64,000 nt of DNA. Origin: Alphaproteobacteria bacterium. GTDB taxonomy: Bacteria; Pseudomonadota; Alphaproteobacteria; Rs-D84. Under the pieces are notes generated by a model. That model made no database searches. It was not told the DNA's origin and saw nothing but the letters and a program-made list of their open reading frames with translations. Below are positions 1 through 64,000 of the stretch, piece by piece. The translations under genes were made by a program, and so were the position numbers. The stretch is from contig JAFXPG010000010.1 in the NCBI GenBank assembly GCA_017528045.1, forward strand, positions 13,968 to 77,967. Reading direction: 5' to 3'. Each line of letters starts with the position of its first letter. The stretch's first letter is position 1.

Positions 1-341
1 TAAATGCCCCAATGAACACAGATTCTGATTCAAAAGATATTTTATCAAATATGGCTGATACACGCATAAACATAGAAGAAAATATTGAACAATTAGAATT
101 TAAACGTCGTGGGTATGAATCTTTAAGAAAACACTTATCAGAATTACCAGAACGTGATCGTGAAATATTAAAAGCACGCAGATTATCAGACCCAGCTTCA
201 ACATTGGAAACATTATCTCAAAAATATGGAATTTCTCGCGAACGCGTTCGTCAAATTGAAGAAAGAGCTTTTAACAAATTAAAATCTGCTATGTTGGCTG
301 ATTCAAATCAACCAAAATTAATTATGGATAAAAAACTATGA
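1..341 (+). CDS. rpoH: RNA polymerase sigma-32 (RpoH-type) factor, C-terminal fragment; gene continues left of the window
   Basis: Reading frame is open to the left edge. It has a sigma-70 region 4 HTH (LETLSQKYGISRERVRQIEERAFNKLK) preceded by ERDREILKARRLSD, the pattern of RpoH-type sigma factors. Confidence 0.7.
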   Translation, partial: NAPMNTDSDSKDILSNMADTRINIEENIEQLEFKRRGYESLRKHLSELPERDREILKARRLSDPASTLETLSQKYGISRERVRQIEERAFNKLKSAMLADSNQPKLIMDKKL

Positions 342-1372
342 AACATATATCAGTATTATCAGCTTTACTAATTTTATCGACCAATGCTTTTGCATTAGAT
401 TATAATTATGAAAAATGGCAATTTAAATTGGATGCTGAAGGTATGGTTGGTTTTTTAAACCCTAAAACAGAAAAACCATTATTTATCGACGATTGGGATA
501 TCAAAGGTCAAGTTTTTTACAGGTTAAACCGAACACAAAAATTTGGTGCTGTATATTCTATTGACGCAGCATGTGTTGAAGATGATGAATATATACATGA
601 CGCTTTTGTTTTATTTGAAGATCGAGACTATGGTCGTGCTGAATTTGGTTTAACACATTCTGTTGCACGCAAAATGGGTTTGGGATTACCAGACGTTGGA
701 TATTTACGTATTAATAACAAATCTATATTACACAAAAAATTAGATATTAAACGTGTATTAATTTCTGATACAGCCGCAACAACAGGTCATGAATCTTTAC
801 GTTTAAACTTGGCAACAGCAAATACAGATTACGGTCAATATGGAATATCTTTATCCAGTGCTGGTGATGATTACGAATATGCTTTAGATGCCGCTGTAAA
901 AATCAAACAGCCACTAGGTAAATTAAAAACAGCATACTCTCTGGCTTTATCTTACATGAACAAACCAGAAAATTATTCTGAAAATTCTTTTTCGCCGACC
1001 GTCACAGCCGATTGGCGCGCACAAATAGCCACAGGATTTAATCTTCAGTATAACAGTTGGATTTTTGGGATAAACGCACGTATGATTTATGATGAAAAAC
1101 CAATAGCCAAAACTGCTGATGGTTTAATTGCCGGTTCTGGTATCAGTTATGATTTCTTAAGATCCAGTATATCTTTCACATATTTATTTTCAGATACAAA
1201 AATATGGGAACACAAAGATGAATTTGGAAACAAATTAGATAACGGTGATTATGTTCATACAACATTAGCATCCTTCAGATATAAATACAGCGAACATACA
1301 CATTTGTTCATGTCTGGTGGATATACAGATCACACACCTTTTTTCTCTGTTGGGATAAAATCAGGTTTTTAA
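338..1372 (+). CDS. outer-membrane beta-barrel protein (porin-like), family unknown
   Basis: Signal peptide MKHISVLSALLILSTNAFA, amphipathic beta-strand pattern, and C-terminal aromatic residue (...GIKSGF). ATGA overlap with rpoH stop. Confidence 0.6.
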   Translation: MKHISVLSALLILSTNAFALDYNYEKWQFKLDAEGMVGFLNPKTEKPLFIDDWDIKGQVFYRLNRTQKFGAVYSIDAACVEDDEYIHDAFVLFEDRDYGRAEFGLTHSVARKMGLGLPDVGYLRINNKSILHKKLDIKRVLISDTAATTGHESLRLNLATANTDYGQYGISLSSAGDDYEYALDAAVKIKQPLGKLKTAYSLALSYMNKPENYSENSFSPTVTADWRAQIATGFNLQYNSWIFGINARMIYDEKPIAKTADGLIAGSGISYDFLRSSISFTYLFSDTKIWEHKDEFGNKLDNGDYVHTTLASFRYKYSEHTHLFMSGGYTDHTPFFSVGIKSGF

Positions 1373-1396
1373 AAAACCGCCAAAAGGCGGTTTTTT
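1371..1396. terminator. bidirectional intrinsic terminator AAAAAACCGCC-AAAA-GGCGGTTTTTT
   Basis: Perfect palindrome with A-tract and T-tract between convergent genes. Confidence 0.75.
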
Positions 1397-1991
1397 AAGC
1401 AAAACAAGTTAATGTTGCTGGTATATTTTTTACCAAAAACCAAACTGTTCTGTAATTAGACATATAAACAGCCGCTAATAACATTGCACCAACCATTATA
1501 ATAAATAAAACGCTTATCTTTTTACCATGCAAACAATACACTGCAATATTATAAATCAAAAACAGTAAATATATATCTATCAATATACTGGTTAACCACA
1601 TAGAAGTACAATCAAAAGCCAAAGTATTTAATAACAAAGCCAATGGATAAACAAAAAATATAGAAGCAATACCCTTTACTGCAATTTCCCAATCACGTTC
1701 ACCACCTGTGATTTCAGAAACCAACATCATTAAACCTGCTGCACTGAACAATAACAACACCGCCAACACAGGATACATAACAATAGCTTTAAACAAAGAA
1801 AATATTGTGAAAGCATCCCCACGATATAAATTCATTATTAAAACAATCAAACCACCAACAAAGCCCCATAAAAAAGCTTTTAATATAGCATCTTCTATTT
1901 TACCGTCTGCAACAATACGTGAAAAGAAATATTTAGGACGAAAGAATATATCAGTTAATTTTGAAAACCAATTTCTTTTTTTTGCTTTCAT
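1395..1991 (-). CDS. Yip1-domain-like integral membrane protein
   Basis: About 5 predicted TM helices. The N-terminal FFRPKYFFSRI segment and overall layout resemble the Yip1 family. Weak, by eye only. Confidence 0.4.
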   Translation of the reverse strand: MKAKKRNWFSKLTDIFFRPKYFFSRIVADGKIEDAILKAFLWGFVGGLIVLIMNLYRGDAFTIFSLFKAIVMYPVLAVLLLFSAAGLMMLVSEITGGERDWEIAVKGIASIFFVYPLALLLNTLAFDCTSMWLTSILIDIYLLFLIYNIAVYCLHGKKISVLFIIMVGAMLLAAVYMSNYRTVWFLVKNIPATLTCFA

Positions 1992-2059
1992 TTTTTACCC
2001 CCAAAGTTTGATTATTTATATTTTTGCTTTATAATTATAAAAAATCAATGGAAAAAGAT

Positions 2060-3385
2060 ATGAAAAATTTAGTTATAGTTGGTCGCCCAAATACAGGTAA
2101 ATCAACTTTATTTAATGGATTAACTAATTCACGTGATGCATTGGTTCATGACAGACCAGGTGTTACACGTGATACAATTTCTGGTAAAATACCAAATCGT
2201 CCATGGACTGTTTTTGATACAGCGGGACTTGAAAATGCAAAATCTGGAATTGCACATAATTCAACGGATATGGCAATAAACGCTATTACAAATGCTGATG
2301 CTGTCTTATTTGTTGTCGATGGACGCGTTGGATTAAATCCAATGGATATAGAATGGGCAAAATTAGTTCATAAAAAAACAAAAGCCCCTGCTTTACTTTT
2401 GGTAAACAAATCAGAATCAGCAAAAAGATTATCTGATATTCATGATTTTTATAAATTGGGTTTTGGAGAACCTTTATTAATTTCAGCAGAACACAAACGC
2501 GGATTTGATGAAATATATGAATTTATAGATAAAATATCTGCACCAGAAGAAACAGATTCAACAGAACAAGATAAAACATTAAAAATCGCAGTTCTTGGAC
2601 AACCGAATGTTGGAAAATCAACTTTTGTAAATCGTGTATTAGGAGAACAAAGACAAATCGTCATGGATGTCCCAGGAATCACACGTGATACAGTAAAAAT
2701 TCCAACACATTTTTACGGGCGTGACATTGTTATTATGGACACTGCTGGTCTGCGTCGTAAAGCTGGTGTAACAGATGACGTAGAAACATTGTCCGCATTA
2801 AAATCATTAGATGCTATCGATAAAGCAGACGTTATTATTTTGGTTGTAGATGCAACAAAGAATATTGAAAACCAAGCCCTTTCTATTGCATCACGAGTTT
2901 ATGATGCCGGTAAAATATTATGCGTTGCATTGAACAAATGGGATTTGGTTGATGAAATAGAAAAAGATGATAAATTATTAAAATTAAAGCATCAATTTAC
3001 AAATTCTTTTCATCAGATTATAAAACCTTTGATATTAGCTATATCTGCAGAAAAAGGTACAGGTGTTCAAAACATGTTTAAAAGAATTTATGAACAATGG
3101 GATATATCTAATACAGATGCCCCAACCAGTTTAATTAACAGAATAATTGAAAAATTGGTTGCTGATCGACAACCACCTATGTCACGTTTAAAAAGACCTA
3201 TGAAAATAAAATTTGCACGTCAAAGCGGACATCATCCAATGAAAATAACTATTAATGTTGGTGGTGCATCTGACATTCCTGAATCATATACACGTTATTT
3301 AAGACGCGGTATAGCAACAGCATTAAAATGGGAACATCTGCCAGTGCTAATTGAATATAAAAAAGAAGAAAATCCGTTTGATTAA
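2060..3385 (+). CDS. der: ribosome-associated GTPase Der (EngA)
   Basis: Two tandem GTPase domains (GRPNTGKSTLFN..DTAG..NKSE and GQPNVGKSTFVN..DTAGLRRK..NKWD) plus a KH-like C-terminus. ORF is open from TTG 2024; ATG 2060 (MKNLVIVGRPN) preferred. Confidence 0.9.
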   Translation: MKNLVIVGRPNTGKSTLFNGLTNSRDALVHDRPGVTRDTISGKIPNRPWTVFDTAGLENAKSGIAHNSTDMAINAITNADAVLFVVDGRVGLNPMDIEWAKLVHKKTKAPALLLVNKSESAKRLSDIHDFYKLGFGEPLLISAEHKRGFDEIYEFIDKISAPEETDSTEQDKTLKIAVLGQPNVGKSTFVNRVLGEQRQIVMDVPGITRDTVKIPTHFYGRDIVIMDTAGLRRKAGVTDDVETLSALKSLDAIDKADVIILVVDATKNIENQALSIASRVYDAGKILCVALNKWDLVDEIEKDDKLLKLKHQFTNSFHQIIKPLILAISAEKGTGVQNMFKRIYEQWDISNTDAPTSLINRIIEKLVADRQPPMSRLKRPMKIKFARQSGHHPMKITINVGGASDIPESYTRYLRRGIATALKWEHLPVLIEYKKEENPFD

Positions 3386-3407
3386 AAACCGCCAATACGG
3401 CGGTTTT
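3385..3407. terminator. bidirectional intrinsic terminator AAAAACCGCC-AATAC-GGCGGTTTT
   Basis: GC hairpin flanked by A and T runs between convergent der and the hlyIII-family gene. Confidence 0.7.
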
Positions 3408-3408
3408 A

Positions 3409-4185
3409 TTACAACATACATTTGCTTGCAAAATCTATTATAGAACCAAACAGAACAGCAAAAAAGAAACAGACACTGCCGCCAATTACAAACATATGCC
3501 ACAATGCATGTGCGAACTTTAATTTACGCCATAAATAAAATACAACACCAACAGAATAAGATAGACCCCCAGCCAACACAAACCACATTCCGCGTGCCGA
3601 AATTGTATGTATCATCGCTGGCAAAATCCAAATCAAAGCCCAACCCATTATTAAATATAAAGCAACCATCCACTTTGGTTGTTTATGAGGATTATGTATT
3701 TTCATGATTGCTCCAAAAATAACAATAGCCCACAATATTCCAAACATTGTCCACCCCAGCGCAGTATTTCCACAACGGTTCAGATTCACCAATAAAAACG
3801 GTGTATAGGTTCCGGCTATCAAAGCATATATTGCTATTGTATCCCACACTTCAAAAAAACATTCACTTTTATCACCTATTGTCGCATGACACATTGTTGA
3901 ACCGAAATACAAAGTAAACATTGTTACACCAAAAATAGAACAAGCAACAACAGCCCAAACATTATGGTACACAGCAGCAAAAGCAACCAACAAACATAAC
4001 GCTGCCATTGCAAGACCAATTCCAATTCCATGTGTTAAAATGTTTACAGCTTCTTCAGCACGTGTTGATGGACGTTCCCAACGGAACAAACCTGTTGCCT
4101 GTAAAGCTTTCAATAAAAGCGAAGCATGTTTATCTTTTTTTACATCACGCAATTTTTGTTTAATTACTTTTTTCGTCTTTGTCAT
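3409..4185 (-). CDS. hemolysin-III / PAQR family channel protein
   Basis: 7-TM protein. The N-terminal EEAVNILTHGIG motif and C-terminal HxxHMFV-type motif (ALWHMFVIGG) are typical of the HlyIII family. ATG 4185 (MTKTKK) preferred over 4209. Confidence 0.75.
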   Translation of the reverse strand: MTKTKKVIKQKLRDVKKDKHASLLLKALQATGLFRWERPSTRAEEAVNILTHGIGIGLAMAALCLLVAFAAVYHNVWAVVACSIFGVTMFTLYFGSTMCHATIGDKSECFFEVWDTIAIYALIAGTYTPFLLVNLNRCGNTALGWTMFGILWAIVIFGAIMKIHNPHKQPKWMVALYLIMGWALIWILPAMIHTISARGMWFVLAGGLSYSVGVVFYLWRKLKFAHALWHMFVIGGSVCFFFAVLFGSIIDFASKCML

Positions 4186-4906
4186 ATTTTCCCCTTTTCC
4201 TAAAATCACAAAGTTTTATTGGATTTATTTTAATATCAGAAAAATCATCACGCATATTTTTTATACGTGTTATATACTCTGGTTGTCCAAGCATATCTTC
4301 CAAAACAAGACGTTGAACTTCATAATGTCCGCTGCCAAATATTGCGAAAACTGTGTCATATTTATTTAGCGCATTGGCAATATTATCCAACATAAATCTG
4401 TCACGTCCATAAAAATCAACATACGCAGACATTTTTTGATACATATTTCCATCTGGAAAAGGACCACCAGAACTAAAAACTTTATGTAAGTCATCAACAG
4501 TAATTTTATTATCCGGGAACCCACGATTTATAACATCAACACACTGAGCTTCAGATAAATCTGCAAACACAACCGGCACATTTCTTTTTACAGCAACTGC
4601 AGCAGCATATGCTAAAGTATTATCTTGCAAACCATGCCAATTAAACCTTTTTTCGAAATCAGCATTTATAATTTCAGTCAATAACACGTCAGGTTTTATA
4701 CTAAAATCATCTGAAAAACACATATCCACCATATTAAAAGAAATATTTAACCTATGATGATCACACATATAAACCAGTGTCTTGTTATCTTTTTTAAATA
4801 CCGCTATAAATGCAGTATTACTTGCAAAATCTTTTGCATGTTTTGCATCTGGCCAATAACGCAATAGATCAAAATTAGGTTTAAATTGCATTATTTGCTC
4901 TTTCAA
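4160..4906 (-). CDS. hypothetical protein, possibly TraB/GumN/Tiki-superfamily-like
   Basis: Long ORF in the same orientation as its neighbours. YMCDHH..., GRDRFMLDNI and FGSGHY resemble the GxxH / R..M / GxxH motif order of the Tiki/TraB superfamily. Weak. Confidence 0.35.
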   Translation of the reverse strand: MKEQIMQFKPNFDLLRYWPDAKHAKDFASNTAFIAVFKKDNKTLVYMCDHHRLNISFNMVDMCFSDDFSIKPDVLLTEIINADFEKRFNWHGLQDNTLAYAAAVAVKRNVPVVFADLSEAQCVDVINRGFPDNKITVDDLHKVFSSGGPFPDGNMYQKMSAYVDFYGRDRFMLDNIANALNKYDTVFAIFGSGHYEVQRLVLEDMLGQPEYITRIKNMRDDFSDIKINPIKLCDFRKRGKYDKDEKSN

Positions 4907-6467
4907 TAACCATTTCAGATCCCAACACTTGCATTACAGAATATAAATCAGGTGTATTTGTACGTCCAGTCATAGCAACACGTAAATTCATCGCAACTTC
5001 ACCTGGTTTAACACCACATTTTTCGGCAACAGCCACAATTTTATTCCACCAAGTATCTTTATCATCATTTGCATTATACGTTAATAAAAATTCATGCAAA
5101 ACATCTTTGTTATATTCATATTCTTTATTTGGTACAAACAAGAAATTCCAGAAATAAGACACTTCTTTCAATGTTTGTTGCCATGTAATAAAATCTTTAC
5201 GTATACGTTTAGGGTTATCACGTTCAATAGACAACACAGATGTTAAATATTCAATATTTTCAACCTGTTTTTTATTATCATCGCTACCATATTGATTTGC
5301 CCAATCAACAACAGATTTTACCAATACATCAACCGGCAATGTAGCTATATATTCTTTGGCCCACCAATCTAATTTTTCCGTGTTGAACAAAGCACTGCTT
5401 GTTGGAATTTTTTTTATTCTTAATGGATAATTCCAAATATTTGTCTCTGATTTCTTGGCCTTTTCTTCTTCATAACCAGACGCAACAATATTGTATAAAT
5501 AATTCAACACAGCTTCTTGTGGATATCCAGCAATTAAATATTGCATTGTGTTTGCTTCTGGGTCGGTTCGCTTAGACAATTTTCTTGAATTATGTGTTTG
5601 TTCGTCCAATTTATTGATTGTTGCAACATGGATATAATCTGGATTTTGCCACCCCATCATTCTGAACAACTGCAAATGCAAATTCAACGAAGATAACCAT
5701 TCTTCACCACGTTGAACCAATGTTGTTCTCATGAAATGGTCATCACATAAATGCGCAAAATGATATGTTGGTAATCTGTCATTAGATTTAATCAACACAA
5801 TATCTTCTTCATTTTCAGGGAACATCAAACGACCGCGCACTTTATCATTATAATAAATTTTGTTTTCTTTACTGCCCATTGAATACAGACGAATTGTAGG
5901 CACTTCGCCATTATCAAGATGTGTGATAATTTCTTCTTCTGTTAAATTTCTATCTCTGGCCCATTCACCATAAATACCAGTCGCCCAACCTGCAGATTTT
6001 TGTTTTTCACGAATTTCGTCCATTTCTTCTGCTGTTAAAAAGCAAGGATATGCCAAACCCTTTTCCAACAAATACGCTGCAACACTGTGATAAACATCTT
6101 TGCGCATTGATTGATAGTAAGGCCCATATTCACCACCGTATTCAGGACCTTCATCAGGAATCAAATTAAATGCTTTAGCACATTTCAAGATAACCTCAAC
6201 AGCCCCTTCAACCTCTCGCTTGGTATCAGTATCTTCAATACGCAACATAAATACACCTTCACTTTGTTGTGCTAATTTTTTTGCAATCATCATTTGATAC
6301 AAAGTCCCCAAATGCATAAATCCCGTAGGACTTGGTGCGACACGACTTACTATAGCACCTTCTGGTAATTGGCGAGCTGGGAATTTTTCTTCTAATTCAT
6401 CCAATGTATATTTTGGTGCATTTCCCAATACACGCGCTATTAAATCTTTACTTAATCCATTACGCAT
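4881..6467 (-). CDS. gltX: glutamate--tRNA ligase
   Basis: Class I aaRS motifs PSPTGFMHLGT (HIGH variant), RIEDTD and KLSKR (KMSKS). Confidence 0.9.
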   Translation of the reverse strand: MRNGLSKDLIARVLGNAPKYTLDELEEKFPARQLPEGAIVSRVAPSPTGFMHLGTLYQMMIAKKLAQQSEGVFMLRIEDTDTKREVEGAVEVILKCAKAFNLIPDEGPEYGGEYGPYYQSMRKDVYHSVAAYLLEKGLAYPCFLTAEEMDEIREKQKSAGWATGIYGEWARDRNLTEEEIITHLDNGEVPTIRLYSMGSKENKIYYNDKVRGRLMFPENEEDIVLIKSNDRLPTYHFAHLCDDHFMRTTLVQRGEEWLSSLNLHLQLFRMMGWQNPDYIHVATINKLDEQTHNSRKLSKRTDPEANTMQYLIAGYPQEAVLNYLYNIVASGYEEEKAKKSETNIWNYPLRIKKIPTSSALFNTEKLDWWAKEYIATLPVDVLVKSVVDWANQYGSDDNKKQVENIEYLTSVLSIERDNPKRIRKDFITWQQTLKEVSYFWNFLFVPNKEYEYNKDVLHEFLLTYNANDDKDTWWNKIVAVAEKCGVKPGEVAMNLRVAMTGRTNTPDLYSVMQVLGSEMVIERANNAI

Positions 6468-6513
6468 TTTATTTATCCTTGTTTTTAAGACAAACTGATT
6501 TTATACTAATTAT

Positions 6514-7182
6514 ATGGAAAAACAAGAATTAAAAAATTTAAAAAATAATGAATTGCGAACATTTGGTCGCCGTCACGGGAAAAAATTATCAAACCGCAAA
6601 CAATGGTTAATGGATAACATCTTGCCTGATTTATCACCAGATTCCAAAGACTTTGGTAAAAATCCTGTAATTTTAGAAATTGGATTTGGTAATGGCGAAC
6701 ATTTACGTGATTTATCAATAAAAAATCAAAAATCTATTATTATTGGTGCAGAACCTTTCGCAAATGGTGTTGCAGCCTTACTTTCTGCAATAACGACCGA
6801 ATCGGACAATCAATTAATAGACCAATATAAAAATATTCGTATTTGGCCTGATGATGTTAGAATTTTATTAAAAAACATAGAAAACGCAAAATTTGATGAA
6901 ATTTGGGTTTTACATCCAGATCCATGGCCAAAAGCCAGACATGAAAAAAGACGTCTGCTAAACCATGATTTTTTAAATTTATTATCAAAACATTTATCCA
7001 ATAATGGTAAAATTATCATAGGTACAGATCATTGGGAATATTATGATTGGATTGTTGAACAATTAAAACAAACCGAATTAATTATAAAATCTACCAATTT
7101 GGATATTATCAAAACAAGATACCAATTAAAAAACAAGGCTGGAACCACAAAACCAAAATATTTAATATTAACAAATCATTAA
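6514..7182 (+). CDS. trmB: tRNA (guanine46-N7)-methyltransferase
   Basis: EIGFGNGEH SAM-binding motif and VLHPDPWPKARHEKRRL, the diagnostic TrmB block. Confidence 0.85.
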   Translation: MEKQELKNLKNNELRTFGRRHGKKLSNRKQWLMDNILPDLSPDSKDFGKNPVILEIGFGNGEHLRDLSIKNQKSIIIGAEPFANGVAALLSAITTESDNQLIDQYKNIRIWPDDVRILLKNIENAKFDEIWVLHPDPWPKARHEKRRLLNHDFLNLLSKHLSNNGKIIIGTDHWEYYDWIVEQLKQTELIIKSTNLDIIKTRYQLKNKAGTTKPKYLILTNH

Positions 7183-7862
7183 AAGAAAAATTTTGTTTTA
7201 TTTATTAAATCGGGTTTCATAATTTCTGTTAAACGGACTATCTGATCTACCCTGTCCAAATTATTCAACAATACAAAATGTAATTGACCATCAAAATCCC
7301 ATTGTTCTAACAAAGCATAAATACGCCCAATAAAATCAGAACGATTTCCCATATCTTCTGAAAAAGTTAAACCTAAAGAATCTGCTTTAACACCTTTTAA
7401 TTTGTTGAATATATTAGATAAATCATTTATATCTATGTCTTGTATATCCATACATAAAGATAATTTATGTTCGAAAAACAAATCATTTCTTACTATTGAT
7501 AAAACATCAATCAAATTGTAAAAATCATGCATTTTTATAAATAATTGGACCCCATTTGCACCATGTTTAAATATTCCAGCAATGTTTTTTATTAAATCAT
7601 CAGCATCAGTATCAAAATTTTTCTTCAACGGTGTAAAACTGAATCTGGTTAAAATTTCGACTGGTACCTTTTCAAGATATGTCCACATATTTTCGACCAT
7701 ATCTGGTGGTACAGATACAACAGGCACTTTAGATTGTGCGATTTTATCTGCCAACAAAGCAGATTCATTAGTATCTTCCACCATTTCACACCATAATGCT
7801 AATCTGGTATCTTCATTAAAAAAAATTTCATTTGCTTCAATCATTTGTTTCCAGTTTATCAT
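7179..7862 (-). CDS. hypothetical protein (faint DeoC/aldolase-like TIM-barrel pattern)
   Basis: 227-aa ORF with ATGA-type overlap with the trmB end. VPVVSVPP...TRFSF...HGANGVQLFIKM is loosely reminiscent of DeoC-family strands. No catalytic Lys recognised. Confidence 0.45.
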   Translation of the reverse strand: MINWKQMIEANEIFFNEDTRLALWCEMVEDTNESALLADKIAQSKVPVVSVPPDMVENMWTYLEKVPVEILTRFSFTPLKKNFDTDADDLIKNIAGIFKHGANGVQLFIKMHDFYNLIDVLSIVRNDLFFEHKLSLCMDIQDIDINDLSNIFNKLKGVKADSLGLTFSEDMGNRSDFIGRIYALLEQWDFDGQLHFVLLNNLDRVDQIVRLTEIMKPDLINKTKFFF

Positions 7863-7886
7863 AAAATATGATACAATGAAAATGAA

Positions 7887-8780
7887 ATGAAGAAATTTTT
7901 TGAATCTATTTTATTATCTTTATTATTAAGCACTTCTGTTTTGATGGGGCTGTCTTTTTGGTTAAACATAAAATTTGGATTCAATTTATTTAATTCAGAA
8001 CATTGGAACGAATTATCAAGACTTCAAGCAACACATACACCAGTTAGCTTAACATTCTATATTTCTATCGCTTTGGCAATATTTGTATTTATTTTTGGTT
8101 TGTATTTAATTTTCAGACCAAGATTTCGTAATATTTTTAAACATAAAGAACTAATTAAAAAAGAACAAAAAATTGAATACACACCAAAAAAACCTGAAAT
8201 ACCTGTGATACACCAACCTGTTGAACAAGAACAAAAGAAACCAGAAAAACAAATACCTCAAATTAATATACCACGACCACAAAGATTGAATTTACCAAAA
8301 AACATCAGTGAAATTGCAGCTGCAAAATATGGAGACATAAAACCAGACATTCCACAAAAAGATTCCACAGAATATAATGCAATATTATCTGAAATATTTA
8401 CAAATAATAATTTTATTGTAAAAACAAACCCTGTTATTTCTGGATTTACCCCTAATTTATTTGCTATTGGTACAAATGAAATTTTATGGATTGGTGCAAT
8501 AAATTGTGATATTGAAAAAATAAAAAAATCTATTACAAAATTAACAGAAGTCTTCACAGATACTCTTTCAGATATAGAAATTAATATAAACGGATTTTTA
8601 ATTGATACAGTTAAACATTATGAATCTGATGATACAATCAAGATATTCCATAATATAGAAGATTTAAAACAATTTATATCAGAAAACCCTGGAAAAAAAC
8701 CAGAAGGAGAAGAACAAGAAAACCTTAACGCTTATTCTGAATACATTGATACAATTATAAATTATATAAAAAACCTATAA
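7887..8780 (+). CDS. hypothetical membrane protein with Pro/Gln/Lys-rich linker and unknown C-terminal domain
   Basis: Two N-terminal TM helices, a low-complexity linker (KKPEIPVIHQPVEQEQKKPEKQIPQINIPRPQ), and a ~150-aa globular C-terminus. Confidence 0.55.
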   Translation: MKKFFESILLSLLLSTSVLMGLSFWLNIKFGFNLFNSEHWNELSRLQATHTPVSLTFYISIALAIFVFIFGLYLIFRPRFRNIFKHKELIKKEQKIEYTPKKPEIPVIHQPVEQEQKKPEKQIPQINIPRPQRLNLPKNISEIAAAKYGDIKPDIPQKDSTEYNAILSEIFTNNNFIVKTNPVISGFTPNLFAIGTNEILWIGAINCDIEKIKKSITKLTEVFTDTLSDIEININGFLIDTVKHYESDDTIKIFHNIEDLKQFISENPGKKPEGEEQENLNAYSEYIDTIINYIKNL

Positions 8781-8791
8781 AGGAAAACTGA

Positions 8792-9298
8792 ATGCAATTT
8801 AATAAAAGTTCAGCATTAGACAGATTAAATAATTTAGGCATGGATGATATGCCTGTAATTGAATACACACCAACAAAATGTATAGTTGATAATACTTGGT
8901 TTAGTCAGTATGTGAAATTAAGACGTGAATTTTTAACATCTTTAACAGATTCTTTTACAGAAATTGCTTTTATGAATTTATCACAAGATGAATTTGTAAA
9001 TCTTGTTATGGGTAAATCAATACCTGATAATTTATCAATAAGATTTCGTATTCCTTTGATGTGGGGTGGTACATTAACCATAGATAATTTATTTATGTGT
9101 TTTTCTTTTCCACACAGTCAAAATTTAGATAGATTTATAATAGAACAATTTGATGCTAAAACAGTATTTTTACCAAATCCTGCAAAAAAAATTTATGTAC
9201 CTTCTCATCTATCTGGTGGGGGACCTGGCGGAAACGCCGCATCAGATAGATTAAGCCAAGCAGCAATGAATTTTGCTTCATCAAGGGGTAATGAATAA
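8792..9298 (+). CDS. hypothetical protein with degenerate HNH-like core
   Basis: AAGGAAAA RBS before the ATG. RIPLMWGGTLTIDNLFMCFSFPHSQ resembles the HNH beta-beta-alpha core (P..GG....NL.....H) but lacks the first His. Gly-rich tail. Confidence 0.5.
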   Translation: MQFNKSSALDRLNNLGMDDMPVIEYTPTKCIVDNTWFSQYVKLRREFLTSLTDSFTEIAFMNLSQDEFVNLVMGKSIPDNLSIRFRIPLMWGGTLTIDNLFMCFSFPHSQNLDRFIIEQFDAKTVFLPNPAKKIYVPSHLSGGGPGGNAASDRLSQAAMNFASSRGNE

Positions 9299-9300
9299 AC

Positions 9301-9735
9301 ATGACTACAATTGAATTTTTATCTTTAATAAAAAATAAAAATGCTAATATTTATAGCCCGGCTGATAATAACACAATAAATACAGCTAATATGAATTTGC
9401 AACAAATTCACGCTGCTATGTTACCTGTTTTTCTACAAGATTTATACAAACATACAAATTGTATAAACCTTGGATCATCTTATATATTTGGTCCAAAAGA
9501 AACAGAGCGTGGGGTAAAATACCCTATTCCTTCTATATTTAATATAAACAAAGAAATGTGTGGTAATACAAAATTATATGGAAAGACTGTTTTTGGAAAA
9601 AATGATTTATTTTGGTTTGCCACAGATGCTATGGGTAATTGTGTTATGCTGGATAATTTAACATTATCTGTTTTACGTAAATATGAAAACCCTTATCGTG
9701 CAATGATTGATTGTTTAATAATTGGAAAAATTTAA
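9301..9735 (+). CDS. hypothetical protein, SUKH/SMI1-KNR4-like (immunity-protein-like)
   Basis: Starts 2 nt after the previous stop. LPVFLQDLYKHTNCINLG...YIFG and VFGKNDLFWFATDAMGNCVMLD resemble the SUKH-family pattern. By eye only. Confidence 0.4.
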   Translation: MTTIEFLSLIKNKNANIYSPADNNTINTANMNLQQIHAAMLPVFLQDLYKHTNCINLGSSYIFGPKETERGVKYPIPSIFNINKEMCGNTKLYGKTVFGKNDLFWFATDAMGNCVMLDNLTLSVLRKYENPYRAMIDCLIIGKI

Positions 9736-9736
9736 T

Positions 9737-9949
9737 ATGCATAAAATATCTGTATCTTTATATGGTCATCAAACCAGTATTTCTCTAGAACAAGAGTTTT
9801 TTGATGTATTACAAAAAATAGCCAAGCAATCAAACACTTCTGTTGCGTCTATTATAAAAAATATTGATGAGCAAAGGCTACCAGGATCTAATCTTTCTTC
9901 TGAAATCCGTGTATGGATATTGAAACAAATATTGAAAACATCAAAATAA
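9737..9949 (+). CDS. ribbon-helix-helix domain protein (RHH_4-like)
   Basis: ISVSLYGHQTSISLEQEFFDVLQKIA...SVASIIKNIDEQR...NLSSEIRVWIL matches the alphaproteobacterial RHH_4 pattern (GH.TS.SLE..FW..L..iA......l...id......NLSSAiRv). 3' end overlaps the convergent lnt by 62 nt. Confidence 0.6.
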   Translation: MHKISVSLYGHQTSISLEQEFFDVLQKIAKQSNTSVASIIKNIDEQRLPGSNLSSEIRVWILKQILKTSK

Positions 9950-11897
9950 ATATCATCCATAAATCACGACCAATTGTTCTGTATGGTGTAATATGTTTTC
10001 CCCAAACATATCCATCTAAACTGCCTGTTTGAGCAACAGATAAATAAGATTCTACCTGTCCATCTGGCATGACAAAAGCACTTATTCCAGAATAATTTGC
10101 TCGCACAACTGGCAAACCGGATTCAATAGCATATCTGCGAACCATATCCAAATGTTGGTATACCCCAGGTGTTAACCCAAACCAAGTATCATTTGTTATA
10201 TTAACGATAGCATCAGGATTTGTGTCACGTGGAACCAAAGAATCAGAAAAAACTATTTCATAACATATTGCAGGTACAAACACAAAATCATTTTTATTTG
10301 TTTTTACACTTATCAATTCTGGACCATTGCCAGGTGTTAACAATCCAGGTGTTGGTATAACATCACCAAATGGTCTGTATTCACCAAAAGGAACAAGATG
10401 AGATTTACTGTATAAATGTTGAATTTTTCCTTGTTCGTTTGCTATCAACATTGAATTATATAAATTACCATCTTTATAATGATTAGCACCCATAATCACT
10501 TTTGAATTTAAAATATGAGACAAAGGAAAATCATCATCAACAACTGTATAAGGATATGCAGTTTCAGGAAAAACTATTATATCTGGCACTGCACTTTTAT
10601 CATTAGTTGCCCAAACAAATAAATCACGTATTTTTTGTTTTGCAATTTCTTGTGCTTCTTGTTTTGATGTTGGCATCTTGTATACAGCAGATTGTGCCGG
10701 TTGCACTATTCTTATCAACGGCATATTATCTATATTATAATTATCAGATATTTTCATATTACGGTAACCAAAAACACAACCAACAACAAATAAAATAATA
10801 TATATTGCAAAAATAAATTTGCATGATTTATCTGTTTTATTAGTAATTAATTCAACAAAACTTGATATCAAACCAACAATAACAAAAGTTAAACCAATTG
10901 CCCCCCATAAAGACATAGAATTAGCAACCATAGGAACATTAATCAAAATATTAGACAAAGGGTTCCATGGAAAACCTGTTAAAAACCATTCCCTTCCCCA
11001 TAAAACAAGTGTCCAAATTGTTGCAAATAAAACAGCCCTTTGCGCAGTTTTTCTTGAAACATAACGAATAACAGCAAAAGGAACAGATAATATAATTCCG
11101 CAAATCAAAGCTATGCCTATTAATCCTGGCAATGTCCAAACAGCAAATTGTCTGGCTAATTCTGGGATAACATATATAGAATTCAAAACCCACCAGAACA
11201 TAACTGTACCATATGTTGCCCCAAAAGGGAAAGCAAACAACCAAGATTTCCAAAAATTAATTTTATTTTTTTGAATAATTGTTAAATAATACATGCCACC
11301 TATTCCTAAAACAGACAGCAACCACAAATGAAAAGGAGCAAAACCAAAAGCTGTTATTGCCCCTAAAAATACAGATAATAAATAAATCCAAAAACCTTGT
11401 ATTTTTATAGATTTTAATTTTGTTATAAAACTTCCTGGGCAACAAGATTCTGAATTACAAACAACATCTTCTTCTGCATATGGATTTTTATATCCAAGAT
11501 TTTTTAAGATTCTTATTTCTTTATTTTCCATTACTTTTGCTTCTTTATCATTCAAATGATCATAACCTTGCAAATGTAAAATACCATGAACAATCATATG
11601 TGCCGTATGTTCTTCAACACTTATATTTGCATCTTTTGCTTCACGCATAACAGTATCCAAAGATATAAAAATATCACCTAGTAATAAATCATCACCCAGT
11701 TCAAAAGATAAAACATTTGTTGGTTTATCAATTCCACGATATTGCTTATTTAATTTATGAATTTGTTTATCATCAACCAAAGTTATAGAAACTTCTGAAT
11801 CTTTATATACAGCAGAAATCGCTGCATTAGCAATTTTTTCAAAATCTATTTTATATTTCTTCCATTTATTATTTTCAATATTAACACATACTTGCAT
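9888..11897 (-). CDS. lnt: fusion protein: endoribonuclease YbeY (N-terminal ~150 aa) + apolipoprotein N-acyltransferase Lnt (C-terminal ~510 aa)
   Basis: N-terminus has the YbeY metal site HGILHLQGYDH. One uninterrupted frame continues into multi-TM and nitrilase-type CN-hydrolase domains (VFPETAYP..., ICYE...). Start ATG 11897 is preceded by AAGGAAAAA. Confidence 0.8.
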   Translation of the reverse strand: MQVCVNIENNKWKKYKIDFEKIANAAISAVYKDSEVSITLVDDKQIHKLNKQYRGIDKPTNVLSFELGDDLLLGDIFISLDTVMREAKDANISVEEHTAHMIVHGILHLQGYDHLNDKEAKVMENKEIRILKNLGYKNPYAEEDVVCNSESCCPGSFITKLKSIKIQGFWIYLLSVFLGAITAFGFAPFHLWLLSVLGIGGMYYLTIIQKNKINFWKSWLFAFPFGATYGTVMFWWVLNSIYVIPELARQFAVWTLPGLIGIALICGIILSVPFAVIRYVSRKTAQRAVLFATIWTLVLWGREWFLTGFPWNPLSNILINVPMVANSMSLWGAIGLTFVIVGLISSFVELITNKTDKSCKFIFAIYIILFVVGCVFGYRNMKISDNYNIDNMPLIRIVQPAQSAVYKMPTSKQEAQEIAKQKIRDLFVWATNDKSAVPDIIVFPETAYPYTVVDDDFPLSHILNSKVIMGANHYKDGNLYNSMLIANEQGKIQHLYSKSHLVPFGEYRPFGDVIPTPGLLTPGNGPELISVKTNKNDFVFVPAICYEIVFSDSLVPRDTNPDAIVNITNDTWFGLTPGVYQHLDMVRRYAIESGLPVVRANYSGISAFVMPDGQVESYLSVAQTGSLDGYVWGKHITPYRTIGRDLWMIFILMFSIFVSISIHGFQKKD

Positions 11898-11907
11898 TTG
11901 TTTTTCC

Positions 11908-13251
11908 TTATGCCTGATATTCTTGATTAAAATGATAAACAACATTGTTGTCTTTATTATTTCGTAACATATTCAAATTTTTAATACCCTTATTAAACGC
12001 TATAACTTTTAATTCTGGCTTTTTAGATATATACACTGTCGTTTCTTTATCCAAGATTTTTTTATAAACAACAAAATCTTGAACTGTACCATTATCTGTT
12101 TTTTTTCTTTGTAAAGCATATTCTACGATTTCTGAATCAAAAATAAAATGTCCATTTTGTAAAATTTTGTTTAAATCAATTTTTGAAAAAGCATCCCTGT
12201 CCATATTCACAAAATCATCCATGCTAATTTTTCCAGTATAAAGCATCGCACACCACCAACGACGAATATTTGTTCCATTACGCCATTTACTTTTTACTTC
12301 ATTCCCGGCAATAAACGCATCTATTATTTTTTGTTCATCGTTTTCTGCATCTTTTAATTTTTTAATAATACCTTTTGTTGTATTTGGTAATTGATAAGAA
12401 GCGAAAAACACAGCCAAAACTTGATCAGCAGAAACTTTTGTAAAACCGTTCTTATAAAAACCAGATTGTATCAAAGATAAACATTCCCCACGATACGTAC
12501 AATGTTGTTTGACTTGATTCCATATTTCTTCATCAGAAAAATTTGAAACCGTATCTTTATAAATACCAATACATGGATATTGTTTTCCGTCGATATAAAC
12601 CCATGTAAGTCCAGGTCCATAAGTGTATCTTTTTTCACCAGTTTGCAACTTTGGTTTTTCATGATACGTTTCAAATTCTAATAAACCGATAACAATTTCT
12701 TCCCAATGAATTTGAACAAAATCTTGTACAAAATTTTTATCATCAGTTTTATATTTTTTATTTTTTTGAATTTTTATAACCCATTCTTTATAAATATCTT
12801 TTATATCTTCTTTATGTTCTGCAACTTTTATTCCAGATATTGTTAAACCTGTAAACAAAGCATAAACCATCCATAAATGCAATCTGGCTGTAGCCACAGG
12901 ATGTTCTTTTTGTAAAATTTTAAAAAATTGATTAAATTTATTATCAGAATCTTTAATATCAATATTTTGTTTTTTTGATTTTAATTTATCTATTATTTTA
13001 TTATCCAAAAAAACATTATTTAAACCAGATATTGTATCTTGTGTTGCATATTTCATTAAGCAAAATAAAAACCATGTTAAATCTATTGTTCCCAAACCAG
13101 CTACACGAGATGCTTTTCCTATTTTTGTTTCAGGCTGCCATTGTTTTAAATTATTATCATATTTTTCTAATATGCCTTTATCCCCATGAACGTATTCACG
13201 ACGTGTTGATATTTCAGATGTAATTTTTTTTAATTTATCAACAAAAGACAT
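11908..13251 (-). CDS. hypothetical protein with C-terminal GH24 (T4-type) lysozyme-like domain
   Basis: LEFETYHEKPKLQTGEKRYTYGPGLT resembles the E-x8-D-x5-T / YTIGIG region of T4 lysozyme. VLAVFFASYQL...NIRRWWCAMLYTG resembles the ...FN.G...RR..E..LF..G part. The N-terminal 180 aa has hydrophobic segments. Confidence 0.45.
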   Translation of the reverse strand: MSFVDKLKKITSEISTRREYVHGDKGILEKYDNNLKQWQPETKIGKASRVAGLGTIDLTWFLFCLMKYATQDTISGLNNVFLDNKIIDKLKSKKQNIDIKDSDNKFNQFFKILQKEHPVATARLHLWMVYALFTGLTISGIKVAEHKEDIKDIYKEWVIKIQKNKKYKTDDKNFVQDFVQIHWEEIVIGLLEFETYHEKPKLQTGEKRYTYGPGLTWVYIDGKQYPCIGIYKDTVSNFSDEEIWNQVKQHCTYRGECLSLIQSGFYKNGFTKVSADQVLAVFFASYQLPNTTKGIIKKLKDAENDEQKIIDAFIAGNEVKSKWRNGTNIRRWWCAMLYTGKISMDDFVNMDRDAFSKIDLNKILQNGHFIFDSEIVEYALQRKKTDNGTVQDFVVYKKILDKETTVYISKKPELKVIAFNKGIKNLNMLRNNKDNNVVYHFNQEYQA

Positions 13252-13260
13252 TATCGTTAC

Positions 13261-13668
13261 CTATTTTTTACCTAAACCTGTTTTCTTTGCAATTTTAGAA
13301 CGTGTTTTTGAATAATTTGCAGACACAAAAGGATAATTAACAGGCAACCCCCATTTATCACGGTATTGTTTTGGTGTAAGATTAAATTTTCTTTTTATAT
13401 AACGTTTCAACATTATATGCCAAGTACCATCTTCAAAACATTGTATTGCATCAGGTGTTATAGAATCGGCAATTTGTTGTTTGGTAATAGAAGCACTGCT
13501 TAAACTGTCTTTAGCTTGTTTTACAGCATCTTGCATTGTCATTTTTGGGTTTGCTGAAATTGCCGCAGCGGCAAGATTAGCAACAGCCAAAGCAAATTCA
13601 GAATTTTTATTTAGCAACTTGATAATCCTTTGATTATTTAATAGAATAATTATATCACAAATAAACAT
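13261..13668 (-). CDS. mucR: MucR/Ros-family transcriptional regulator with degenerate zinc site
   Basis: C-terminus LTPKQYRDKWGLPVNYPFVSANYSKTRSKIAKKTGLG is the Ros/MucR signature. The true start may be TTG 13617, which follows AAAGGA. Confidence 0.75.
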   Translation of the reverse strand: MFICDIIILLNNQRIIKLLNKNSEFALAVANLAAAAISANPKMTMQDAVKQAKDSLSSASITKQQIADSITPDAIQCFEDGTWHIMLKRYIKRKFNLTPKQYRDKWGLPVNYPFVSANYSKTRSKIAKKTGLGKK

Positions 13669-13687
13669 TAAATAAAATAAAAGTAAA

Positions 13688-14944
13688 ATGACACGTCCAT
13701 TGGCTGATTTAATGAGACCTAAAACAATTGATGAAATTGTTGGTCAAACGCATTTACTAGGTGAAAAAGGTATCATTCACCAAATGATTGACAATGAAAA
13801 TTTATCTAATTTGATTTTATGGGGGCCTCCTGGATGCGGAAAAACAACAATTGCACGAGCATTAGCTAATTCTATAGATATGGATTTTGTTCCAATGTCT
13901 GCCGTATTTTCTGGAACAGCAGATATAAAAAAAGCTATGGATGCGGCAAAAATAAACCAAAGTATTGGTCGTAATACTTTATTATTCATAGATGAAATTC
14001 ACAGATTTAATAAAACTCAACAAGATACACTGTTGCCGTATCTTGAAGATGGCACAGTAACATTTGTTGGTGCAACAACAGAAAACCCCAGTTTTAATTT
14101 AAACAATGCTTTACTTTCACGTTGTCATGTTTGTGTATTAAAACCTTTGTATACGGCAGATTTATTGACTTTAATAGAACGTGCTGAAAAATTTTTAGAC
14201 AAGAAAATTCCATTAACAAAAGACGCAAAATTACGTCTAGCACAAATGTCTGATGGTGATGCCAGATTTTTATTAAATACAGTTGAATATTTATCTGGGT
14301 TAAAAACAAAAAAAGAATTAGATGAAAAAGATTTAGACAAAGCTATTCAAAAACGCGCACCTTTATCAGATAAGTCAGGTGACGAACATTACAATTTAAT
14401 ATCGGCTGTACATAAATCTTTACGTTCATCAGATACAGATGCTGCACTATATTGGGTCGCAAGAATGATGGTTTCCGGTCAAGACCCAAGATATATTTTA
14501 CGCAGATTAACAAGATTCGCCATGGAAGACGTTGGTCTTGCAGATCCTAACGCTATGCAAATTGCTTTATCTGCTTGGCAAATTTATGAACGTATGGGAT
14601 CACCAGAAGGAGATATAGCATTAACAGAACTTGTTATATATTTATCCACTGCCCCAAAAAGTATTTCTGCGTATAAAGCACAAATGGCTTCTTATAACAC
14701 AGCCAGAAATACAGGCAGTTTAATGCCACCAAAAAACATTCTTAATGCACCAACAAAAATGATGAAAAATCTGGGATACAGTGAAGGATATGTATATGAC
14801 CCAGAAACAGAATCAGGATGCAGTGGTCAAAATTGTTTCCCAGAAGAAATGCCACGAACCAGTTTTTATAAACCTGTTGAACGTGGCTTTGAACGAGAAA
14901 TCAAAAAACGTTTTGAATATTGGAATTCTTTCAGAAAAAAATAA
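13688..14944 (+). CDS. rarA: replication-associated recombination protein A (AAA+ ATPase)
   Basis: Walker A GPPGCGKTT, Walker B LFIDEIHRFNK, and MgsA C-terminal domain (HYNLISAVHKSLRSSDTDAALYW). Confidence 0.9.
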   Translation: MTRPLADLMRPKTIDEIVGQTHLLGEKGIIHQMIDNENLSNLILWGPPGCGKTTIARALANSIDMDFVPMSAVFSGTADIKKAMDAAKINQSIGRNTLLFIDEIHRFNKTQQDTLLPYLEDGTVTFVGATTENPSFNLNNALLSRCHVCVLKPLYTADLLTLIERAEKFLDKKIPLTKDAKLRLAQMSDGDARFLLNTVEYLSGLKTKKELDEKDLDKAIQKRAPLSDKSGDEHYNLISAVHKSLRSSDTDAALYWVARMMVSGQDPRYILRRLTRFAMEDVGLADPNAMQIALSAWQIYERMGSPEGDIALTELVIYLSTAPKSISAYKAQMASYNTARNTGSLMPPKNILNAPTKMMKNLGYSEGYVYDPETESGCSGQNCFPEEMPRTSFYKPVERGFEREIKKRFEYWNSFRKK

Positions 14945-14951
14945 TATCTAT

Positions 14952-15794
14952 TTAAAATAATATTTTAACACTGGCACCTAATTGGAATCTTTCATCACCA
15001 AATTCATATCCAATTTTTCCAACATATTGGGTATTTCCATACTGGCGAACCAATTTAAAATTCAACCATTCCTGATCTTCCAATAAGTGTGTATTTGTAG
15101 ATCTTCTTATATCCAAACCTATTCCTGCACGCCAATCATATTTAAATCTGAAATAAGCTTCTGGAATAAAATCTATATAAGACAATCCCCTGGTATTATC
15201 AAAAACCCAAGTTGATTTAACAGTTCCAGCCAATGTTACCGATGTATATTGACGTCCCATACGAATACCAGCATAATATGAAGAATCAGCATATTCAGGA
15301 GTTCTTACGTGTGAAGAACCCCATGCTTTCAAACCAAACAAAACATCAGAAATAATTTTAGATTGATTAAATCCGTGGCTTAAACGATAAACACCACCCA
15401 GGTCAGTACTGGAAAAACCATATTCACGTCTGCCAGAAAAATCAAATTGATAATGTATATTTGCGTGTATGTATAAATTGTTATTTATACCATATCCTAA
15501 ATATTGCCCCAACAACATTTTCTTTGGTGGGAAATCAACAAACGTATCAGACAAAAATTGATTATCACCTATTTTAAATAAAGGGTCAGATGTATCATTA
15601 CTTAACAAACTTTCAGCACCAGAATAATTTTGTTGTGTTGTGTAACTCTGTTTTACATAAGTGCTGGTTTCACCAGAATTATTATCAACAACAACATCTT
15701 CTTCTGGCAAAGAAGTATCTGATAAAATTATACCTTCGGCGTTAACATTGCTGACACAAAAAACACCCAATAAAAACAATATGTACTTTTTCAT
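14952..15794 (-). CDS. outer-membrane beta-barrel protein, family unknown
   Basis: Signal peptide MKKYILFLLGVFCVSNVNA, beta-strand periodicity, and C-terminal ...ASVKILF. Confidence 0.55.
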   Translation of the reverse strand: MKKYILFLLGVFCVSNVNAEGIILSDTSLPEEDVVVDNNSGETSTYVKQSYTTQQNYSGAESLLSNDTSDPLFKIGDNQFLSDTFVDFPPKKMLLGQYLGYGINNNLYIHANIHYQFDFSGRREYGFSSTDLGGVYRLSHGFNQSKIISDVLFGLKAWGSSHVRTPEYADSSYYAGIRMGRQYTSVTLAGTVKSTWVFDNTRGLSYIDFIPEAYFRFKYDWRAGIGLDIRRSTNTHLLEDQEWLNFKLVRQYGNTQYVGKIGYEFGDERFQLGASVKILF

Positions 15795-15812
15795 ATCTTC
15801 AAACACCATAAA

Positions 15813-17156
15813 CTAGAAATACAATATTGCTTGTACACCGATTTTCCATTCGTTGTAATTTTTTAATTTGTAAGTACCTTCTGTATACAACAATTTACTA
15901 TCTGTAAACAAAGGTGTTATTGTTCCTGCTCCATCATCCAATTTTGGAAAATCAACAGGGTTTACTTCATAAGATAAAAATTTCAAAGTTTTATCTTTTG
16001 CAGAATCCCATAATGAAGTCATTGCATAAAAATTCAATGCAAAACTGTCACCAGGTTGAAAACCGATTGCACCTTTGATATTTAATTGATCATGCCAATC
16101 GTAATGACCATAAATCATTTCACCATTCAAAGTCATATATTTATTCAAAACTGAAAATGCACCGGCACCACCTTCTATATATAAAACATTATCAACATCT
16201 GTTTTATAAGCCAACATCATCCAACTGCCTTGGCCATATTTTAAACCAGTTCCATAAATATGCCCATCTGTCAAAACAGAATAACCAACACGTCCTAAAC
16301 CATATAATGTTGTTCTGTTAACTTTATATCCCGCTTTGATTTCACCAACAAAAGTATTAGCTGTATCTTTTTGATGTTGATAATATCCAGAAGCCATTGC
16401 AATCCATTCTGGATCATCAACAAAACGATATTGCAAACCAATACCAAAAATATTAATACCTGAATCAGAATCAGTTTTATCATCTGAAGACCAAGAAGAA
16501 TCTAATCTATCTTTCCAATCTTTAATTTTTACTTCTGTGCTATCATATTGAGCCATAGCAAGCAAAGATAAATTATTAGATATACCGTAACTAATATCTT
16601 CTTTTACAGTAAATTGTGTTGTTTCTGCTTTACCAGATAAATAAGAATCACCATGTATAGGGTTATTTGGATCATTATAACTTCCTGATGTCGTATCAAG
16701 ATTATATACAGTTCCATCTATTGTATCAAATTTAAAACTGTTTGTAGCATAGGACACATCTGTTACAGAACCAAATTGACCTTGTTCAGGTTGAAAGAAA
16801 GGATGAGCCAAGAAATATTTACGCATCTTAGATGAATAAGATTTTTTTGTATAACTTGTTTCTTCTTGAACAGGTTCTTGATAAGAATTTGAATAATCTG
16901 GCTTTGGAGTATAATAATTTTGTGCACGATAATCTGTTCTGGCTGCACCTGGTTGAATATAATAAAAATTATTTGTTATTGTATTTTTATATCCAGATGT
17001 CTTTCTGCTGGCTTTTTTATAAGAATTAGATCTGACTGTTCGTGTAGTTTCATACCCACAATCAGTGCAACTGGAAGAATAACGATAACCATAATCATCC
17101 CCAGCAAAAGCAGGCATAGCAACAAGCACACCCAATAAAAGCGCAGATTTTTTCAT
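15813..17156 (-). CDS. outer-membrane beta-barrel protein with Tyr/Ser/Lys-rich N-terminal extension
   Basis: Signal peptide MKKSALLLGVLVAMPAFA, a low-complexity ~120-aa region, then a beta-barrel-like region ending ...VQAILYF. Confidence 0.55.
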   Translation of the reverse strand: MKKSALLLGVLVAMPAFAGDDYGYRYSSSCTDCGYETTRTVRSNSYKKASRKTSGYKNTITNNFYYIQPGAARTDYRAQNYYTPKPDYSNSYQEPVQEETSYTKKSYSSKMRKYFLAHPFFQPEQGQFGSVTDVSYATNSFKFDTIDGTVYNLDTTSGSYNDPNNPIHGDSYLSGKAETTQFTVKEDISYGISNNLSLLAMAQYDSTEVKIKDWKDRLDSSWSSDDKTDSDSGINIFGIGLQYRFVDDPEWIAMASGYYQHQKDTANTFVGEIKAGYKVNRTTLYGLGRVGYSVLTDGHIYGTGLKYGQGSWMMLAYKTDVDNVLYIEGGAGAFSVLNKYMTLNGEMIYGHYDWHDQLNIKGAIGFQPGDSFALNFYAMTSLWDSAKDKTLKFLSYEVNPVDFPKLDDGAGTITPLFTDSKLLYTEGTYKLKNYNEWKIGVQAILYF

Positions 17157-17237
17157 AAAAAACTCCTTTCCATTTTCTTTTATTATATCACAAAAAAGGT
17201 CTGTAAAAAAGCCGAATTTTACAAAAAAACAAATAAA

Positions 17238-19460
17238 TTAAAGTATATGACGTTTACCACTTGAATCAGGACTGCTGACAACACCATCTTGTTCCATACG
17301 TTCTATCAATGTAGCCGCTTTATTATATCCGATTCCTAAACGTCTTTGAATATAAGAAATTGTTGGTTTTTTATCACGTAAAACTATTTCTTTGGCTTGT
17401 TCATACAAATCATTAGATTTTGCTTCTTTTGATACAGGCATTCCTGGAATAACAGATCCCATATCACCAGATTCTTCCATTGTGACACCTTCTGCATATT
17501 CTGGTTCACCTTGTTCACGCAAGAAATCAGCAATTCTATTTACTTCATCATTATCAACTAATGCTGCGTGTATACGCACAGGCGCACGCCCTGCTTCACT
17601 GAACAACATATCTCCTTGTGGCAATAATTGTTCTGCACCTTTTTCACCTAATGTTGTCATAGAATCAATTGAAGAACGCGCTTGGAAAGATATACGTGTT
17701 GGGAAATTAGCTTTGATAACACCTGTAATAACATCAGCACTTGGACGTTGGGTTGCCATAACTAAATGAATACCTGCTGCACGTGCTTTTTGTGCTAATC
17801 TTTGAACGCACATTTCAACATCTTTACGTGCAATAGTCATCAAATCTGCAACCTCGTCTATGATAATAACCAAATATGCCATATCTGATAAATCTATTTC
17901 TTTTGTTTCAAATTCAAATTCACCAGTTTCAGGATCTGTACCAACAACGACTTGTTCTGTTAAAACTTCACCTTGTTCACGTAATTGTGAAACTTTCGCA
18001 TTATATTCACCAATATTACGAACACCCATTTTTTTCAGCTTTTGATATCTGTCTTCCATATCACGAACAGACCATTTCAAAGCATTTACCGCTTCTGTTG
18101 CATCTGTTACAACAGGAGTAATAAGATGCGGTATATTATCCCAAGCAGCAAAATCAACAGCTTTTGGATCAACAATCATTAATTTACATTTATCAGGTGT
18201 AAAATGGTAAACAATAGAAGTAATTATAGATTGAACGAACACAGATTTTCCAGAACCCGTACGCCCTGCAACTAACATGTGTGGCATTTTTGCCAAATCA
18301 TAATACATTGCATCACCACTGATATTAACACCCAAAGCCAACGGTATTGCATATTTAGAATTAATAAATGCTGGATTAGACATCAAAGTTTGATAACGAA
18401 CGATTTTTCTATCTAAATTAACCATTTCAACACCAATATATTGTGTTCCAGGAATTGGTGTTATACGAATTTTTTCTGTTGCCATTGCACGAGTCATATC
18501 ACGTGCAGTATCTGTAATTTTATTTATACGTGTTCCTGGTTCAGGTTCAAATTCATATTGTGTGACAATCGGCCCAGGTTTAATTCCAACAACTTTTCCA
18601 TATATACCAAATTCTTCAAAATGGTCTTGTAATAAAACAGCAGTTTGTTTAAATTCTGGTGTAATAACATTTTTACCAAAAACAGACTTTTCTAACAATT
18701 CAGGATCAGGTAATTCATATTCATGTGCTTGAGCATCAGAAACAGCAACAACAGATTTTCTGCGTGCACTTTTACGACGTTTTGGTTTTTCTTCTTCTTC
18801 GTTTTCTTCGTATTCTTCTTCTACTTCTTCATCTTCTATTTCTTCATCATTTTCTTCAATATCTTCTGATGGTTTAATTAAATGGAAAGCAGATAAAACC
18901 CATATAATTAAATTATATGTGGTGTTTACAGCAACTTTTACATGATTCCATGTTACATGTAATAAAATACCAGACATAATTAAAAAACATACAAACAATA
19001 AAATCCCAATAATCACAGAAAAATTCCCAAATATTTTTGAAAAATCTGCCGCTACTATAGAACCTGCTAAACCACCAAAAGTTTTCGAAACACTCATTAA
19101 ACCAAGTCCTGCGCATCCGATACATAAAGTGACAAATCCACGCAATAAATTATATTCAGGAGCCCTTTCTTCATTCCACCCAATCATCAAACTTAAACCG
19201 AAACGACCCAAACATAAAAACAAAAATAAAGTTGGAATAAAACCTATGAAATACCGAATAATATTAACAACATTCCCTATAAAGCTTTGCGTACCAAAAG
19301 AACCTTGGGCAGCAAAACCAGATAAATAAGGGTTTCCAAAAAACAATACAAATACCAACCATAAAGAAATCAAACATAATAAAATACCACAACCACGCAA
19401 AGCCAAACTGCGCAACACCACAGAAATACTTTCTGGTAAGAAATTTGATTTTCTATTCAT
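17238..19460 (-). CDS. ftsK: DNA translocase FtsK
   Basis: N-terminal TM helices, acidic linker, motor domain with Walker A GRTGSGKS and Walker B IIIDE, and a gamma winged-helix C-terminus (YIQRRLGIGYNKAATLIERME). Confidence 0.92.
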   Translation of the reverse strand: MNRKSNFLPESISVVLRSLALRGCGILLCLISLWLVFVLFFGNPYLSGFAAQGSFGTQSFIGNVVNIIRYFIGFIPTLFLFLCLGRFGLSLMIGWNEERAPEYNLLRGFVTLCIGCAGLGLMSVSKTFGGLAGSIVAADFSKIFGNFSVIIGILLFVCFLIMSGILLHVTWNHVKVAVNTTYNLIIWVLSAFHLIKPSEDIEENDEEIEDEEVEEEYEENEEEEKPKRRKSARRKSVVAVSDAQAHEYELPDPELLEKSVFGKNVITPEFKQTAVLLQDHFEEFGIYGKVVGIKPGPIVTQYEFEPEPGTRINKITDTARDMTRAMATEKIRITPIPGTQYIGVEMVNLDRKIVRYQTLMSNPAFINSKYAIPLALGVNISGDAMYYDLAKMPHMLVAGRTGSGKSVFVQSIITSIVYHFTPDKCKLMIVDPKAVDFAAWDNIPHLITPVVTDATEAVNALKWSVRDMEDRYQKLKKMGVRNIGEYNAKVSQLREQGEVLTEQVVVGTDPETGEFEFETKEIDLSDMAYLVIIIDEVADLMTIARKDVEMCVQRLAQKARAAGIHLVMATQRPSADVITGVIKANFPTRISFQARSSIDSMTTLGEKGAEQLLPQGDMLFSEAGRAPVRIHAALVDNDEVNRIADFLREQGEPEYAEGVTMEESGDMGSVIPGMPVSKEAKSNDLYEQAKEIVLRDKKPTISYIQRRLGIGYNKAATLIERMEQDGVVSSPDSSGKRHIL

Positions 19461-19500
19461 AGATACTATTTTATCACAAAATCAATAAAAGTGCAAAAAT

Positions 19501-20184
19501 CTATTTGGAATTAATTCTTTTTAAATAATATTTTACAATATCTGCACATAACATACCGATAAAAGCCCCCAAAACAACATCAGAAGCCCAATGTGCACCA
19601 ACATATATTCTGGATATGGCAACAGTTATCGATAAAGTCCATGTCGCCCATTTTATTTTTGGAAATAACATTCCTATCATAACTAATCCAGCAAAACTGG
19701 CAGCAGTATGTCCAGAAGGCATAGAATTAAAAACATGTTCAAATGTTCCTGGTTCAAAAAATGTGGTTCCTAAAGCGTCAAACAAAACAGGTCTTGAACG
19801 TCCAATTAAAACTTTCAAAATACCTGTTATAAATACTGCTGAAAAAACAGAACAAAAAACATAAAATACATAACTGTTTTTTATTTTTACAAAAGCATAT
19901 CTAAAATCATTTTCATTTGTTACAGCTTTATAGATAAAAAATATGATTACTGATAAAAAAGAAAAAATTAACCATACTTTCGTACTGAATATTTTTCCAA
20001 TAATTATAGCCAAAGAACAAATAAAACCATGACTTAAAGACCAAGCATTACAATCAGGTCTGTGAATAATACCATGCAAAATTTTATCTAAACCAAATAT
20101 ACCCAAAATAACAAAAAACAAAGTTATCAAAGCGGCATATAAAATCCATTTTATTTTTAAAGTATTATTTGATCTTAAAAACAT
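19501..20184 (-). CDS. PAP2-family lipid phosphatase
   Basis: PAP2 motifs (KVLIGRSRP, SMPSGHTA, SRIYVGAHWASDV) in a multi-TM protein. Confidence 0.8.
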   Translation of the reverse strand: MFLRSNNTLKIKWILYAALITLFFVILGIFGLDKILHGIIHRPDCNAWSLSHGFICSLAIIIGKIFSTKVWLIFSFLSVIIFFIYKAVTNENDFRYAFVKIKNSYVFYVFCSVFSAVFITGILKVLIGRSRPVLFDALGTTFFEPGTFEHVFNSMPSGHTAASFAGLVMIGMLFPKIKWATWTLSITVAISRIYVGAHWASDVVLGAFIGMLCADIVKYYLKRINSK

Positions 20185-20185
20185 T

Positions 20186-21694
20186 TTATAATCCCATTAA
20201 TTCTTCATATATTTTTTTATCTGTTAAAATCTTTGCACTAATTGCATCAGCCAAAGCATCTTCATCATCACCACTGGTAATATTTGGACATGCTTTACGT
20301 AAAGCTTTTACATTTACATTTTTATCTTTATTATAATCGTGTGCATTAAAATCACCATTCATAACATTTAAAAAGAAAACTTGTTGTTGTGAATTACTTC
20401 TTATATTAGATAAACAAACCAACGGAAATACTCCGCGACCATCTAAAATGTTTCCGTTTCCTGTTTTTACAGATTTATTTAATAATTCCAAGACACCACC
20501 ATTATTTAAATCTATCAAAGTGGCAATTCTTGCACGACCTGCAGTTGGTGTTCCAATTAAAACACCACGTTTTTGTTCATATATAGATGCTGCCAAAGCT
20601 TCTGCGGTACCACGTGTTGTATCAGATATTAAAACGACCAAAGGTTTATCTGTAACAGCATCGCCACCAGGTACAACTTCTAATTCATCTACAGCTGTTT
20701 CAGAAACAATCATCACTGGTTTTTGACCAATAAACAATCCAGCTAATTTAGCAGCTGCTTTTTCATCATCACCCATACTGGTTCTTAAATCCAGAATTAT
20801 TCCACCTATGTCATTATATTTTGCCAAAGCTTCATTAACAATATTCACTGCACCATCAGATATTTTATGAACTATAATTTCTAAAATACCATCTGTTGTT
20901 TCGTTACTGCCGCGGTGAATAATATCTGCATCAGCCAACACAACAGTTGCACGACGTAATGTTACATACCTATTTCCAAAAGGTGTTAATAATTTTAATT
21001 TAGAAGTACCAGAATTATATCCAGATAAAATTCCAGATATATCACCATCACTCATTTCAGATACACGTTGTCCATTTATTTCTGAAATAATATCACCTTG
21101 ATGTAAATCAGCCATATCAGCAGGAGAATCTTTGAATACACCTGTTATTCTGAAATTACCACGATCATCACGGCCGCCATCAAAACCTATACTGGTTAAA
21201 ATACGGGTATCTGCATTATTAACAGCATCTTTTGAATAAACATAAGAACCATTTTCATCTATACCATTTAACAAAGCACTTACAACAACTTCATACAAAC
21301 CTGTTTCAGACAAAGAACGCAAACGTTTATCTTTTTCACGCATTTTTAAAACCAAAGCTGTTGTGATTTGACCATATTCTTTCCAATCTTTTGCATTAGG
21401 ATACGGATAATTTGCAATCAATTCATCACCCCAAACCAAAACAACACGTTCACCAGTTGCAGCAATATGTGCTTCCTGATTTAATTTTTCTAAACTTTCA
21501 ATTGCAACTTCTAAAGTTTTACCAGCCCAATTAACAGAATCTAATTTTTCATAAATATCTGCAAAAACATCAGATACTTTAAAAACATTTATACCATCTT
21601 GAACAGGTGTATCTTCATGAAATAAATCTAATGCATATGAAGCAAAAGGAATATTCACCAAAATCAGAAACAAAAACATTTTAAAAAATTTCAT
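20186..21694 (-). CDS. S41 (C-terminal processing peptidase, Ctp) homolog with PDZ domain; catalytic dyad apparently replaced
   Basis: Signal peptide, PDZ (ITGVFKDSPADMADLHQGDIISEINGQ), and S41 core (...LISDTTRGTAEALAASIYEQKRGVLIGTPTAGRA...). The positions of the Ser/Lys dyad read Gly and Arg. Confidence 0.65.
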   Translation of the reverse strand: MKFFKMFLFLILVNIPFASYALDLFHEDTPVQDGINVFKVSDVFADIYEKLDSVNWAGKTLEVAIESLEKLNQEAHIAATGERVVLVWGDELIANYPYPNAKDWKEYGQITTALVLKMREKDKRLRSLSETGLYEVVVSALLNGIDENGSYVYSKDAVNNADTRILTSIGFDGGRDDRGNFRITGVFKDSPADMADLHQGDIISEINGQRVSEMSDGDISGILSGYNSGTSKLKLLTPFGNRYVTLRRATVVLADADIIHRGSNETTDGILEIIVHKISDGAVNIVNEALAKYNDIGGIILDLRTSMGDDEKAAAKLAGLFIGQKPVMIVSETAVDELEVVPGGDAVTDKPLVVLISDTTRGTAEALAASIYEQKRGVLIGTPTAGRARIATLIDLNNGGVLELLNKSVKTGNGNILDGRGVFPLVCLSNIRSNSQQQVFFLNVMNGDFNAHDYNKDKNVNVKALRKACPNITSGDDEDALADAISAKILTDKKIYEELMGL

Positions 21695-21727
21695 AAAATC
21701 CTCCCTTTTCTGAAATTGGTGATATTT

Positions 21728-22591
21728 TTAATAATCTGTATCTCTTAAATTAAAATGATACAAAATAACATTAGAAATATAAATACTGGTTAATGTTCCG
21801 CTGACAATAGAAAATGTCATAGCGATAGCAAATTCTCTTAACATCATTCCACCAAATAAATATATTCCAACCATTGCTAATATAGTAGAAACACTGGTCA
21901 TAACTGTTCTGTATAACATTTCATTAACAGATAAATCTATAAGATCGCTGATTGGCATTTTGTGATATTTTTTAATATTTTCATCTATTCTGTCATAGTT
22001 TACAACTTTATCATTAACAGAATATCCAACACCCATCAAAATAACAGCAATGGCAGTTTGGTTAAATTCTAATCCTGCAATAGAAAAGAATCCAAACATT
22101 AATACCAAATCAAATATTAAAGAAACAAAAGATCCTACTGCATAACCGCCACGATATCTTATCCAAATATATATTGCCATCATTACAAATGAAACCAATA
22201 TAGCCATTATACCACCACGTATCAATTCACCACCAATCTTTGGTCCAACAACTTGCATTTGAGTATATTCAACACGATTACCCAAAATGTTTTTAATTTC
22301 ACTTACACGGGCATTTTGTTGTTCATCTGTCGAACCTTTTGGTAAACCAACACGCAACAAAATTGCATTTCCATCTACGGCTTGCAATTCTGGTTTAAAA
22401 GCTGCCAAATCATGACGCATTTTATCAATGGTATAATCTGCAACTATCGGTTTTACTTCCATAGAAATACCACCAGAAAAGTCTATACCATAATTAAAAC
22501 CTTTAAACACAATAGACAATATGGATAACAAAACGCAAATACCAGAAATCCAGTATGATAATTTGCGATATTTCATAAAATGTAATTTCAT
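21728..22591 (-). CDS. secF: protein translocase subunit SecF
   Basis: Typical SecF length and TM layout (GIDFSGG..., 6 TMs), immediately downstream of secD. Confidence 0.9.
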   Translation of the reverse strand: MKLHFMKYRKLSYWISGICVLLSILSIVFKGFNYGIDFSGGISMEVKPIVADYTIDKMRHDLAAFKPELQAVDGNAILLRVGLPKGSTDEQQNARVSEIKNILGNRVEYTQMQVVGPKIGGELIRGGIMAILVSFVMMAIYIWIRYRGGYAVGSFVSLIFDLVLMFGFFSIAGLEFNQTAIAVILMGVGYSVNDKVVNYDRIDENIKKYHKMPISDLIDLSVNEMLYRTVMTSVSTILAMVGIYLFGGMMLREFAIAMTFSIVSGTLTSIYISNVILYHFNLRDTDY

Positions 22592-22616
22592 TGATAACTC
22601 CTTAAATCACATAAAA

Positions 22617-24176
22617 TTATTTCATTCTGATATAACCAATTTTTTTGCTTTTACCATTCATATAATAATCAATTAATATTTTTGATAAAACCAAACAAGT
22701 AAACAAAGTTGTCATAACACCGATAGATAAAGTTACTGCAAACCCACGAATTGGTCCTGCACCAAATTGGAACAAAATCAAAGCACAGATTAAATTGGTT
22801 AATTCACCATCCAACACTGTCTTTGTAGAACGTTTAAAACCATAATCTACCGCACGTAATGTTGGTACACCACTTCGAACTTCATCACGAATTCTTTCAA
22901 ATGGTAAAATATTTGCATCAACCGCCATACCTAATGTTAATACGATACCTGCGATACCAGGCAAAGTCAAAGTTGCACCAAACAACGCAGAAACACCTAT
23001 TATCATTAACAAATTAACAATCAAAACAGCATCAGCAATCAAACCAAACAATCCGTATAACATTAACATAAACACTAATACAAACAGTACACCAACAACA
23101 GATCCTATTTTTCCTGTTGCAATTGTATCAGCACCCAATCCAGCACCAACAGTTCTTTCTTCAATTACTTCTAATGGGGCCGGCAAAGCACCACTACGTA
23201 ATAAAACAGCCAAATCTTTTGCACCCTGTAAAGTAAAACCACCAGAAATTTGACCACGACCACCAGGTATTGGTTCACGAATTGTTGGGGCAGATAAAAT
23301 TTTTCCATCTAAAACAATTGCAAAACGTTCATTAACATGTTCTGTTGTCAATCTTGCAAAACGACGTGCACCAGAAGCATCAAATTCTGTTGTAACAACA
23401 GGCATATTATTTTGATCAAAATCAGCTTGAGAATTCTTCAAACTGTCACCAGATACTTCGACATGAGAATAAACAGGCAAAACCTGATTTGGATTATCCA
23501 TCATAGGCAAAAACAATGTTCCAGAAGGAGCATGTTTAGATTCCAATTGTGCATTTGTAATATTTTCATTAACCAAATGGAAAGTCATCTTTGCTGTTTG
23601 ACCTATTAATTCTTTAATATGTTCTGGATTATCAACACCAGGCAATTGAATCAAAATATATTTACCAGATTGAGATTGAATTGAAGGTTCCTTTGTTCCC
23701 AAAGCATCAATACGACGACGAACAATTTCAATACTGCGTGTCATAGCATCAGATATCATTTCTTCACGTGCTTTAGAAGTATAAGAAACACTTAAAGTTT
23801 TACCACTGGAAGAAACATCTACATTTGCACCCAGTACTTTCTTTAAGCGACCTTTTGCTTTTGACATATCACCACTGTCACGAACATTTAAAGAAACACC
23901 GTCACCTGTATTATGTAAATCAGAAAAACGAATTATTCCTTTATCACGATCAATCATGGCACTGCGAACTTCTTCGTACAACTGTGCAGATTTTTCTTTT
24001 AACATTACTTCTGTATCAACTTCCAATAAAATCTGTGCACCACCTTTTAAATCCAATCCCAATGGAATTGGTTGAATCCAAGAAGGAAAATAAGGTGCTA
24101 AAGAAGGTGACAAACTTGGCACTGCCAACAATACACCAAACAAAGTTACAAAAACTACAAATAATTTTTTAAACAT
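22617..24176 (-). CDS. secD: protein translocase subunit SecD
   Basis: LGLDLKGG motif, large periplasmic domain, and C-terminal RND-like TM bundle. Confidence 0.9.
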   Translation of the reverse strand: MFKKLFVVFVTLFGVLLAVPSLSPSLAPYFPSWIQPIPLGLDLKGGAQILLEVDTEVMLKEKSAQLYEEVRSAMIDRDKGIIRFSDLHNTGDGVSLNVRDSGDMSKAKGRLKKVLGANVDVSSSGKTLSVSYTSKAREEMISDAMTRSIEIVRRRIDALGTKEPSIQSQSGKYILIQLPGVDNPEHIKELIGQTAKMTFHLVNENITNAQLESKHAPSGTLFLPMMDNPNQVLPVYSHVEVSGDSLKNSQADFDQNNMPVVTTEFDASGARRFARLTTEHVNERFAIVLDGKILSAPTIREPIPGGRGQISGGFTLQGAKDLAVLLRSGALPAPLEVIEERTVGAGLGADTIATGKIGSVVGVLFVLVFMLMLYGLFGLIADAVLIVNLLMIIGVSALFGATLTLPGIAGIVLTLGMAVDANILPFERIRDEVRSGVPTLRAVDYGFKRSTKTVLDGELTNLICALILFQFGAGPIRGFAVTLSIGVMTTLFTCLVLSKILIDYYMNGKSKKIGYIRMK

Positions 24177-24187
24177 ACTTTCTACCT

Positions 24188-24505
24188 TTATTGTTCAACA
24201 CTTGCTATTGCATGTTTATTAACTTCAATAACAACGCCTTTTGCGATTTCTAAATTTATTGTTGTTTCATTTATTTTTTTTACAGTTCCATAAATACCTG
24301 CAGCCAACACACGATTACCTACCTTGATATTACTTAACATTTTTTCATATTCGGCTATACGTTTTTTATTTGGACGCACCATAAAGAAATACAAAATAGC
24401 CATCACAACAAGACAATAAATTATTAATCCCCAAGAATTACCTTGTTGGGCAATAATGTCAGCGTTTTGACTTACTTGATTTGCAACTTCCGCTGTTTGA
24501 TTCAT
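24188..24505 (-). CDS. yajC: preprotein translocase subunit YajC
   Basis: Single TM followed by MVRPNKKR..., the YajC signature. ATG 24505 is preceded by AAGGAGA; the upstream extension to 24586 is unlikely. Confidence 0.85.
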   Translation of the reverse strand: MNQTAEVANQVSQNADIIAQQGNSWGLIIYCLVVMAILYFFMVRPNKKRIAEYEKMLSNIKVGNRVLAAGIYGTVKKINETTINLEIAKGVVIEVNKHAIASVEQ

Positions 24506-24617
24506 GAATGATCTCCTTTTTTTATAAGAATAGACTAGTAAAAAAACAAAGATAAGTAAAGCACGAATTTTCGTTATTGCGCGCATTAAGAAAATTCATT
24601 AAACCCCTATTTTATTC

Positions 24618-24646
24618 TTGTGTAAAAAAATGGGTTTTGCTAAAAT
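24618..24646 (+). promoter_or_regulatory. sigma70-like promoter of leader/cassette A (TTGTGT-17 nt-TAAAAT)
   Basis: Hexamers with 17-nt spacing. The -10 lies 6 nt upstream of the conserved GTCAG, the same geometry as in copy B. Confidence 0.55.
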
Positions 24647-24652
24647 CACATC

Positions 24653-24865
24653 GTCAGAAAGAGTTTTTCTGATGGGGTGTCAAGGCCCGTTCAGCATGCG
24701 TCTGTGTTACGGACGTTAAATATCTCCAACTAAAACATGGTTGGAGGGTTGCGATATACATAAATAAGCACACAATTTCATGTTGAATTGTCTTGAACCT
24801 CCAACCGCCTGAATTTTTCCGGCGGTTCTTTAGTTTTTGCTGCAGTGAAACAAAAAAGGGAAACC
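24653..24865 (+). promoter_or_regulatory. conserved structured 5' leader (candidate attenuator / riboswitch-like element), copy A
   Basis: G+C-richer non-coding stretch. Hairpins P1 24654-24672, X:Y 24724-24730/24740-24746 and P4 24772-24791, alternative strand X' 24798-24806, and a terminator. Colinear with copy B on the opposite strand. Confidence 0.6.
24803..24838 (+). terminator. leader (attenuator) intrinsic terminator, copy A
   Basis: AACCGCC-11 nt-GGCGGTT followed by TCTTTAGTTTTT, about 30 nt upstream of the start codon. Confidence 0.65.
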
Positions 24866-25624
24866 ATGAAAAGATTCATATTATTTATACCTGTATCATT
24901 TATGTGCACATTTGCATTTGCACATACAATAAATTGGCATGTTGATGGCAATACATATCAAACAACAACATGTAATATCGGTAATGATGTGATACTGCCA
25001 AACACACCAACAAAACGCGGATATACATTTAAAGGTTGGGAAGAAGAACATTTTTTAAGGGGTCAATTTGAAACATGGACAGATGTTCCAACAACAGACT
25101 TAAGGTATTTACGTGATATTTATAACAATCGTGTTCCAGCCCACTCAGATTACATTATCGTAGAAGATGCCAGTGATTACGTTCCTCTTACATTCAATGA
25201 TAGTTTTGAATTTTGGAATGTATCACATAATTATCAAACTATATGGGCACACAGATATAACGATACAACCGTACAAAAATCAGTGGTATATACATCTGGT
25301 AATGCGCTTAAACCAGAAGAGAATTGGTGGGATTATTTTGGTCCAAATAACGAAATATTAATAAAACGTATAAACGGAAATATAATTGTAATTGCTCAAA
25401 CAACGTTGCGCTTTAATGGGCAAGCATATACTTCAGGACAAACCATATTATCAACAAATCTAAACGATTCATCAAATGATCATAATACACATGTTGTTGA
25501 ATTTTTATCAGGTACATATCAAACAATAGAAGGCAGATGGAAATTTATTTATTCTGGTACATGGGACACAGATGGAAAAATTGGTTGGATACCAGATCAA
25601 CAAATTTCAAATACACTTGAATAA
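24866..25624 (+). CDS. secreted protein with N-terminal Listeria-Bacteroides (InlB B-repeat-like) repeat; cassette A gene 1
   Basis: Signal peptide MKRFILFIPVSFMCTFAFA. TINWHVDGNTYQTTTCNIGNDVILPNTPTKRGYTFKGW fits the P..P.K.GY.F.GW repeat pattern (Flg_new/PF09479-like). The remaining ~190 aa are unrecognised. Paralog of 55955..56695. Confidence 0.6.
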   Translation: MKRFILFIPVSFMCTFAFAHTINWHVDGNTYQTTTCNIGNDVILPNTPTKRGYTFKGWEEEHFLRGQFETWTDVPTTDLRYLRDIYNNRVPAHSDYIIVEDASDYVPLTFNDSFEFWNVSHNYQTIWAHRYNDTTVQKSVVYTSGNALKPEENWWDYFGPNNEILIKRINGNIIVIAQTTLRFNGQAYTSGQTILSTNLNDSSNDHNTHVVEFLSGTYQTIEGRWKFIYSGTWDTDGKIGWIPDQQISNTLE

Positions 25625-25628
25625 TGAC

Positions 25629-26363
25629 ATGAAAATATTTTTGATTTATGTTTTTATTTTATTACCAAGTTCTGTTGTTGCAGAACCCCTGTTTAACACA
25701 GACATTATTAATGGTTGTGGAAACAGTTCTTATTACAAAGCTATCTTAGAAACAAATACTTATAATTGTTCAAATGGTTATTATTTACCAGCTGGTGGAA
25801 TATCTTGCGAAACTTGTCCGATTAATCATACCTGCAATGGTGGATTTTTTGTATACAACCCCACTATAACTCAGGGTTTAGAAGATGGAAATATACTTGT
25901 TCAAAATGTTACAGGTGGCTGTTTAAATAATTTTGGTCAAAACTTTTCTGCTGTATTTATTTTAAATAGTTATAATTGTTCACCCGGTTATTACTTACCT
26001 GCGAACTTTGATGAATGTCGTCCATGTTTATTAAATCATTATTGCGTTGGTGGAACGTATAGTTTTAATGAAACAACCGATCAAGGTATAGAAGAATGTC
26101 CATCAATGCGACCATTTGCACCGGTTAATTCGGATATATGTTATGCACATATATTACATGTTGGTAACGATATAATATATTTGCGTTCTAATAAATTAAC
26201 CACACCATCTTTAAATGTTGCATATGGAAATGAAGTATTTTATACGAATATGACAACGACACCAACATACATGACGTCCGGTTCATCGCATTATTTCAAA
26301 ACGATTTATAATAACACAGAATATTATATTTGTGATGATACAACATATAATGTTGAAGATTAA
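25629..26363 (+). CDS. secreted Cys-rich protein with two furin-like/ephrin-receptor-like (GCC2_GCC3-like) repeats; cassette A gene 2
   Basis: Signal peptide MKIFLIYVFILLPSSVVA. Two repeats of YNCS.GYYLPA-x5-C-x2-C-x2-NH-x-C-x-GG...N.T..QG.E. 13 Cys in the mature part. Paralog of 55203..55958. Confidence 0.6.
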   Translation: MKIFLIYVFILLPSSVVAEPLFNTDIINGCGNSSYYKAILETNTYNCSNGYYLPAGGISCETCPINHTCNGGFFVYNPTITQGLEDGNILVQNVTGGCLNNFGQNFSAVFILNSYNCSPGYYLPANFDECRPCLLNHYCVGGTYSFNETTDQGIEECPSMRPFAPVNSDICYAHILHVGNDIIYLRSNKLTTPSLNVAYGNEVFYTNMTTTPTYMTSGSSHYFKTIYNNTEYYICDDTTYNVED

Positions 26364-28108
26364 ATTCGTTCGAACATAGCGTCTAATTCAGATATTGGTA
26401 TAACCTTATATACAGGCCTTCCATGGTTACATTCCCCACCCCGCTCTGTTCTTTCTATATCACGTAAAAGTGCATCCATTTCATCCATATTCAATTTGCG
26501 ACCAGCCCTGACAGAATGGTGACACGCATAATTTGCCAATTTTAAATGCAATTTTTCATTTAATCTGGATGAATGGCCATATGCCCTGACCTCATCTGCA
26601 ATTTCATGAAAACAAACTTCCCAATTTAAATCCCAATCTGCCGGCTTTTCAAATATAGCCAATGCATTTTCACCAAACGCATCAACATGTAATCCAGATT
26701 GTTTTAATTCATCTTGGATAGATAGAACAGAATCAACATCTTCACTTTTTAATTTTATAACCAAAGGTGTCAACAAAGGTTGTGTTTTTATAGCGTGCGT
26801 TCTTAATTTTTCATAAGTTATTCTTTCATGTGCAGCATGTTGATCAATTATAACGAAACCATCTTTATTTTCAGCCAAAATATATTTATTGTTTAATTGT
26901 CCAATTACATGTCCCAAAGGCATATCAAAATCAGATTCTGTTGTAATTGTTTGTGTTGTTGTTATATTTTCTGAATTTGTTGGTATATGAATGTTTTCAA
27001 CAGATACTTTAGGTGAAGCCACAAAACTTTTGGCATAATTATTTTGATTTGTTGTATTTGTGTTAAAAAATGTTTGTACCATTGGCATTTCAAAAGCATT
27101 TGGTGTTTTTTCAAAATTATTATTAACAATATTTTGATTTAATGTTTTTGATAATGCTTCACGTAAAGTTTTTATAATAAAAGCACGAACATGTGTTGGT
27201 TCCAAGAAATGAACTTCTGTTTTTGCTGGGGACACATTTACATCAACATTACGAGATGGCATATCCAAATACAAAGCACACAATGGAAATTCACGCGCAT
27301 GCATAACATCCATATAAGAAGCACGTAATGCAGCAACTAAAATTTTATCTTTCACAGGTCTATTATTAACAAACAAATATTGATCTATGGAAGATGCCCT
27401 TCTTAAAGTTGGTTTAGATATAAAACCATGAATATGCATATCCGAAGAAGAAGATACAGAATTTATTTCCAGCATTTGTCCACGAACATCTTCACCCATA
27501 ACAGAAATTACACGTTCTATTAAATTTTGGTTTTTAGGGAAAAACCATTTGTTATTCAAAACGAATCCAACATCAGGACGTGCCACAGCCAATCTTTTTA
27601 CAGTATCTAAAACAGAAAGCATTTCTGCTTTATCTGTATGTAAAAATTTCAACCTAGCAGGTGTTTTACCAAATAAATTAGAAACTCGAATACGTGTTCC
27701 ACTTTCCCAATCAGATGGTTTTATTTCATTATTATCAACTTCAAAACACCAGCCATTTGAATCTTTACCATTATTTGTATCTATGACCATATTTGAAACA
27801 GAAGCAATAGAAGGCAGAGCTTCACCACGAAATCCCATAAAATTAATATTCAATAAATCATCTGTTGGTAATTTTGATGTGGCATGTCTTAAAACACAAT
27901 TTGCCAAATCTTCTTTGTTCATTCCTTTACCATTATCTATTACAGATATCATTGTTCTTCCACCATCAACAACATCTATAACTATCTGGTCTGCACCAGC
28001 ATCCAAGGCATTTTCAACCAATTCTTTAACCACGCTAGATGGTTTTTCAACAACCTCTCCAGCTGCTATTTGGTTAATCAAAAAATCTGGCAAAACGCGA
28101 ACAGACAT
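26360..28108 (-). CDS. mutL: DNA mismatch repair endonuclease MutL
   Basis: GHKL ATPase N-terminus (IAAGEVVEKPSSVVKELVENALDAG). C-terminal domain with DQHAAHERITYE endonuclease motif and CNHGRP. Confidence 0.92.
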   Translation of the reverse strand: MSVRVLPDFLINQIAAGEVVEKPSSVVKELVENALDAGADQIVIDVVDGGRTMISVIDNGKGMNKEDLANCVLRHATSKLPTDDLLNINFMGFRGEALPSIASVSNMVIDTNNGKDSNGWCFEVDNNEIKPSDWESGTRIRVSNLFGKTPARLKFLHTDKAEMLSVLDTVKRLAVARPDVGFVLNNKWFFPKNQNLIERVISVMGEDVRGQMLEINSVSSSSDMHIHGFISKPTLRRASSIDQYLFVNNRPVKDKILVAALRASYMDVMHAREFPLCALYLDMPSRNVDVNVSPAKTEVHFLEPTHVRAFIIKTLREALSKTLNQNIVNNNFEKTPNAFEMPMVQTFFNTNTTNQNNYAKSFVASPKVSVENIHIPTNSENITTTQTITTESDFDMPLGHVIGQLNNKYILAENKDGFVIIDQHAAHERITYEKLRTHAIKTQPLLTPLVIKLKSEDVDSVLSIQDELKQSGLHVDAFGENALAIFEKPADWDLNWEVCFHEIADEVRAYGHSSRLNEKLHLKLANYACHHSVRAGRKLNMDEMDALLRDIERTERGGECNHGRPVYKVIPISELDAMFERI

Positions 28109-28109
28109 A

Positions 28110-28580
28110 TTAATCCTTGAATTTAACATCAACTATTTCAAATTCTTTCTCACCACTTGGTAATCTTACAGTGCAAGTATCACCAACACAATGCCCTATT
28201 AACGCACGACCAACAGGTGAAGTACAAGATATAATCATACGACCATCAGATTCTATATCTGACAAAATACGGCATTCCATTTTATTACCATCTTCATCTT
28301 CTGTTATAACTTTTGCACCAAAAACAACCCTGTCTCCTGAAAGAGAATCTATGTCTATAACTTGTGCGTTTTCTATTATTGATTCAATAAATTGAATACG
28401 TTTATCAATTTGACGTTGTTTTTCTTTAGCTGCGCTGTAATCTGCATTTTCAGATAAATCACCCAAGGAACGCGCCCATTGAACAACTTTTAATATTTCT
28501 GGTCTTTGATTTTCTTTCAAATCTTTTAATTCTTTTACCAGCGCATCAAAGCCCTGACGAGATATCGGTTTCTTTTCCAT
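28110..28580 (-). CDS. greA: transcription elongation factor GreA
   Basis: N-terminal coiled coil with DLSENADYSAAKE and a C-terminal FKBP-like domain. ATG 28580 (MEKKPISRQG). Confidence 0.9.
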   Translation of the reverse strand: MEKKPISRQGFDALVKELKDLKENQRPEILKVVQWARSLGDLSENADYSAAKEKQRQIDKRIQFIESIIENAQVIDIDSLSGDRVVFGAKVITEDEDGNKMECRILSDIESDGRMIISCTSPVGRALIGHCVGDTCTVRLPSGEKEFEIVDVKFKD

Positions 28581-28665
28581 AATAAAATCCTTCAATTTTC
28601 TATTAACAATAGACCATAAATTTTAATTTTGCAATTATCAATTCAAACTATTATAATATAAGATT

Positions 28666-29733
28666 ATGTTCAGATTTAAACCTAATGTTTTAACAAGATT
28701 TTTAATAAAACGTTTCTTTGCCAGTTTTTTATTGGTAATGTTCACTGTGTGCGGAATTATATATATTGTGACTTTTGTTGAAAGATTAGGTTCTAATCCA
28801 AACACGATTGCAACATTATTAGATTCTTGGATAAGATTATTAGAATACATCCCTTTATTTTTGCCATTGGCTGTATTTATGGGGACATTATTAGCTTTTT
28901 ATAATTTAACTAAATCTTCAGAATTAATAATTATATCTGGTACAGGTTTATCCCCCTTTCAAATATCAAAACCTTTCTTATTTGGCGGATTCATTATCGG
29001 GGCATTAGCAGCAACAGTTATTAACCCATATTCTGTAAAAATTTCTACTGATAATTTAACAAAAAACCATTTAGAACTAGTAGATGATAATATCTGGATA
29101 CGTGAAAATTCAGAAAATCAATTTTTGACTATACGTGCAGATGGTATCCATATAGAAAAAAATAAAGACATAACTTTTAATAATGTGTCTATATTTTTAC
29201 AAAATGATAAATTTAAATTAACAAATCGTATTTCTGCTGATCACGCAACATTATCAAATGATGGTTTAACAATAAACAATGCTGTTAATATTAATGAAAA
29301 AGCTGATACAACAAGAAAAAATGAACATATACAAACAAAAATAACCCCACAAACTGTATTAGAAAGATACTTACAACCAGATCAAATATCTTTTTGGAAT
29401 TTACCTGCTTTCATAAAAAAGATGAATGCTGTTGGCGTTGTAACACGTGGCCATTTGGTTCAATTTTGGACATTATTGTTTTTGCCTTTAACAATGATGG
29501 CAATGGTAACATTGGGAATTGCCTTTTCACAAACAAAACAACGCAGAAATTACAGTTTTGGTGTAAAATTCAGTTTAGGTATATTAACGTGCTTTGCTTT
29601 ATATTTTATAACACATTTATTTAATGCTTTAGGTAATACAGGCACACTGCCACCATTAATTGCCATTGTTGCACCACAAATTATTATTATTACTGGTGCA
29701 TGCACATTTATAACAACTTATGATACAATATAG
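28666..29733 (+). CDS. LPS export ABC permease, LptF/LptG (YjgP/YjgQ) family
   Basis: 6-TM layout with a central periplasmic beta-jellyroll region, and N-terminus ...LTRFLIKRFFASFLLV typical of the family. F versus G not resolvable by eye. Confidence 0.7.
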   Translation: MFRFKPNVLTRFLIKRFFASFLLVMFTVCGIIYIVTFVERLGSNPNTIATLLDSWIRLLEYIPLFLPLAVFMGTLLAFYNLTKSSELIIISGTGLSPFQISKPFLFGGFIIGALAATVINPYSVKISTDNLTKNHLELVDDNIWIRENSENQFLTIRADGIHIEKNKDITFNNVSIFLQNDKFKLTNRISADHATLSNDGLTINNAVNINEKADTTRKNEHIQTKITPQTVLERYLQPDQISFWNLPAFIKKMNAVGVVTRGHLVQFWTLLFLPLTMMAMVTLGIAFSQTKQRRNYSFGVKFSLGILTCFALYFITHLFNALGNTGTLPPLIAIVAPQIIIITGACTFITTYDTI

Positions 29734-29741
29734 GAAAAAAC

Positions 29742-29873
29742 ATGCCGATTTATCGTAAAAAGAAAAAATCAAAAAAATTATTGATATACGCAATTTTAAT
29801 TGTTTTATTTATTTTAATGATTATATCTTTTTCTACTAACCCAGAAATGACTGAAATTGTATTGTGGCCATGA
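29742..29873 (+). CDS. possible small membrane protein (43 aa)
   Basis: MPIYRKKKKSKKLLIYAILIVLFILMIISFSTNPEMTEIVLWP: basic N-terminus plus one TM. Its stop overlaps the xerD ATG (ATGA). Not in the ORF track because it is under 60 aa. Confidence 0.3.
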   Translation: MPIYRKKKKSKKLLIYAILIVLFILMIISFSTNPEMTEIVLWP

Positions 29874-30733
29874 ATTATATAGATATTTTCTTAGAAGCTT
29901 TGTCTGCAGAAAAAGGTCGCAGCCAGAAAACATTATTGGCTTATTCTTCTGATTTATATTCTGCACAAAAACAAATAGGAAATTTATTATCAGCAACAAA
30001 AGAAGATATTCAAGATTATTTGTCTCATTTACCAGACAAACCTTCTTCTGTTGCCAGAAAAGCAAGTGCATTAAGAAGTTTTTATAAATTTTTAATGTTA
30101 GAAAAAATAATAGAAAAAAATCCAACAGCTAACCTAGAATTACCAAAACGAGGTCGTTCTTTACCAAAATATTTATCACAACAAGAAATAGAATTATTAA
30201 TATCTTCTTCTGGAGATATAAAAACAGCTGTTCGTTTAAAATGTATGATTGAATTATTGTACGCTTCTGGGTTACGTGTTTCTGAATTATGTGAATTACC
30301 TATGTCTGCAAATCTTGGTGACAAATTATTAATACATGGAAAAGGTGCAAAAGAAAGACTGGTCCCTATGCATGAAGCTGCACAAGATTCTTTACATAAA
30401 TGGTTAGAAATACGCGGTGATAACGATTCAAAATATGTTTTTCCATCTAATTCAGAATCTGGACATATTACACGCGATGGTTTTTTTAAGATATTAAAAA
30501 AATGTGCTGTTTTAGCGGGTATAGATCCATCACGTGTAAGTCCTCACGTGCTGCGTCATTCTTTTGCTTCACATTTATTGGCTGGCGGTGCAAACTTGCG
30601 TATTATTCAAACAATGTTGGGACACGAAGATATAGCAACAACACAAATATATACTCACGTATTACCAGAAAAATTAAAAGATACTGTTGAATCTGCCCAT
30701 CCATTAGCACATAATGAAATTAAGGATATATAA
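29870..30733 (+). CDS. xerD: site-specific tyrosine recombinase XerD (XerC/D family)
   Basis: Catalytic blocks ELLYASGLRVSEL, HVLRHSFASHLL and LGHEDIATTQIYTHV. N-terminal SAM-like domain. Confidence 0.8.
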   Translation: MNYIDIFLEALSAEKGRSQKTLLAYSSDLYSAQKQIGNLLSATKEDIQDYLSHLPDKPSSVARKASALRSFYKFLMLEKIIEKNPTANLELPKRGRSLPKYLSQQEIELLISSSGDIKTAVRLKCMIELLYASGLRVSELCELPMSANLGDKLLIHGKGAKERLVPMHEAAQDSLHKWLEIRGDNDSKYVFPSNSESGHITRDGFFKILKKCAVLAGIDPSRVSPHVLRHSFASHLLAGGANLRIIQTMLGHEDIATTQIYTHVLPEKLKDTVESAHPLAHNEIKDI

Positions 30734-30735
30734 AC

Positions 30736-31233
30736 ATGATTACAAAATGCGATCATCCAGGATGTACAAAAGCAGGCATTTGCCGTGCACCAAAAACACG
30801 AGACTTAAAAGAATATTGGTGGTTTTGCAAAGAACATGCTGCTGAATATAATAAAAATTGGAATTATTATGCCAATATGACACCTGATGAAATAGATGCA
30901 GAATGGGAACGTGAAACTTTTGGTATTGCTGATAAAGATAAAGAAAAAGCCAATCAAGATGAAGCAGATTATGTAAAATTTTTAAACGATTTTATTACCG
31001 GACGTGGAACTTTTGATAAAATGCCTGTTAAAAAATCTGTACCATCACAAATAACATCTGCTTTGGGGGTATTCGGATTACCTATAACAGCCTCTTGGCG
31101 AGAAGTTGGTATAAAATATCGTGCATTAGCGAAAAAATATCACCCAGATACAGCAAAAGATAAATCTTCAACCACAGAATTTACGCGTATAAATACAGCA
31201 TATGAAACATTAAAAAAATATTTCAAAAAATAA
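30736..31233 (+). CDS. J-domain (DnaJ-like) protein with N-terminal Cys-rich segment
   Basis: C-terminal J domain with HPD motif (YRALAKKYHPDTAKD). N-terminus CDHPGCTKAGICRAP...WWFCKEHAAEYN. Confidence 0.75.
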   Translation: MITKCDHPGCTKAGICRAPKTRDLKEYWWFCKEHAAEYNKNWNYYANMTPDEIDAEWERETFGIADKDKEKANQDEADYVKFLNDFITGRGTFDKMPVKKSVPSQITSALGVFGLPITASWREVGIKYRALAKKYHPDTAKDKSSTTEFTRINTAYETLKKYFKK

Positions 31234-31299
31234 CCTATTTTATATTTGCAAGAATGCCTTTTTATGCTATGATTCGCACATATAAAAATAGGAAAGAAA

Positions 31300-32196
31300 A
31301 TGTATGATGTAATTATTTTAGGTTCTGGACCTGCTGGATTGACGGCTGCAATATATTGTGGACGCGCAAACAAATCAACTCTTGTTTTAGCTGGCGATTC
31401 TTTGGGTGGTCAGACTGCAGAAATTGCAAAATTGGAAAATTATCCTGGCTGGGCTGGTTCTGGTATGGAATTAATTCAGTTTATGAAAAAACAAGCAGAA
31501 TCTTTCAATGCAAAGGTTGAATTTACATCTGCAACAGATATTAAATTTAATGACGAAGGCACATTTACAGTTATTTGTGATAATGGTAAAAATTTAGATA
31601 CAAAGTCAGTAATTCTTGCAACAGGTGCACGTGCTCGTCGTCTTGAAATAGATGGTGCCCGCGAATTCTTTGGCAAAGGTGTTTCTTACTGTGCAACATG
31701 CGATGGATTTTTCTATTCTGGTAAAGATGTTTTAGTTATGGGTGGCGGAAATTCTGCTTTGAATGATGCACTTTATCTTGCTGACATTGCAAAAAGTGTG
31801 AAAATTGTTTATCGTAAATCTGAATTCTTCCGCGCAGAAGCTGTATTGCGCGATCGTGTTGATGCAAAAGAAAACATTGAATGTTTATTCAATACAGACC
31901 TTAAATCTATTTCTGCAAAACCAGATTCAGATAAATTAATTGCAACAACAACTGATGACAGAGAAATTGAATGTGATGGAATATTTGTTGCTATTGGTCA
32001 CGAAGCAAACACAGATTATTTATCTGAAACAATTAAACGTGACGAATTGGGCCGTATAGCACCAGAATCTTTACCATCTGGTATGTTTGTTGCTGGCGAT
32101 GTTCAAAGTGGTATAAAAATGCAAATTGCTACAGCAGTAGGCACAGGATGCACAGCTGCTATGAACGCGATTGCATATTTGAATTCAAGGAATTAA
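31300..32196 (+). CDS. trxB: thioredoxin-disulfide reductase
   Basis: FAD site GSGPAG, redox-active CATCDG, and NADPH site GGGNSA. Confidence 0.9.
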   Translation: MYDVIILGSGPAGLTAAIYCGRANKSTLVLAGDSLGGQTAEIAKLENYPGWAGSGMELIQFMKKQAESFNAKVEFTSATDIKFNDEGTFTVICDNGKNLDTKSVILATGARARRLEIDGAREFFGKGVSYCATCDGFFYSGKDVLVMGGGNSALNDALYLADIAKSVKIVYRKSEFFRAEAVLRDRVDAKENIECLFNTDLKSISAKPDSDKLIATTTDDREIECDGIFVAIGHEANTDYLSETIKRDELGRIAPESLPSGMFVAGDVQSGIKMQIATAVGTGCTAAMNAIAYLNSRN

Positions 32197-32197
32197 A

Positions 32198-32338
32198 ATG
32201 GAAAAATTTAAATCTTTTAATGATTATCCAATTGTGCCTTCAAAAATTTTCACACCTAAAAATTTAGCACAATATGATAATTATATAAAAGAAGCCATCA
32301 GACAATCTCAACAAATGGAAATGATTGCTCTAAATTAG
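32198..32338 (+). CDS. possible small ORF (46 aa), unknown
   Basis: ATG 1 nt after the trxB stop: MEKFKSFNDYPIVPSKIFTPKNLAQYDNYIKEAIRQSQQMEMIALN. No recognisable motif. Confidence 0.2.
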   Translation: MEKFKSFNDYPIVPSKIFTPKNLAQYDNYIKEAIRQSQQMEMIALN

Positions 32339-32396
32339 GCAAGAAAAAATGTTATCTATTTCCATACTGGCAGATAAAAAATAAAGAAGGTAAAAA

Positions 32397-33677
32397 ATGT
32401 TAGATATAAAATTTATTCGTGAAAATCCAGATATAGTTAAAAACGCATGCAAGGTTAAAAATTTTCCAGATGTAGTCGATGAATTATTAGCATTGGATGT
32501 ACGCGTTCGCGAATTAAAAACAATTACACAAACAAAAACTGCCGAAAAAAATAAAATTACCAAAGAAATACCAACAGCAACAGACAAAGCACCATTAATT
32601 GCACAATCAAAAGCAATCAGCGAAGAAATTGCCGCTGATATGGCTGAATTGGCAGAAAAAGAAGCCCTGCTTAATGATTTAATGCATCGTGTTCCACAAA
32701 TTCCAGACGCTTCTGCCCCTGTTGGTGCAGATGAAAGTGCAAACATAGAAATTCGTCGTGTTGGAACACCACGTACGTTTGATTTTACACCACGTCCACA
32801 ATGGGAATTATTAGAAATGAATGGATGGTGGATGCCTGAAAAAATAGCCGGCATTTGTGGAACACGTGTTTATGCACTTTGTGGTGAATTAGCTGAATTG
32901 GCTTTGGCTGTTCAAACATATGTTGTTCAAAAATTAATTTCTAAAGGATTCAAATACATTGAATGTCCTTCTATTACAAAACCACAAACAATATTTAATG
33001 CAGGACATTTTATGGGATCTGATTTATCAGTTATGAATAACGATGTATTTATGTTATCTGATACAGACAGATGCTTGGCTGGAACCGCTGAAATAATTAT
33101 AAATTCTTTACACAGCGATGAAATTTTAAACGAAAATGAATTACCTTTAAAATACGCTGGCTATTCACCATGTTTTCGTAAAGAAGCTGGTGCAGCAGGT
33201 CGTGACACACGAGGAATTGTTCGTGTTCATCAATTTAATAAAGTTGAACAATATGTCTTCTGTAAACCAGAACAAAGTGATGAAATGCATGAACATATTT
33301 TAAATAATCTTTGTGAATTTATGGAAGCGTTTGAATTACCATATCGTGTAATTGCAAATTCAACTGGTGATATGGGATTCAACAAAGTAAAAATGAACGA
33401 TGTTGAAGCGTGGTTCCCATCTGAAAATTCATATCGTGAATTAGGGTCTTGTTCTTCCATTGGTCAATTCCAAGCACGCAGAACAAACACACGTTATCGT
33501 GAAAATGCAACCGGCGAAGTAAAATATGTAGCAACATTAAATAATACAGCTATCGCCCTGCCTCGTGCTTTGGTTCCAATTATTGAAAACCATCAAAATG
33601 CTGACGGCAGTGTAAATATCCCAAAAGCATTACAACCATACATGGGTGGCAGAACAAAAATTGGTGGAAAACATTAA
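32397..33677 (+). CDS. serS: serine--tRNA ligase
   Basis: N-terminal coiled-coil arm and class II motifs (FRKEAGAAGRDTRGIVRVHQF; GSCSS...ARR). Confidence 0.92.
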   Translation: MLDIKFIRENPDIVKNACKVKNFPDVVDELLALDVRVRELKTITQTKTAEKNKITKEIPTATDKAPLIAQSKAISEEIAADMAELAEKEALLNDLMHRVPQIPDASAPVGADESANIEIRRVGTPRTFDFTPRPQWELLEMNGWWMPEKIAGICGTRVYALCGELAELALAVQTYVVQKLISKGFKYIECPSITKPQTIFNAGHFMGSDLSVMNNDVFMLSDTDRCLAGTAEIIINSLHSDEILNENELPLKYAGYSPCFRKEAGAAGRDTRGIVRVHQFNKVEQYVFCKPEQSDEMHEHILNNLCEFMEAFELPYRVIANSTGDMGFNKVKMNDVEAWFPSENSYRELGSCSSIGQFQARRTNTRYRENATGEVKYVATLNNTAIALPRALVPIIENHQNADGSVNIPKALQPYMGGRTKIGGKH

Positions 33678-33680
33678 ATA

Positions 33681-33709
33681 AAAAATCACCCGTTTGGGTG
33701 ATTTTTTTT
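33681..33709. terminator. bidirectional intrinsic terminator AAAAATCACCC-GTTT-GGGTGATTTTT
   Basis: Palindromic hairpin with flanking A/T runs between convergent genes. Confidence 0.7.
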
Positions 33710-34247
33710 AACGACTTAATACATTTGTTTTTATACGACTGCGTAACATCTTCATATTTTTACGAGCTTGTTTAATTTTTAAAGCCAAATCAAAAACATT
33801 AACTTTTGAAGTAACACGTTTAGAATCTTGTTCGATTTCTTTTGCGTATTTTTCTTTTTGATCATCAGGTATTATTTCATAATTTTGTACTTTATCTAAA
33901 AAATTATAATACTGACAAGCCAAAGAAACATCCATAGCATGACGAGACAACATCCAAATAATATCTCTTGGACTTTCAACAAACACATAATCTCCGTAAC
34001 AATCTTCTGGTCTGACAACATGGCTTTGTGAGAATTCCTTGCTGCGTCTTAACCAAGAAGATTTACTTCTTTCACTAGAAAACCATTTCTGATCTTTTGC
34101 AACAATATCCATTACTCCTAATGAACGACAAGCATCACATTTTTCATGTAAATTCATTTTTCTCCAACGACGACGCACATATTTTTTTGCCAAATCTCTG
34201 TAAGCTGCGAAACCATCAGTAATATAACCTTTTAACATTTCAGACAT
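33708..34247 (-). CDS. hypothetical protein
   Basis: 179-aa ORF with basic termini. No motif recognised. Confidence 0.5.
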   Translation of the reverse strand: MSEMLKGYITDGFAAYRDLAKKYVRRRWRKMNLHEKCDACRSLGVMDIVAKDQKWFSSERSKSSWLRRSKEFSQSHVVRPEDCYGDYVFVESPRDIIWMLSRHAMDVSLACQYYNFLDKVQNYEIIPDDQKEKYAKEIEQDSKRVTSKVNVFDLALKIKQARKNMKMLRSRIKTNVLSR

Positions 34248-34385
34248 ATTTTTTCCTTTTTTTGTTATTCACACTGATATTATAGACAAAATTTTTTTAA
34301 TGTCAATTTTTTAATATAATTTGTTGAATTTTTAAAATTATAGTATAATCTATAAGAATTCGCGAAAAAACAATAAGGTTCATAT

Positions 34386-36230
34386 ATGAAAATTCGAAAT
34401 ATTGCAATTATAGCTCACGTTGACCACGGTAAAACAACTTTGGTTGACAATATGTTAAAACAAGCCGGTACATTCCGTGAAAACGAACACGTTGAAGACC
34501 GCGTAATGGACAGCGGTGATATAGAACGTGAACGTGGAATTACTATATCAGCAAAACCAACATCTATTCAATGGGGTGAATATAAAATTAATATTGTAGA
34601 TACCCCAGGACACGCAGATTTTGGTGGCGAAGTAGAACGTATTTTATCCATGGTTGATGGTGTTGTCTTATTGGTAGACAGTGCAGAAGGCCCATTACCA
34701 CAAACAAAATTCGTATTATCAAAAGCTTTGAAATTAAATTTACGTCCAATTGTTTGCATTAATAAAATTGATCGTGGCGATGCACGTCCTGACGAAGTTT
34801 TAACAGAAACATTTGATTTATTTGATAAATTAGGTGCGACAGATTCTCAACTTGATTTTCCATATTTGTATGCTTGCGGAAGAGACGGTTGGGCAATTCG
34901 TGATTTAAAAGATATAGATAACCCAAACAAAGATTTGACACCTTTGTTTCAATTGATTGTTGATCATGTACCTGCCCCAGATTGTAATGGTACAAGATGT
35001 CAATTAGATGCACCTTTTACTATGTTGGCAACTACACTGGAAGCAGACCCTTATGTTGGACGTATTTTAACTGGAAAAATTGAATCAGGTACTGTAAAAG
35101 TTGGTCAATCTGTAAAAGCTATTAATATGAAAGGTGAATTCATAGAAAACGCAAAAATAACAAAAATTATTGAACACCAAGGTATAAATAAAGTATCACG
35201 TGAAAGTGCTTCTGCTGGTGATATTGTTGTTATCGCAGGTTTTTCAAAAGCTACTGTGGCAGATACACTGTGTGATCCATCTGTGAACGAACCTATTCCT
35301 GCTATGCCTATTGATCCACCAACCTTAACAATGACATTCTTTGTTAATACATCTCCGTTGGCTGGACAAAGTGGTAAAAAATTAACATCACGTATGATTG
35401 GCGAAAGATTGTTTAAAGAAGCAGAAACTAATATTGCTTTGAAAGTTACACAAAGTGCAAACAACGAAGCTTTTGAAGTTTCTGGCCGTGGCGAATTACA
35501 GTTAGGTATTTTGATTGAAACAATGCGTCGTGAAGGTTTTGAATTATCTGTATCACGTCCACGCGTTGTTATGCAAACAAATGAAAACGGTGAAAAACTT
35601 GAACCAATTGAAGAAGTTGTTATTGACGTTGATGATGAATTCAGCGGTGTTGTTATTGAAAAAATGACTAAACGTAAAGCAACCATCACAGAAATGAAAC
35701 CTTCTGGAATTGGGAAAACCCGTATAGTATTTTCTGCACCTTCACGTGGTTTGATTGGTTATTTATCTGAATTCAGAACTGACACTCGTGGCACTGGTAT
35801 TATGAACCGAGTTTTTGATAAATATGATTTATACCGTGGTCCTATTACCCAATACAGACCGGGTGTATTAGTATCTATGGAAGCAGGCTCTACAACAACA
35901 TATGCTTTGCACAACTTGGAACCACGTGGTGTATTATTTGTTGGACCACAAGTTGAAGTTTACAGCGGTATGATTGTTGGTGAACACAGCAAAGAAAACG
36001 ATATTGAAGTCAACCCTGTTCGTGGCAAACAATTAACAAACGTTCGTTCTGTAACAGCAGATGAAAAATTGTTCCTTGCTCCACCAAGAAAGATGTCTTT
36101 GGAAGAAGCCTTGTCTTATATCCAAGACGATGAATTGGTAGAAGTAACCCCAAGCACAATACGTTTACGCAAAAAAGAATTAGACAGCGGTAAACGTAAA
36201 AAAGCTTATCGCTTTGCTGAAACCGATTAA
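34386..36230 (+). CDS. typA: translational GTPase TypA/BipA
   Basis: AHVDHGKTTL, DTPGHADF and NKID, with EF-G-like domains and typical length 614 aa. Confidence 0.93.
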   Translation: MKIRNIAIIAHVDHGKTTLVDNMLKQAGTFRENEHVEDRVMDSGDIERERGITISAKPTSIQWGEYKINIVDTPGHADFGGEVERILSMVDGVVLLVDSAEGPLPQTKFVLSKALKLNLRPIVCINKIDRGDARPDEVLTETFDLFDKLGATDSQLDFPYLYACGRDGWAIRDLKDIDNPNKDLTPLFQLIVDHVPAPDCNGTRCQLDAPFTMLATTLEADPYVGRILTGKIESGTVKVGQSVKAINMKGEFIENAKITKIIEHQGINKVSRESASAGDIVVIAGFSKATVADTLCDPSVNEPIPAMPIDPPTLTMTFFVNTSPLAGQSGKKLTSRMIGERLFKEAETNIALKVTQSANNEAFEVSGRGELQLGILIETMRREGFELSVSRPRVVMQTNENGEKLEPIEEVVIDVDDEFSGVVIEKMTKRKATITEMKPSGIGKTRIVFSAPSRGLIGYLSEFRTDTRGTGIMNRVFDKYDLYRGPITQYRPGVLVSMEAGSTTTYALHNLEPRGVLFVGPQVEVYSGMIVGEHSKENDIEVNPVRGKQLTNVRSVTADEKLFLAPPRKMSLEEALSYIQDDELVEVTPSTIRLRKKELDSGKRKKAYRFAETD

Positions 36231-36246
36231 AAAATAAACACTTAAA

Positions 36247-36275
36247 CAAAACCGCCACATCGGCGGTTTTGTTTT
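36247..36275 (+). terminator. intrinsic terminator AAAACCGCC-ACATC-GGCGGTTTTGTTTTG
   Basis: GC hairpin plus T-tract after typA. Confidence 0.75.
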
Positions 36276-36325
36276 GTTGCAAATATTATATAAAGTTTGT
36301 ATAGTTAGCATAAGGATAAAAAATA

Positions 36326-37177
36326 ATGAAATATCCAAAAAGATTATTTTTATTTGCAGGATACGACAAAGACGGCATTATTGATGATGCATTGATTTAT
36401 TATGTGTCTGAATTATCAAAATATGGCGATATCATTGTTTATATAGATAACGATATAAAAACTAAAAATTTATCTATATTAAAGAAATATACAATCAAGA
36501 CTATTGCTATACGTCATGGTGAATACGATTTTGGTTCTTACAAACGTGCATATGAATATGCAGACAAACACAAATTATTATCAAAATATGATTATGTGTA
36601 TTTGGTAAATGATTCTGTATTTGGACCTTTATACAATATCAAACAAACATTAGATAAAATTGAATCAATAAAAACAGATGCAGCCGGTTTAATTGTTGCA
36701 AAACACGAAACACATTCTTATATGGAATCTTGGTTTATCAGATTAAATAAAAATATATTTGAATCACCGTGGTTTAAAAAATTTATATTATCTGTGACTA
36801 AACAACCAACAAAAGCCAGAATAACAATTCAATATGAACATGGTTTGTCTAATTTAATTCGTGCAAATAAATGTTCTTGGTCTGGTATTCATACATACCA
36901 TGGACGTTTTACATATAATAATCCAAAATATTTATTTAAACATAAATGTCCTTTTGTTAAAAAAGCATGCTTTACCAGACACAATGGTGCTTTTGGAAAT
37001 CAAATAAAAAACATATTGAACAATTGTGATAAAAAAGCCGCTGAATCTATATTAAAGACGGCTAACCGTATTTATGGTACAGAATACATGAATAAATTTT
37101 TAACATATAATCCAATAAAAATATTTGTTCGAAAATTCAGATACGCATTACAAAAAATAATAAATGGTGGAATATGA
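36326..37177 (+). CDS. rhamnan-synthesis-F (RgpF)-like polysaccharide biosynthesis protein
   Basis: FAGYDKDGIIDDALIYYVSELSKYGDIIVYIDND matches the N-terminal signature of the RgpF family. By eye. Confidence 0.5.
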   Translation: MKYPKRLFLFAGYDKDGIIDDALIYYVSELSKYGDIIVYIDNDIKTKNLSILKKYTIKTIAIRHGEYDFGSYKRAYEYADKHKLLSKYDYVYLVNDSVFGPLYNIKQTLDKIESIKTDAAGLIVAKHETHSYMESWFIRLNKNIFESPWFKKFILSVTKQPTKARITIQYEHGLSNLIRANKCSWSGIHTYHGRFTYNNPKYLFKHKCPFVKKACFTRHNGAFGNQIKNILNNCDKKAAESILKTANRIYGTEYMNKFLTYNPIKIFVRKFRYALQKIINGGI

Positions 37178-38010
37178 AAAAATTAAAAAAAATAGCAGCA
37201 ATCACTATGGCACGCGATGATGAATTTTTTTTGTCACGTTGGATTGCTTACTATGGAAAACAATTTGGAACAGATAATTTATATATTTTATTAGATGGCA
37301 AAGATCAAAATATTCCAGGAAACGCTGGTAAATCTCACATAACAAAATTATCACACGAAACACAATCACGTGCTGCCGGTGACAAATACAGAATTAATAA
37401 ATTATCAAATCTGGCAAACGAATTATTAAAAAAATATGATATTGTTATTGGATGTGATGTTGATGAATTCTTGATCGTTGATTCAAAAACACATCAAAAT
37501 TTACACCAATATTTATCAAATAAAAAAATTAACACTACTTTATCTGGATTAGGATTAGATATTGGGCAACATTTATATAAAGAAGCAATTCTTGATAAAT
37601 CTGCACCATTTTTAGAACAACGGGAATACGCCCTGCTTTCTACACGTTATACTAAGCCTGTTGTTATAAACAAACCCGTATCTTGGGGCAGCGGTTTTCA
37701 CAGTATCCGTCATCACAATTTTCACATTGATAAAAATTTATATCTGTTACATTTTGGTGCAATAGATATGAACATGTTAGAAGAAAAAGCAAAAAAACGT
37801 GGTTCAGATTGGTTAAAACATTTACAACGTCGTGGTAATGGCACAATTAATTTGGTTACACATAAAAAAGCAAGAAGTGAAAAAACTTTTAAATTTGCAC
37901 GTTTCTTACAAACGTATTGCAGACCAATTTATGCTTTACGTAAACCAGCAATGATGGGATTAAAAATAGTTGTTAAAATACCAACACGATTCAAGAAATC
38001 AGGAATATAA
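37174..38010 (+). CDS. glycosyltransferase (GT2/GT92-like fold)
   Basis: AAITMARDDEFFLSRWIAYYGKQFG..LYILLDG and a DVDEF (DxD) motif. ATGA overlap with the upstream gene. Confidence 0.5.
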   Translation: MKKLKKIAAITMARDDEFFLSRWIAYYGKQFGTDNLYILLDGKDQNIPGNAGKSHITKLSHETQSRAAGDKYRINKLSNLANELLKKYDIVIGCDVDEFLIVDSKTHQNLHQYLSNKKINTTLSGLGLDIGQHLYKEAILDKSAPFLEQREYALLSTRYTKPVVINKPVSWGSGFHSIRHHNFHIDKNLYLLHFGAIDMNMLEEKAKKRGSDWLKHLQRRGNGTINLVTHKKARSEKTFKFARFLQTYCRPIYALRKPAMMGLKIVVKIPTRFKKSGI

Positions 38011-38011
38011 A

Positions 38012-40024
38012 ATGAAAAACGATAAAATAGACATTGTTTATTTATGGGTTGATGGGTCAGATAAAAATTGGCGCAAACAACGTGATTTTTGGTATAAAAA
38101 ACAAAACAATCAAAATTCCGATAATTTAAACAATTCACTTTATCGTGATAATGGTGAATTAAAATATTCATTGCGGTCGGTGGCTGAAAATGTTCCATGG
38201 GTAAATCATATTTATATTATAACCGGATTTAACCAAGTTCCAAAATGGCTTGATACAACAAACCCAAAAATAACAATTGTTCCACACGAACAAATTATGC
38301 CGAAAGCAGCATTACCGACATTTAATTCTAATTCAATAGCAAGTTGTATTTACAAAATACCAAACTTATCTGAAAAATTTATTGTTTTAAATGACGATAC
38401 TTTTTTTAATAAAAAAATTAAACCATCATTTTTCTTTGACAGACACGGTCGTGCAATTGTCCGATATAACAAACACAAAGATTTTCAACACGACACACAA
38501 AAATGGTTAAATTCTGTAGATAGATATACGCATACATTGATTTTATCTGCTTTAAAAATTAAAGAAATTTTTGGAAAAACATATCCTAAATATCGTCCAA
38601 GTCATGGCATTGACCCATATATAAAATCAAGTATGATTGAATGTATAAATCATCCGTTGGTAAAAAAACAAATGGACAAACAGATACTTGAAAAATTTAG
38701 AATACGCAATGCATTACAAATGTGGTTGTTTGAATTATATTCCGTTATGATTAACAAGGCAATATTAGTCAAGGCACGTGGATATAAATCTGGTCATCAT
38801 TGGTTTTCTAATTTTATTTATAACACAATCTTTTTTCATGCTGTTCGCAGATCCCCAGTATTTTGTTTTGATGCAAAAGAATCTAAAAATTCAATCAAGC
38901 ACGCACCTGTATTTTGCATAAATGATTCTAAATATACTACAAATGAAACGATTAAAAATAACGTTGAATTTTTAGAAAATCGTTTTCCAAATCCATCTCC
39001 TTTTGAAAAAGAATATAAAAATAAAATAGACATTGTTTATTTATGGGTTGATGGATCTGATAAAAATTGGAAAAAAGAAAAAGATAAATGGTATAAAAAA
39101 ATAACAGGAAAAACACCTGTATATAAAGAAGCCGCAGGCGAAGAACGTTTTCGTGATAATGGCGAATTAAAATATTCTTTGCGTTCCGTCGCAAAATATG
39201 CAAATTGGGTAAATCATATTTATATTATAACCGGATTTAACCAGGTTCCAAAATGGTTAAACACAAAACATCCTAAAATCACTGTTGTTCCACACGAACA
39301 AATTATGCCAAAAGCTGCATTACCGACATTTAATGCAACAGCCATAGAAATGTGTATTCCAAACATTAAGGGTTTATCTGAAAAATTTATTCTGATTAAT
39401 GACGATATGTTTTTTAATAAAAAACTGCAACCTTCTTTCTTTTTTGACAAACAAGGTAGACCTGTTGTTTATTATACTTCATATACCAAACATCCTAAAA
39501 ATATAAATAGATGGATACAATCAGTAGATGAATACACACAAACTTTAATTTTATCTGCAAAAATACTTCAAGATAATTTTAATAAAAATTTATATTTTGG
39601 AAGGCCTTGTCATGGTATAGACCCTTATTTAAAATCTTCTTGGATTGAATGTTTAAAAAATAAAAAAATAAAAAAGCAAGTAGCAAAACAAATCTTTAAT
39701 AAATTTAGAACCAATCAAGAAATTCAACGTTGGACATTTAATTTATACGATTTAATAACAAAACGTGCAATTTTTAGACATGCACGTGCATATAAATATA
39801 ATCATAAACACAAATTATCAAATTTGATTTATAATGCTTTTCATTGGAAAGGGATGAACGAATCAAACATTACATGTGTAAATATCGAAAAAGCCAAGAA
39901 GGCTTTACCATATGCAGCAACATTTTGTATAAACGATTCTGCAAACAACAATTTTGATGTATTAAAAAACAATCGTGAATTTTTAGAAAATCGTTTTCCA
40001 GATAAATGTGAATTTGAAAAATAA
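38012..40024 (+). CDS. tandem-duplicated Stealth-family (CR1-CR4) sugar-1-phosphate transferase
   Basis: Two full modules, each with IDIVYLWVDGSDKNW (CR1), RDNGELKYSLRSV...W.NHIYIITGFNQVPKWL (CR2) and LPTFN (CR3). Module 1 is about 38012-39014 and module 2 about 39015-40024. Confidence 0.8.
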   Translation: MKNDKIDIVYLWVDGSDKNWRKQRDFWYKKQNNQNSDNLNNSLYRDNGELKYSLRSVAENVPWVNHIYIITGFNQVPKWLDTTNPKITIVPHEQIMPKAALPTFNSNSIASCIYKIPNLSEKFIVLNDDTFFNKKIKPSFFFDRHGRAIVRYNKHKDFQHDTQKWLNSVDRYTHTLILSALKIKEIFGKTYPKYRPSHGIDPYIKSSMIECINHPLVKKQMDKQILEKFRIRNALQMWLFELYSVMINKAILVKARGYKSGHHWFSNFIYNTIFFHAVRRSPVFCFDAKESKNSIKHAPVFCINDSKYTTNETIKNNVEFLENRFPNPSPFEKEYKNKIDIVYLWVDGSDKNWKKEKDKWYKKITGKTPVYKEAAGEERFRDNGELKYSLRSVAKYANWVNHIYIITGFNQVPKWLNTKHPKITVVPHEQIMPKAALPTFNATAIEMCIPNIKGLSEKFILINDDMFFNKKLQPSFFFDKQGRPVVYYTSYTKHPKNINRWIQSVDEYTQTLILSAKILQDNFNKNLYFGRPCHGIDPYLKSSWIECLKNKKIKKQVAKQIFNKFRTNQEIQRWTFNLYDLITKRAIFRHARAYKYNHKHKLSNLIYNAFHWKGMNESNITCVNIEKAKKALPYAATFCINDSANNNFDVLKNNREFLENRFPDKCEFEK

Positions 40025-40051
40025 AAAATGCGATTTAAAATCGCATTTTTT
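40023..40051. terminator. bidirectional intrinsic terminator AAAAAATGCGATT-TAA-AATCGCATTTTTT
   Basis: Perfect palindrome between convergent genes. Confidence 0.7.
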
Positions 40052-40053
40052 AA

Positions 40054-41073
40054 TTATTTCACATCAATAAATTTATAAATATTCTCACGTAAATCATACC
40101 ATTCATTTGGTACATTATCAAAAACACCTATTTCATTCATTTCAATAAATTCCTTACGTGCAGAATTAAATTCTTCATCTGTTTTTAAATATTTTAATTT
40201 ACGAAAAGCCCAATTTACAAACCACCACATAAATTGAGATTGCCATTTTTTCATTTGTTCTTTATCAGCTTTTTCTGCATACAATCGATATGATGTTTTT
40301 ATTCCTGTACACAAACTTTTCATAATTTTTAATTGTTTTGCAGACAACACTATTCCACCAAAATTTGGTATATAATAATATAATGGTAATGGCACAACTG
40401 TAACACGCGGTCGTTTCAACATAATTTCAGACCACCACGGAAAATCTTCAAATAAAATCCCTTTGATAAAAGGAGTATCTTTAATCAAATCTTTTTTATA
40501 AAGATTTTTCCAAACCTGACAATGTTTTATCAACCATTTGCGATTTGGATTATTTTTATTATGAGTACGTTCTGTAGCTAATTCAAAAACATCTTCAACA
40601 GTACGTGTTTTTATTTTATTTAAATCATATTTCTTTTTAATTCCAAACGGAATAACATTATAAGTAGTAAGATGTAATATATGACGTACCATTAATTGTG
40701 GACGATAAAATCTATCATAAGTAAAAGAAACTATATCTGATTTATTTTCTTCCGCTATATTATAAGCTATTTCCATAGTTTGCGGATGAATAAAATCATC
40801 ACTATCAAGATACATGATATATTTACCCTTAGCATATGGCATACCATAATTTCGTGCATCTGATAAACCACCGTTTTCTTTATGAACAACTATAAATCTT
40901 TTATCTTTTTTTGCATATTCTTCTGCTATTTCACCAGATTTATCTGGACTGCCATCATCTACACATATTGCCGTCCAATCTTGAAATGTTTGATTTTTTA
41001 CACTGTCCAAACAACGGCGTAAATATTTTTCTACGCCCCACATTGGTATAATTATAGATATTTTTGGTTTCAT
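40054..41073 (-). CDS. family 2 glycosyltransferase
   Basis: ISIIIPMWGVEKYLRRCLDSVKNQTFQDW..ICVDDGSPD...YLDSDD, the canonical GT2 N-terminal domain. Confidence 0.85.
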   Translation of the reverse strand: MKPKISIIIPMWGVEKYLRRCLDSVKNQTFQDWTAICVDDGSPDKSGEIAEEYAKKDKRFIVVHKENGGLSDARNYGMPYAKGKYIMYLDSDDFIHPQTMEIAYNIAEENKSDIVSFTYDRFYRPQLMVRHILHLTTYNVIPFGIKKKYDLNKIKTRTVEDVFELATERTHNKNNPNRKWLIKHCQVWKNLYKKDLIKDTPFIKGILFEDFPWWSEIMLKRPRVTVVPLPLYYYIPNFGGIVLSAKQLKIMKSLCTGIKTSYRLYAEKADKEQMKKWQSQFMWWFVNWAFRKLKYLKTDEEFNSARKEFIEMNEIGVFDNVPNEWYDLRENIYKFIDVK

Positions 41074-41080
41074 GTTACAC

Positions 41081-41986
41081 CTACATTTTATTTACCATTT
41101 CATCAGCAAATGTTCCCGGTACTATATTTTTTACCCATGGACTGCTATATGTTGTTTTTTGAAAAAAAGAATCTTTTGTTACTTTATCAAAAGTTTTTTT
41201 ATCAAAAGGTTTATCACCATAAGCCCACCACAAAGCATGTGTTGGATCTTGATCAACATGAGGCATTTTTTCAAAATATTTTTTTGCCCTCTCATCATTT
41301 TCTACCATTGTCTTAAACAACAATTGATGCATAAAATAATCAAAACTGTGATTTTCATGCATCCAATAATCAAAAATCATTGCACGCCATGCATCCAGTA
41401 AAAAAGCACCTTTTCTTGCACGAATAAAACAATTTTGCATAAACGAATATGGAGATCCCACATTTTGTCCAGCCATATAAACAAAGAAATCTTCTTTTTC
41501 TATCCAATCAGGAATTGCTGATGTTGCAAAACCAGTTGAATCTAACCAATACCCGCCATGTTCATATAATAATTCAACACGACAAATATCAGCAAAATGA
41601 GCATGCCCTATTTTACCTTGTTTTCTTTTTTTTACGATTTCTTGTGGTAAAGTAATGTAATCAAAAATTGTATTTTCATCTAATACTATTAATTCTTGTT
41701 TACAGTGTTTACGAATACTTTTAAAACAAGCTTTCACCAATGCAGGTGCATTTTCTTCACCCTGCAACCAAAGAGTATATATTTTATCGTTCTTGTCATC
41801 TTTGATAACTTCACGTTCTTGTATTTTTGTAATAGATGGTAAATATCTTTTAAAATAACGTGGTATCACAGATAATATAACATCACAACGTTTTGCACGT
41901 CTATGTTCACGAGTCCACCATAAAGGAACCAAAATATGTCCACGAACAATTATATTCATCATTGCAAACATACGTTTTATATTCAT
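41081..41986 (-). CDS. capsular-polysaccharide-synthesis (Caps_synth / DXD sugar-binding) family glycosyltransferase
   Basis: IYTLWLQGEENAP..., HFADICRVELLYEHGGYWLDST. ATG 41986 is preceded by AAAGGA; the ORF extension to 42058 would overlap recA and a hairpin. Confidence 0.6.
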   Translation of the reverse strand: MNIKRMFAMMNIIVRGHILVPLWWTREHRRAKRCDVILSVIPRYFKRYLPSITKIQEREVIKDDKNDKIYTLWLQGEENAPALVKACFKSIRKHCKQELIVLDENTIFDYITLPQEIVKKRKQGKIGHAHFADICRVELLYEHGGYWLDSTGFATSAIPDWIEKEDFFVYMAGQNVGSPYSFMQNCFIRARKGAFLLDAWRAMIFDYWMHENHSFDYFMHQLLFKTMVENDERAKKYFEKMPHVDQDPTHALWWAYGDKPFDKKTFDKVTKDSFFQKTTYSSPWVKNIVPGTFADEMVNKM

Positions 41987-42047
41987 ATCAATATCCTTTG
42001 GTATATAAAGTGATTTTAGGTGGCACGAATGCCACCTAAAATTATTT

Positions 42048-43121
42048 CTATTCTTCAACTATTCCGTCTTCATCTTCATCAATCGGACCAGTTGTCATTT
42101 CTTCGGCTATACCGTTTGCTTTAGCCATAATTTTATCTAATAATTCTTGTTGAGCTTCTGGATGATCTTTCAACCATTGACGTGCATTAGCTTCTCCTTG
42201 CCCAATACGTTCATTATTATATGAATAAAAAGAACCCGCTTTTTCAATAAAATTATATTTAACACCCATATCCAAGATTTCACTAATTCTTGAAATACCT
42301 TCACCATACATAATTTTAAAATCAACTGTACGGAAAGGTGGTGCCACTTTATTTTTAACAATCTTTACTCTGGTTTCATTACCTATAACATTTTCTTTAT
42401 CTTTAATTGCACCTGTTCTGCGAATATCCAAACGAACTGAAGCATAAAATTTCAAAGCATTTCCACCAGATGTTGTTTCAGGAGAACCAAACATAACACC
42501 TATCTTCATACGAATTTGATTAATAAATATTAACAAAGTGTTACTGCGTGAAACAGAACCCGCCAATTTTTTTAATGACTGAGACATCAAACGTGCAGTT
42601 GTTCCCATATAAGTATCACCAATATTTCCTTCTAATTCAGCCTTTGGTACCAAAGCCGCAACAGAATCAACAACAACAACATCTACTGCCCCAGATTTAA
42701 TCAAAGTATCTGCTATTTCTAAAGCTTGTTCACCAGAATCTGGTTGAGAAATAATCAAATTAGAAACATCAACGCCTAATTTTTTTGCATAACTTGGGTC
42801 CAATGCATTTTCAGCATCAATATAAGCACAAGTTCCACCTTTCTTTTGAGATTCTGCAACAGCATGCAAAGCCAATGTTGTTTTACCAGAAGATTCTGGA
42901 CCATAAATTTCAACAATGCGTCCTTTTGGATAACCACCTATTCCTAATGCAATATCCAATCCCAAAGATCCAGACGAAATGGCTTCTATATTTTGTTGAG
43001 AACCATCTCCCATTTTCATAATAGCTTCTTTACCAAATTGTTTTTGAATTTGTGCCAAAGCCATTTCTAACGCAGGATTTTTTGCAGAAACACTTTCTTT
43101 TACTACTTCTTTTTTTGCCAT
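42048..43121 (-). CDS. recA: recombinase RecA
   Basis: GPESSGKTT Walker [10 protein letters not shown], and near-canonical RecA sequence throughout. Confidence 0.97.
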
Positions 43122-43186
43122 AAAAATACCCCTTTCTTATATAAGAAAATCATACTAAGAAAAACTTATGAACGCAAGGTCTATTA

Positions 43187-44416
43187 TTAACGTTTTGCCC
43201 ATAACACTATTGTTGACAAAACAGCCATAGTTGCACTGATTAACCACACAGAAGATGTTGTTCCAAACAAAGTTATACACAACATACCTAACAAAGGTGC
43301 TATGACACTTGGAAAGTTAACACTGGTTCTGAAAAATCCATAATATTTTGATTGCTCTTTTTTTGGCATATTATTAAAGAATAACAAATCATGTGATGTT
43401 TCCATCAAAGCACCTGATATTTGCCATAAAACAAATATAAATAATAACAAAGTTCCAGATAAAAATGTTGCCAACATTGAAAATATTGCAAATGAAATAA
43501 AACCACAAGTTAACCAAAATCTTGGACCATATTTTTTAATCAAATTTCCTATAAATAAATTAACAAAAACATACGGTAAAATACCAACAGATAAGATAAT
43601 ACCTAAAGTTTCATTTGAAAAACCATTTTCTATCACAACGATAGGAACATAAAGTAATCGCATTGAACGTAAAGCAAAAAAACCAAAATTAACAACATAC
43701 GCTTGTAACATACCTGATTTTTTAAAGAAAGATATAGCACTTATATGCAACAAACGAATTGTTTTTTTCATATTAATACGTTTTAAAACTTTATCTTGTT
43801 GAACCAATCCAAAATGTTTAAAAAATAACAATCCTGAAAAATAAATTAAACCTGCAGCTAATAAAGGCATCCTGTAATTGCCATCAAAATAACTAACGAC
43901 ACTCATCGCAAATACTGGTGCAATCATTCCGCCAATATTTCCCCATAAATGGTATCGTGCATTTAAACGTTCCATACCTATATTTTTAGAAAATTCAGAC
44001 ATAAAGAGAGGCAATAAAACACCAAGCATAGTTAGTGCAAAATTATTAACATAATCTAATGTTATAAATGTCATTGGTTTTACAGAAAAACTCATCATGC
44101 AATAACACGTTCCCAAAATAATCATTGTTATATATAACAATCTTGTTTTAGTAAACCAATGTAATATTTCAGATGAAAACAAACCAACAATAACAGCAAA
44201 AAATGCATAAATCGCAGCATACGCACCAACAGCTGCAGATGCCATTTCTTCATTAAAAAAAACTTTAAAAATTTCCAATAAACACAAAGAATAAACAGCA
44301 TTAACTATACTGCCTGCAAAACCTGTAAATAACCCCAAGTTCGCGAAAGAAAACCCGGTAACAGATTTGTTCATAGAAAGATATTTTTCTCTGCTCATAT
44401 TATCCCTTGTGTTCAA
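43187..44416 (-). CDS. MFS transporter
   Basis: About 12 TM helices in two halves. No substrate assignable. Confidence 0.7.
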   Translation of the reverse strand: MNTRDNMSREKYLSMNKSVTGFSFANLGLFTGFAGSIVNAVYSLCLLEIFKVFFNEEMASAAVGAYAAIYAFFAVIVGLFSSEILHWFTKTRLLYITMIILGTCYCMMSFSVKPMTFITLDYVNNFALTMLGVLLPLFMSEFSKNIGMERLNARYHLWGNIGGMIAPVFAMSVVSYFDGNYRMPLLAAGLIYFSGLLFFKHFGLVQQDKVLKRINMKKTIRLLHISAISFFKKSGMLQAYVVNFGFFALRSMRLLYVPIVVIENGFSNETLGIILSVGILPYVFVNLFIGNLIKKYGPRFWLTCGFISFAIFSMLATFLSGTLLLFIFVLWQISGALMETSHDLLFFNNMPKKEQSKYYGFFRTSVNFPSVIAPLLGMLCITLFGTTSSVWLISATMAVLSTIVLWAKR

Positions 44417-44457
44417 ATAATAACAAAAATAAAATTTTTATAAACTATAATTTATTA

Positions 44458-44931
44458 CTAAAACCTTGATGTATTAGCATGAGTCAAAGCAATAGCAATA
44501 GCATCACTTTCATCTGGTGTTTTTGGGTGTGCCGCAGGCAATAAAATAGTTAACATTTTATAAATTTGGTCTTTATCTGCATGACCTATACCTGTTAATG
44601 CTTTTTTTACTTTATTCGGCTCATATTCAAACACTGGTATTTTTTCAACTGCAACCGCAGTAATAGCAGCAGCACGTGCATGACCTAATAACAATGTTGT
44701 TTTTCCATTTTTATTTACAAAAATAACTTCTATACTGCATTCTGTTGGATTAAATTTTTTACACAAATCATTTACGTGATTAAATATAAAAGCTAATCTT
44801 TCAGATAAAGGAATATTTGTTGGTGGCAAAATAACACCACTGGCCACATATGTACGTGTTGACCCAGCGCAATCTATTATTGACCAACCAGTATGTAAAA
44901 GTCCAGGATCTATCCCTAAAATACGTTTCAT
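44458..44931 (-). CDS. ruvC: crossover junction endodeoxyribonuclease RuvC
   Basis: MKRILGIDPG..., ...DESDAIAIALTH catalytic acidic residues, 157 aa. Confidence 0.9.
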   Translation of the reverse strand: MKRILGIDPGLLHTGWSIIDCAGSTRTYVASGVILPPTNIPLSERLAFIFNHVNDLCKKFNPTECSIEVIFVNKNGKTTLLLGHARAAAITAVAVEKIPVFEYEPNKVKKALTGIGHADKDQIYKMLTILLPAAHPKTPDESDAIAIALTHANTSRF

Positions 44932-44932
44932 A

Positions 44933-45268
44933 TTATTTCCTGATAGTTATTTTTGATACAGCCTTTCTGCCATAATATTTATTAATTTTATTTATACATT
45001 CTTCAACTTTATAAGATAATTCCAGTGCAAAAGCTGAATTTATCGGACGTAAAACAATATTAAACTTATTATCTTTTGTTGTTTTTATTGCAACTACATT
45101 TGAAATATTTGCAATTTCATTACCAACAACATCACGCCACTTTTCTAGCAATATTGCATCCGAAGAACGAATACCAAAACGATCCATCAAAGAACCAAAT
45201 GATGCAGCCAAAGTCTGTGGACGAGATTTACGAACAAAAATATTTTCTTTTTTATCTTGGTTTGACAT
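44933..45268 (-). CDS. dciA: DUF721 / DciA-like protein (putative replicative-helicase operator)
   Basis: ...LEKWRDVVGNEIANISNVVAIK...FNIVLRPINSAFALELSYKVEECINKINKYYG fits the DUF721 pattern (W..ivG..la.......L.v.v.s.a.a.eL). Confidence 0.6.
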   Translation of the reverse strand: MSNQDKKENIFVRKSRPQTLAASFGSLMDRFGIRSSDAILLEKWRDVVGNEIANISNVVAIKTTKDNKFNIVLRPINSAFALELSYKVEECINKINKYYGRKAVSKITIRK

Positions 45269-46331
45269 AAGTATACTCTTTAGGCATCAAAATATACATT
45301 TGACCTGTTGCGTGTTGCCCATGTGCTAATTCAAAAGCTTCATCTCCTACACCAAAAAATATGTCTGCACGAATCCATCCTTTGATTGCACCACCGGTAT
45401 CTTGTGCTATCATCAAACGTTGAAATTTACGACCATCGGACAAATTTGTATCCAAATAGACCGGTAATCCTAATGTATAAATAGAATCATCAACAGCTAT
45501 TGTACGTATTTTTGATATTTTTACACCCATTTTTCCGATAACATCAAAATTTTCTGCAGCACGATAATAAACATAACGTGGATTGTTATCAACCAATTCT
45601 TGTGCTAAATCTCTGTGAGATTTTAAATACGCACGAACTGCTTTCATTGTGTATCCACCTTCTGGACGAATACCACGTTTTTGTAATTGAGAACCAATAC
45701 CATTAAATGGTAAATCGTTAGTAGAAGCAACATTAACTTTTACTTTACTGCCGTCTTCTAAGATTAATGTTGCAGACCCCATATCTTGTAAATCAATTGG
45801 ATCTATCCAATATATTACGCGTCCTATACGATTTTTAACCAAAGTTTTACTGTCTACACCTTTATATTTGCGACCATCTGTTGGTACATCCATAATTGGC
45901 ACACTGCATTTTGCTGTTTGATTACGACACGCATGAACCACAGGGGAATAATATCCTGTGAATTTTCCACCTTTGTCTGATCCTTTTTCGTTATAAATTT
46001 TGTAAGGTTGAAAATGTGATTCAAACCAAGCACGTACAGTTGCTATATCAGCAGAAGCACTTGGTAACATATTACATTTTTCACGCAACAATTCTGGATC
46101 TGGGATAACAGAGCCTGCATATTGAATCTTAGCTTTACAAGTATTACGAAAAGCTTGCAATGCATATCTTACATCATCATCTCGCCATCCAGGCAAAGCA
46201 GAATAAGACACAGCATGTAAATTAGAAGGTGTCTTGGAATTATTACCAACATGTGTTGGTGCTGACAAATCACATCCTGCCATAAGTCCCAAAAATCCAA
46301 TTACACCTAAAAATTTCATAATATTTAACAT
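45252..46331 (-). CDS. mltA: membrane-bound lytic murein transglycosylase A (lipoprotein)
   Basis: Lipobox LMAGC, MltA domain, and C-terminal 3D domain (AQDTGGAIKGWIRADIFFGVGDEA). ATG 46331 follows GGGGGGA. Confidence 0.8.
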   Translation of the reverse strand: MLNIMKFLGVIGFLGLMAGCDLSAPTHVGNNSKTPSNLHAVSYSALPGWRDDDVRYALQAFRNTCKAKIQYAGSVIPDPELLREKCNMLPSASADIATVRAWFESHFQPYKIYNEKGSDKGGKFTGYYSPVVHACRNQTAKCSVPIMDVPTDGRKYKGVDSKTLVKNRIGRVIYWIDPIDLQDMGSATLILEDGSKVKVNVASTNDLPFNGIGSQLQKRGIRPEGGYTMKAVRAYLKSHRDLAQELVDNNPRYVYYRAAENFDVIGKMGVKISKIRTIAVDDSIYTLGLPVYLDTNLSDGRKFQRLMIAQDTGGAIKGWIRADIFFGVGDEAFELAHGQHATGQMYILMPKEYTYVKPR

Positions 46332-46413
46332 TTTAACAATCCCCCCACTTGTAAAAATCATTTCTTAATGTTATATTATCATAAATCGATTAATAAAAAA
46401 AGGAGCAATCGTA

Positions 46414-46860
46414 ATGGCAAAATTTAATCTTATATCTCAATTTTTAAAAGATATCTCTTTTGAAAGCCCAAATGTCCCAGAATTATTCTTTAAACAAGAA
46501 AACAATCCTGCTAAATTGGAAATGAATATAGACATTAATATCAAAGGTTCTGAAAATAATTTATTTATGGTCGATGTAATCACAAAAGTTCATTCAAAAA
46601 TTGAAAAAGATAATAAAACTGTATTTTTAATCGAATCCACTTATACAGGAATGGTTCAATACGAAGAAAAAGATGAAGAAACAAAGAAAAGAACATTATT
46701 AATAGATGTTCCAACTGTTTTATTCCCATCTATTCGTGCAATCGTAACAAGATTGGTATCTGAATCTGGATTTCCTCCATTTAATATGCCAATTGTTGAT
46801 TTTGCAGACATGTATGAACAAAGACAAAATGCAGCAAAACAACAACCTGCTAATCAATAA
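46414..46860 (+). CDS. secB: protein-export chaperone SecB
   Basis: YLKDISFESPN...LLIDVPTVLFPSIRAIV, the typical SecB sequence and length. Confidence 0.88.
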   Translation: MAKFNLISQFLKDISFESPNVPELFFKQENNPAKLEMNIDINIKGSENNLFMVDVITKVHSKIEKDNKTVFLIESTYTGMVQYEEKDEETKKRTLLIDVPTVLFPSIRAIVTRLVSESGFPPFNMPIVDFADMYEQRQNAAKQQPANQ

Positions 46861-46871
46861 AAACATAAAAC

Positions 46872-46903
46872 AAAAAAACACCGGCAAATTCCGGTGTTTT
46901 TTT
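46872..46903. terminator. bidirectional terminator AAAAAAACACCGG-CAAATT-CCGGTGTTTTTTT (recurrent motif, copy 1)
   Basis: Palindrome between convergent secB and yebC. Near-identical copies at 49552 and 63488. Confidence 0.75.
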
Positions 46904-46918
46904 ATAAATAAAATTTAA

Positions 46919-47635
46919 TTATGCTGCTGCTGTGAATACTTTTTGAACATCATCATTAGCATCCAAAGCATCAACCAATTTTTCTAATTTGGCATAAGCT
47001 TCATCATCCAAATCAACAGGCATATTTGGAACCCATGTTATTTCTGCATTTTCAGGTTCACCAAGTTTATCAGCCAAAGCTTTTTGAATATTCATAAAAT
47101 TATCTGGTTTTGTTGTGATAATAAATCCTTCTTCTGAAGTTTCTAAATTATCGGCATCAACTTCCATAACTAATTCCATCATTTCGTCTTCACTTTTACC
47201 AATTGATGCAGGATACATAATCTGTCCTACATGTGTAAACATGAACACAACAGAACCTTCTTCACCCATATTTCCACCATTTTTAGCAAAAATATTTCGA
47301 ACTTCTGGAACTGTTCTACGTGGATTATCAGTCAAAGCTTCTACAATCACAGGAACAGCATTTGGACCATAACCTTCGTATCTTACAGCTACAAAATTAT
47401 CTGTATTTGCACCTGATGCTTTTTCAATAGCACGTTTAATATTATCATTAGGCATAGAAGCTTTACGTGCCTGTAAAATTGCCAAACGCAATCTTGGGTT
47501 GTTATCTGGATTTTTATCACCCAATTTTGCCGCCATTGTTATTTCACGAGCCAATTTTGTAAACAAACCGCTGCGTGCTGCATCAACCAATCCTTTTTTG
47601 TGTTGGATGTTATGCCATTTACTGTGTCCACTCAT
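46919..47635 (-). CDS. yebC: YebC/PmpR family DNA-binding transcriptional regulator
   Basis: MSGHSKWHNIQHKKG N-terminus is diagnostic. Confidence 0.9.
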   Translation of the reverse strand: MSGHSKWHNIQHKKGLVDAARSGLFTKLAREITMAAKLGDKNPDNNPRLRLAILQARKASMPNDNIKRAIEKASGANTDNFVAVRYEGYGPNAVPVIVEALTDNPRRTVPEVRNIFAKNGGNMGEEGSVVFMFTHVGQIMYPASIGKSEDEMMELVMEVDADNLETSEEGFIITTKPDNFMNIQKALADKLGEPENAEITWVPNMPVDLDDEAYAKLEKLVDALDANDDVQKVFTAAA

Positions 47636-47685
47636 ATTTGACCTTTTGATTTAATTAGATTAGAATTACGTTAAAAGGATAACAA

Positions 47686-48258
47686 ATGATTGGAAAATTG
47701 CAAGGTGTAATTGATTATATTGGTGATGGATTCGTTATTTTAATGGTTGGTGGTGTTGGCTATAAAGTATACACCCCTGAAATATTAACACTGAAATCCC
47801 CGGTATCATTATGGATTGAAACAATAGTTCGTGAAGATTCTTTGCGTTTATTTGGTTTTTCAACAATTGCTGGCCAGAATTTATTCAATCAATTAACAAC
47901 TGTTTCTGGTGTTGGTCCAAAGGTGGCATTAGCCATAATGGGCACAATCAAAACAGATACTTTGATGTCCGCAATTGCAACAGGTGATGCAAAAACTATT
48001 GCCACAGCTCCAGGAGTTGGTAAGAAAGTCGCAGAAAAAATTATTGTTGAATTAAAAAACAAAATGGGTGGTGGTAATTTTGATTTTGGTAACGACATTG
48101 CAGGCGGCGCATTACCTGATTTATTAGCAGCATTAGAATCTTTGGGATACAAAAGGATGGATATAATTGATATGGCACAAAAATTAGTATCAAACAACCC
48201 AAATATGGATGTATCCAAATTGGTTCCAATGGCATTAAAAGAAATAAGCAGTAAATAA
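47686..48258 (+). CDS. ruvA: Holliday junction branch migration complex subunit RuvA
   Basis: MIGKLQG.., two HhH motifs (SGVGPKVALAI; APGVGKKVAEKI), and C-terminal domain III. Confidence 0.9.
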   Translation: MIGKLQGVIDYIGDGFVILMVGGVGYKVYTPEILTLKSPVSLWIETIVREDSLRLFGFSTIAGQNLFNQLTTVSGVGPKVALAIMGTIKTDTLMSAIATGDAKTIATAPGVGKKVAEKIIVELKNKMGGGNFDFGNDIAGGALPDLLAALESLGYKRMDIIDMAQKLVSNNPNMDVSKLVPMALKEISSK

Positions 48259-49553
48259 TGAATACTCAAGATACTATTTTTGCATTGTCATCAGCACCTG
48301 GTAAATCAGGTGTTGCTGTTGTACGTATAAGTGGCAATGATTTATCAAAATTATTTGAACGTATTATAAATAAAAATGAGCATATTGTTCGTCATGCTTA
48401 TTATACAAATTTTAAAGATGATAATAATGATTTGATAGATCAGTGTATAGCAATATTTTTTTCTGCACCGAATTCTTTTACAGGTGAAGATGTTATAGAA
48501 ATTTATTCACACGGTGCTTCGGCTGTTATAGACAAAATATTTGATTTTTTACGTGGTTATAATTGTCGCATAGCAAACCGTGGTGAATTTTCACAACGTG
48601 CTTTTTATAACAATAAAATGGATTTAACAGATGTTGATGGTTTAATCGCATTATTAGATGCACAAACAGATAAACAACGTCAAAGTGCATTGCGTTCTTT
48701 AACAGGTAACGATTCAAAAACTTATACAGACTGGCGCAATCAAATGATTGAAATATCTGCGTATGCAGCGGCTATTTTAGATTATGATGAAGATGATTTA
48801 CCAAAAGATATAGATAAAAAAATATTAGAAAAAACAAAAACATTATTACAAGAATTAAAAAATTCTGTTGATGGATTTCATGCTTCTCGTGCTTTACGTA
48901 ATGGATTTAATATTGTTTTAATTGGTGAAACAAATGTTGGAAAATCTTCCATATTTAATAAATTAGTTGGTTCAAACCGTGCAATAGTTTCTGATATTGC
49001 TGGAACAACACGTGATGTTGTATCTTCACAAATAGATTTAGATGGATATCTGGTTAATTTATCAGATACCGCCGGTATTCGTGAATCAAATGATATTATT
49101 GAAAAAATTGGTATTGAAAGAACGCATGACGAAATAGAAAAAGCTGATTTAATAATTCATGTTTATAATAATATCCCAGAAATAATTAAATCAGATGAAA
49201 TTACAGTTATAAATAAATCAGATTTATTAACTGATAAATCAAATAAAAATGTAATTTATACATCTGTGAATACTGATACAGGTTTTGATATTTTATTAAA
49301 TACAATAAAACAAAAAATGCATGAATTGATGGGAAACAGCGAATCTAAAATCACAATAAATGAACGTACTTATGAATTGTTAAAAGAAGCTATTTCTGAA
49401 TTAGAAAATGCTATTAATAAATACGATGGCAATTATGATATATTTGCAGAACATGTTCACAGAGCCAGCGATGCCATTGGTAAAATATTAGGTGTTATAA
49501 CTACAAGCGAAATTGCCGATGCAACATTTTCAAGATTATGTTTAGGAAAATAA
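48258..49553 (+). CDS. mnmE: tRNA modification GTPase MnmE
   Basis: DTIFALSS..G.SGVAVVRISG, G domain GETNVGKSS/DTAGIRE, and C-terminal CLGK. Confidence 0.9.
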   Translation: MNTQDTIFALSSAPGKSGVAVVRISGNDLSKLFERIINKNEHIVRHAYYTNFKDDNNDLIDQCIAIFFSAPNSFTGEDVIEIYSHGASAVIDKIFDFLRGYNCRIANRGEFSQRAFYNNKMDLTDVDGLIALLDAQTDKQRQSALRSLTGNDSKTYTDWRNQMIEISAYAAAILDYDEDDLPKDIDKKILEKTKTLLQELKNSVDGFHASRALRNGFNIVLIGETNVGKSSIFNKLVGSNRAIVSDIAGTTRDVVSSQIDLDGYLVNLSDTAGIRESNDIIEKIGIERTHDEIEKADLIIHVYNNIPEIIKSDEITVINKSDLLTDKSNKNVIYTSVNTDTGFDILLNTIKQKMHELMGNSESKITINERTYELLKEAISELENAINKYDGNYDIFAEHVHRASDAIGKILGVITTSEIADATFSRLCLGK

Positions 49554-49584
49554 AAAAACACCGGCAAATGCCGGTATTTTTTTA
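49552..49584. terminator. bidirectional terminator AAAAAAACACCGG-CAAATG-CCGGTATTTTTTT (recurrent motif, copy 2)
   Basis: Hairpin between convergent mnmE and the acyl-CoA ligase. Confidence 0.7.
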
Positions 49585-51162
49585 TTCTTTTCTGTCTGGA
49601 TATTGACCAGCAATTAAGTTCTTTCGAACAACATGGTGTTTAACCTTTTGTGTACTGGTCATTGGTAAATCTTCAGTTGTCATTGCAAAATGCGTTACCC
49701 ATTTATATGAAGCAACTTTTTTATTTTGTTCTGCAATTTCTTTTGACAATTTATCCAATGTCATATCTTTATCAACACTGAACACACCGTATGCAACTGT
49801 TTTATCACCTACTTTATGTTCGAATACCGCGACATTTTTTACACCTGGAATTTCAATGAATAAACCTTCCAGTTCATCTGGATATACGTTTTTACCAGAA
49901 TCTAAAACAATTACTTGTTTTTTACGTCCAGCAAAATGTAATTCTCCGTTTTTATCCATATACATCATATCGCCAGTATTAAACCAACCATCTTGATCAA
50001 ATACAGTTGCATTAACTTCATCATTATTCATATAACCATTGAAAACTTGATGCCCACGCAACCATAAAACACCTACACCATTTTCGTCTTTATCACGAAT
50101 TTCACATTCGTTATTAGATGTTGGAGCACCAACTGAATAAGCCAATCTTTTATTGGTTGGTTTTGAAATACAGATTGGTCCTACTGTTTCTGTTAAACCA
50201 TAACCTTGTATAAAAGATAAACCCAAAGATTCATAGAAATTTTCAACTTCTGGTTTAGTAGCTGCACCACCGGCAATTAATAATTTAGCACGTCCACCAA
50301 AAACACTTAAAATTGGTTCTTGCACTTTGCGAACAAAGAAATCTAAGCCCATATCTTTTAATGTTTTTTGATTTCTTAAAATAAATGATGCGACACGCCA
50401 TTTACCTTGTTCTTTCATTGTTGTAACAATTTTATTACGGAACAATTCCCAAACACGTGGAACAGCCGGTATAACATGTGGTTGGAATTTTTTGAAATCG
50501 TCCAAGATATATTTAGGATTAACCGTTGGTTGCAAAACCAATGATGCGCCATAATGAACAGTTGCCAAAATACCAATAGCAAAACCGAATATATGATACA
50601 AAGGTAAAAAACCATACATAACATCACCTGAATGAAAATATTCAGACATATCTTCCAAAGAATTTGCACATTCTGTTAAGTTAAAATGTGTTAAAGGAAC
50701 AACTTTTGGTGTTCCTGTGGAACCAGAGGTGAAAGATAAAGTTGCGATATCTGTTGATTCAGAAGCATAAGGTCTTAAATCATAATTTATATCGCCATCT
50801 TTGCTGGTAATATCATAAAATTTAAATTTTTTTGTTTTATAAAAGAACGATGGTTCTGCACAAACAAATTTACATCCAGCAATTTCACACATTTTATCGT
50901 ATTCCAAAGGTGTTAAATTTGTATCTAACATCAATACAGTTCCACCCAAATACCATACAGCAAATAAAGTCAATGGAAATTGTGGAATATTATGCGATAA
51001 AATTCCAACAATATCACCGTGTTTAATACCTTCTTTGTGTAAACTTGCAGCCCTTGCACGAACTTGTTCAATGAATTGAGAATAAGTTACGTTTTCACGA
51101 ACCAAAAATAAATTTTCTGGCCATTGATTAACTGCATTTTCTAATTTTTGATACATATTCAT
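49582..51162 (-). CDS. AMP-dependent synthetase/ligase (FadD-like acyl-CoA or acyl-ACP synthetase), paralog 1 of 3
   Basis: SFTSGSTGTPK (AMP motif I), QGYGLTET, TGD, GRKKQVIVLDSGKNVYP. Confidence 0.85.
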   Translation of the reverse strand: MNMYQKLENAVNQWPENLFLVRENVTYSQFIEQVRARAASLHKEGIKHGDIVGILSHNIPQFPLTLFAVWYLGGTVLMLDTNLTPLEYDKMCEIAGCKFVCAEPSFFYKTKKFKFYDITSKDGDINYDLRPYASESTDIATLSFTSGSTGTPKVVPLTHFNLTECANSLEDMSEYFHSGDVMYGFLPLYHIFGFAIGILATVHYGASLVLQPTVNPKYILDDFKKFQPHVIPAVPRVWELFRNKIVTTMKEQGKWRVASFILRNQKTLKDMGLDFFVRKVQEPILSVFGGRAKLLIAGGAATKPEVENFYESLGLSFIQGYGLTETVGPICISKPTNKRLAYSVGAPTSNNECEIRDKDENGVGVLWLRGHQVFNGYMNNDEVNATVFDQDGWFNTGDMMYMDKNGELHFAGRKKQVIVLDSGKNVYPDELEGLFIEIPGVKNVAVFEHKVGDKTVAYGVFSVDKDMTLDKLSKEIAEQNKKVASYKWVTHFAMTTEDLPMTSTQKVKHHVVRKNLIAGQYPDRKE

Positions 51163-51183
51163 TTTTGTTACCTACTTTCTTTA

Positions 51184-52764
51184 TTAGTCATGTCTTATCG
51201 TATATTTACCATCAATCAACCATTGACGAACGACATGGTGTTTTATTTTTTGTGTACTGGTCACAGGCAAATCATCTGTTGTTAAAGCAAAATGTGTCAC
51301 CCATTTATAAGAAGCAACTTTTTTATTTGTATTAGCAACTTGTGCTGCTAATTTATCAATACTCATTCCTTCTTCTACACTGAACACACCGTATGCAACA
51401 GTTTTACCACCTATTTCATGTTCGAATACAGCTACACTTTTTACACCTGGAATTTCAATGAATAAACCTTCCAGTTCATCTGGATATACGTTTTTACCAG
51501 AATCTAAAACAATTACTTGTTTTTTACGTCCAGCAAAATGTAATTCTCCGTTTTTATCAATTGATACCAAATCACCTGTACAGAAAAAACCATCTTTATC
51601 AAAAGATTCTTTGTTGGCTTCATCATTATTCAAATAGCCACCAAATATTTGGTTTCCACGAACCCATAACATACCTATTCCATTTTCATCTTTATTACGG
51701 ATTTGAATTTCAGTATCACCCATTGGTGCACCAAAAGCATAAGGAATACGTTTTTTCAAAGGTCTTGAACAACATATTGGACCAACGGTTTCTGTCATTC
51801 CATATCCTTGAACAAAAGCCATTCCCAGTTGTGTATAAAATTTTTCAACTTCTGGTTTAGTAGCTGCACCACCTGCAACTAATAATCTTGCACGTCCACC
51901 AAAAATAGAACGAATTTGATTAAGAACTTTATCAACTAATTTTCCCAATCCAACCAATCGCAATACTTTTTGATTATTCATGATGAAAGATACTAACCAC
52001 CACTTCTTTTTTGCTTTTACACCTTCAATAATTTTTTTACGGAATATTTCCCATAACTTTGGTACGGCAGGTATAACTTGTGGTTTATATTTTGCAAAAT
52101 CAGCCATAATCGCATTAGGATTAATCGTAGATTGCAATAATATTCCCATACCAAAATGCAATGGTGCCAAAAATCCAACAGCAAAACCAAACACATGGTA
52201 TAATGGTAAAAATGCATAAAACATTTCACCAGGTCTTAACCATTGATTTAAATATTCCAAATTATCAGAACAAGAAACTAAATTAAAATGAGTCAAAGGA
52301 ACCACTTTTGGTGTTCCCGTGGAACCAGATGTAAAAGACATAGTTGCAACATCTTCATCTTTCAAAGGATAAGCTTTTAAATTTTCGTCTGTATTTTCAT
52401 CTTTTGTTTCTATATCAAAAAACCTAAAAGTTTCAGTTTCATAAAAGAATGATTTTTCAGCACATACAAATTTACAATCTGTGGTTTTAGTCATATTTTC
52501 ATATTCAACAGATGTTAAATTTGTATCTAATAACAAAACAGTTCCACCCAAATACCAAATTGCAAATAAAGTAGATACAAATTCTGGTATATTGTGTGAT
52601 AACAAGCCAACTACATCTCCAGGTTTAACACCTAAATCACGTAAAGTAGTTGCACGTGCTTGAACCATTTTTGGAAAATCTTCAAAAGTTATATTTTCAC
52701 GAACAAGAAATACTGTTTTTGGATTTCTTGTAACGTTTTTTTCCAATAATTGATACATATTCAT
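51184..52764 (-). CDS. AMP-dependent synthetase/ligase, paralog 2 of 3
   Basis: Same motifs as paralog 1. TAATG stop/start overlap with paralog 3. Confidence 0.85.
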   Translation of the reverse strand: MNMYQLLEKNVTRNPKTVFLVRENITFEDFPKMVQARATTLRDLGVKPGDVVGLLSHNIPEFVSTLFAIWYLGGTVLLLDTNLTSVEYENMTKTTDCKFVCAEKSFFYETETFRFFDIETKDENTDENLKAYPLKDEDVATMSFTSGSTGTPKVVPLTHFNLVSCSDNLEYLNQWLRPGEMFYAFLPLYHVFGFAVGFLAPLHFGMGILLQSTINPNAIMADFAKYKPQVIPAVPKLWEIFRKKIIEGVKAKKKWWLVSFIMNNQKVLRLVGLGKLVDKVLNQIRSIFGGRARLLVAGGAATKPEVEKFYTQLGMAFVQGYGMTETVGPICCSRPLKKRIPYAFGAPMGDTEIQIRNKDENGIGMLWVRGNQIFGGYLNNDEANKESFDKDGFFCTGDLVSIDKNGELHFAGRKKQVIVLDSGKNVYPDELEGLFIEIPGVKSVAVFEHEIGGKTVAYGVFSVEEGMSIDKLAAQVANTNKKVASYKWVTHFALTTDDLPVTSTQKIKHHVVRQWLIDGKYTIRHD

Positions 52765-54362
52765 TATAAACGCTCCCGTAATTTATCAGTGTTATCTGGA
52801 TATTTACCATCAATCAAATTTTGACGTACTTCATGATGTTTTACTTTTTGAGTACTGGTCATCGGTAAGTTATCTGTTGTCATTGCAAAATGTGTTACCC
52901 ATTTATATGGTGCAACCTTACGATTAGCCAGCGCAACTTGTGCTGCTAATTTAATTAAACTTACACCTTTTTCAACTTGGAACACAGCATATGTCACAGT
53001 TTTATTTTTTACTTTATGTTCAAACACAGCAACGTTTTTAACACCATCTATTTCCATAAATAATGCTTCTAATTCATCTGGATAAACATTTTTACCAGAA
53101 TCTAAAACAATTACTTGTTTTTTACGACCTGCGAAATGATATTGATTATATTTATCTAAATAAACCAAATCACCGGTATTAAACCAACCATCTTTATCAA
53201 AAGATTCTGCATTTGCATTTTTATTATTTAAATAACCATTAAATACATTTGGTCCACGTACCCATAATGTTCCAATACCTTTTTCATTTGCATCGCGTAT
53301 TGTACATTCAGAACAACCTATGGGTGTTCCAAAAGCAAACGGCACACGATGTTTAGCAGGACGAGAGCAACAGAATGGACCAACAGTTTCAGTCATTCCA
53401 TATCCTTGAACAAAAGTTATACCCAAAGATTCATAGAATTTTTCAACTTCTGGTTTAGTAGCTGCACCACCTGCAATCATCAAATTTACACGACCACCAA
53501 AAATATCACGCAAAGGTTTTTGAACTTTAGCAACTAATTTTTTCAAACCAATTGCGCGTAAAAATTTTTGATGACGTAAAACGAACGATACAAACCACCA
53601 CATACGTTTTGCTTTAACACCTTCGATAATTTTATTACGAAAAACTTCGTATAATCTTGGTACCGCAGGAATACAATGAGGTTTATAAACTTTAAAATCT
53701 TCCAAAATGTATTTTGGATTAACACTTGGTTGTAATAAAATTCCCATATGGAAATACATTGGTGCCAAAATACCACCGGCAAACCCAAATATATGATACA
53801 AAGGTAAAAATCCATACATTATTTCATTTTTATGTAACCATTTACCCATATCTGCATAATAATCAGAAGAAGTCTTTAAATTACCATGAGTCAAAGGAAC
53901 AACTTTTGGTGATCCAGTAGATCCAGAAGTAAAAGACATTGTTGCAACAGCATCTTCTTTCAATTTTACAGATTTTAATTTTGCATCAGCTTTTTCATCT
54001 TTTGTTTCTATATCAAAAAATTTAAAACCTTTTGCTTTATAGAAAAAAGATTTTTCTGCACATACAAATTTACATTTAACCGTTTTAGTCATATTATCAT
54101 ATTCAAATGGCGTCAAATTTGTATCCAGCAATAAAACTGTGCCACCCAGATACCATATAGCGAAAAGAGTCAACGGAAATTCTGGAATATTATGTGCCAA
54201 CAACCCAACAACATCACCTGCTTTTACCCCTGCTTTATGTAATGTGGTTGCACGTGCATGAACCATTTTCAGAAAGTTTTTAAATGTGATCTTTTCACGT
54301 ACCAAATACAAAGCATTAGGCGATTCTTTCGCCACCTGCTCTAAAACGTGATACATATTCAT
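52764..54362 (-). CDS. AMP-dependent synthetase/ligase, paralog 3 of 3
   Basis: SFTSGSTGSPK, QGYGMTET, TGD, GRKKQVIVLDSGKNVYP. Confidence 0.85.
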   Translation of the reverse strand: MNMYHVLEQVAKESPNALYLVREKITFKNFLKMVHARATTLHKAGVKAGDVVGLLAHNIPEFPLTLFAIWYLGGTVLLLDTNLTPFEYDNMTKTVKCKFVCAEKSFFYKAKGFKFFDIETKDEKADAKLKSVKLKEDAVATMSFTSGSTGSPKVVPLTHGNLKTSSDYYADMGKWLHKNEIMYGFLPLYHIFGFAGGILAPMYFHMGILLQPSVNPKYILEDFKVYKPHCIPAVPRLYEVFRNKIIEGVKAKRMWWFVSFVLRHQKFLRAIGLKKLVAKVQKPLRDIFGGRVNLMIAGGAATKPEVEKFYESLGITFVQGYGMTETVGPFCCSRPAKHRVPFAFGTPIGCSECTIRDANEKGIGTLWVRGPNVFNGYLNNKNANAESFDKDGWFNTGDLVYLDKYNQYHFAGRKKQVIVLDSGKNVYPDELEALFMEIDGVKNVAVFEHKVKNKTVTYAVFQVEKGVSLIKLAAQVALANRKVAPYKWVTHFAMTTDNLPMTSTQKVKHHEVRQNLIDGKYPDNTDKLRERL

Positions 54363-54432
54363 AATTTAAAATCCTTGTTGTTTTTATATTGGACATTGTG
54401 TATTATAGACTTATAAAAAAAAGATTGCAATT

Positions 54433-55206
54433 ATGAAAATATTGACATTAAACATAAACTCTATACGTGCCCATATTGAAAGTTTTATGGATATTTTACG
54501 TTCTGGTGAATACGACACAATATTAGTTCAAGAATTAAAAGTAGAAAATGCTAATTTTCCATATAATTTATTAGATGAATATGGTTACAACATCAAAATT
54601 TTTGGTCAAAAATCTTGGAATGGTGTTGCAATATTTTCTAAACATTCAATTGAAGACGTTACAATGGGTATGCCAACATATCCAGATATAAATTCCAGAT
54701 TTCTTGAATGTGTAATTGATGGTCATGTTCGTGTAATTAATGTATATATGCCAAATGGTGACAATATAGAATCACCAAAATTCCCATATAAATTAGAATG
54801 GATGCGTGCTTTTACCGAATACATCAAACAATACATTGATTCCGAAGAACCGGTCATAATTGGTGGCGATTACAACGTATCTATTGAAGACAGGGATATT
54901 TGGAACCCTAAAAATTATATAGGGTCTTCTATTTCAGCACCGGCAGCACGCGAAATAATGCAACAATGGCTGGATTCTGGTTGGATTGATGCATGGCGTA
55001 CATTACATCCGGATGAAAACGATTATACTTGGTATGGGTATCGTGGCCGAGACACAGTTGGCAACAACCAAGGTTTAAGACTAGATTATTTTTTATGTAA
55101 TAAACGCGCAGCTAAAATAATTAAAAATTGCGAAATAGACAAAGAACCACGTCTGGCCGAAAAACCAACCGACCATTGTGGTTTAATGATTGAATTGAAA
55201 GATTAA
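54433..55206 (+). CDS. xth: exodeoxyribonuclease III
   Basis: EEP-fold motifs: LNINSIRA, VQELK, NGVAI, GGDYNV, and C-terminal TDHCGLMIEL. Confidence 0.9.
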   Translation: MKILTLNINSIRAHIESFMDILRSGEYDTILVQELKVENANFPYNLLDEYGYNIKIFGQKSWNGVAIFSKHSIEDVTMGMPTYPDINSRFLECVIDGHVRVINVYMPNGDNIESPKFPYKLEWMRAFTEYIKQYIDSEEPVIIGGDYNVSIEDRDIWNPKNYIGSSISAPAAREIMQQWLDSGWIDAWRTLHPDENDYTWYGYRGRDTVGNNQGLRLDYFLCNKRAAKIIKNCEIDKEPRLAEKPTDHCGLMIELKD

Positions 55207-55958
55207 TCATTTCTACATTCTGGAACACTATCATCACATATTAAATATTCGACATCACCAATCATTACATGTAACCCTTTTGACATACCTTCGGACATTT
55301 TTGGAAAAGTATATGAATTCATGTCTCTGGGGACTGCATTTGCCGAATATATACCGTTATGGTGTCCAATAAATAATCTATGGACTGTTGGATGTGCTGG
55401 TGATTGGTGCATGTATAAAATATCTTCACCAACATGTAATTTTCGACCACATTGACTTGACAGCCACATGCCAGCCGGAGCAAATGGATGGTTGCCCGGA
55501 CATTCTATGATTCCTTGTGGTGTTGTTTCATTAAATGTTAAATTACCACCAGGACAATAGTGGTCATTTAAACATTTTGTACATTCAACACTATTTGCCG
55601 GCAAATAATAACCAGGACTACAATTACGTTCCGCAATCTTAAAGTTTGCATATAACATCCTTGGGAAATTTTCAGAACAAACATTGTTGGCTGATTTTGT
55701 TATCTTTTGTGTATAATCTATTCCCGAAGATTTAGTTTCGTTAAATAATAATTCACCACCAGAACAAGTATAACCATTTGGGCAATTTGAACAAACAACA
55801 GAATTCGCGGGTAAAAATTGATTAATATCACAAACTATAGATTTATTAGAAAATTTTGCCACAAGCTGCAAACCATAAAAACATTCTATTTTATCATCCG
55901 CAAAAACAGACGAAAATAAAAATAAAAACACTGTAAAAAACATAATTTTTATTATCAT
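55203..55958 (-). CDS. secreted Cys-rich protein with furin-like/ephrin-receptor-like repeats; cassette B gene 2
   Basis: Signal peptide MIIKIMFFTVFLFLFSSVFA. Repeat NCSPGYYLPANSVECTKCLNDHYCPGGNLTFNETTPQGIIECP plus a degenerate first repeat. 14 Cys. Paralog of 25629..26363. Confidence 0.6.
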   Translation of the reverse strand: MIIKIMFFTVFLFLFSSVFADDKIECFYGLQLVAKFSNKSIVCDINQFLPANSVVCSNCPNGYTCSGGELLFNETKSSGIDYTQKITKSANNVCSENFPRMLYANFKIAERNCSPGYYLPANSVECTKCLNDHYCPGGNLTFNETTPQGIIECPGNHPFAPAGMWLSSQCGRKLHVGEDILYMHQSPAHPTVHRLFIGHHNGIYSANAVPRDMNSYTFPKMSEGMSKGLHVMIGDVEYLICDDSVPECRND

Positions 55959-56695
55959 TGGTTTCCACCTAAATATTTTTCAGCAACCCATCCATTCTTT
56001 CCTGAGGCATCCCAATTATCAGACTGATATGAGAATCTCCAAGTACCTTCATAACCACTCTGTCCTGTAAAGTTGATTTCTTTATATAATGTTTCTTGAG
56101 ATGGTCTCGCGTAATGCCACTGTAATGCGATTTCATTGATTGGTTTTACTACACCATCTACAATTACTGGTACATCTAAAGGTGTCAATTTCCAAACTTC
56201 ACTAGCATAAGTAATTCTCAATTGATTACCATTAGTACCAATTATAAAACCTTTTGCACCTCTTTGAAAAACTTCATTGTGATTTAATGTTATATCAGTT
56301 GCACCAAATACAAATCTCGCAAATGCAGTACCACCACTCATTGGTTCGTTATAAATTTGTATAGGCATACCAGGTTTTACATAACCACTTGGATCTTCAA
56401 CTACCATATAATCTATATATGTTGGTTTAGTACTACCTGTATAATCTGGATAATAACTTCTATAATCTGTTGGTACTGTATCCCATGTACTAAATTTACC
56501 ACGATAAAAACTTGCGATCCAACCATCAAAATCATAACCGTGTTTTGATGGTTGGATTACTGGCAAATCTAAATCTTGGCCTATTTCACAAGTTGTTTGG
56601 TCATATAATTCGCCATCTTTATACCAATCCAGATTTATCGTATCTGCATTTGCGCCGAAACACAGCATTGATAATATTATTAAAATCTTTTTCAC
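55955..56695 (-). CDS. secreted protein with InlB B-repeat-like N-terminus; cassette B gene 1
   Basis: GTG 56695 follows AGGGAGAAAA. Signal peptide (V)KKILIILSMLCFGANA. TINLDWYKDGELYDQTTCEIGQDLDLPVIQPSKHGYDFDGW. C-terminal GTWRFSYQSDNWDASGKNGW parallels GRWKFIYSGTWDTDGKIGW of copy A. Confidence 0.6.
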   Translation of the reverse strand: MKKILIILSMLCFGANADTINLDWYKDGELYDQTTCEIGQDLDLPVIQPSKHGYDFDGWIASFYRGKFSTWDTVPTDYRSYYPDYTGSTKPTYIDYMVVEDPSGYVKPGMPIQIYNEPMSGGTAFARFVFGATDITLNHNEVFQRGAKGFIIGTNGNQLRITYASEVWKLTPLDVPVIVDGVVKPINEIALQWHYARPSQETLYKEINFTGQSGYEGTWRFSYQSDNWDASGKNGWVAEKYLGGNQ

Positions 56696-56895
56696 GATTT
56701 TCTCCCTGTTTGCTTTCAACAAAACACCGCCAGAAAATCGGGCGGTTGGAGGTTAGTTACAATTTAAACGGAAATTGTGCGCTTATTCAATATATTCACG
56801 ACCCTCCAACCATAACAGAGTTGGAGATTTTTTCGTCTTTACTTTGACGCCGTTTAATCGGGTAACTACACCCCATCAGCAAAACTCTTGCTGAC
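56696..56895 (-). promoter_or_regulatory. conserved structured 5' leader (candidate attenuator / riboswitch-like element), copy B
   Basis: P1 56876-56894, X 56820-56826, Y 56802-56811, P4 56759-56778 and X' 56744-56752. Colinear with copy A. Confidence 0.6.
56718..56747 (-). terminator. leader (attenuator) intrinsic terminator, copy B
   Basis: On the minus strand: AACCGCC-CGATTTTCT-GGCGGTG followed by TTTTGTT, about 20 nt before the start codon. Confidence 0.6.
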
Positions 56896-56901
56896 AAATT
56901 T

Positions 56902-56930
56902 ATTATAAAATATACACCGTAAAATGTAAA
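56902..56930 (-). promoter_or_regulatory. sigma70-like promoter of leader/cassette B (TTTACA-17 nt-TATAAT)
   Basis: Near-consensus hexamers on the minus strand. The -10 lies 6 nt upstream of the conserved GTCAG. Confidence 0.65.
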
Positions 56931-56937
56931 CAGAAAA

Positions 56938-59421
56938 TTAATCGTTAACCCGTGCAAGATCGTCGTATTCGTGATATTTTGCACCAACACTTTCACGATA
57001 TTCATACGCAGCAGGTTCTAATCCACTGTATTGTCCAAATAATTCTTTTACCTTTTGAACAGTGTTATCAATCATTTCTTGAGCAGTTTCTCCAGAATAT
57101 TCTATTAAATCTAAATCACCATTTTTTAATTGTAAAAATTGCATTATTGGGACAATTGAAACATCTTTCATTTTTATTGGAAAACCACCTGATTGCAATA
57201 TGTATGCTTCCAATGGTAATTGTGGCATCGTACCATCAGTTAATTGCTTTTTACTTGGCGCTTTCCCTGTTTTAATATCCATAACAGTATCATTCCAAAC
57301 AATATCAGCACGTGCCCGAACATTACGTCCATTTATTTTTATTCCACCAGATATTTCTTTTTTGCCAATTGGTCTAGATTTAAAATGTTTATTTACAAAC
57401 GGTGCAATTTCACAAAATCTTTTATGCCAAAAATAAAATAAAACAGAATTTTTTTCCAACACTTGTTTTGCACGTGTATCCATTTCTTGAATCAATTCAT
57501 CAACATCAAAATTTGTTGAATTTTCTATAACATCATGAACTAAAATTCCAAAATTGCGTGAATCAGGTAAAACCCAATAATCATCAACCGGTTTTAATTT
57601 CAAAATATGTTTAGCATAAAAAGCATATGGATTATGAATCAACAATTCTAATTCCGTCACATAAACATCAGATCTATCTATTGGTGGAATTGGCGGCGAA
57701 TAATCAAGTGGTTCATACGGCACATCATCTGTTTTACGCACAGATTCCAAAATATCTTTTGATTCTTGGATATCGCCAATTGCCACACGAACACGGGATA
57801 AAAATCTGGATTCATTTATTAACACACCCCCAGATTGTTTAGAACGCAACCAATATACTTCACGACAACAAGACAGATTTATAAAATCTAAAGCCATCAA
57901 AGATACTTTTCTGTTTGGCGAAGGTAAACCTATTTCCATTGCTATTTTTCGTGGTAACCATGAATTTTCATAACCAGTTGTTGGAAACATACCTTCGTTT
58001 AAACCAGTTAAAATAACAACATCTGCTGTTTGCATACGAGATTCAATTGTTCCCAAAACACAAACTTTACAATCATCTTCTAATACAGGTCTGACAGAAA
58101 CAGAATCTATCGCATCTTTTACAAAAGCACGTGCATCAAAAACATTTAATATAATACCATTTTTATTTAAATATTCAGACATACTTTTTATCACATTCCA
58201 AATTGGAATATCTTGTTCATTTTCTATTGTAAAACTGGGTTGAAAAAGACATGGATTATTATCAACTAAATCAACCAACATATTAAATATATTATAATTA
58301 TATTCTTGATACTTTTGTTCAAATTCTGTTTGATTATTATCACACCAATATTCAAACAAATTTAAAATTGCGCGTCCTAAATTTGTCATTTTTCCAGACA
58401 AACCCGCTGAAAAATCCGCATTAATATTATTATGCATCATTTCTGATTTTATTCTTTGGTTAGCCGCCGCATCTGGGGTAATAATCAATACCGTTTTATT
58501 TTGTTTTATTGCGCGTTTTGTAATCTCAACAGCGGCACAAGCTTCTTCGCTTTCACGCACACATTCTATTAAATGACAATTATCTAATCCAGACAATACA
58601 TGTTTACCAGTATTTTCAAAAGCAATATTCAATATATCAACATATCTAGATGTTCCAACATCAATAGTTTGAACATCTGTTGGTTTTAAACCCAATCTTT
58701 TTAAAAATTTATATTCAGCATTATATGGATTAGTATCTAATTCAAAATCATCTTCACGACCAGATATTTTACCAGACAAAATTATCTTTCCATTATCACG
58801 TTGCGCAATTTCATACATTAAATCAGCCGTTGCTGGGACAGATGCAGTAGAACCACAAACAATAACTTGTTTATACTCATCTAATTTTTTTATCCATGAA
58901 CGAATATCGTTATTTCGTTTTGACACAGATGTCAATTTATCGTTTGGTAATTGTTTTAAAATATCCAGTATGCGTGCTTTATTTTGAAAATGTTTTGCAT
59001 ATTTTTCATCTATCAAAGATGACCATTGTACATCAGAAATCTTGATTCCTTCATTTTCTAAATAATCTTGCATACGAATAAAATCATGTGCTATTGGTAA
59101 TGCAGTTGAAATATTTTTTATATTAGCATCTGCTGATAATAATTTAGATAAAATTATCACACGTTCTTGGTTTGAAAAAATATCATCATCATTATCTTCA
59201 TCACTATCTTCAACACCTGTACCCAAAGGGATCAATTCTGGCAATATAACCGCATGACCTATTTTTTTTATAATCATACGTTCAACACTTCTTATTGCAC
59301 GACGTGATGGTAAAAAAATCAAAACATCAGAAAAATCTTGCTTATATTTTTCCAATATATACCACAATGCATCTAAAGTATGTGCAGGATCAGAAACATT
59401 AAAAACATTATTATTTAACAC
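56938..59421 (-). CDS. addB: double-strand break repair protein AddB (alphaproteobacterial type, PD-(D/E)XK nuclease C-terminus)
   Basis: Degenerate helicase-like N-terminal domains. C-terminal nuclease motif ...RADIVWNDTVMDIKTGK...QLPLEAYIL. 827 aa. Confidence 0.7.
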   Translation of the reverse strand: MLNNNVFNVSDPAHTLDALWYILEKYKQDFSDVLIFLPSRRAIRSVERMIIKKIGHAVILPELIPLGTGVEDSDEDNDDDIFSNQERVIILSKLLSADANIKNISTALPIAHDFIRMQDYLENEGIKISDVQWSSLIDEKYAKHFQNKARILDILKQLPNDKLTSVSKRNNDIRSWIKKLDEYKQVIVCGSTASVPATADLMYEIAQRDNGKIILSGKISGREDDFELDTNPYNAEYKFLKRLGLKPTDVQTIDVGTSRYVDILNIAFENTGKHVLSGLDNCHLIECVRESEEACAAVEITKRAIKQNKTVLIITPDAAANQRIKSEMMHNNINADFSAGLSGKMTNLGRAILNLFEYWCDNNQTEFEQKYQEYNYNIFNMLVDLVDNNPCLFQPSFTIENEQDIPIWNVIKSMSEYLNKNGIILNVFDARAFVKDAIDSVSVRPVLEDDCKVCVLGTIESRMQTADVVILTGLNEGMFPTTGYENSWLPRKIAMEIGLPSPNRKVSLMALDFINLSCCREVYWLRSKQSGGVLINESRFLSRVRVAIGDIQESKDILESVRKTDDVPYEPLDYSPPIPPIDRSDVYVTELELLIHNPYAFYAKHILKLKPVDDYWVLPDSRNFGILVHDVIENSTNFDVDELIQEMDTRAKQVLEKNSVLFYFWHKRFCEIAPFVNKHFKSRPIGKKEISGGIKINGRNVRARADIVWNDTVMDIKTGKAPSKKQLTDGTMPQLPLEAYILQSGGFPIKMKDVSIVPIMQFLQLKNGDLDLIEYSGETAQEMIDNTVQKVKELFGQYSGLEPAAYEYRESVGAKYHEYDDLARVND

Positions 59422-59965
59422 CGATAATATCTCTTAATTCTTGCAAACCATATTTCTTTTCTGCGGATGTTTCCAGTACATTTGCTATCATTGCAGGATG
59501 ATTTTCATGTGATAATTCTACTTGTGTATGTTCACGAATTTTTTTATCTTTTTTTGTATAAACAATTTGATAACAAATTCCATTATTATCACAAAAATCC
59601 ATCAAATCTAAATCTGAATCTTTTGGTCCTATTCTTGAATCAATTAAAATAAATAATCTGCGTAATTGAGAACGATTTAATAAATATTCTTCCAATCTGT
59701 GTAACCAGCGCAAAGCATCTGTTTTTGAAACACGTGCATAACCATAACCAGGTAAATCAACAATCATGATTTTATCATTTATATTAAACAAATTTAAACT
59801 TTGTGTTCGTCCCGGAGTATTAGAAGTTCTTGCTATTTTTTCGTTAACAATCGCATTAATCAAAGAAGATTTTCCAACATTACTGCGTCCAACAAATGCA
59901 TATTCTTCAAATTGAGTTTTTGGTAAAGAATTTACTGTTTCAAAAGATCCAACAAATTTTATCAT
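59411..59965 (-). CDS. yihA: ribosome biogenesis GTP-binding protein YihA/EngB
   Basis: GRSNVGKSSLINA, DLPGYGYA and TKKDK motifs. Confidence 0.88.
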   Translation of the reverse strand: MIKFVGSFETVNSLPKTQFEEYAFVGRSNVGKSSLINAIVNEKIARTSNTPGRTQSLNLFNINDKIMIVDLPGYGYARVSKTDALRWLHRLEEYLLNRSQLRRLFILIDSRIGPKDSDLDLMDFCDNNGICYQIVYTKKDKKIREHTQVELSHENHPAMIANVLETSAEKKYGLQELRDIIGVK

Positions 59966-60750
59966 TATTTATTCACCAATTTTTTATATGCTTCTTTCTT
60001 AGAAATGCCAGCCATAGCTGCTAGTTGTGCTGCAGCAGATTTTGTAGAATTTGCAACAATATCATTTACAATTTCACTGATTTCATTATCTGTCATTTTT
60101 TTATCTGGCGCAGGTGCAACTACCAAAACAATTTCCCCACGTGGTGGTTCTATATTAACCAAATCTGATGGATAACCTATTATTGTTTCTTCATATATTT
60201 TTGTAATTTCACGAACAATCGCTATTTTACGTTCTGGCATAACAGATGCCAAAATCTTAATAGTATCCATAATACGATTTGGACTTTCATAATAAATTAT
60301 AGTATGACGAATTTTATTGTCTTCACGTACTTTCTTTTCATCAAAAAAACCACAAAAAGTAAATCTGTCTGTTGGAAATCCAGATAATACCAAACCAGAT
60401 ATCACAGCCGTTGGTCCAGGAACAACATACACAGGAACACCTGCTTCACGGGCAGCACGAATTAATCTGAATCCAGGATCGCTTATCCCGGGCATTCCAG
60501 CATCTGATACAGTTGCAATTGATTGTCCAGATTGAATTTTTTCAACCAAGGAATCAACTATTTCACGTTCATTATGATCATGACATGATACAGATTTGGT
60601 TTTAATTCCGAAATGTTGCGCTAATTTAGCAAAAACCCGTGTATCTTCTGCCGCAACAAGATCAACATTTTGTAAAACATCTATCGCACGTGGTGACATA
60701 TCAGATAAATTTCCAATAGGAGTTCCAACCACATAAAGTCCTGATTGCAT
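59965..60750 (-). CDS. rsmI: 16S rRNA (cytidine1402-2'-O)-methyltransferase
   Basis: LYVVGTPIGNLSDMSPRA..., tetrapyrrole-methylase fold, SDAGMPGISDPG. Confidence 0.88.
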   Translation of the reverse strand: MQSGLYVVGTPIGNLSDMSPRAIDVLQNVDLVAAEDTRVFAKLAQHFGIKTKSVSCHDHNEREIVDSLVEKIQSGQSIATVSDAGMPGISDPGFRLIRAAREAGVPVYVVPGPTAVISGLVLSGFPTDRFTFCGFFDEKKVREDNKIRHTIIYYESPNRIMDTIKILASVMPERKIAIVREITKIYEETIIGYPSDLVNIEPPRGEIVLVVAPAPDKKMTDNEISEIVNDIVANSTKSAAAQLAAMAGISKKEAYKKLVNK

Positions 60751-60787
60751 TTTTAATCCTTTTATAATAGAATATTACATATAAAAA

Positions 60788-62410
60788 ATGGGTTTTTCAA
60801 TGTATATAAATAAAATTTTACTTTTTGGATGTGTTTCCTTAGCACTTGCCAGTTGTGGTGGTGGTTCAAAATATTTAACAACAAAATATAATAATGTTGC
60901 GACAACAACACCAACAGACATACAAGAAACATACCTTTATTCTACATCTTTATATGGTTCAGATAATGGCGGACGCAGTGCAAATATCGCAGTATTATTA
61001 CCAATGTCTGGGGAAGCAAAAAACATTGGAAACAACATAAAAACATCCATAGAAACTGCTTTTTTAAGAAAACCTAAACAAAGCATAAAAGTTTCTTTTT
61101 ATGATGTATCTGGTAAAAACAGCAAAGACGCTATTTATTCTGCTTTATCTTCTAATCCTGATATTATTATTGGCCCATTATTTGCAGAAGATGCAAAAAC
61201 ATTGCGTAATGCAAAAGCATCAAAAACACCAGCAATATCTTTTACATCTGATGTAAATGCTTTGGGTGATGGTGTTATGACAATAAATTTAATTCCTACA
61301 CAAAGCGTAGAAGCTATCGTTCAACAAATGAAAAAAGATGGCGCAAACAATATGATTATTTTGGCACCAAACGATAATTCTGGTAAAACGATGGTATATA
61401 CAGCAGATATTGCATCAGACACATATAATATTCCTGTCAAAGGGCTGTTTTATTATACCCCCGGAGACCCAGATTCAATTAAAGATGTTTCTATGCGTGC
61501 ATCAATGTATAACACCAGAAATGCCGCTAATACCAGGGCACGCGAAGTATTATCAGATATCTTAACCAAAGAAAAATTAGATTCTGCAACATATAACAAT
61601 TTAAATAAACAATTAGAAAAAATTTCTCGCAATGAAACATTGGGGGATTTACCATATGATGCTATTTTATTCCTTGGTAACGGCGAAGATTCAAAAACAT
61701 TATCATCATTTTTACGTTATTATGGCATAGGAAACCGTGATGTAGCGTTTTATGGAACAACATTATGGCAAGGTTCTGATATTGCATCAGATTTTACTAT
61801 GTCTGGTGCAAAGTATGCAACATTACCTGAAATATCAAATAATTTTGTAAGTTTATATTCAATGGTATCTGGGGCAGAACCTGACTTATTATCTGCTTTT
61901 GGTTATGATGCTGCTAATTTAGCTTTAGGTGCAATATATGCACAATCTTCACTAGAAGATTATCTTTACAATCCTAATGGTTATATTGGTACATCAGGAA
62001 TATTCCGAATTCAACAATCTGGTGAATCTGAACGAGCTTTACGTATAATGGGATTAAACGGCTCTGGAACACCACAAACATTACAAGAAGCAAAAACAAA
62101 CTTTTTAACACCAATATATGAAATTCATACAACAAATCATAAAGAAATAAAAGAACATGAATTATCAACACGTGGTGTAAATCCTGGGGATTACATTAAA
62201 ATTCCAGAATATTTAAAAAGAAAATCTGAATACAGAACAAAAACTATTGGTGCAAATTATGTATCAGATGATAATACAGTAAAAACAGATGAACCAATAC
62301 AAATTTATGCTGCTGACGATCAAGAAACAGTATCGAACCCAGAATATGAATCTGTAAAAAAAGATGCTGTATCCAGAAAATATATAGATAGTGTTGAAAT
62401 CACAGAATAA
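60788..62410 (+). CDS. lpoA: penicillin-binding protein activator LpoA-like lipoprotein (LppC family)
   Basis: Lipobox LALASCGG and a periplasmic-binding-protein-like body (IAVLLPMSG...IIGPL...). Divergent from rsmI, as in many Proteobacteria. Confidence 0.6.
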   Translation: MGFSMYINKILLFGCVSLALASCGGGSKYLTTKYNNVATTTPTDIQETYLYSTSLYGSDNGGRSANIAVLLPMSGEAKNIGNNIKTSIETAFLRKPKQSIKVSFYDVSGKNSKDAIYSALSSNPDIIIGPLFAEDAKTLRNAKASKTPAISFTSDVNALGDGVMTINLIPTQSVEAIVQQMKKDGANNMIILAPNDNSGKTMVYTADIASDTYNIPVKGLFYYTPGDPDSIKDVSMRASMYNTRNAANTRAREVLSDILTKEKLDSATYNNLNKQLEKISRNETLGDLPYDAILFLGNGEDSKTLSSFLRYYGIGNRDVAFYGTTLWQGSDIASDFTMSGAKYATLPEISNNFVSLYSMVSGAEPDLLSAFGYDAANLALGAIYAQSSLEDYLYNPNGYIGTSGIFRIQQSGESERALRIMGLNGSGTPQTLQEAKTNFLTPIYEIHTTNHKEIKEHELSTRGVNPGDYIKIPEYLKRKSEYRTKTIGANYVSDDNTVKTDEPIQIYAADDQETVSNPEYESVKKDAVSRKYIDSVEITE

Positions 62411-62414
62411 ACAC

Positions 62415-62442
62415 TTGCGTTTATAAAAAAATAAGTTATAAT
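62415..62442 (+). promoter_or_regulatory. sigma70-like promoter for the tRNA-Gly/tRNA-Tyr pair (TTGCGT-16 nt-TATAAT)
   Basis: Hexamers about 20 nt upstream of tRNA-Gly. Confidence 0.5.
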
Positions 62443-62463
62443 CACAAGGCTTGATAAATCGTT

Positions 62464-62538
62464 GCGAGCATAGTTCAAAGGCTAGAATGCAAGCCTTCCA
62501 AGCTTGAAATGAGGGTTCGATTCCCTCTGCTCGCACCA
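62464..62538 (+). tRNA. tRNA-Gly (anticodon UCC), CCA encoded
   Basis: Hand-folded cloverleaf: acceptor GCGAGCA/TGCTCGC, anticodon stem CAAGC/GCTTG with loop CTTCCAA, T arm GAGGG-TTCGATT-CCCTC. 75 nt. Confidence 0.9.
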
Positions 62539-62559
62539 CAGTTTGTGGTAAACGGTTCT

Positions 62560-62646
62560 GGGCGTGCGCCGGAGTTGGAGAGCCGGGGCAGACTGTAAAT
62601 CTGTTGTCTTACGACTGAGGTGGTTCGAATCCACCCACTCCCACCA
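62560..62646 (+). tRNA. tRNA-Tyr (anticodon GUA), long variable arm, CCA encoded
   Basis: Acceptor GGGCGTG/CACTCCC (one C-U mismatch at 4:69), D stem CCGG/CCGG, anticodon loop CTGTAAA, 14-nt variable arm, T arm GGTGG-TTCGAAT-CCACC. 87 nt. Confidence 0.85.
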
Positions 62647-62649
62647 AAA
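62635..62649 (+). repeat. 15-nt direct repeat CCACTCCCACCAAAA, copy 1 (3' end of tRNA-Tyr)
   Basis: Exact second copy at 62815-62829. Confidence 0.9.
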
Positions 62650-62654
62650 AATAT

Positions 62655-62683
62655 AACCACCCTTGCGGTGGTTTTATTTTTTT
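62655..62683 (+). terminator. intrinsic terminator after tRNA-Tyr
   Basis: AACCACC-CTTGC-GGTGGTT followed by TTATTTTTTT. Confidence 0.7.
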
Positions 62684-62814
62684 GTCGGGTTTGTTTTATG
62701 GTTATTAGGCCACACAAACGAAGTTTGTTTGGTTCGACTATGAGTAAGCGAAAACAAGTGTCAACGAAGTTTGAGCGCTAACGAATGTGGCGCAGGCATT
62801 TATGCCGAGATAAT

Positions 62815-62829
62815 CCACTCCCACCAAAA
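62815..62829 (+). repeat. 15-nt direct repeat CCACTCCCACCAAAA, copy 2 (orphan tRNA-Tyr 3' end)
   Basis: Exact match to 62635-62649 and, like copy 1, followed by its own terminator hairpin. Confidence 0.9.
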
Positions 62830-62834
62830 GATAC

Positions 62835-62865
62835 ACCGCACTTAAACAGTGCGGTTTTTCTTTTG
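62835..62865 (+). terminator. intrinsic terminator after the orphan tRNA 3'-end copy
   Basis: ACCGCACT-TAAAC-AGTGCGGT followed by TTTTCTTTT. Confidence 0.65.
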
Positions 62866-62976
62866 ATTTTATATTACTTGGATGGTTCGAAAATAGTATG
62901 TCTAAAAAACATAAAATTCAAAAAATTCTTCTTTTTTATACAGATATATTATACACTCTTTCTAAAGGAGTAATAT

Positions 62977-63489
62977 ATGAACTACATCTTGGTTGCTGAT
63001 AAACAAGAAGCTGACAATATAAAAATTCCAAAAGAATTGAAAGATTCTGTAAAAATCATTACTTTTGATGGTTGGGGTGACACAGCCGTAATAAAGAAAT
63101 TATCAAAAATGATGTTGAATCATGAATTTAATAAAAACGATAAATTTTTCAATATTGGTTATGCGGGGTCAAATGAATTTCCAATTGGTACGGCCGTCGT
63201 TGTCGGAACAGTTGCGAAAGAAATTCCTTCACATACGGTAAAAGAACCATCTGTTAAATTAGATAAAGAATCCAAGATTAAATGTTATTCATCATTGAAT
63301 TTCGTAGAAAACACAAAACACATCGGTGTATTTGATATGGAACTTTATACATTAGCTACATTTTTTCCAAAGATTAAATCTGTTAAGATAGTTTCAGATA
63401 ATTTGAATTATCATGAATATAAACAAGTTGCTATTACAAAAGCTTGGAAAGAAGCGAATAAAATATTATTCGAATGGATAAAAAAATAA
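62977..63489 (+). CDS. phosphorylase-family-1 (nucleosidase/PNP_UDP_1)-like protein, short form
   Basis: AAAGGAG RBS. NIGYAGS...IGTAVVVG and VFDMELYTLA...IVSD resemble the MTA/SAH-nucleosidase-type motifs. Confidence 0.45.
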   Translation: MNYILVADKQEADNIKIPKELKDSVKIITFDGWGDTAVIKKLSKMMLNHEFNKNDKFFNIGYAGSNEFPIGTAVVVGTVAKEIPSHTVKEPSVKLDKESKIKCYSSLNFVENTKHIGVFDMELYTLATFFPKIKSVKIVSDNLNYHEYKQVAITKAWKEANKILFEWIKK

Positions 63490-63517
63490 AAAAACACCGG
63501 CAAATGCCGGTGTTTTT
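63488..63517. terminator. bidirectional terminator AAAAAAACACCGG-CAAATG-CCGGTGTTTTT (recurrent motif, copy 3)
   Basis: Palindrome between convergent genes. Same sequence family as 46872 and 49552. Confidence 0.75.
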
Positions 63518-63791
63518 AATTATACATTGGTGGAAAACAATTATCACCACCGTCCGGACAACAAACCATCCAACCATCACCGGCATCTGTATACACTTCC
63601 CCAGCACAACAACCATTTTTATCAGGTCGATTACCATCTGGACAAGTTACAAAAAAACCGTTCCAATTTGTAATCAAATAATTTGTTGTATATCCAAAAA
63701 TACAGCCAAAAACAAATGCACACAAAACCCAAATCCATAATTTGGGTTTTGTATTTTGTTTTACAGATTTTTTAATAACTTTCTTTTTCAT
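63516..63791 (-). CDS. small membrane-anchored Cys-rich protein, unknown
   Basis: Basic N-terminus, one TM (LWIWVLCAFVFGCIFGY), then CPDGNRPDKNGCCAGEVYTDAGDGWMVCCPDGGDNC (7 Cys, CPDG twice). Confidence 0.5.
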   Translation of the reverse strand: MKKKVIKKSVKQNTKPKLWIWVLCAFVFGCIFGYTTNYLITNWNGFFVTCPDGNRPDKNGCCAGEVYTDAGDGWMVCCPDGGDNCFPPMYN

Positions 63792-63798
63792 AATACAC

Positions 63799-64000
63799 CT
63801 ATTCTTCTATTATTTTTTCTAATTGAATTATGAAATCAATTGCAGGATTTGCAATTTTTTTAGCTTTTTCAATCATACGTTCTGCTTCTGCTTGCATTTG
63901 CAAACGTTTATAAGTTTCAACAATTTCAACAGATTCTTCTGGATTGTGTTCTATATTATCATCAGTCAAAGCACGTGCGATTTCCAATTCTTGTTTTGCC
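63799..64000 (-). CDS. hypothetical protein, C-terminal fragment; gene continues right of the window
   Basis: Frame is open to the right edge. Helical, acidic sequence with no motif recognised. Confidence 0.4.
   Translation of the reverse strand, partial: AKQELEIARALTDDNIEHNPEESVEIVETYKRLQMQAEAERMIEKAKKIANPAIDFIIQLEKIIEE

Follow-up and report, generated by a model that had tools for sequence, protein, structure and literature searches.

A candidate riboswitch-like leader RNA with two mutually exclusive folds, repeated ahead of secreted-protein and regulator genes in gut Alphaproteobacteria of the order Rs-D84

The window analysed here, a stretch of 64,000 nucleotides from an Rs-D84 alphaproteobacterium, carries two inverted copies of a promoter and leader, each ahead of a two-gene operon. 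This arrangement raises the question of whether the two leaders encode a functional RNA structure or are duplicated DNA, and what such an RNA would do for the genes behind it. The best reading of the results is a new, riboswitch-like attenuator acting in cis, and the leader most likely decides between a transcription stop before the gene and read-through into it. The features of the minus-strand copy (copy B), in the order of transcription, are as follows.

56930-56696, minus: whole copy B element, with promoter, ~180-nt structured leader, terminator-like hairpin and ribosome-binding site
56925-56930, minus: -35 hexamer TTTACA (17-nt spacer)
56902-56907, minus: -10 hexamer TATAAT, ending 6 nt before the first P1 base
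56875-56895, minus: P1, the 5'-end hairpin GUCAGCAA-GAGUU-UUGCUGAU, with one compensatory pair relative to copy A
56859-56874, minus: P2 hairpin (GGGG 56871-56874, CCCG 56859-56862), with covariation in the family
56862-56868, minus: Y, UAGUUAC, inside the P2 loop; partner Y'
56850-56857, minus: X, UUAAACGG; partner X' (56764-56771)
56834-56849, minus: P3a hairpin CGUC-AAAGUAAA-GACG, 92% paired in the family, 4/4 pairs covarying
56827-56833, minus: A-rich linker directly after P3a
56804-56826, minus: P4 hairpin (CUCCAAC 56820-56826, loop, GUUGGAG 56804-56810), the proposed anti-antiterminator
56803-56811, minus: shared middle strand GGUUGGAGG, with CUCCAAC (P4) or CCUCCAACC (antiterminator) as alternative partners
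56780-56800, minus: P5 stem (CGU/GCG; pair types GC, UA, CG, UG), closing the conserved loop GAAUAUAUUGAAUAA
56760-56777, minus: P6 hairpin CAAUU-...-AAUUG, whose loop and 3' side hold X'
56764-56771, minus: X', CCGUUUAA, in P6; partner X
56754-56760, minus: Y', GUAACUA; partner Y, 98% paired in the family, 7/7 pairs covarying
56744-56752, minus: antiterminator 3' strand CCUCCAACC, whose final four bases open the terminator 5' arm
56726-56747, minus: predicted terminator-like hairpin AACCGCC-CGAUUUUCU-GGCGGU
56718-56725, minus: U-rich tail GUUUUGUU after the terminator hairpin
56701-56706, minus: ribosome-binding site GGGAGA ahead of the first gene
56693-56695, minus: GTG start codon of the first gene
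55203-56695, minus: two-gene operon, paralogous to the operon behind copy A
55955-56695, minus: first gene, a signal-peptide protein with an N-terminal Flg_new repeat
55203-55958, minus: second gene, a Cys-rich secreted protein

The homologous features of copy A lie on the plus strand.

24618-24838, plus: copy A leader (homology to copy B over 24618-24865), 99.8 bits with the covariance model
24618-24623, plus: -35 TTGTGT
24638-24646, plus: extended -10 TGcTAAAAT
24653-24673, plus: P1
24672-24806, plus: core
24803-24827, plus: terminator, with a U tract up to 24838
24866-26363, plus: two-gene operon (genes 24866-25624 and 25629-26363)

Comparison of the two copies bore out every sequence statement of the preliminary description, with one correction on its loops given below. 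The promoter TTTACA-17 nt-TATAAT was found at 56930-56902 of the minus strand with an 11/12 match, and the distance from the end of the -10 box to GUCAG is 6 nt in both copies. P1 is UCAGCAA-GAGUU-UUGCUGA in copy B, against UCAGAAA-GAGUU-UUUCUGA in copy A, with a single compensatory change of A-U to C-G. The blocks GAUGGGGUGU, AUCUCCAAC, GGUUGGAGGG, AAUAAGC.CACAAUUUC, AAUUGU and AACCUCCAACCGCC occur in both copies, and the 61-nt stretch from the end of GGUUGGAGGG to CCGCC aligns without gaps at exactly 43 identities, as counted earlier by hand. Within the window, the core blocks are present at these two sites only, against about 0.1-0.4 sites expected by chance. The claim that the leader is more conserved than its genes was also upheld, with 75% identity over 177 aligned nt against 52-53% DNA identity in the genes. 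At third codon positions identity falls to 43-47%, so that a leader divergence of 25% compares with 53-57% at these positions of the cassette genes, and the encoded paralogous proteins are 29-39% identical (BLASTP 29% and 36%). Both leaders folded better than 200/200 shuffles (z = -3.4 and -4.2).

The earlier helix map needed revision in places. Its X:Y hairpin stands and corresponds to P4 in the present map, and its P4 corresponds to P6; the loop of that hairpin (X') is not free, as had been thought, and pairs upstream with X. The earlier map had also missed the second pairing of GGUUGGAGG, with CCUCCAACC, which overlaps the terminator. Furthermore, Y, the block that follows GGGGUGU, is paired with Y', which precedes AACCUCC. 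X:X' and Y:Y' are each compensated between copies A and B. The differences said to concentrate in free loops therefore fall in loops that are themselves paired.

Relatives were searched for further copies by an exact pattern scan and a covariance model (R1). The pattern scan yielded at least 120 loci, nearly all in gut Alphaproteobacteria MAGs, and R1 gave 110 and 26 matches of 62-127 bits; in the window, it matched the two known copies only. In total, more than 130 copies were found elsewhere, several per genome, in MAGs of Candidatus Enterousia (order Rs-D84), and the copies with maintained helices come from about 90 genomes. The homologues keep the proposed helices while changing their sequences, as predicted by the earlier interpretation of a functional RNA leader and not a recent DNA duplication. 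Only three pattern matches were located on viral contigs, and the element is therefore not mainly phage-carried. A metagenome scan with the P5-loop 19-mer GYGAATATATTGAATAARC was aimed at copies sampled without fixing the three switch strands. It returned only five genuine family copies; about 110 of the 120 loci belonged to an unrelated interspersed repeat of ~190 nt with weak model scores (25-33 bits), on contigs almost devoid of open reading frames, which is probably termite host DNA.

The leader RNA family is previously undescribed. At gathering thresholds, the 4227 models of Rfam 15 matched only two tRNAs in the window, and a permissive search of both leaders (E up to 10) returned unrelated chance matches that differed between the copies (sroD at 18 bits, snoRNAs). 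The family likewise showed no match to any Rfam 15 family, and no description of this RNA was found in the literature on the lineage, the sequence blocks and riboswitches in Rs-D84/RF32. Neither a trans partner nor additional copies of the P5 loop were found in the window above chance level.

Covariation across the family supports two mutually exclusive predicted folds, T and AT, including joint changes of three strands. In cell counts that overstate the number of independent events, because the structure guided the covariance-model alignment and related species contribute many orthologous copies, the fold T helices were paired in 95.8% of cells against 72.5% in shuffles, with a covariation score of 0.58 against 0.155 that was reached by 0/500 shuffles (slid controls at most 0.073). 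For fold AT, 94.0% of cells were paired against 83.7% in shuffles, and the score of 0.303 against 0.125 was again reached by 0/500 shuffles; about three to four distinct sequence versions underlie the antiterminator covariation, and 121 copies were sampled via a pattern that fixes all three switch strands. RNAalifold, applied to a plain MAFFT alignment, independently recovered P2, P5, P6 and the antiterminator, and alignment-free permutation tests supported P1, X:X' and Y:Y'. Family-wide, the arms of P1 pair with their own partners over a mean of 8.5 bp in 96 distinct sequences, scoring 16.7 against 10.3 when arms were swapped between copies, and X:X' is represented by 110 distinct sequences among 116 copies. 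Individual column pairs showed the same exchange of partners: GC 58, AU 24 and GU 21 for P2 (4-20), UA 72 and AU 31 for P6 (165-188), and GC 103 and UA 5 for the antiterminator (119-200). For the outer helix GGGG:CCUC of fold T, 89% pairable, covariation was indistinguishable from chance. The bases of the P5 loop are 95-100% conserved, and the conserved unpaired bases cluster there and at the fold T junction.

The three strands of the proposed switch, canonically CUCCAAC/GGUUGGAGG/CCUCCAACC, change jointly in the variants CUCCUGA/UCAGGAGG/CCUCCUGACC and CUUCUGC/GCAGGAGG/CCUCCUGC. Variant sets of these types are exemplified by CUCCUGA/GUCAGGAGG/CCUCCUGACC in L118, L107 and L229 and by CUUCUGC/UGCAGGAGG/CCUCCUGCC in L020. 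Canonical and variant versions share one contig in L118, L107 and L020, and a single trans-acting pairing partner is therefore unlikely. A further change, GGAGU/ACUCC, concerns the antiterminator only and was observed in five copies of alignment A5 and in more of A6. Family-wide, G-U pairs (178) outnumber A-C pairs (39), which places selection for the structure on the same strand as the downstream gene. Nearest-neighbour energies placed fold T ~12 kcal/mol below fold AT in 116/116 copies, with or without the terminator, so that fold AT would need kinetic trapping or a factor.

Among the flanking signals, a TANNNT box occurs at the equivalent position and fixed distance in 115 of 116 members, with nearly invariant TA..AT columns. 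At the other end, AACC contains the start of the terminator 5' arm in 105 of 116 copies, the terminator stem averages 6.9 bp, and a U tract (5 or more U within the following 9 nt) comes after the 3' arm in 111 of 116. A G+C-rich hairpin followed by a U tract is thus predicted from the sequence, as expected of an intrinsic terminator. The hairpins of both window copies escaped a simple terminator scan, since their loops of 9-11 nt (9 nt in copy B) exceed 8 nt. The switch strand overlaps this U-tailed hairpin, and the promoter stands at a fixed distance from the leader.

Taken together, these observations argue strongly for a cis-acting transcription attenuator in which P4, the antiterminator and the terminator would compete, a reading that we hold with considerable confidence. 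Transcription would start about 6-7 nt past the -10 box, and hairpin P1 would be the first element formed. In fold T, Y in the P2 loop would pair with Y', and X with X' in the P6 loop; these two helices would close a four-way junction of P3a, P4 (CUCCAAC:GUUGGAG) and P5, with conserved joining strands (the A-rich linker, GG and C.C-UAU) and a conserved P5 loop (GAAUA...GAAUAA). With CCUCCAACC left free, its AACC end and the next bases would form the intrinsic terminator, and the gene would be off. In fold AT, CCUCCAACC would land on the unpaired GG after P4 and displace CUCCAAC, giving a 9-bp antiterminator GGUUGGAGG:CCUCCAACC flanked by P2, P5 and P6 as simple hairpins; the terminator would be deprived of its 5' arm, and RNA polymerase would continue into the gene. 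Both termination at the hairpin and the existence of an effector that selects the fold are inferred. This effector may be a small ligand or ion that binds the conserved core of junction and P5 and locks fold T, making the leader an OFF switch, a proposal that we regard as quite possible while leaning slightly against it.

Most leaders stand close ahead of a gene. In 107 of 123 pattern-matched copies, the window copies included, the next 260 nt hold a start codon with an RBS-like motif and a reading frame of 50 aa or more, and nearly all of these start codons lie 34-100 nt past the leader. Among 106 downstream proteins, Pfam identified HTH_31 (12), HTH_3 (9), HTH_19 (7), Flg_new (9), Ephrin_rec_like (2) and one EcoRI methylase; the others had no Pfam match, and most of them carry signal peptides. 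No common metabolic theme was found among these signal-peptide proteins, XRE-type HTH proteins and the single methylase, which is unusual for metabolite riboswitches. Some copies are arranged in tandem or lack an open reading frame directly behind them, such as L120:396-517 and L072:3414-3534.

Other explanations of the locus were weighed against the attenuator. The similarity could in principle reside at the DNA level, through recent duplication, gene conversion of the promoter or an attC-like recombination site, with an RNA fold devoid of function. The genes behind the leaders are indeed paralogous, fast-evolving secreted proteins, and CTCCAAC/GTTGGAG resembles attC RYYYAAC/GTTRRRY at 6/7 positions each. 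However, the helices change sequence yet stay complementary across the family, the ratio of G-U to A-C pairs is 4.6, pointing to selection on the transcribed strand, and compensated helices are not a product of gene conversion. The gap between leader and third-codon divergence cannot be explained by duplication alone, and recent duplication was rejected as contradicted by the covariation data. An integron attC site was rejected as well, given the strand asymmetry, the variants CTCCTGA and CTTCTGC, which do not match the attC core, and a position 5' of the gene, between promoter and ribosome-binding site and not 3' of a promoterless cassette. On this evidence, a DNA-level origin is very improbable. 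A leader-peptide attenuator, in which a ribosome on a short frame from the AUG of GAUGGGG would choose between P4 and the antiterminator, is hardly credible and was rejected for want of a conserved reading frame with regulatory codons. The AUG is present in both window copies, opening the frame MGCQGPFSMRLCYGR* in copy A and one of 26 codons that runs into P4 in copy B; of 110 aligned family copies, however, just 34 have ATG at that position, the frames vary in length from 3 to over 40 codons, codon conservation does not exceed the demands of the P2 helix, and there is no ribosome-binding site ahead because P1 ends directly at the AUG.

Two further readings accept the RNA fold and differ on its output or its effector. 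The terminated leader of ~180 nt might be the main product, acting in trans as one of a set of sibling small RNAs, with the genes expressed through leaky read-through only. Fold T plus the terminator has the lowest computed energy in all copies, the copies in tandem or without an adjacent reading frame would suit such a role, and the C-rich CUCC motifs resemble complements of ribosome-binding sites. Against this, 107 of the 123 copies are followed by a translatable frame as described above, and the CUCC motifs are buried in helices and covary with internal partners instead of being fixed for an external target. In addition, the antiterminator helix is kept by compensatory change, which makes sense only if read-through is regulated, and we consider the small-RNA reading improbable. 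A more serious, if still rather doubtful, alternative retains the same switch and assigns the effector role to an RNA-binding protein at the tandem GAAUA...GAAUAA loop of P5 or at the P4 hairpin; the protein would keep the leader in one of its folds, in the manner of PyrR, TRAP or BglG-type attenuation. The most conserved unpaired bases form the direct repeat GAAUA-N4-GAAUAA, which tolerates an inserted hairpin between its halves, as would fit a dimeric or two-domain protein. The targets, surface proteins and regulators, resemble a regulon and not a pathway; autoregulation would fit the many leaders ahead of small HTH proteins, and an active antiterminator factor would be useful given the strong energetic preference for fold T. 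On the other side, those HTH proteins match XRE families, which bind DNA, and no RNA-binding protein emerged as a candidate. Rfam models of leaders bound by proteins gave no match, and so elaborate a junction, with its conserved joining strands, is more typical of aptamers that bind a ligand.

The proposed attenuator can be placed among known systems. As in terminator/antiterminator riboswitches (purine, TPP, c-di-GMP), a structured 5' leader stands behind a fixed promoter, with a multi-helix junction, conserved joining strands, covarying stems, a 3' strand common to the sensor domain and the predicted intrinsic terminator, and occasional tandem copies. c-di-GMP riboswitches also occur in several copies per genome ahead of surface-related genes, as does this family. 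A conserved structured domain supported by covariation and a strand predicted to compete with an intrinsic terminator, both typical of riboswitches, were thus found; downstream genes of a shared pathway were not, among the 106 proteins searched with Pfam. The family differs from known riboswitches in matching none of the Rfam models, in targets lacking such a pathway, in a switch built from three copies of one 7-9-nt element, and in a P4 anti-antiterminator that lies within the conserved junction itself. T-box leaders of Firmicutes are likewise multi-copy ahead of different genes, with a highly conserved antiterminator sequence opposed to a terminator, and their default termination, overcome by a factor, fits the 12 kcal/mol preference for fold T. 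Membership in the T-box class was nevertheless rejected: the family has no T-box sequence, specifier loop or Stem I architecture, the Rfam T-box model was silent, and neither aminoacyl-tRNA synthetases nor amino-acid genes lie behind it. The mutual covariation of the conserved strands, in versions that coexist in one genome, also excludes a fixed tRNA-end partner. The logic of overlapping anti-antiterminator (P4), antiterminator and terminator strands is that of trp-type three-strand attenuators (1:2, 2:3, 3:4), which differ in having a leader peptide; in the present family, the anti-antiterminator is part of a large covarying fold that includes X:X' and Y:Y'. Protein-dependent leaders (PyrR, TRAP, BglG/LicT RAT, ANTAR) share the regulon-like targets and the terminator/antiterminator competition, and the twice-repeated GAAUA is a possible protein site. 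In contrast to them, the family was not seen to carry GAG/UAG repeats, a RAT hairpin, the dual hexaloop hairpins of ANTAR leaders or a PyrR-binding loop, and showed no Rfam match where models exist.

The Rs-D84 bacteria (Candidatus Enterousia) inhabit the guts of humans, ruminants, horses, birds and termites; they are uncultured, with genomes below 1 Mb and a little-understood physiology (PMC12306168). A bolder interpretation, which we put forward tentatively and think less probable than its opposite, is a new riboswitch class: a sensor combining a four-way junction and a pseudoknot for a metabolite or second messenger not yet linked to RNA, which would govern the whole secreted and surface repertoire and the XRE-type regulators of Rs-D84 through dozens of copies per ~0.9-Mb genome. 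One RNA module ahead of many secreted, adhesin-like proteins and of the lineage's few transcription factors would be a central control of how these bacteria present themselves to a host or partner cell. The family is a large, well-covarying bistable fold in which three copies of a short element swap partners, and with both conformations visibly under selection it offers a natural model of strand-displacement switching. It is a strong orphan riboswitch candidate that is open to in vitro transcription and structure probing, although the organisms cannot be grown.

An extra hairpin within the P5 loop was observed in L002, L026, L033, L098 and L107; its stem is of variable length, as expected of RNA and not of coding sequence.

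The leader on the minus strand (copy B) and its homolog on the plus strand (copy A), each followed by a two-gene operon, were located in the window as follows.

Start of the region 56930-56693 (-): predicted promoter of copy B, TTTACA-17 nt-TATAAT
Six bases past the promoter (-): P1 hairpin, GUCAGCAA-GAGUU-UUGCUGAU
3' of P1 (-): structured stretch of ~130 nt
3' of the structured stretch (-): G+C-rich hairpin, then GUUUUGUU
3' end of the region 56930-56693 (-): GGGAGA and GTG start codon
24618-24868 (+): homologous leader stretch, copy A

The details given in the preliminary description were confirmed. The -10 box ends 6 nt upstream of GUCAG in both copies, P1 differs between them by a single A-U to C-G exchange, the sequence blocks named as shared are identical, and a gap-free alignment of the 61 nt that follow GGUUGGAGGG contains exactly 43 identities. 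The leaders had also been described as more conserved than the genes behind them; they are 75% identical (133/177 aligned bases), versus lower values for both genes of the operons.

First gene (Flg_new-type), A versus B operon: protein identity 29% (BLASTP) and 35% (global alignment); DNA identity 51.9%, third codon positions 46.5% identical
Second gene (Cys-rich), A versus B operon: protein identity 36% (BLASTP) and 39% (global alignment); DNA identity 52.7%, third codon positions 42.6% identical

Both leaders folded better than 200/200 shuffles each, and no further occurrence of the core blocks was observed in the window beyond these two copies. The two genes of each operon are separated by a near-zero gap (window 55955-55958; 25572-25629), with stop and start codons overlapping as ATGA in the copy B operon, and the Cys-rich proteins showed weak matches to eukaryote-type Ephrin_rec_like, DUF7630 and DUF7631 repeats. 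On the plus strand, a simple scan called positions 56876-56894 terminator-like; the call covers the complement of P1 followed by CAAATTTATT and probably only mirrors P1. Rfam identified a pair of neighbouring tRNA genes at 62464-62535 and 62560-62643 (+; 72.1 and 38.5 bits), the second with a long variable arm.

Scanning one genome per bacterial and archaeal species with the pattern CTCCAAC-N4-16-GTTGGAGG-N30-60-CCTCCAACC identified at least 120 loci. Among the loci listed, almost all belong to MAGs labelled Candidatus Enterousia, Alphaproteobacteria or Rickettsiales, obtained from human, ruminant, deer, horse, chicken and termite guts, and a genome can contain several leader loci (at least five of those listed in RUG12675). 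Enterousia is a member of the uncultured order Rs-D84, with genomes mostly below 1 Mb (PMC12306168). The covariance model R1, built from 44 diverse copies, gave 110 and 26 matches in the collected loci (62-127 bits) and, in the window, just the two known copies (113.3 bits for copy B and 99.8 bits for copy A). Only three IMG/VR contigs classed as viral, which may be Enterousia prophages or mis-binned bacterial sequence, carried the pattern. Their canonical leaders lie at L122:12038-12172, L123:786-920 and L121:1174-1243, two of them identical at 115.9 bits. The G+C content of the window (32%) is well under that of the leader cores of the fetched loci (38-54%). The window P1 sequence GUCAGCAAGAGUUUUGCUGAU was found unchanged in four loci; in L017, L076 and L102 the leader precedes an orthologous Flg_new-type gene, and no downstream gene was identified in L117.

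The order of parts is the same in all copies, listed here from 5' to 3'.

Extended -10 box: 5' of P1, TANNNT in 115/116 copies
P1: 5' end of the leader
P2: GGGG, a loop holding segment Y, CCCN
Segment X: between P2 and P3a
P3a: hairpin GYGUC...GACR, 3' of X, missing from a short subtype
A-rich linker: between P3a and P4
P4: CUCCAAC, a 4-16-nt loop, GUUGGAG; then GG
P5: short stem closing the loop GAAUA-UAUU-GAAUAA, with an extra G+C-rich hairpin inserted mid-loop in five members
C-R-C: between P5 and P6
P6: CUAU...AUAG or CAAU...AUUG, with X' as its loop
Y': 3' of P6; then A, then CCUCCAACC
Terminator-like hairpin and U tract: 5' arm begins with the AACC of CCUCCAACC
Ribosome-binding site and start codon: nearly always 34-100 nt further downstream

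At the level of sequence comparison, covariation supports two folds, one leaving the terminator free to form (fold T) and one with the antiterminator formed (fold AT). Fold T comprises the long-range helices Y:Y' and X:X' together with P3a, P4 and P5. In the model-guided alignment, which is fitted to the structure and leans towards it, standard pairs occupied 95.8% of cells versus 72.5% in shuffled controls, and the covariation score was 0.58 versus 0.155, a value reached by 0/500 shuffles; with partners moved by 1-3 columns, the score was at most 0.073. Changes on both sides were observed at every pair of Y:Y', X:X', P3a and P5, in counts that include copies from related species, which are not independent. 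Because of this fitting, an additional alignment-free test was performed, in which X:X' formed own-partner helices of 8.2 bp on average (110 distinct sequences in 116 copies) and scored 18.5 with its own partner versus 10.6 with partners from other copies, with similar results for Y:Y' and P1. RNAalifold, given a plain MAFFT alignment, independently recovered fold AT (P2, P3a, the antiterminator helix, P5 and P6), which was paired in 94.0% versus 83.7%, with a score of 0.303 versus 0.125 that none of 500 shuffles reached. Examples are the column pairs 4-20 in P2 (GC 58, AU 24, GU 21) and 165-188 in P6 (UA 72, AU 31).

The two folds exclude each other. Simultaneous pairing of GGUUGGAGG with both of its partners is impossible, C16 pairs with G190 in fold T while C16:G6 and G190:C163 form in fold AT, and the outer X:X' pairs draw on bases belonging to P6. 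The excess of G-U over A-C pairs (178 vs 39) places the selected structure on the strand of the downstream gene.

Most copies were gathered with a pattern that fixed all three switch strands, and the informative copies are therefore those found only by R1. In all of these, the three strands change together.

Canonical copies: P4 5' strand CUCCAAC; middle strand GGUUGGAGG; 3' element CCUCCAACC
L118:538-694, L107:912-1072 and L229:715-880: P4 5' strand CUCCUGA; middle strand GUCAGGAGG; 3' element CCUCCUGACC
L020:6076-6202: P4 5' strand CUUCUGC; middle strand UGCAGGAGG; 3' element CCUCCUGCC
Five copies in family alignment A5 and further copies in A6: P4 5' strand CUCCAAC; middle strand GGUUGGAGU; 3' element ACUCCAACC

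In the GGUUGGAGU/ACUCCAACC variant, U-A replaces G-C at a position that has no pairing partner outside the antiterminator. In variant copies, the terminator 5' arm tracks the new sequence, e.g. GACCACC...GGUGGUU. Canonical and variant versions occur on one contig in L118 (538-694, 5070-5200), L107 (480-619, 912-1072) and L020 (1977-2110, 6076-6202), so that the strands fit one another rather than a shared partner outside the leader. The terminator-like hairpins are followed by a U tract in 111/116 copies and start inside AACC in 105/116. In L118 and L107, the P3a insertion of the variant copies is also much longer and includes a G+C-rich hairpin.

Of the 123 pattern-matched copies, which include the window's two, 107 were followed by an open reading frame whose start codon comes with a motif resembling a ribosome-binding site. 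Most of the 106 downstream proteins scanned against Pfam have an N-terminal signal peptide and no Pfam match, and no metabolic theme indicating a ligand was observed among them. Recurrent types were proteins with Flg_new repeats, as encoded by the first gene in the window, along with Cys-rich proteins and short ones carrying a ANQTMAGTYTVSG motif. The other large group consisted of small XRE-type helix-turn-helix proteins (HTH_31 12, HTH_3 9, HTH_19 7). Leader subtypes associate with gene families; for instance, the short form without P3a precedes 69-76-aa HTH proteins. One leader is followed by an EcoRI-type adenine methyltransferase (L081:1182-2216, Pfam E = 1e-122), which stands apart from the secreted proteins and HTH regulators. 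Complete leaders in tandem, ~70-120 nt apart and each with its own -10 box, were identified at L072:3414-3534 and 3608-3735 and at L120:396-517 and 636-763. The first L120 copy has a terminator and no reading frame ahead of the next promoter, and the first L072 copy has no recognisable terminator.

The observed pairings fit classical attenuation logic, with termination itself being predicted. P4 would act as the anti-antiterminator, GGUUGGAGG:CCUCCAACC as the antiterminator, and AACC with the following bases as the predicted terminator. Fold T leaves the two G that follow P4 unpaired; their partners are the first CC of the 3' element, and these G could provide a foothold for strand displacement. 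We infer that fold T may be the effector-bound, sensor-competent state, since the conserved unpaired bases lie in its four-way junction (A-rich linker, GG, C.C-UAU) and, at 95-100% conservation, in the P5 loop, and since the fold AT junction consists of the variable Y'. Binding of a putative effector would then favour termination, a direction of regulation that we infer as well. Computed energies favoured fold T by ~12 kcal/mol in 116/116 copies, and read-through would therefore require either a factor or the trapping of fold AT during transcription.

A protein effector instead of a small molecule is a serious alternative: it would fit the directly repeated GAAUA motif, the resemblance of the targets to a regulon and the lower computed energy of the terminated form. 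An additional role as a trans-acting small RNA is possible, but it leaves the maintenance of the antiterminator unexplained. A leader peptide was excluded, with an ATG in only 34/110 copies and frames of 3 to >40 codons. Readings at the DNA level (recent duplication, gene conversion or an attC-like site) are contradicted by the G-U excess and the compensated helices, by the placement of the element downstream of a promoter and ahead of a ribosome-binding site, and by the gap between leader and synonymous-site divergence.

As an attenuator, the element would work like a transcriptional riboswitch, like a T-box attenuator but without T-box sequence or specifier, and like a trp-type attenuator but without leader peptide; compared with protein-binding leaders, it has no known protein-binding motif. 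No Rfam 15 model matched the leaders, whether gathering thresholds or E values up to 10 were applied, and the element belongs to no described family. Literature searches on the lineage, on the sequence blocks and on riboswitches in Rs-D84/RF32 yielded no description of the leader. We rate it as a new RNA fold that follows an established regulatory principle. Three features are unusual: the exchange among three copies of one short element, the inclusion of the anti-antiterminator in the conserved junction, and the spread of the leader over genes for surface proteins and regulators in a reduced genome.

A metagenome scan meant to remove the ascertainment bias of the strand-fixing pattern matched mostly an unrelated eukaryote-like repeat. 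This interspersed repeat of ~190 nt (L124-L243, e.g. L142:7340-7530, L180 and L185) shares the P5-loop 19-mer GYGAATATATTGAATAARC, which adjoins a CCUCC..GGAGG hairpin. R1 scored it at only 25-33 bits and no Rfam family matched; its likeness to the leader is treated as a coincidence. The repeat was found on about 110 contigs from JGI metagenomes, and their scarcity of open reading frames (almost none) and termite-gut-like record names suggest that it is probably host DNA.
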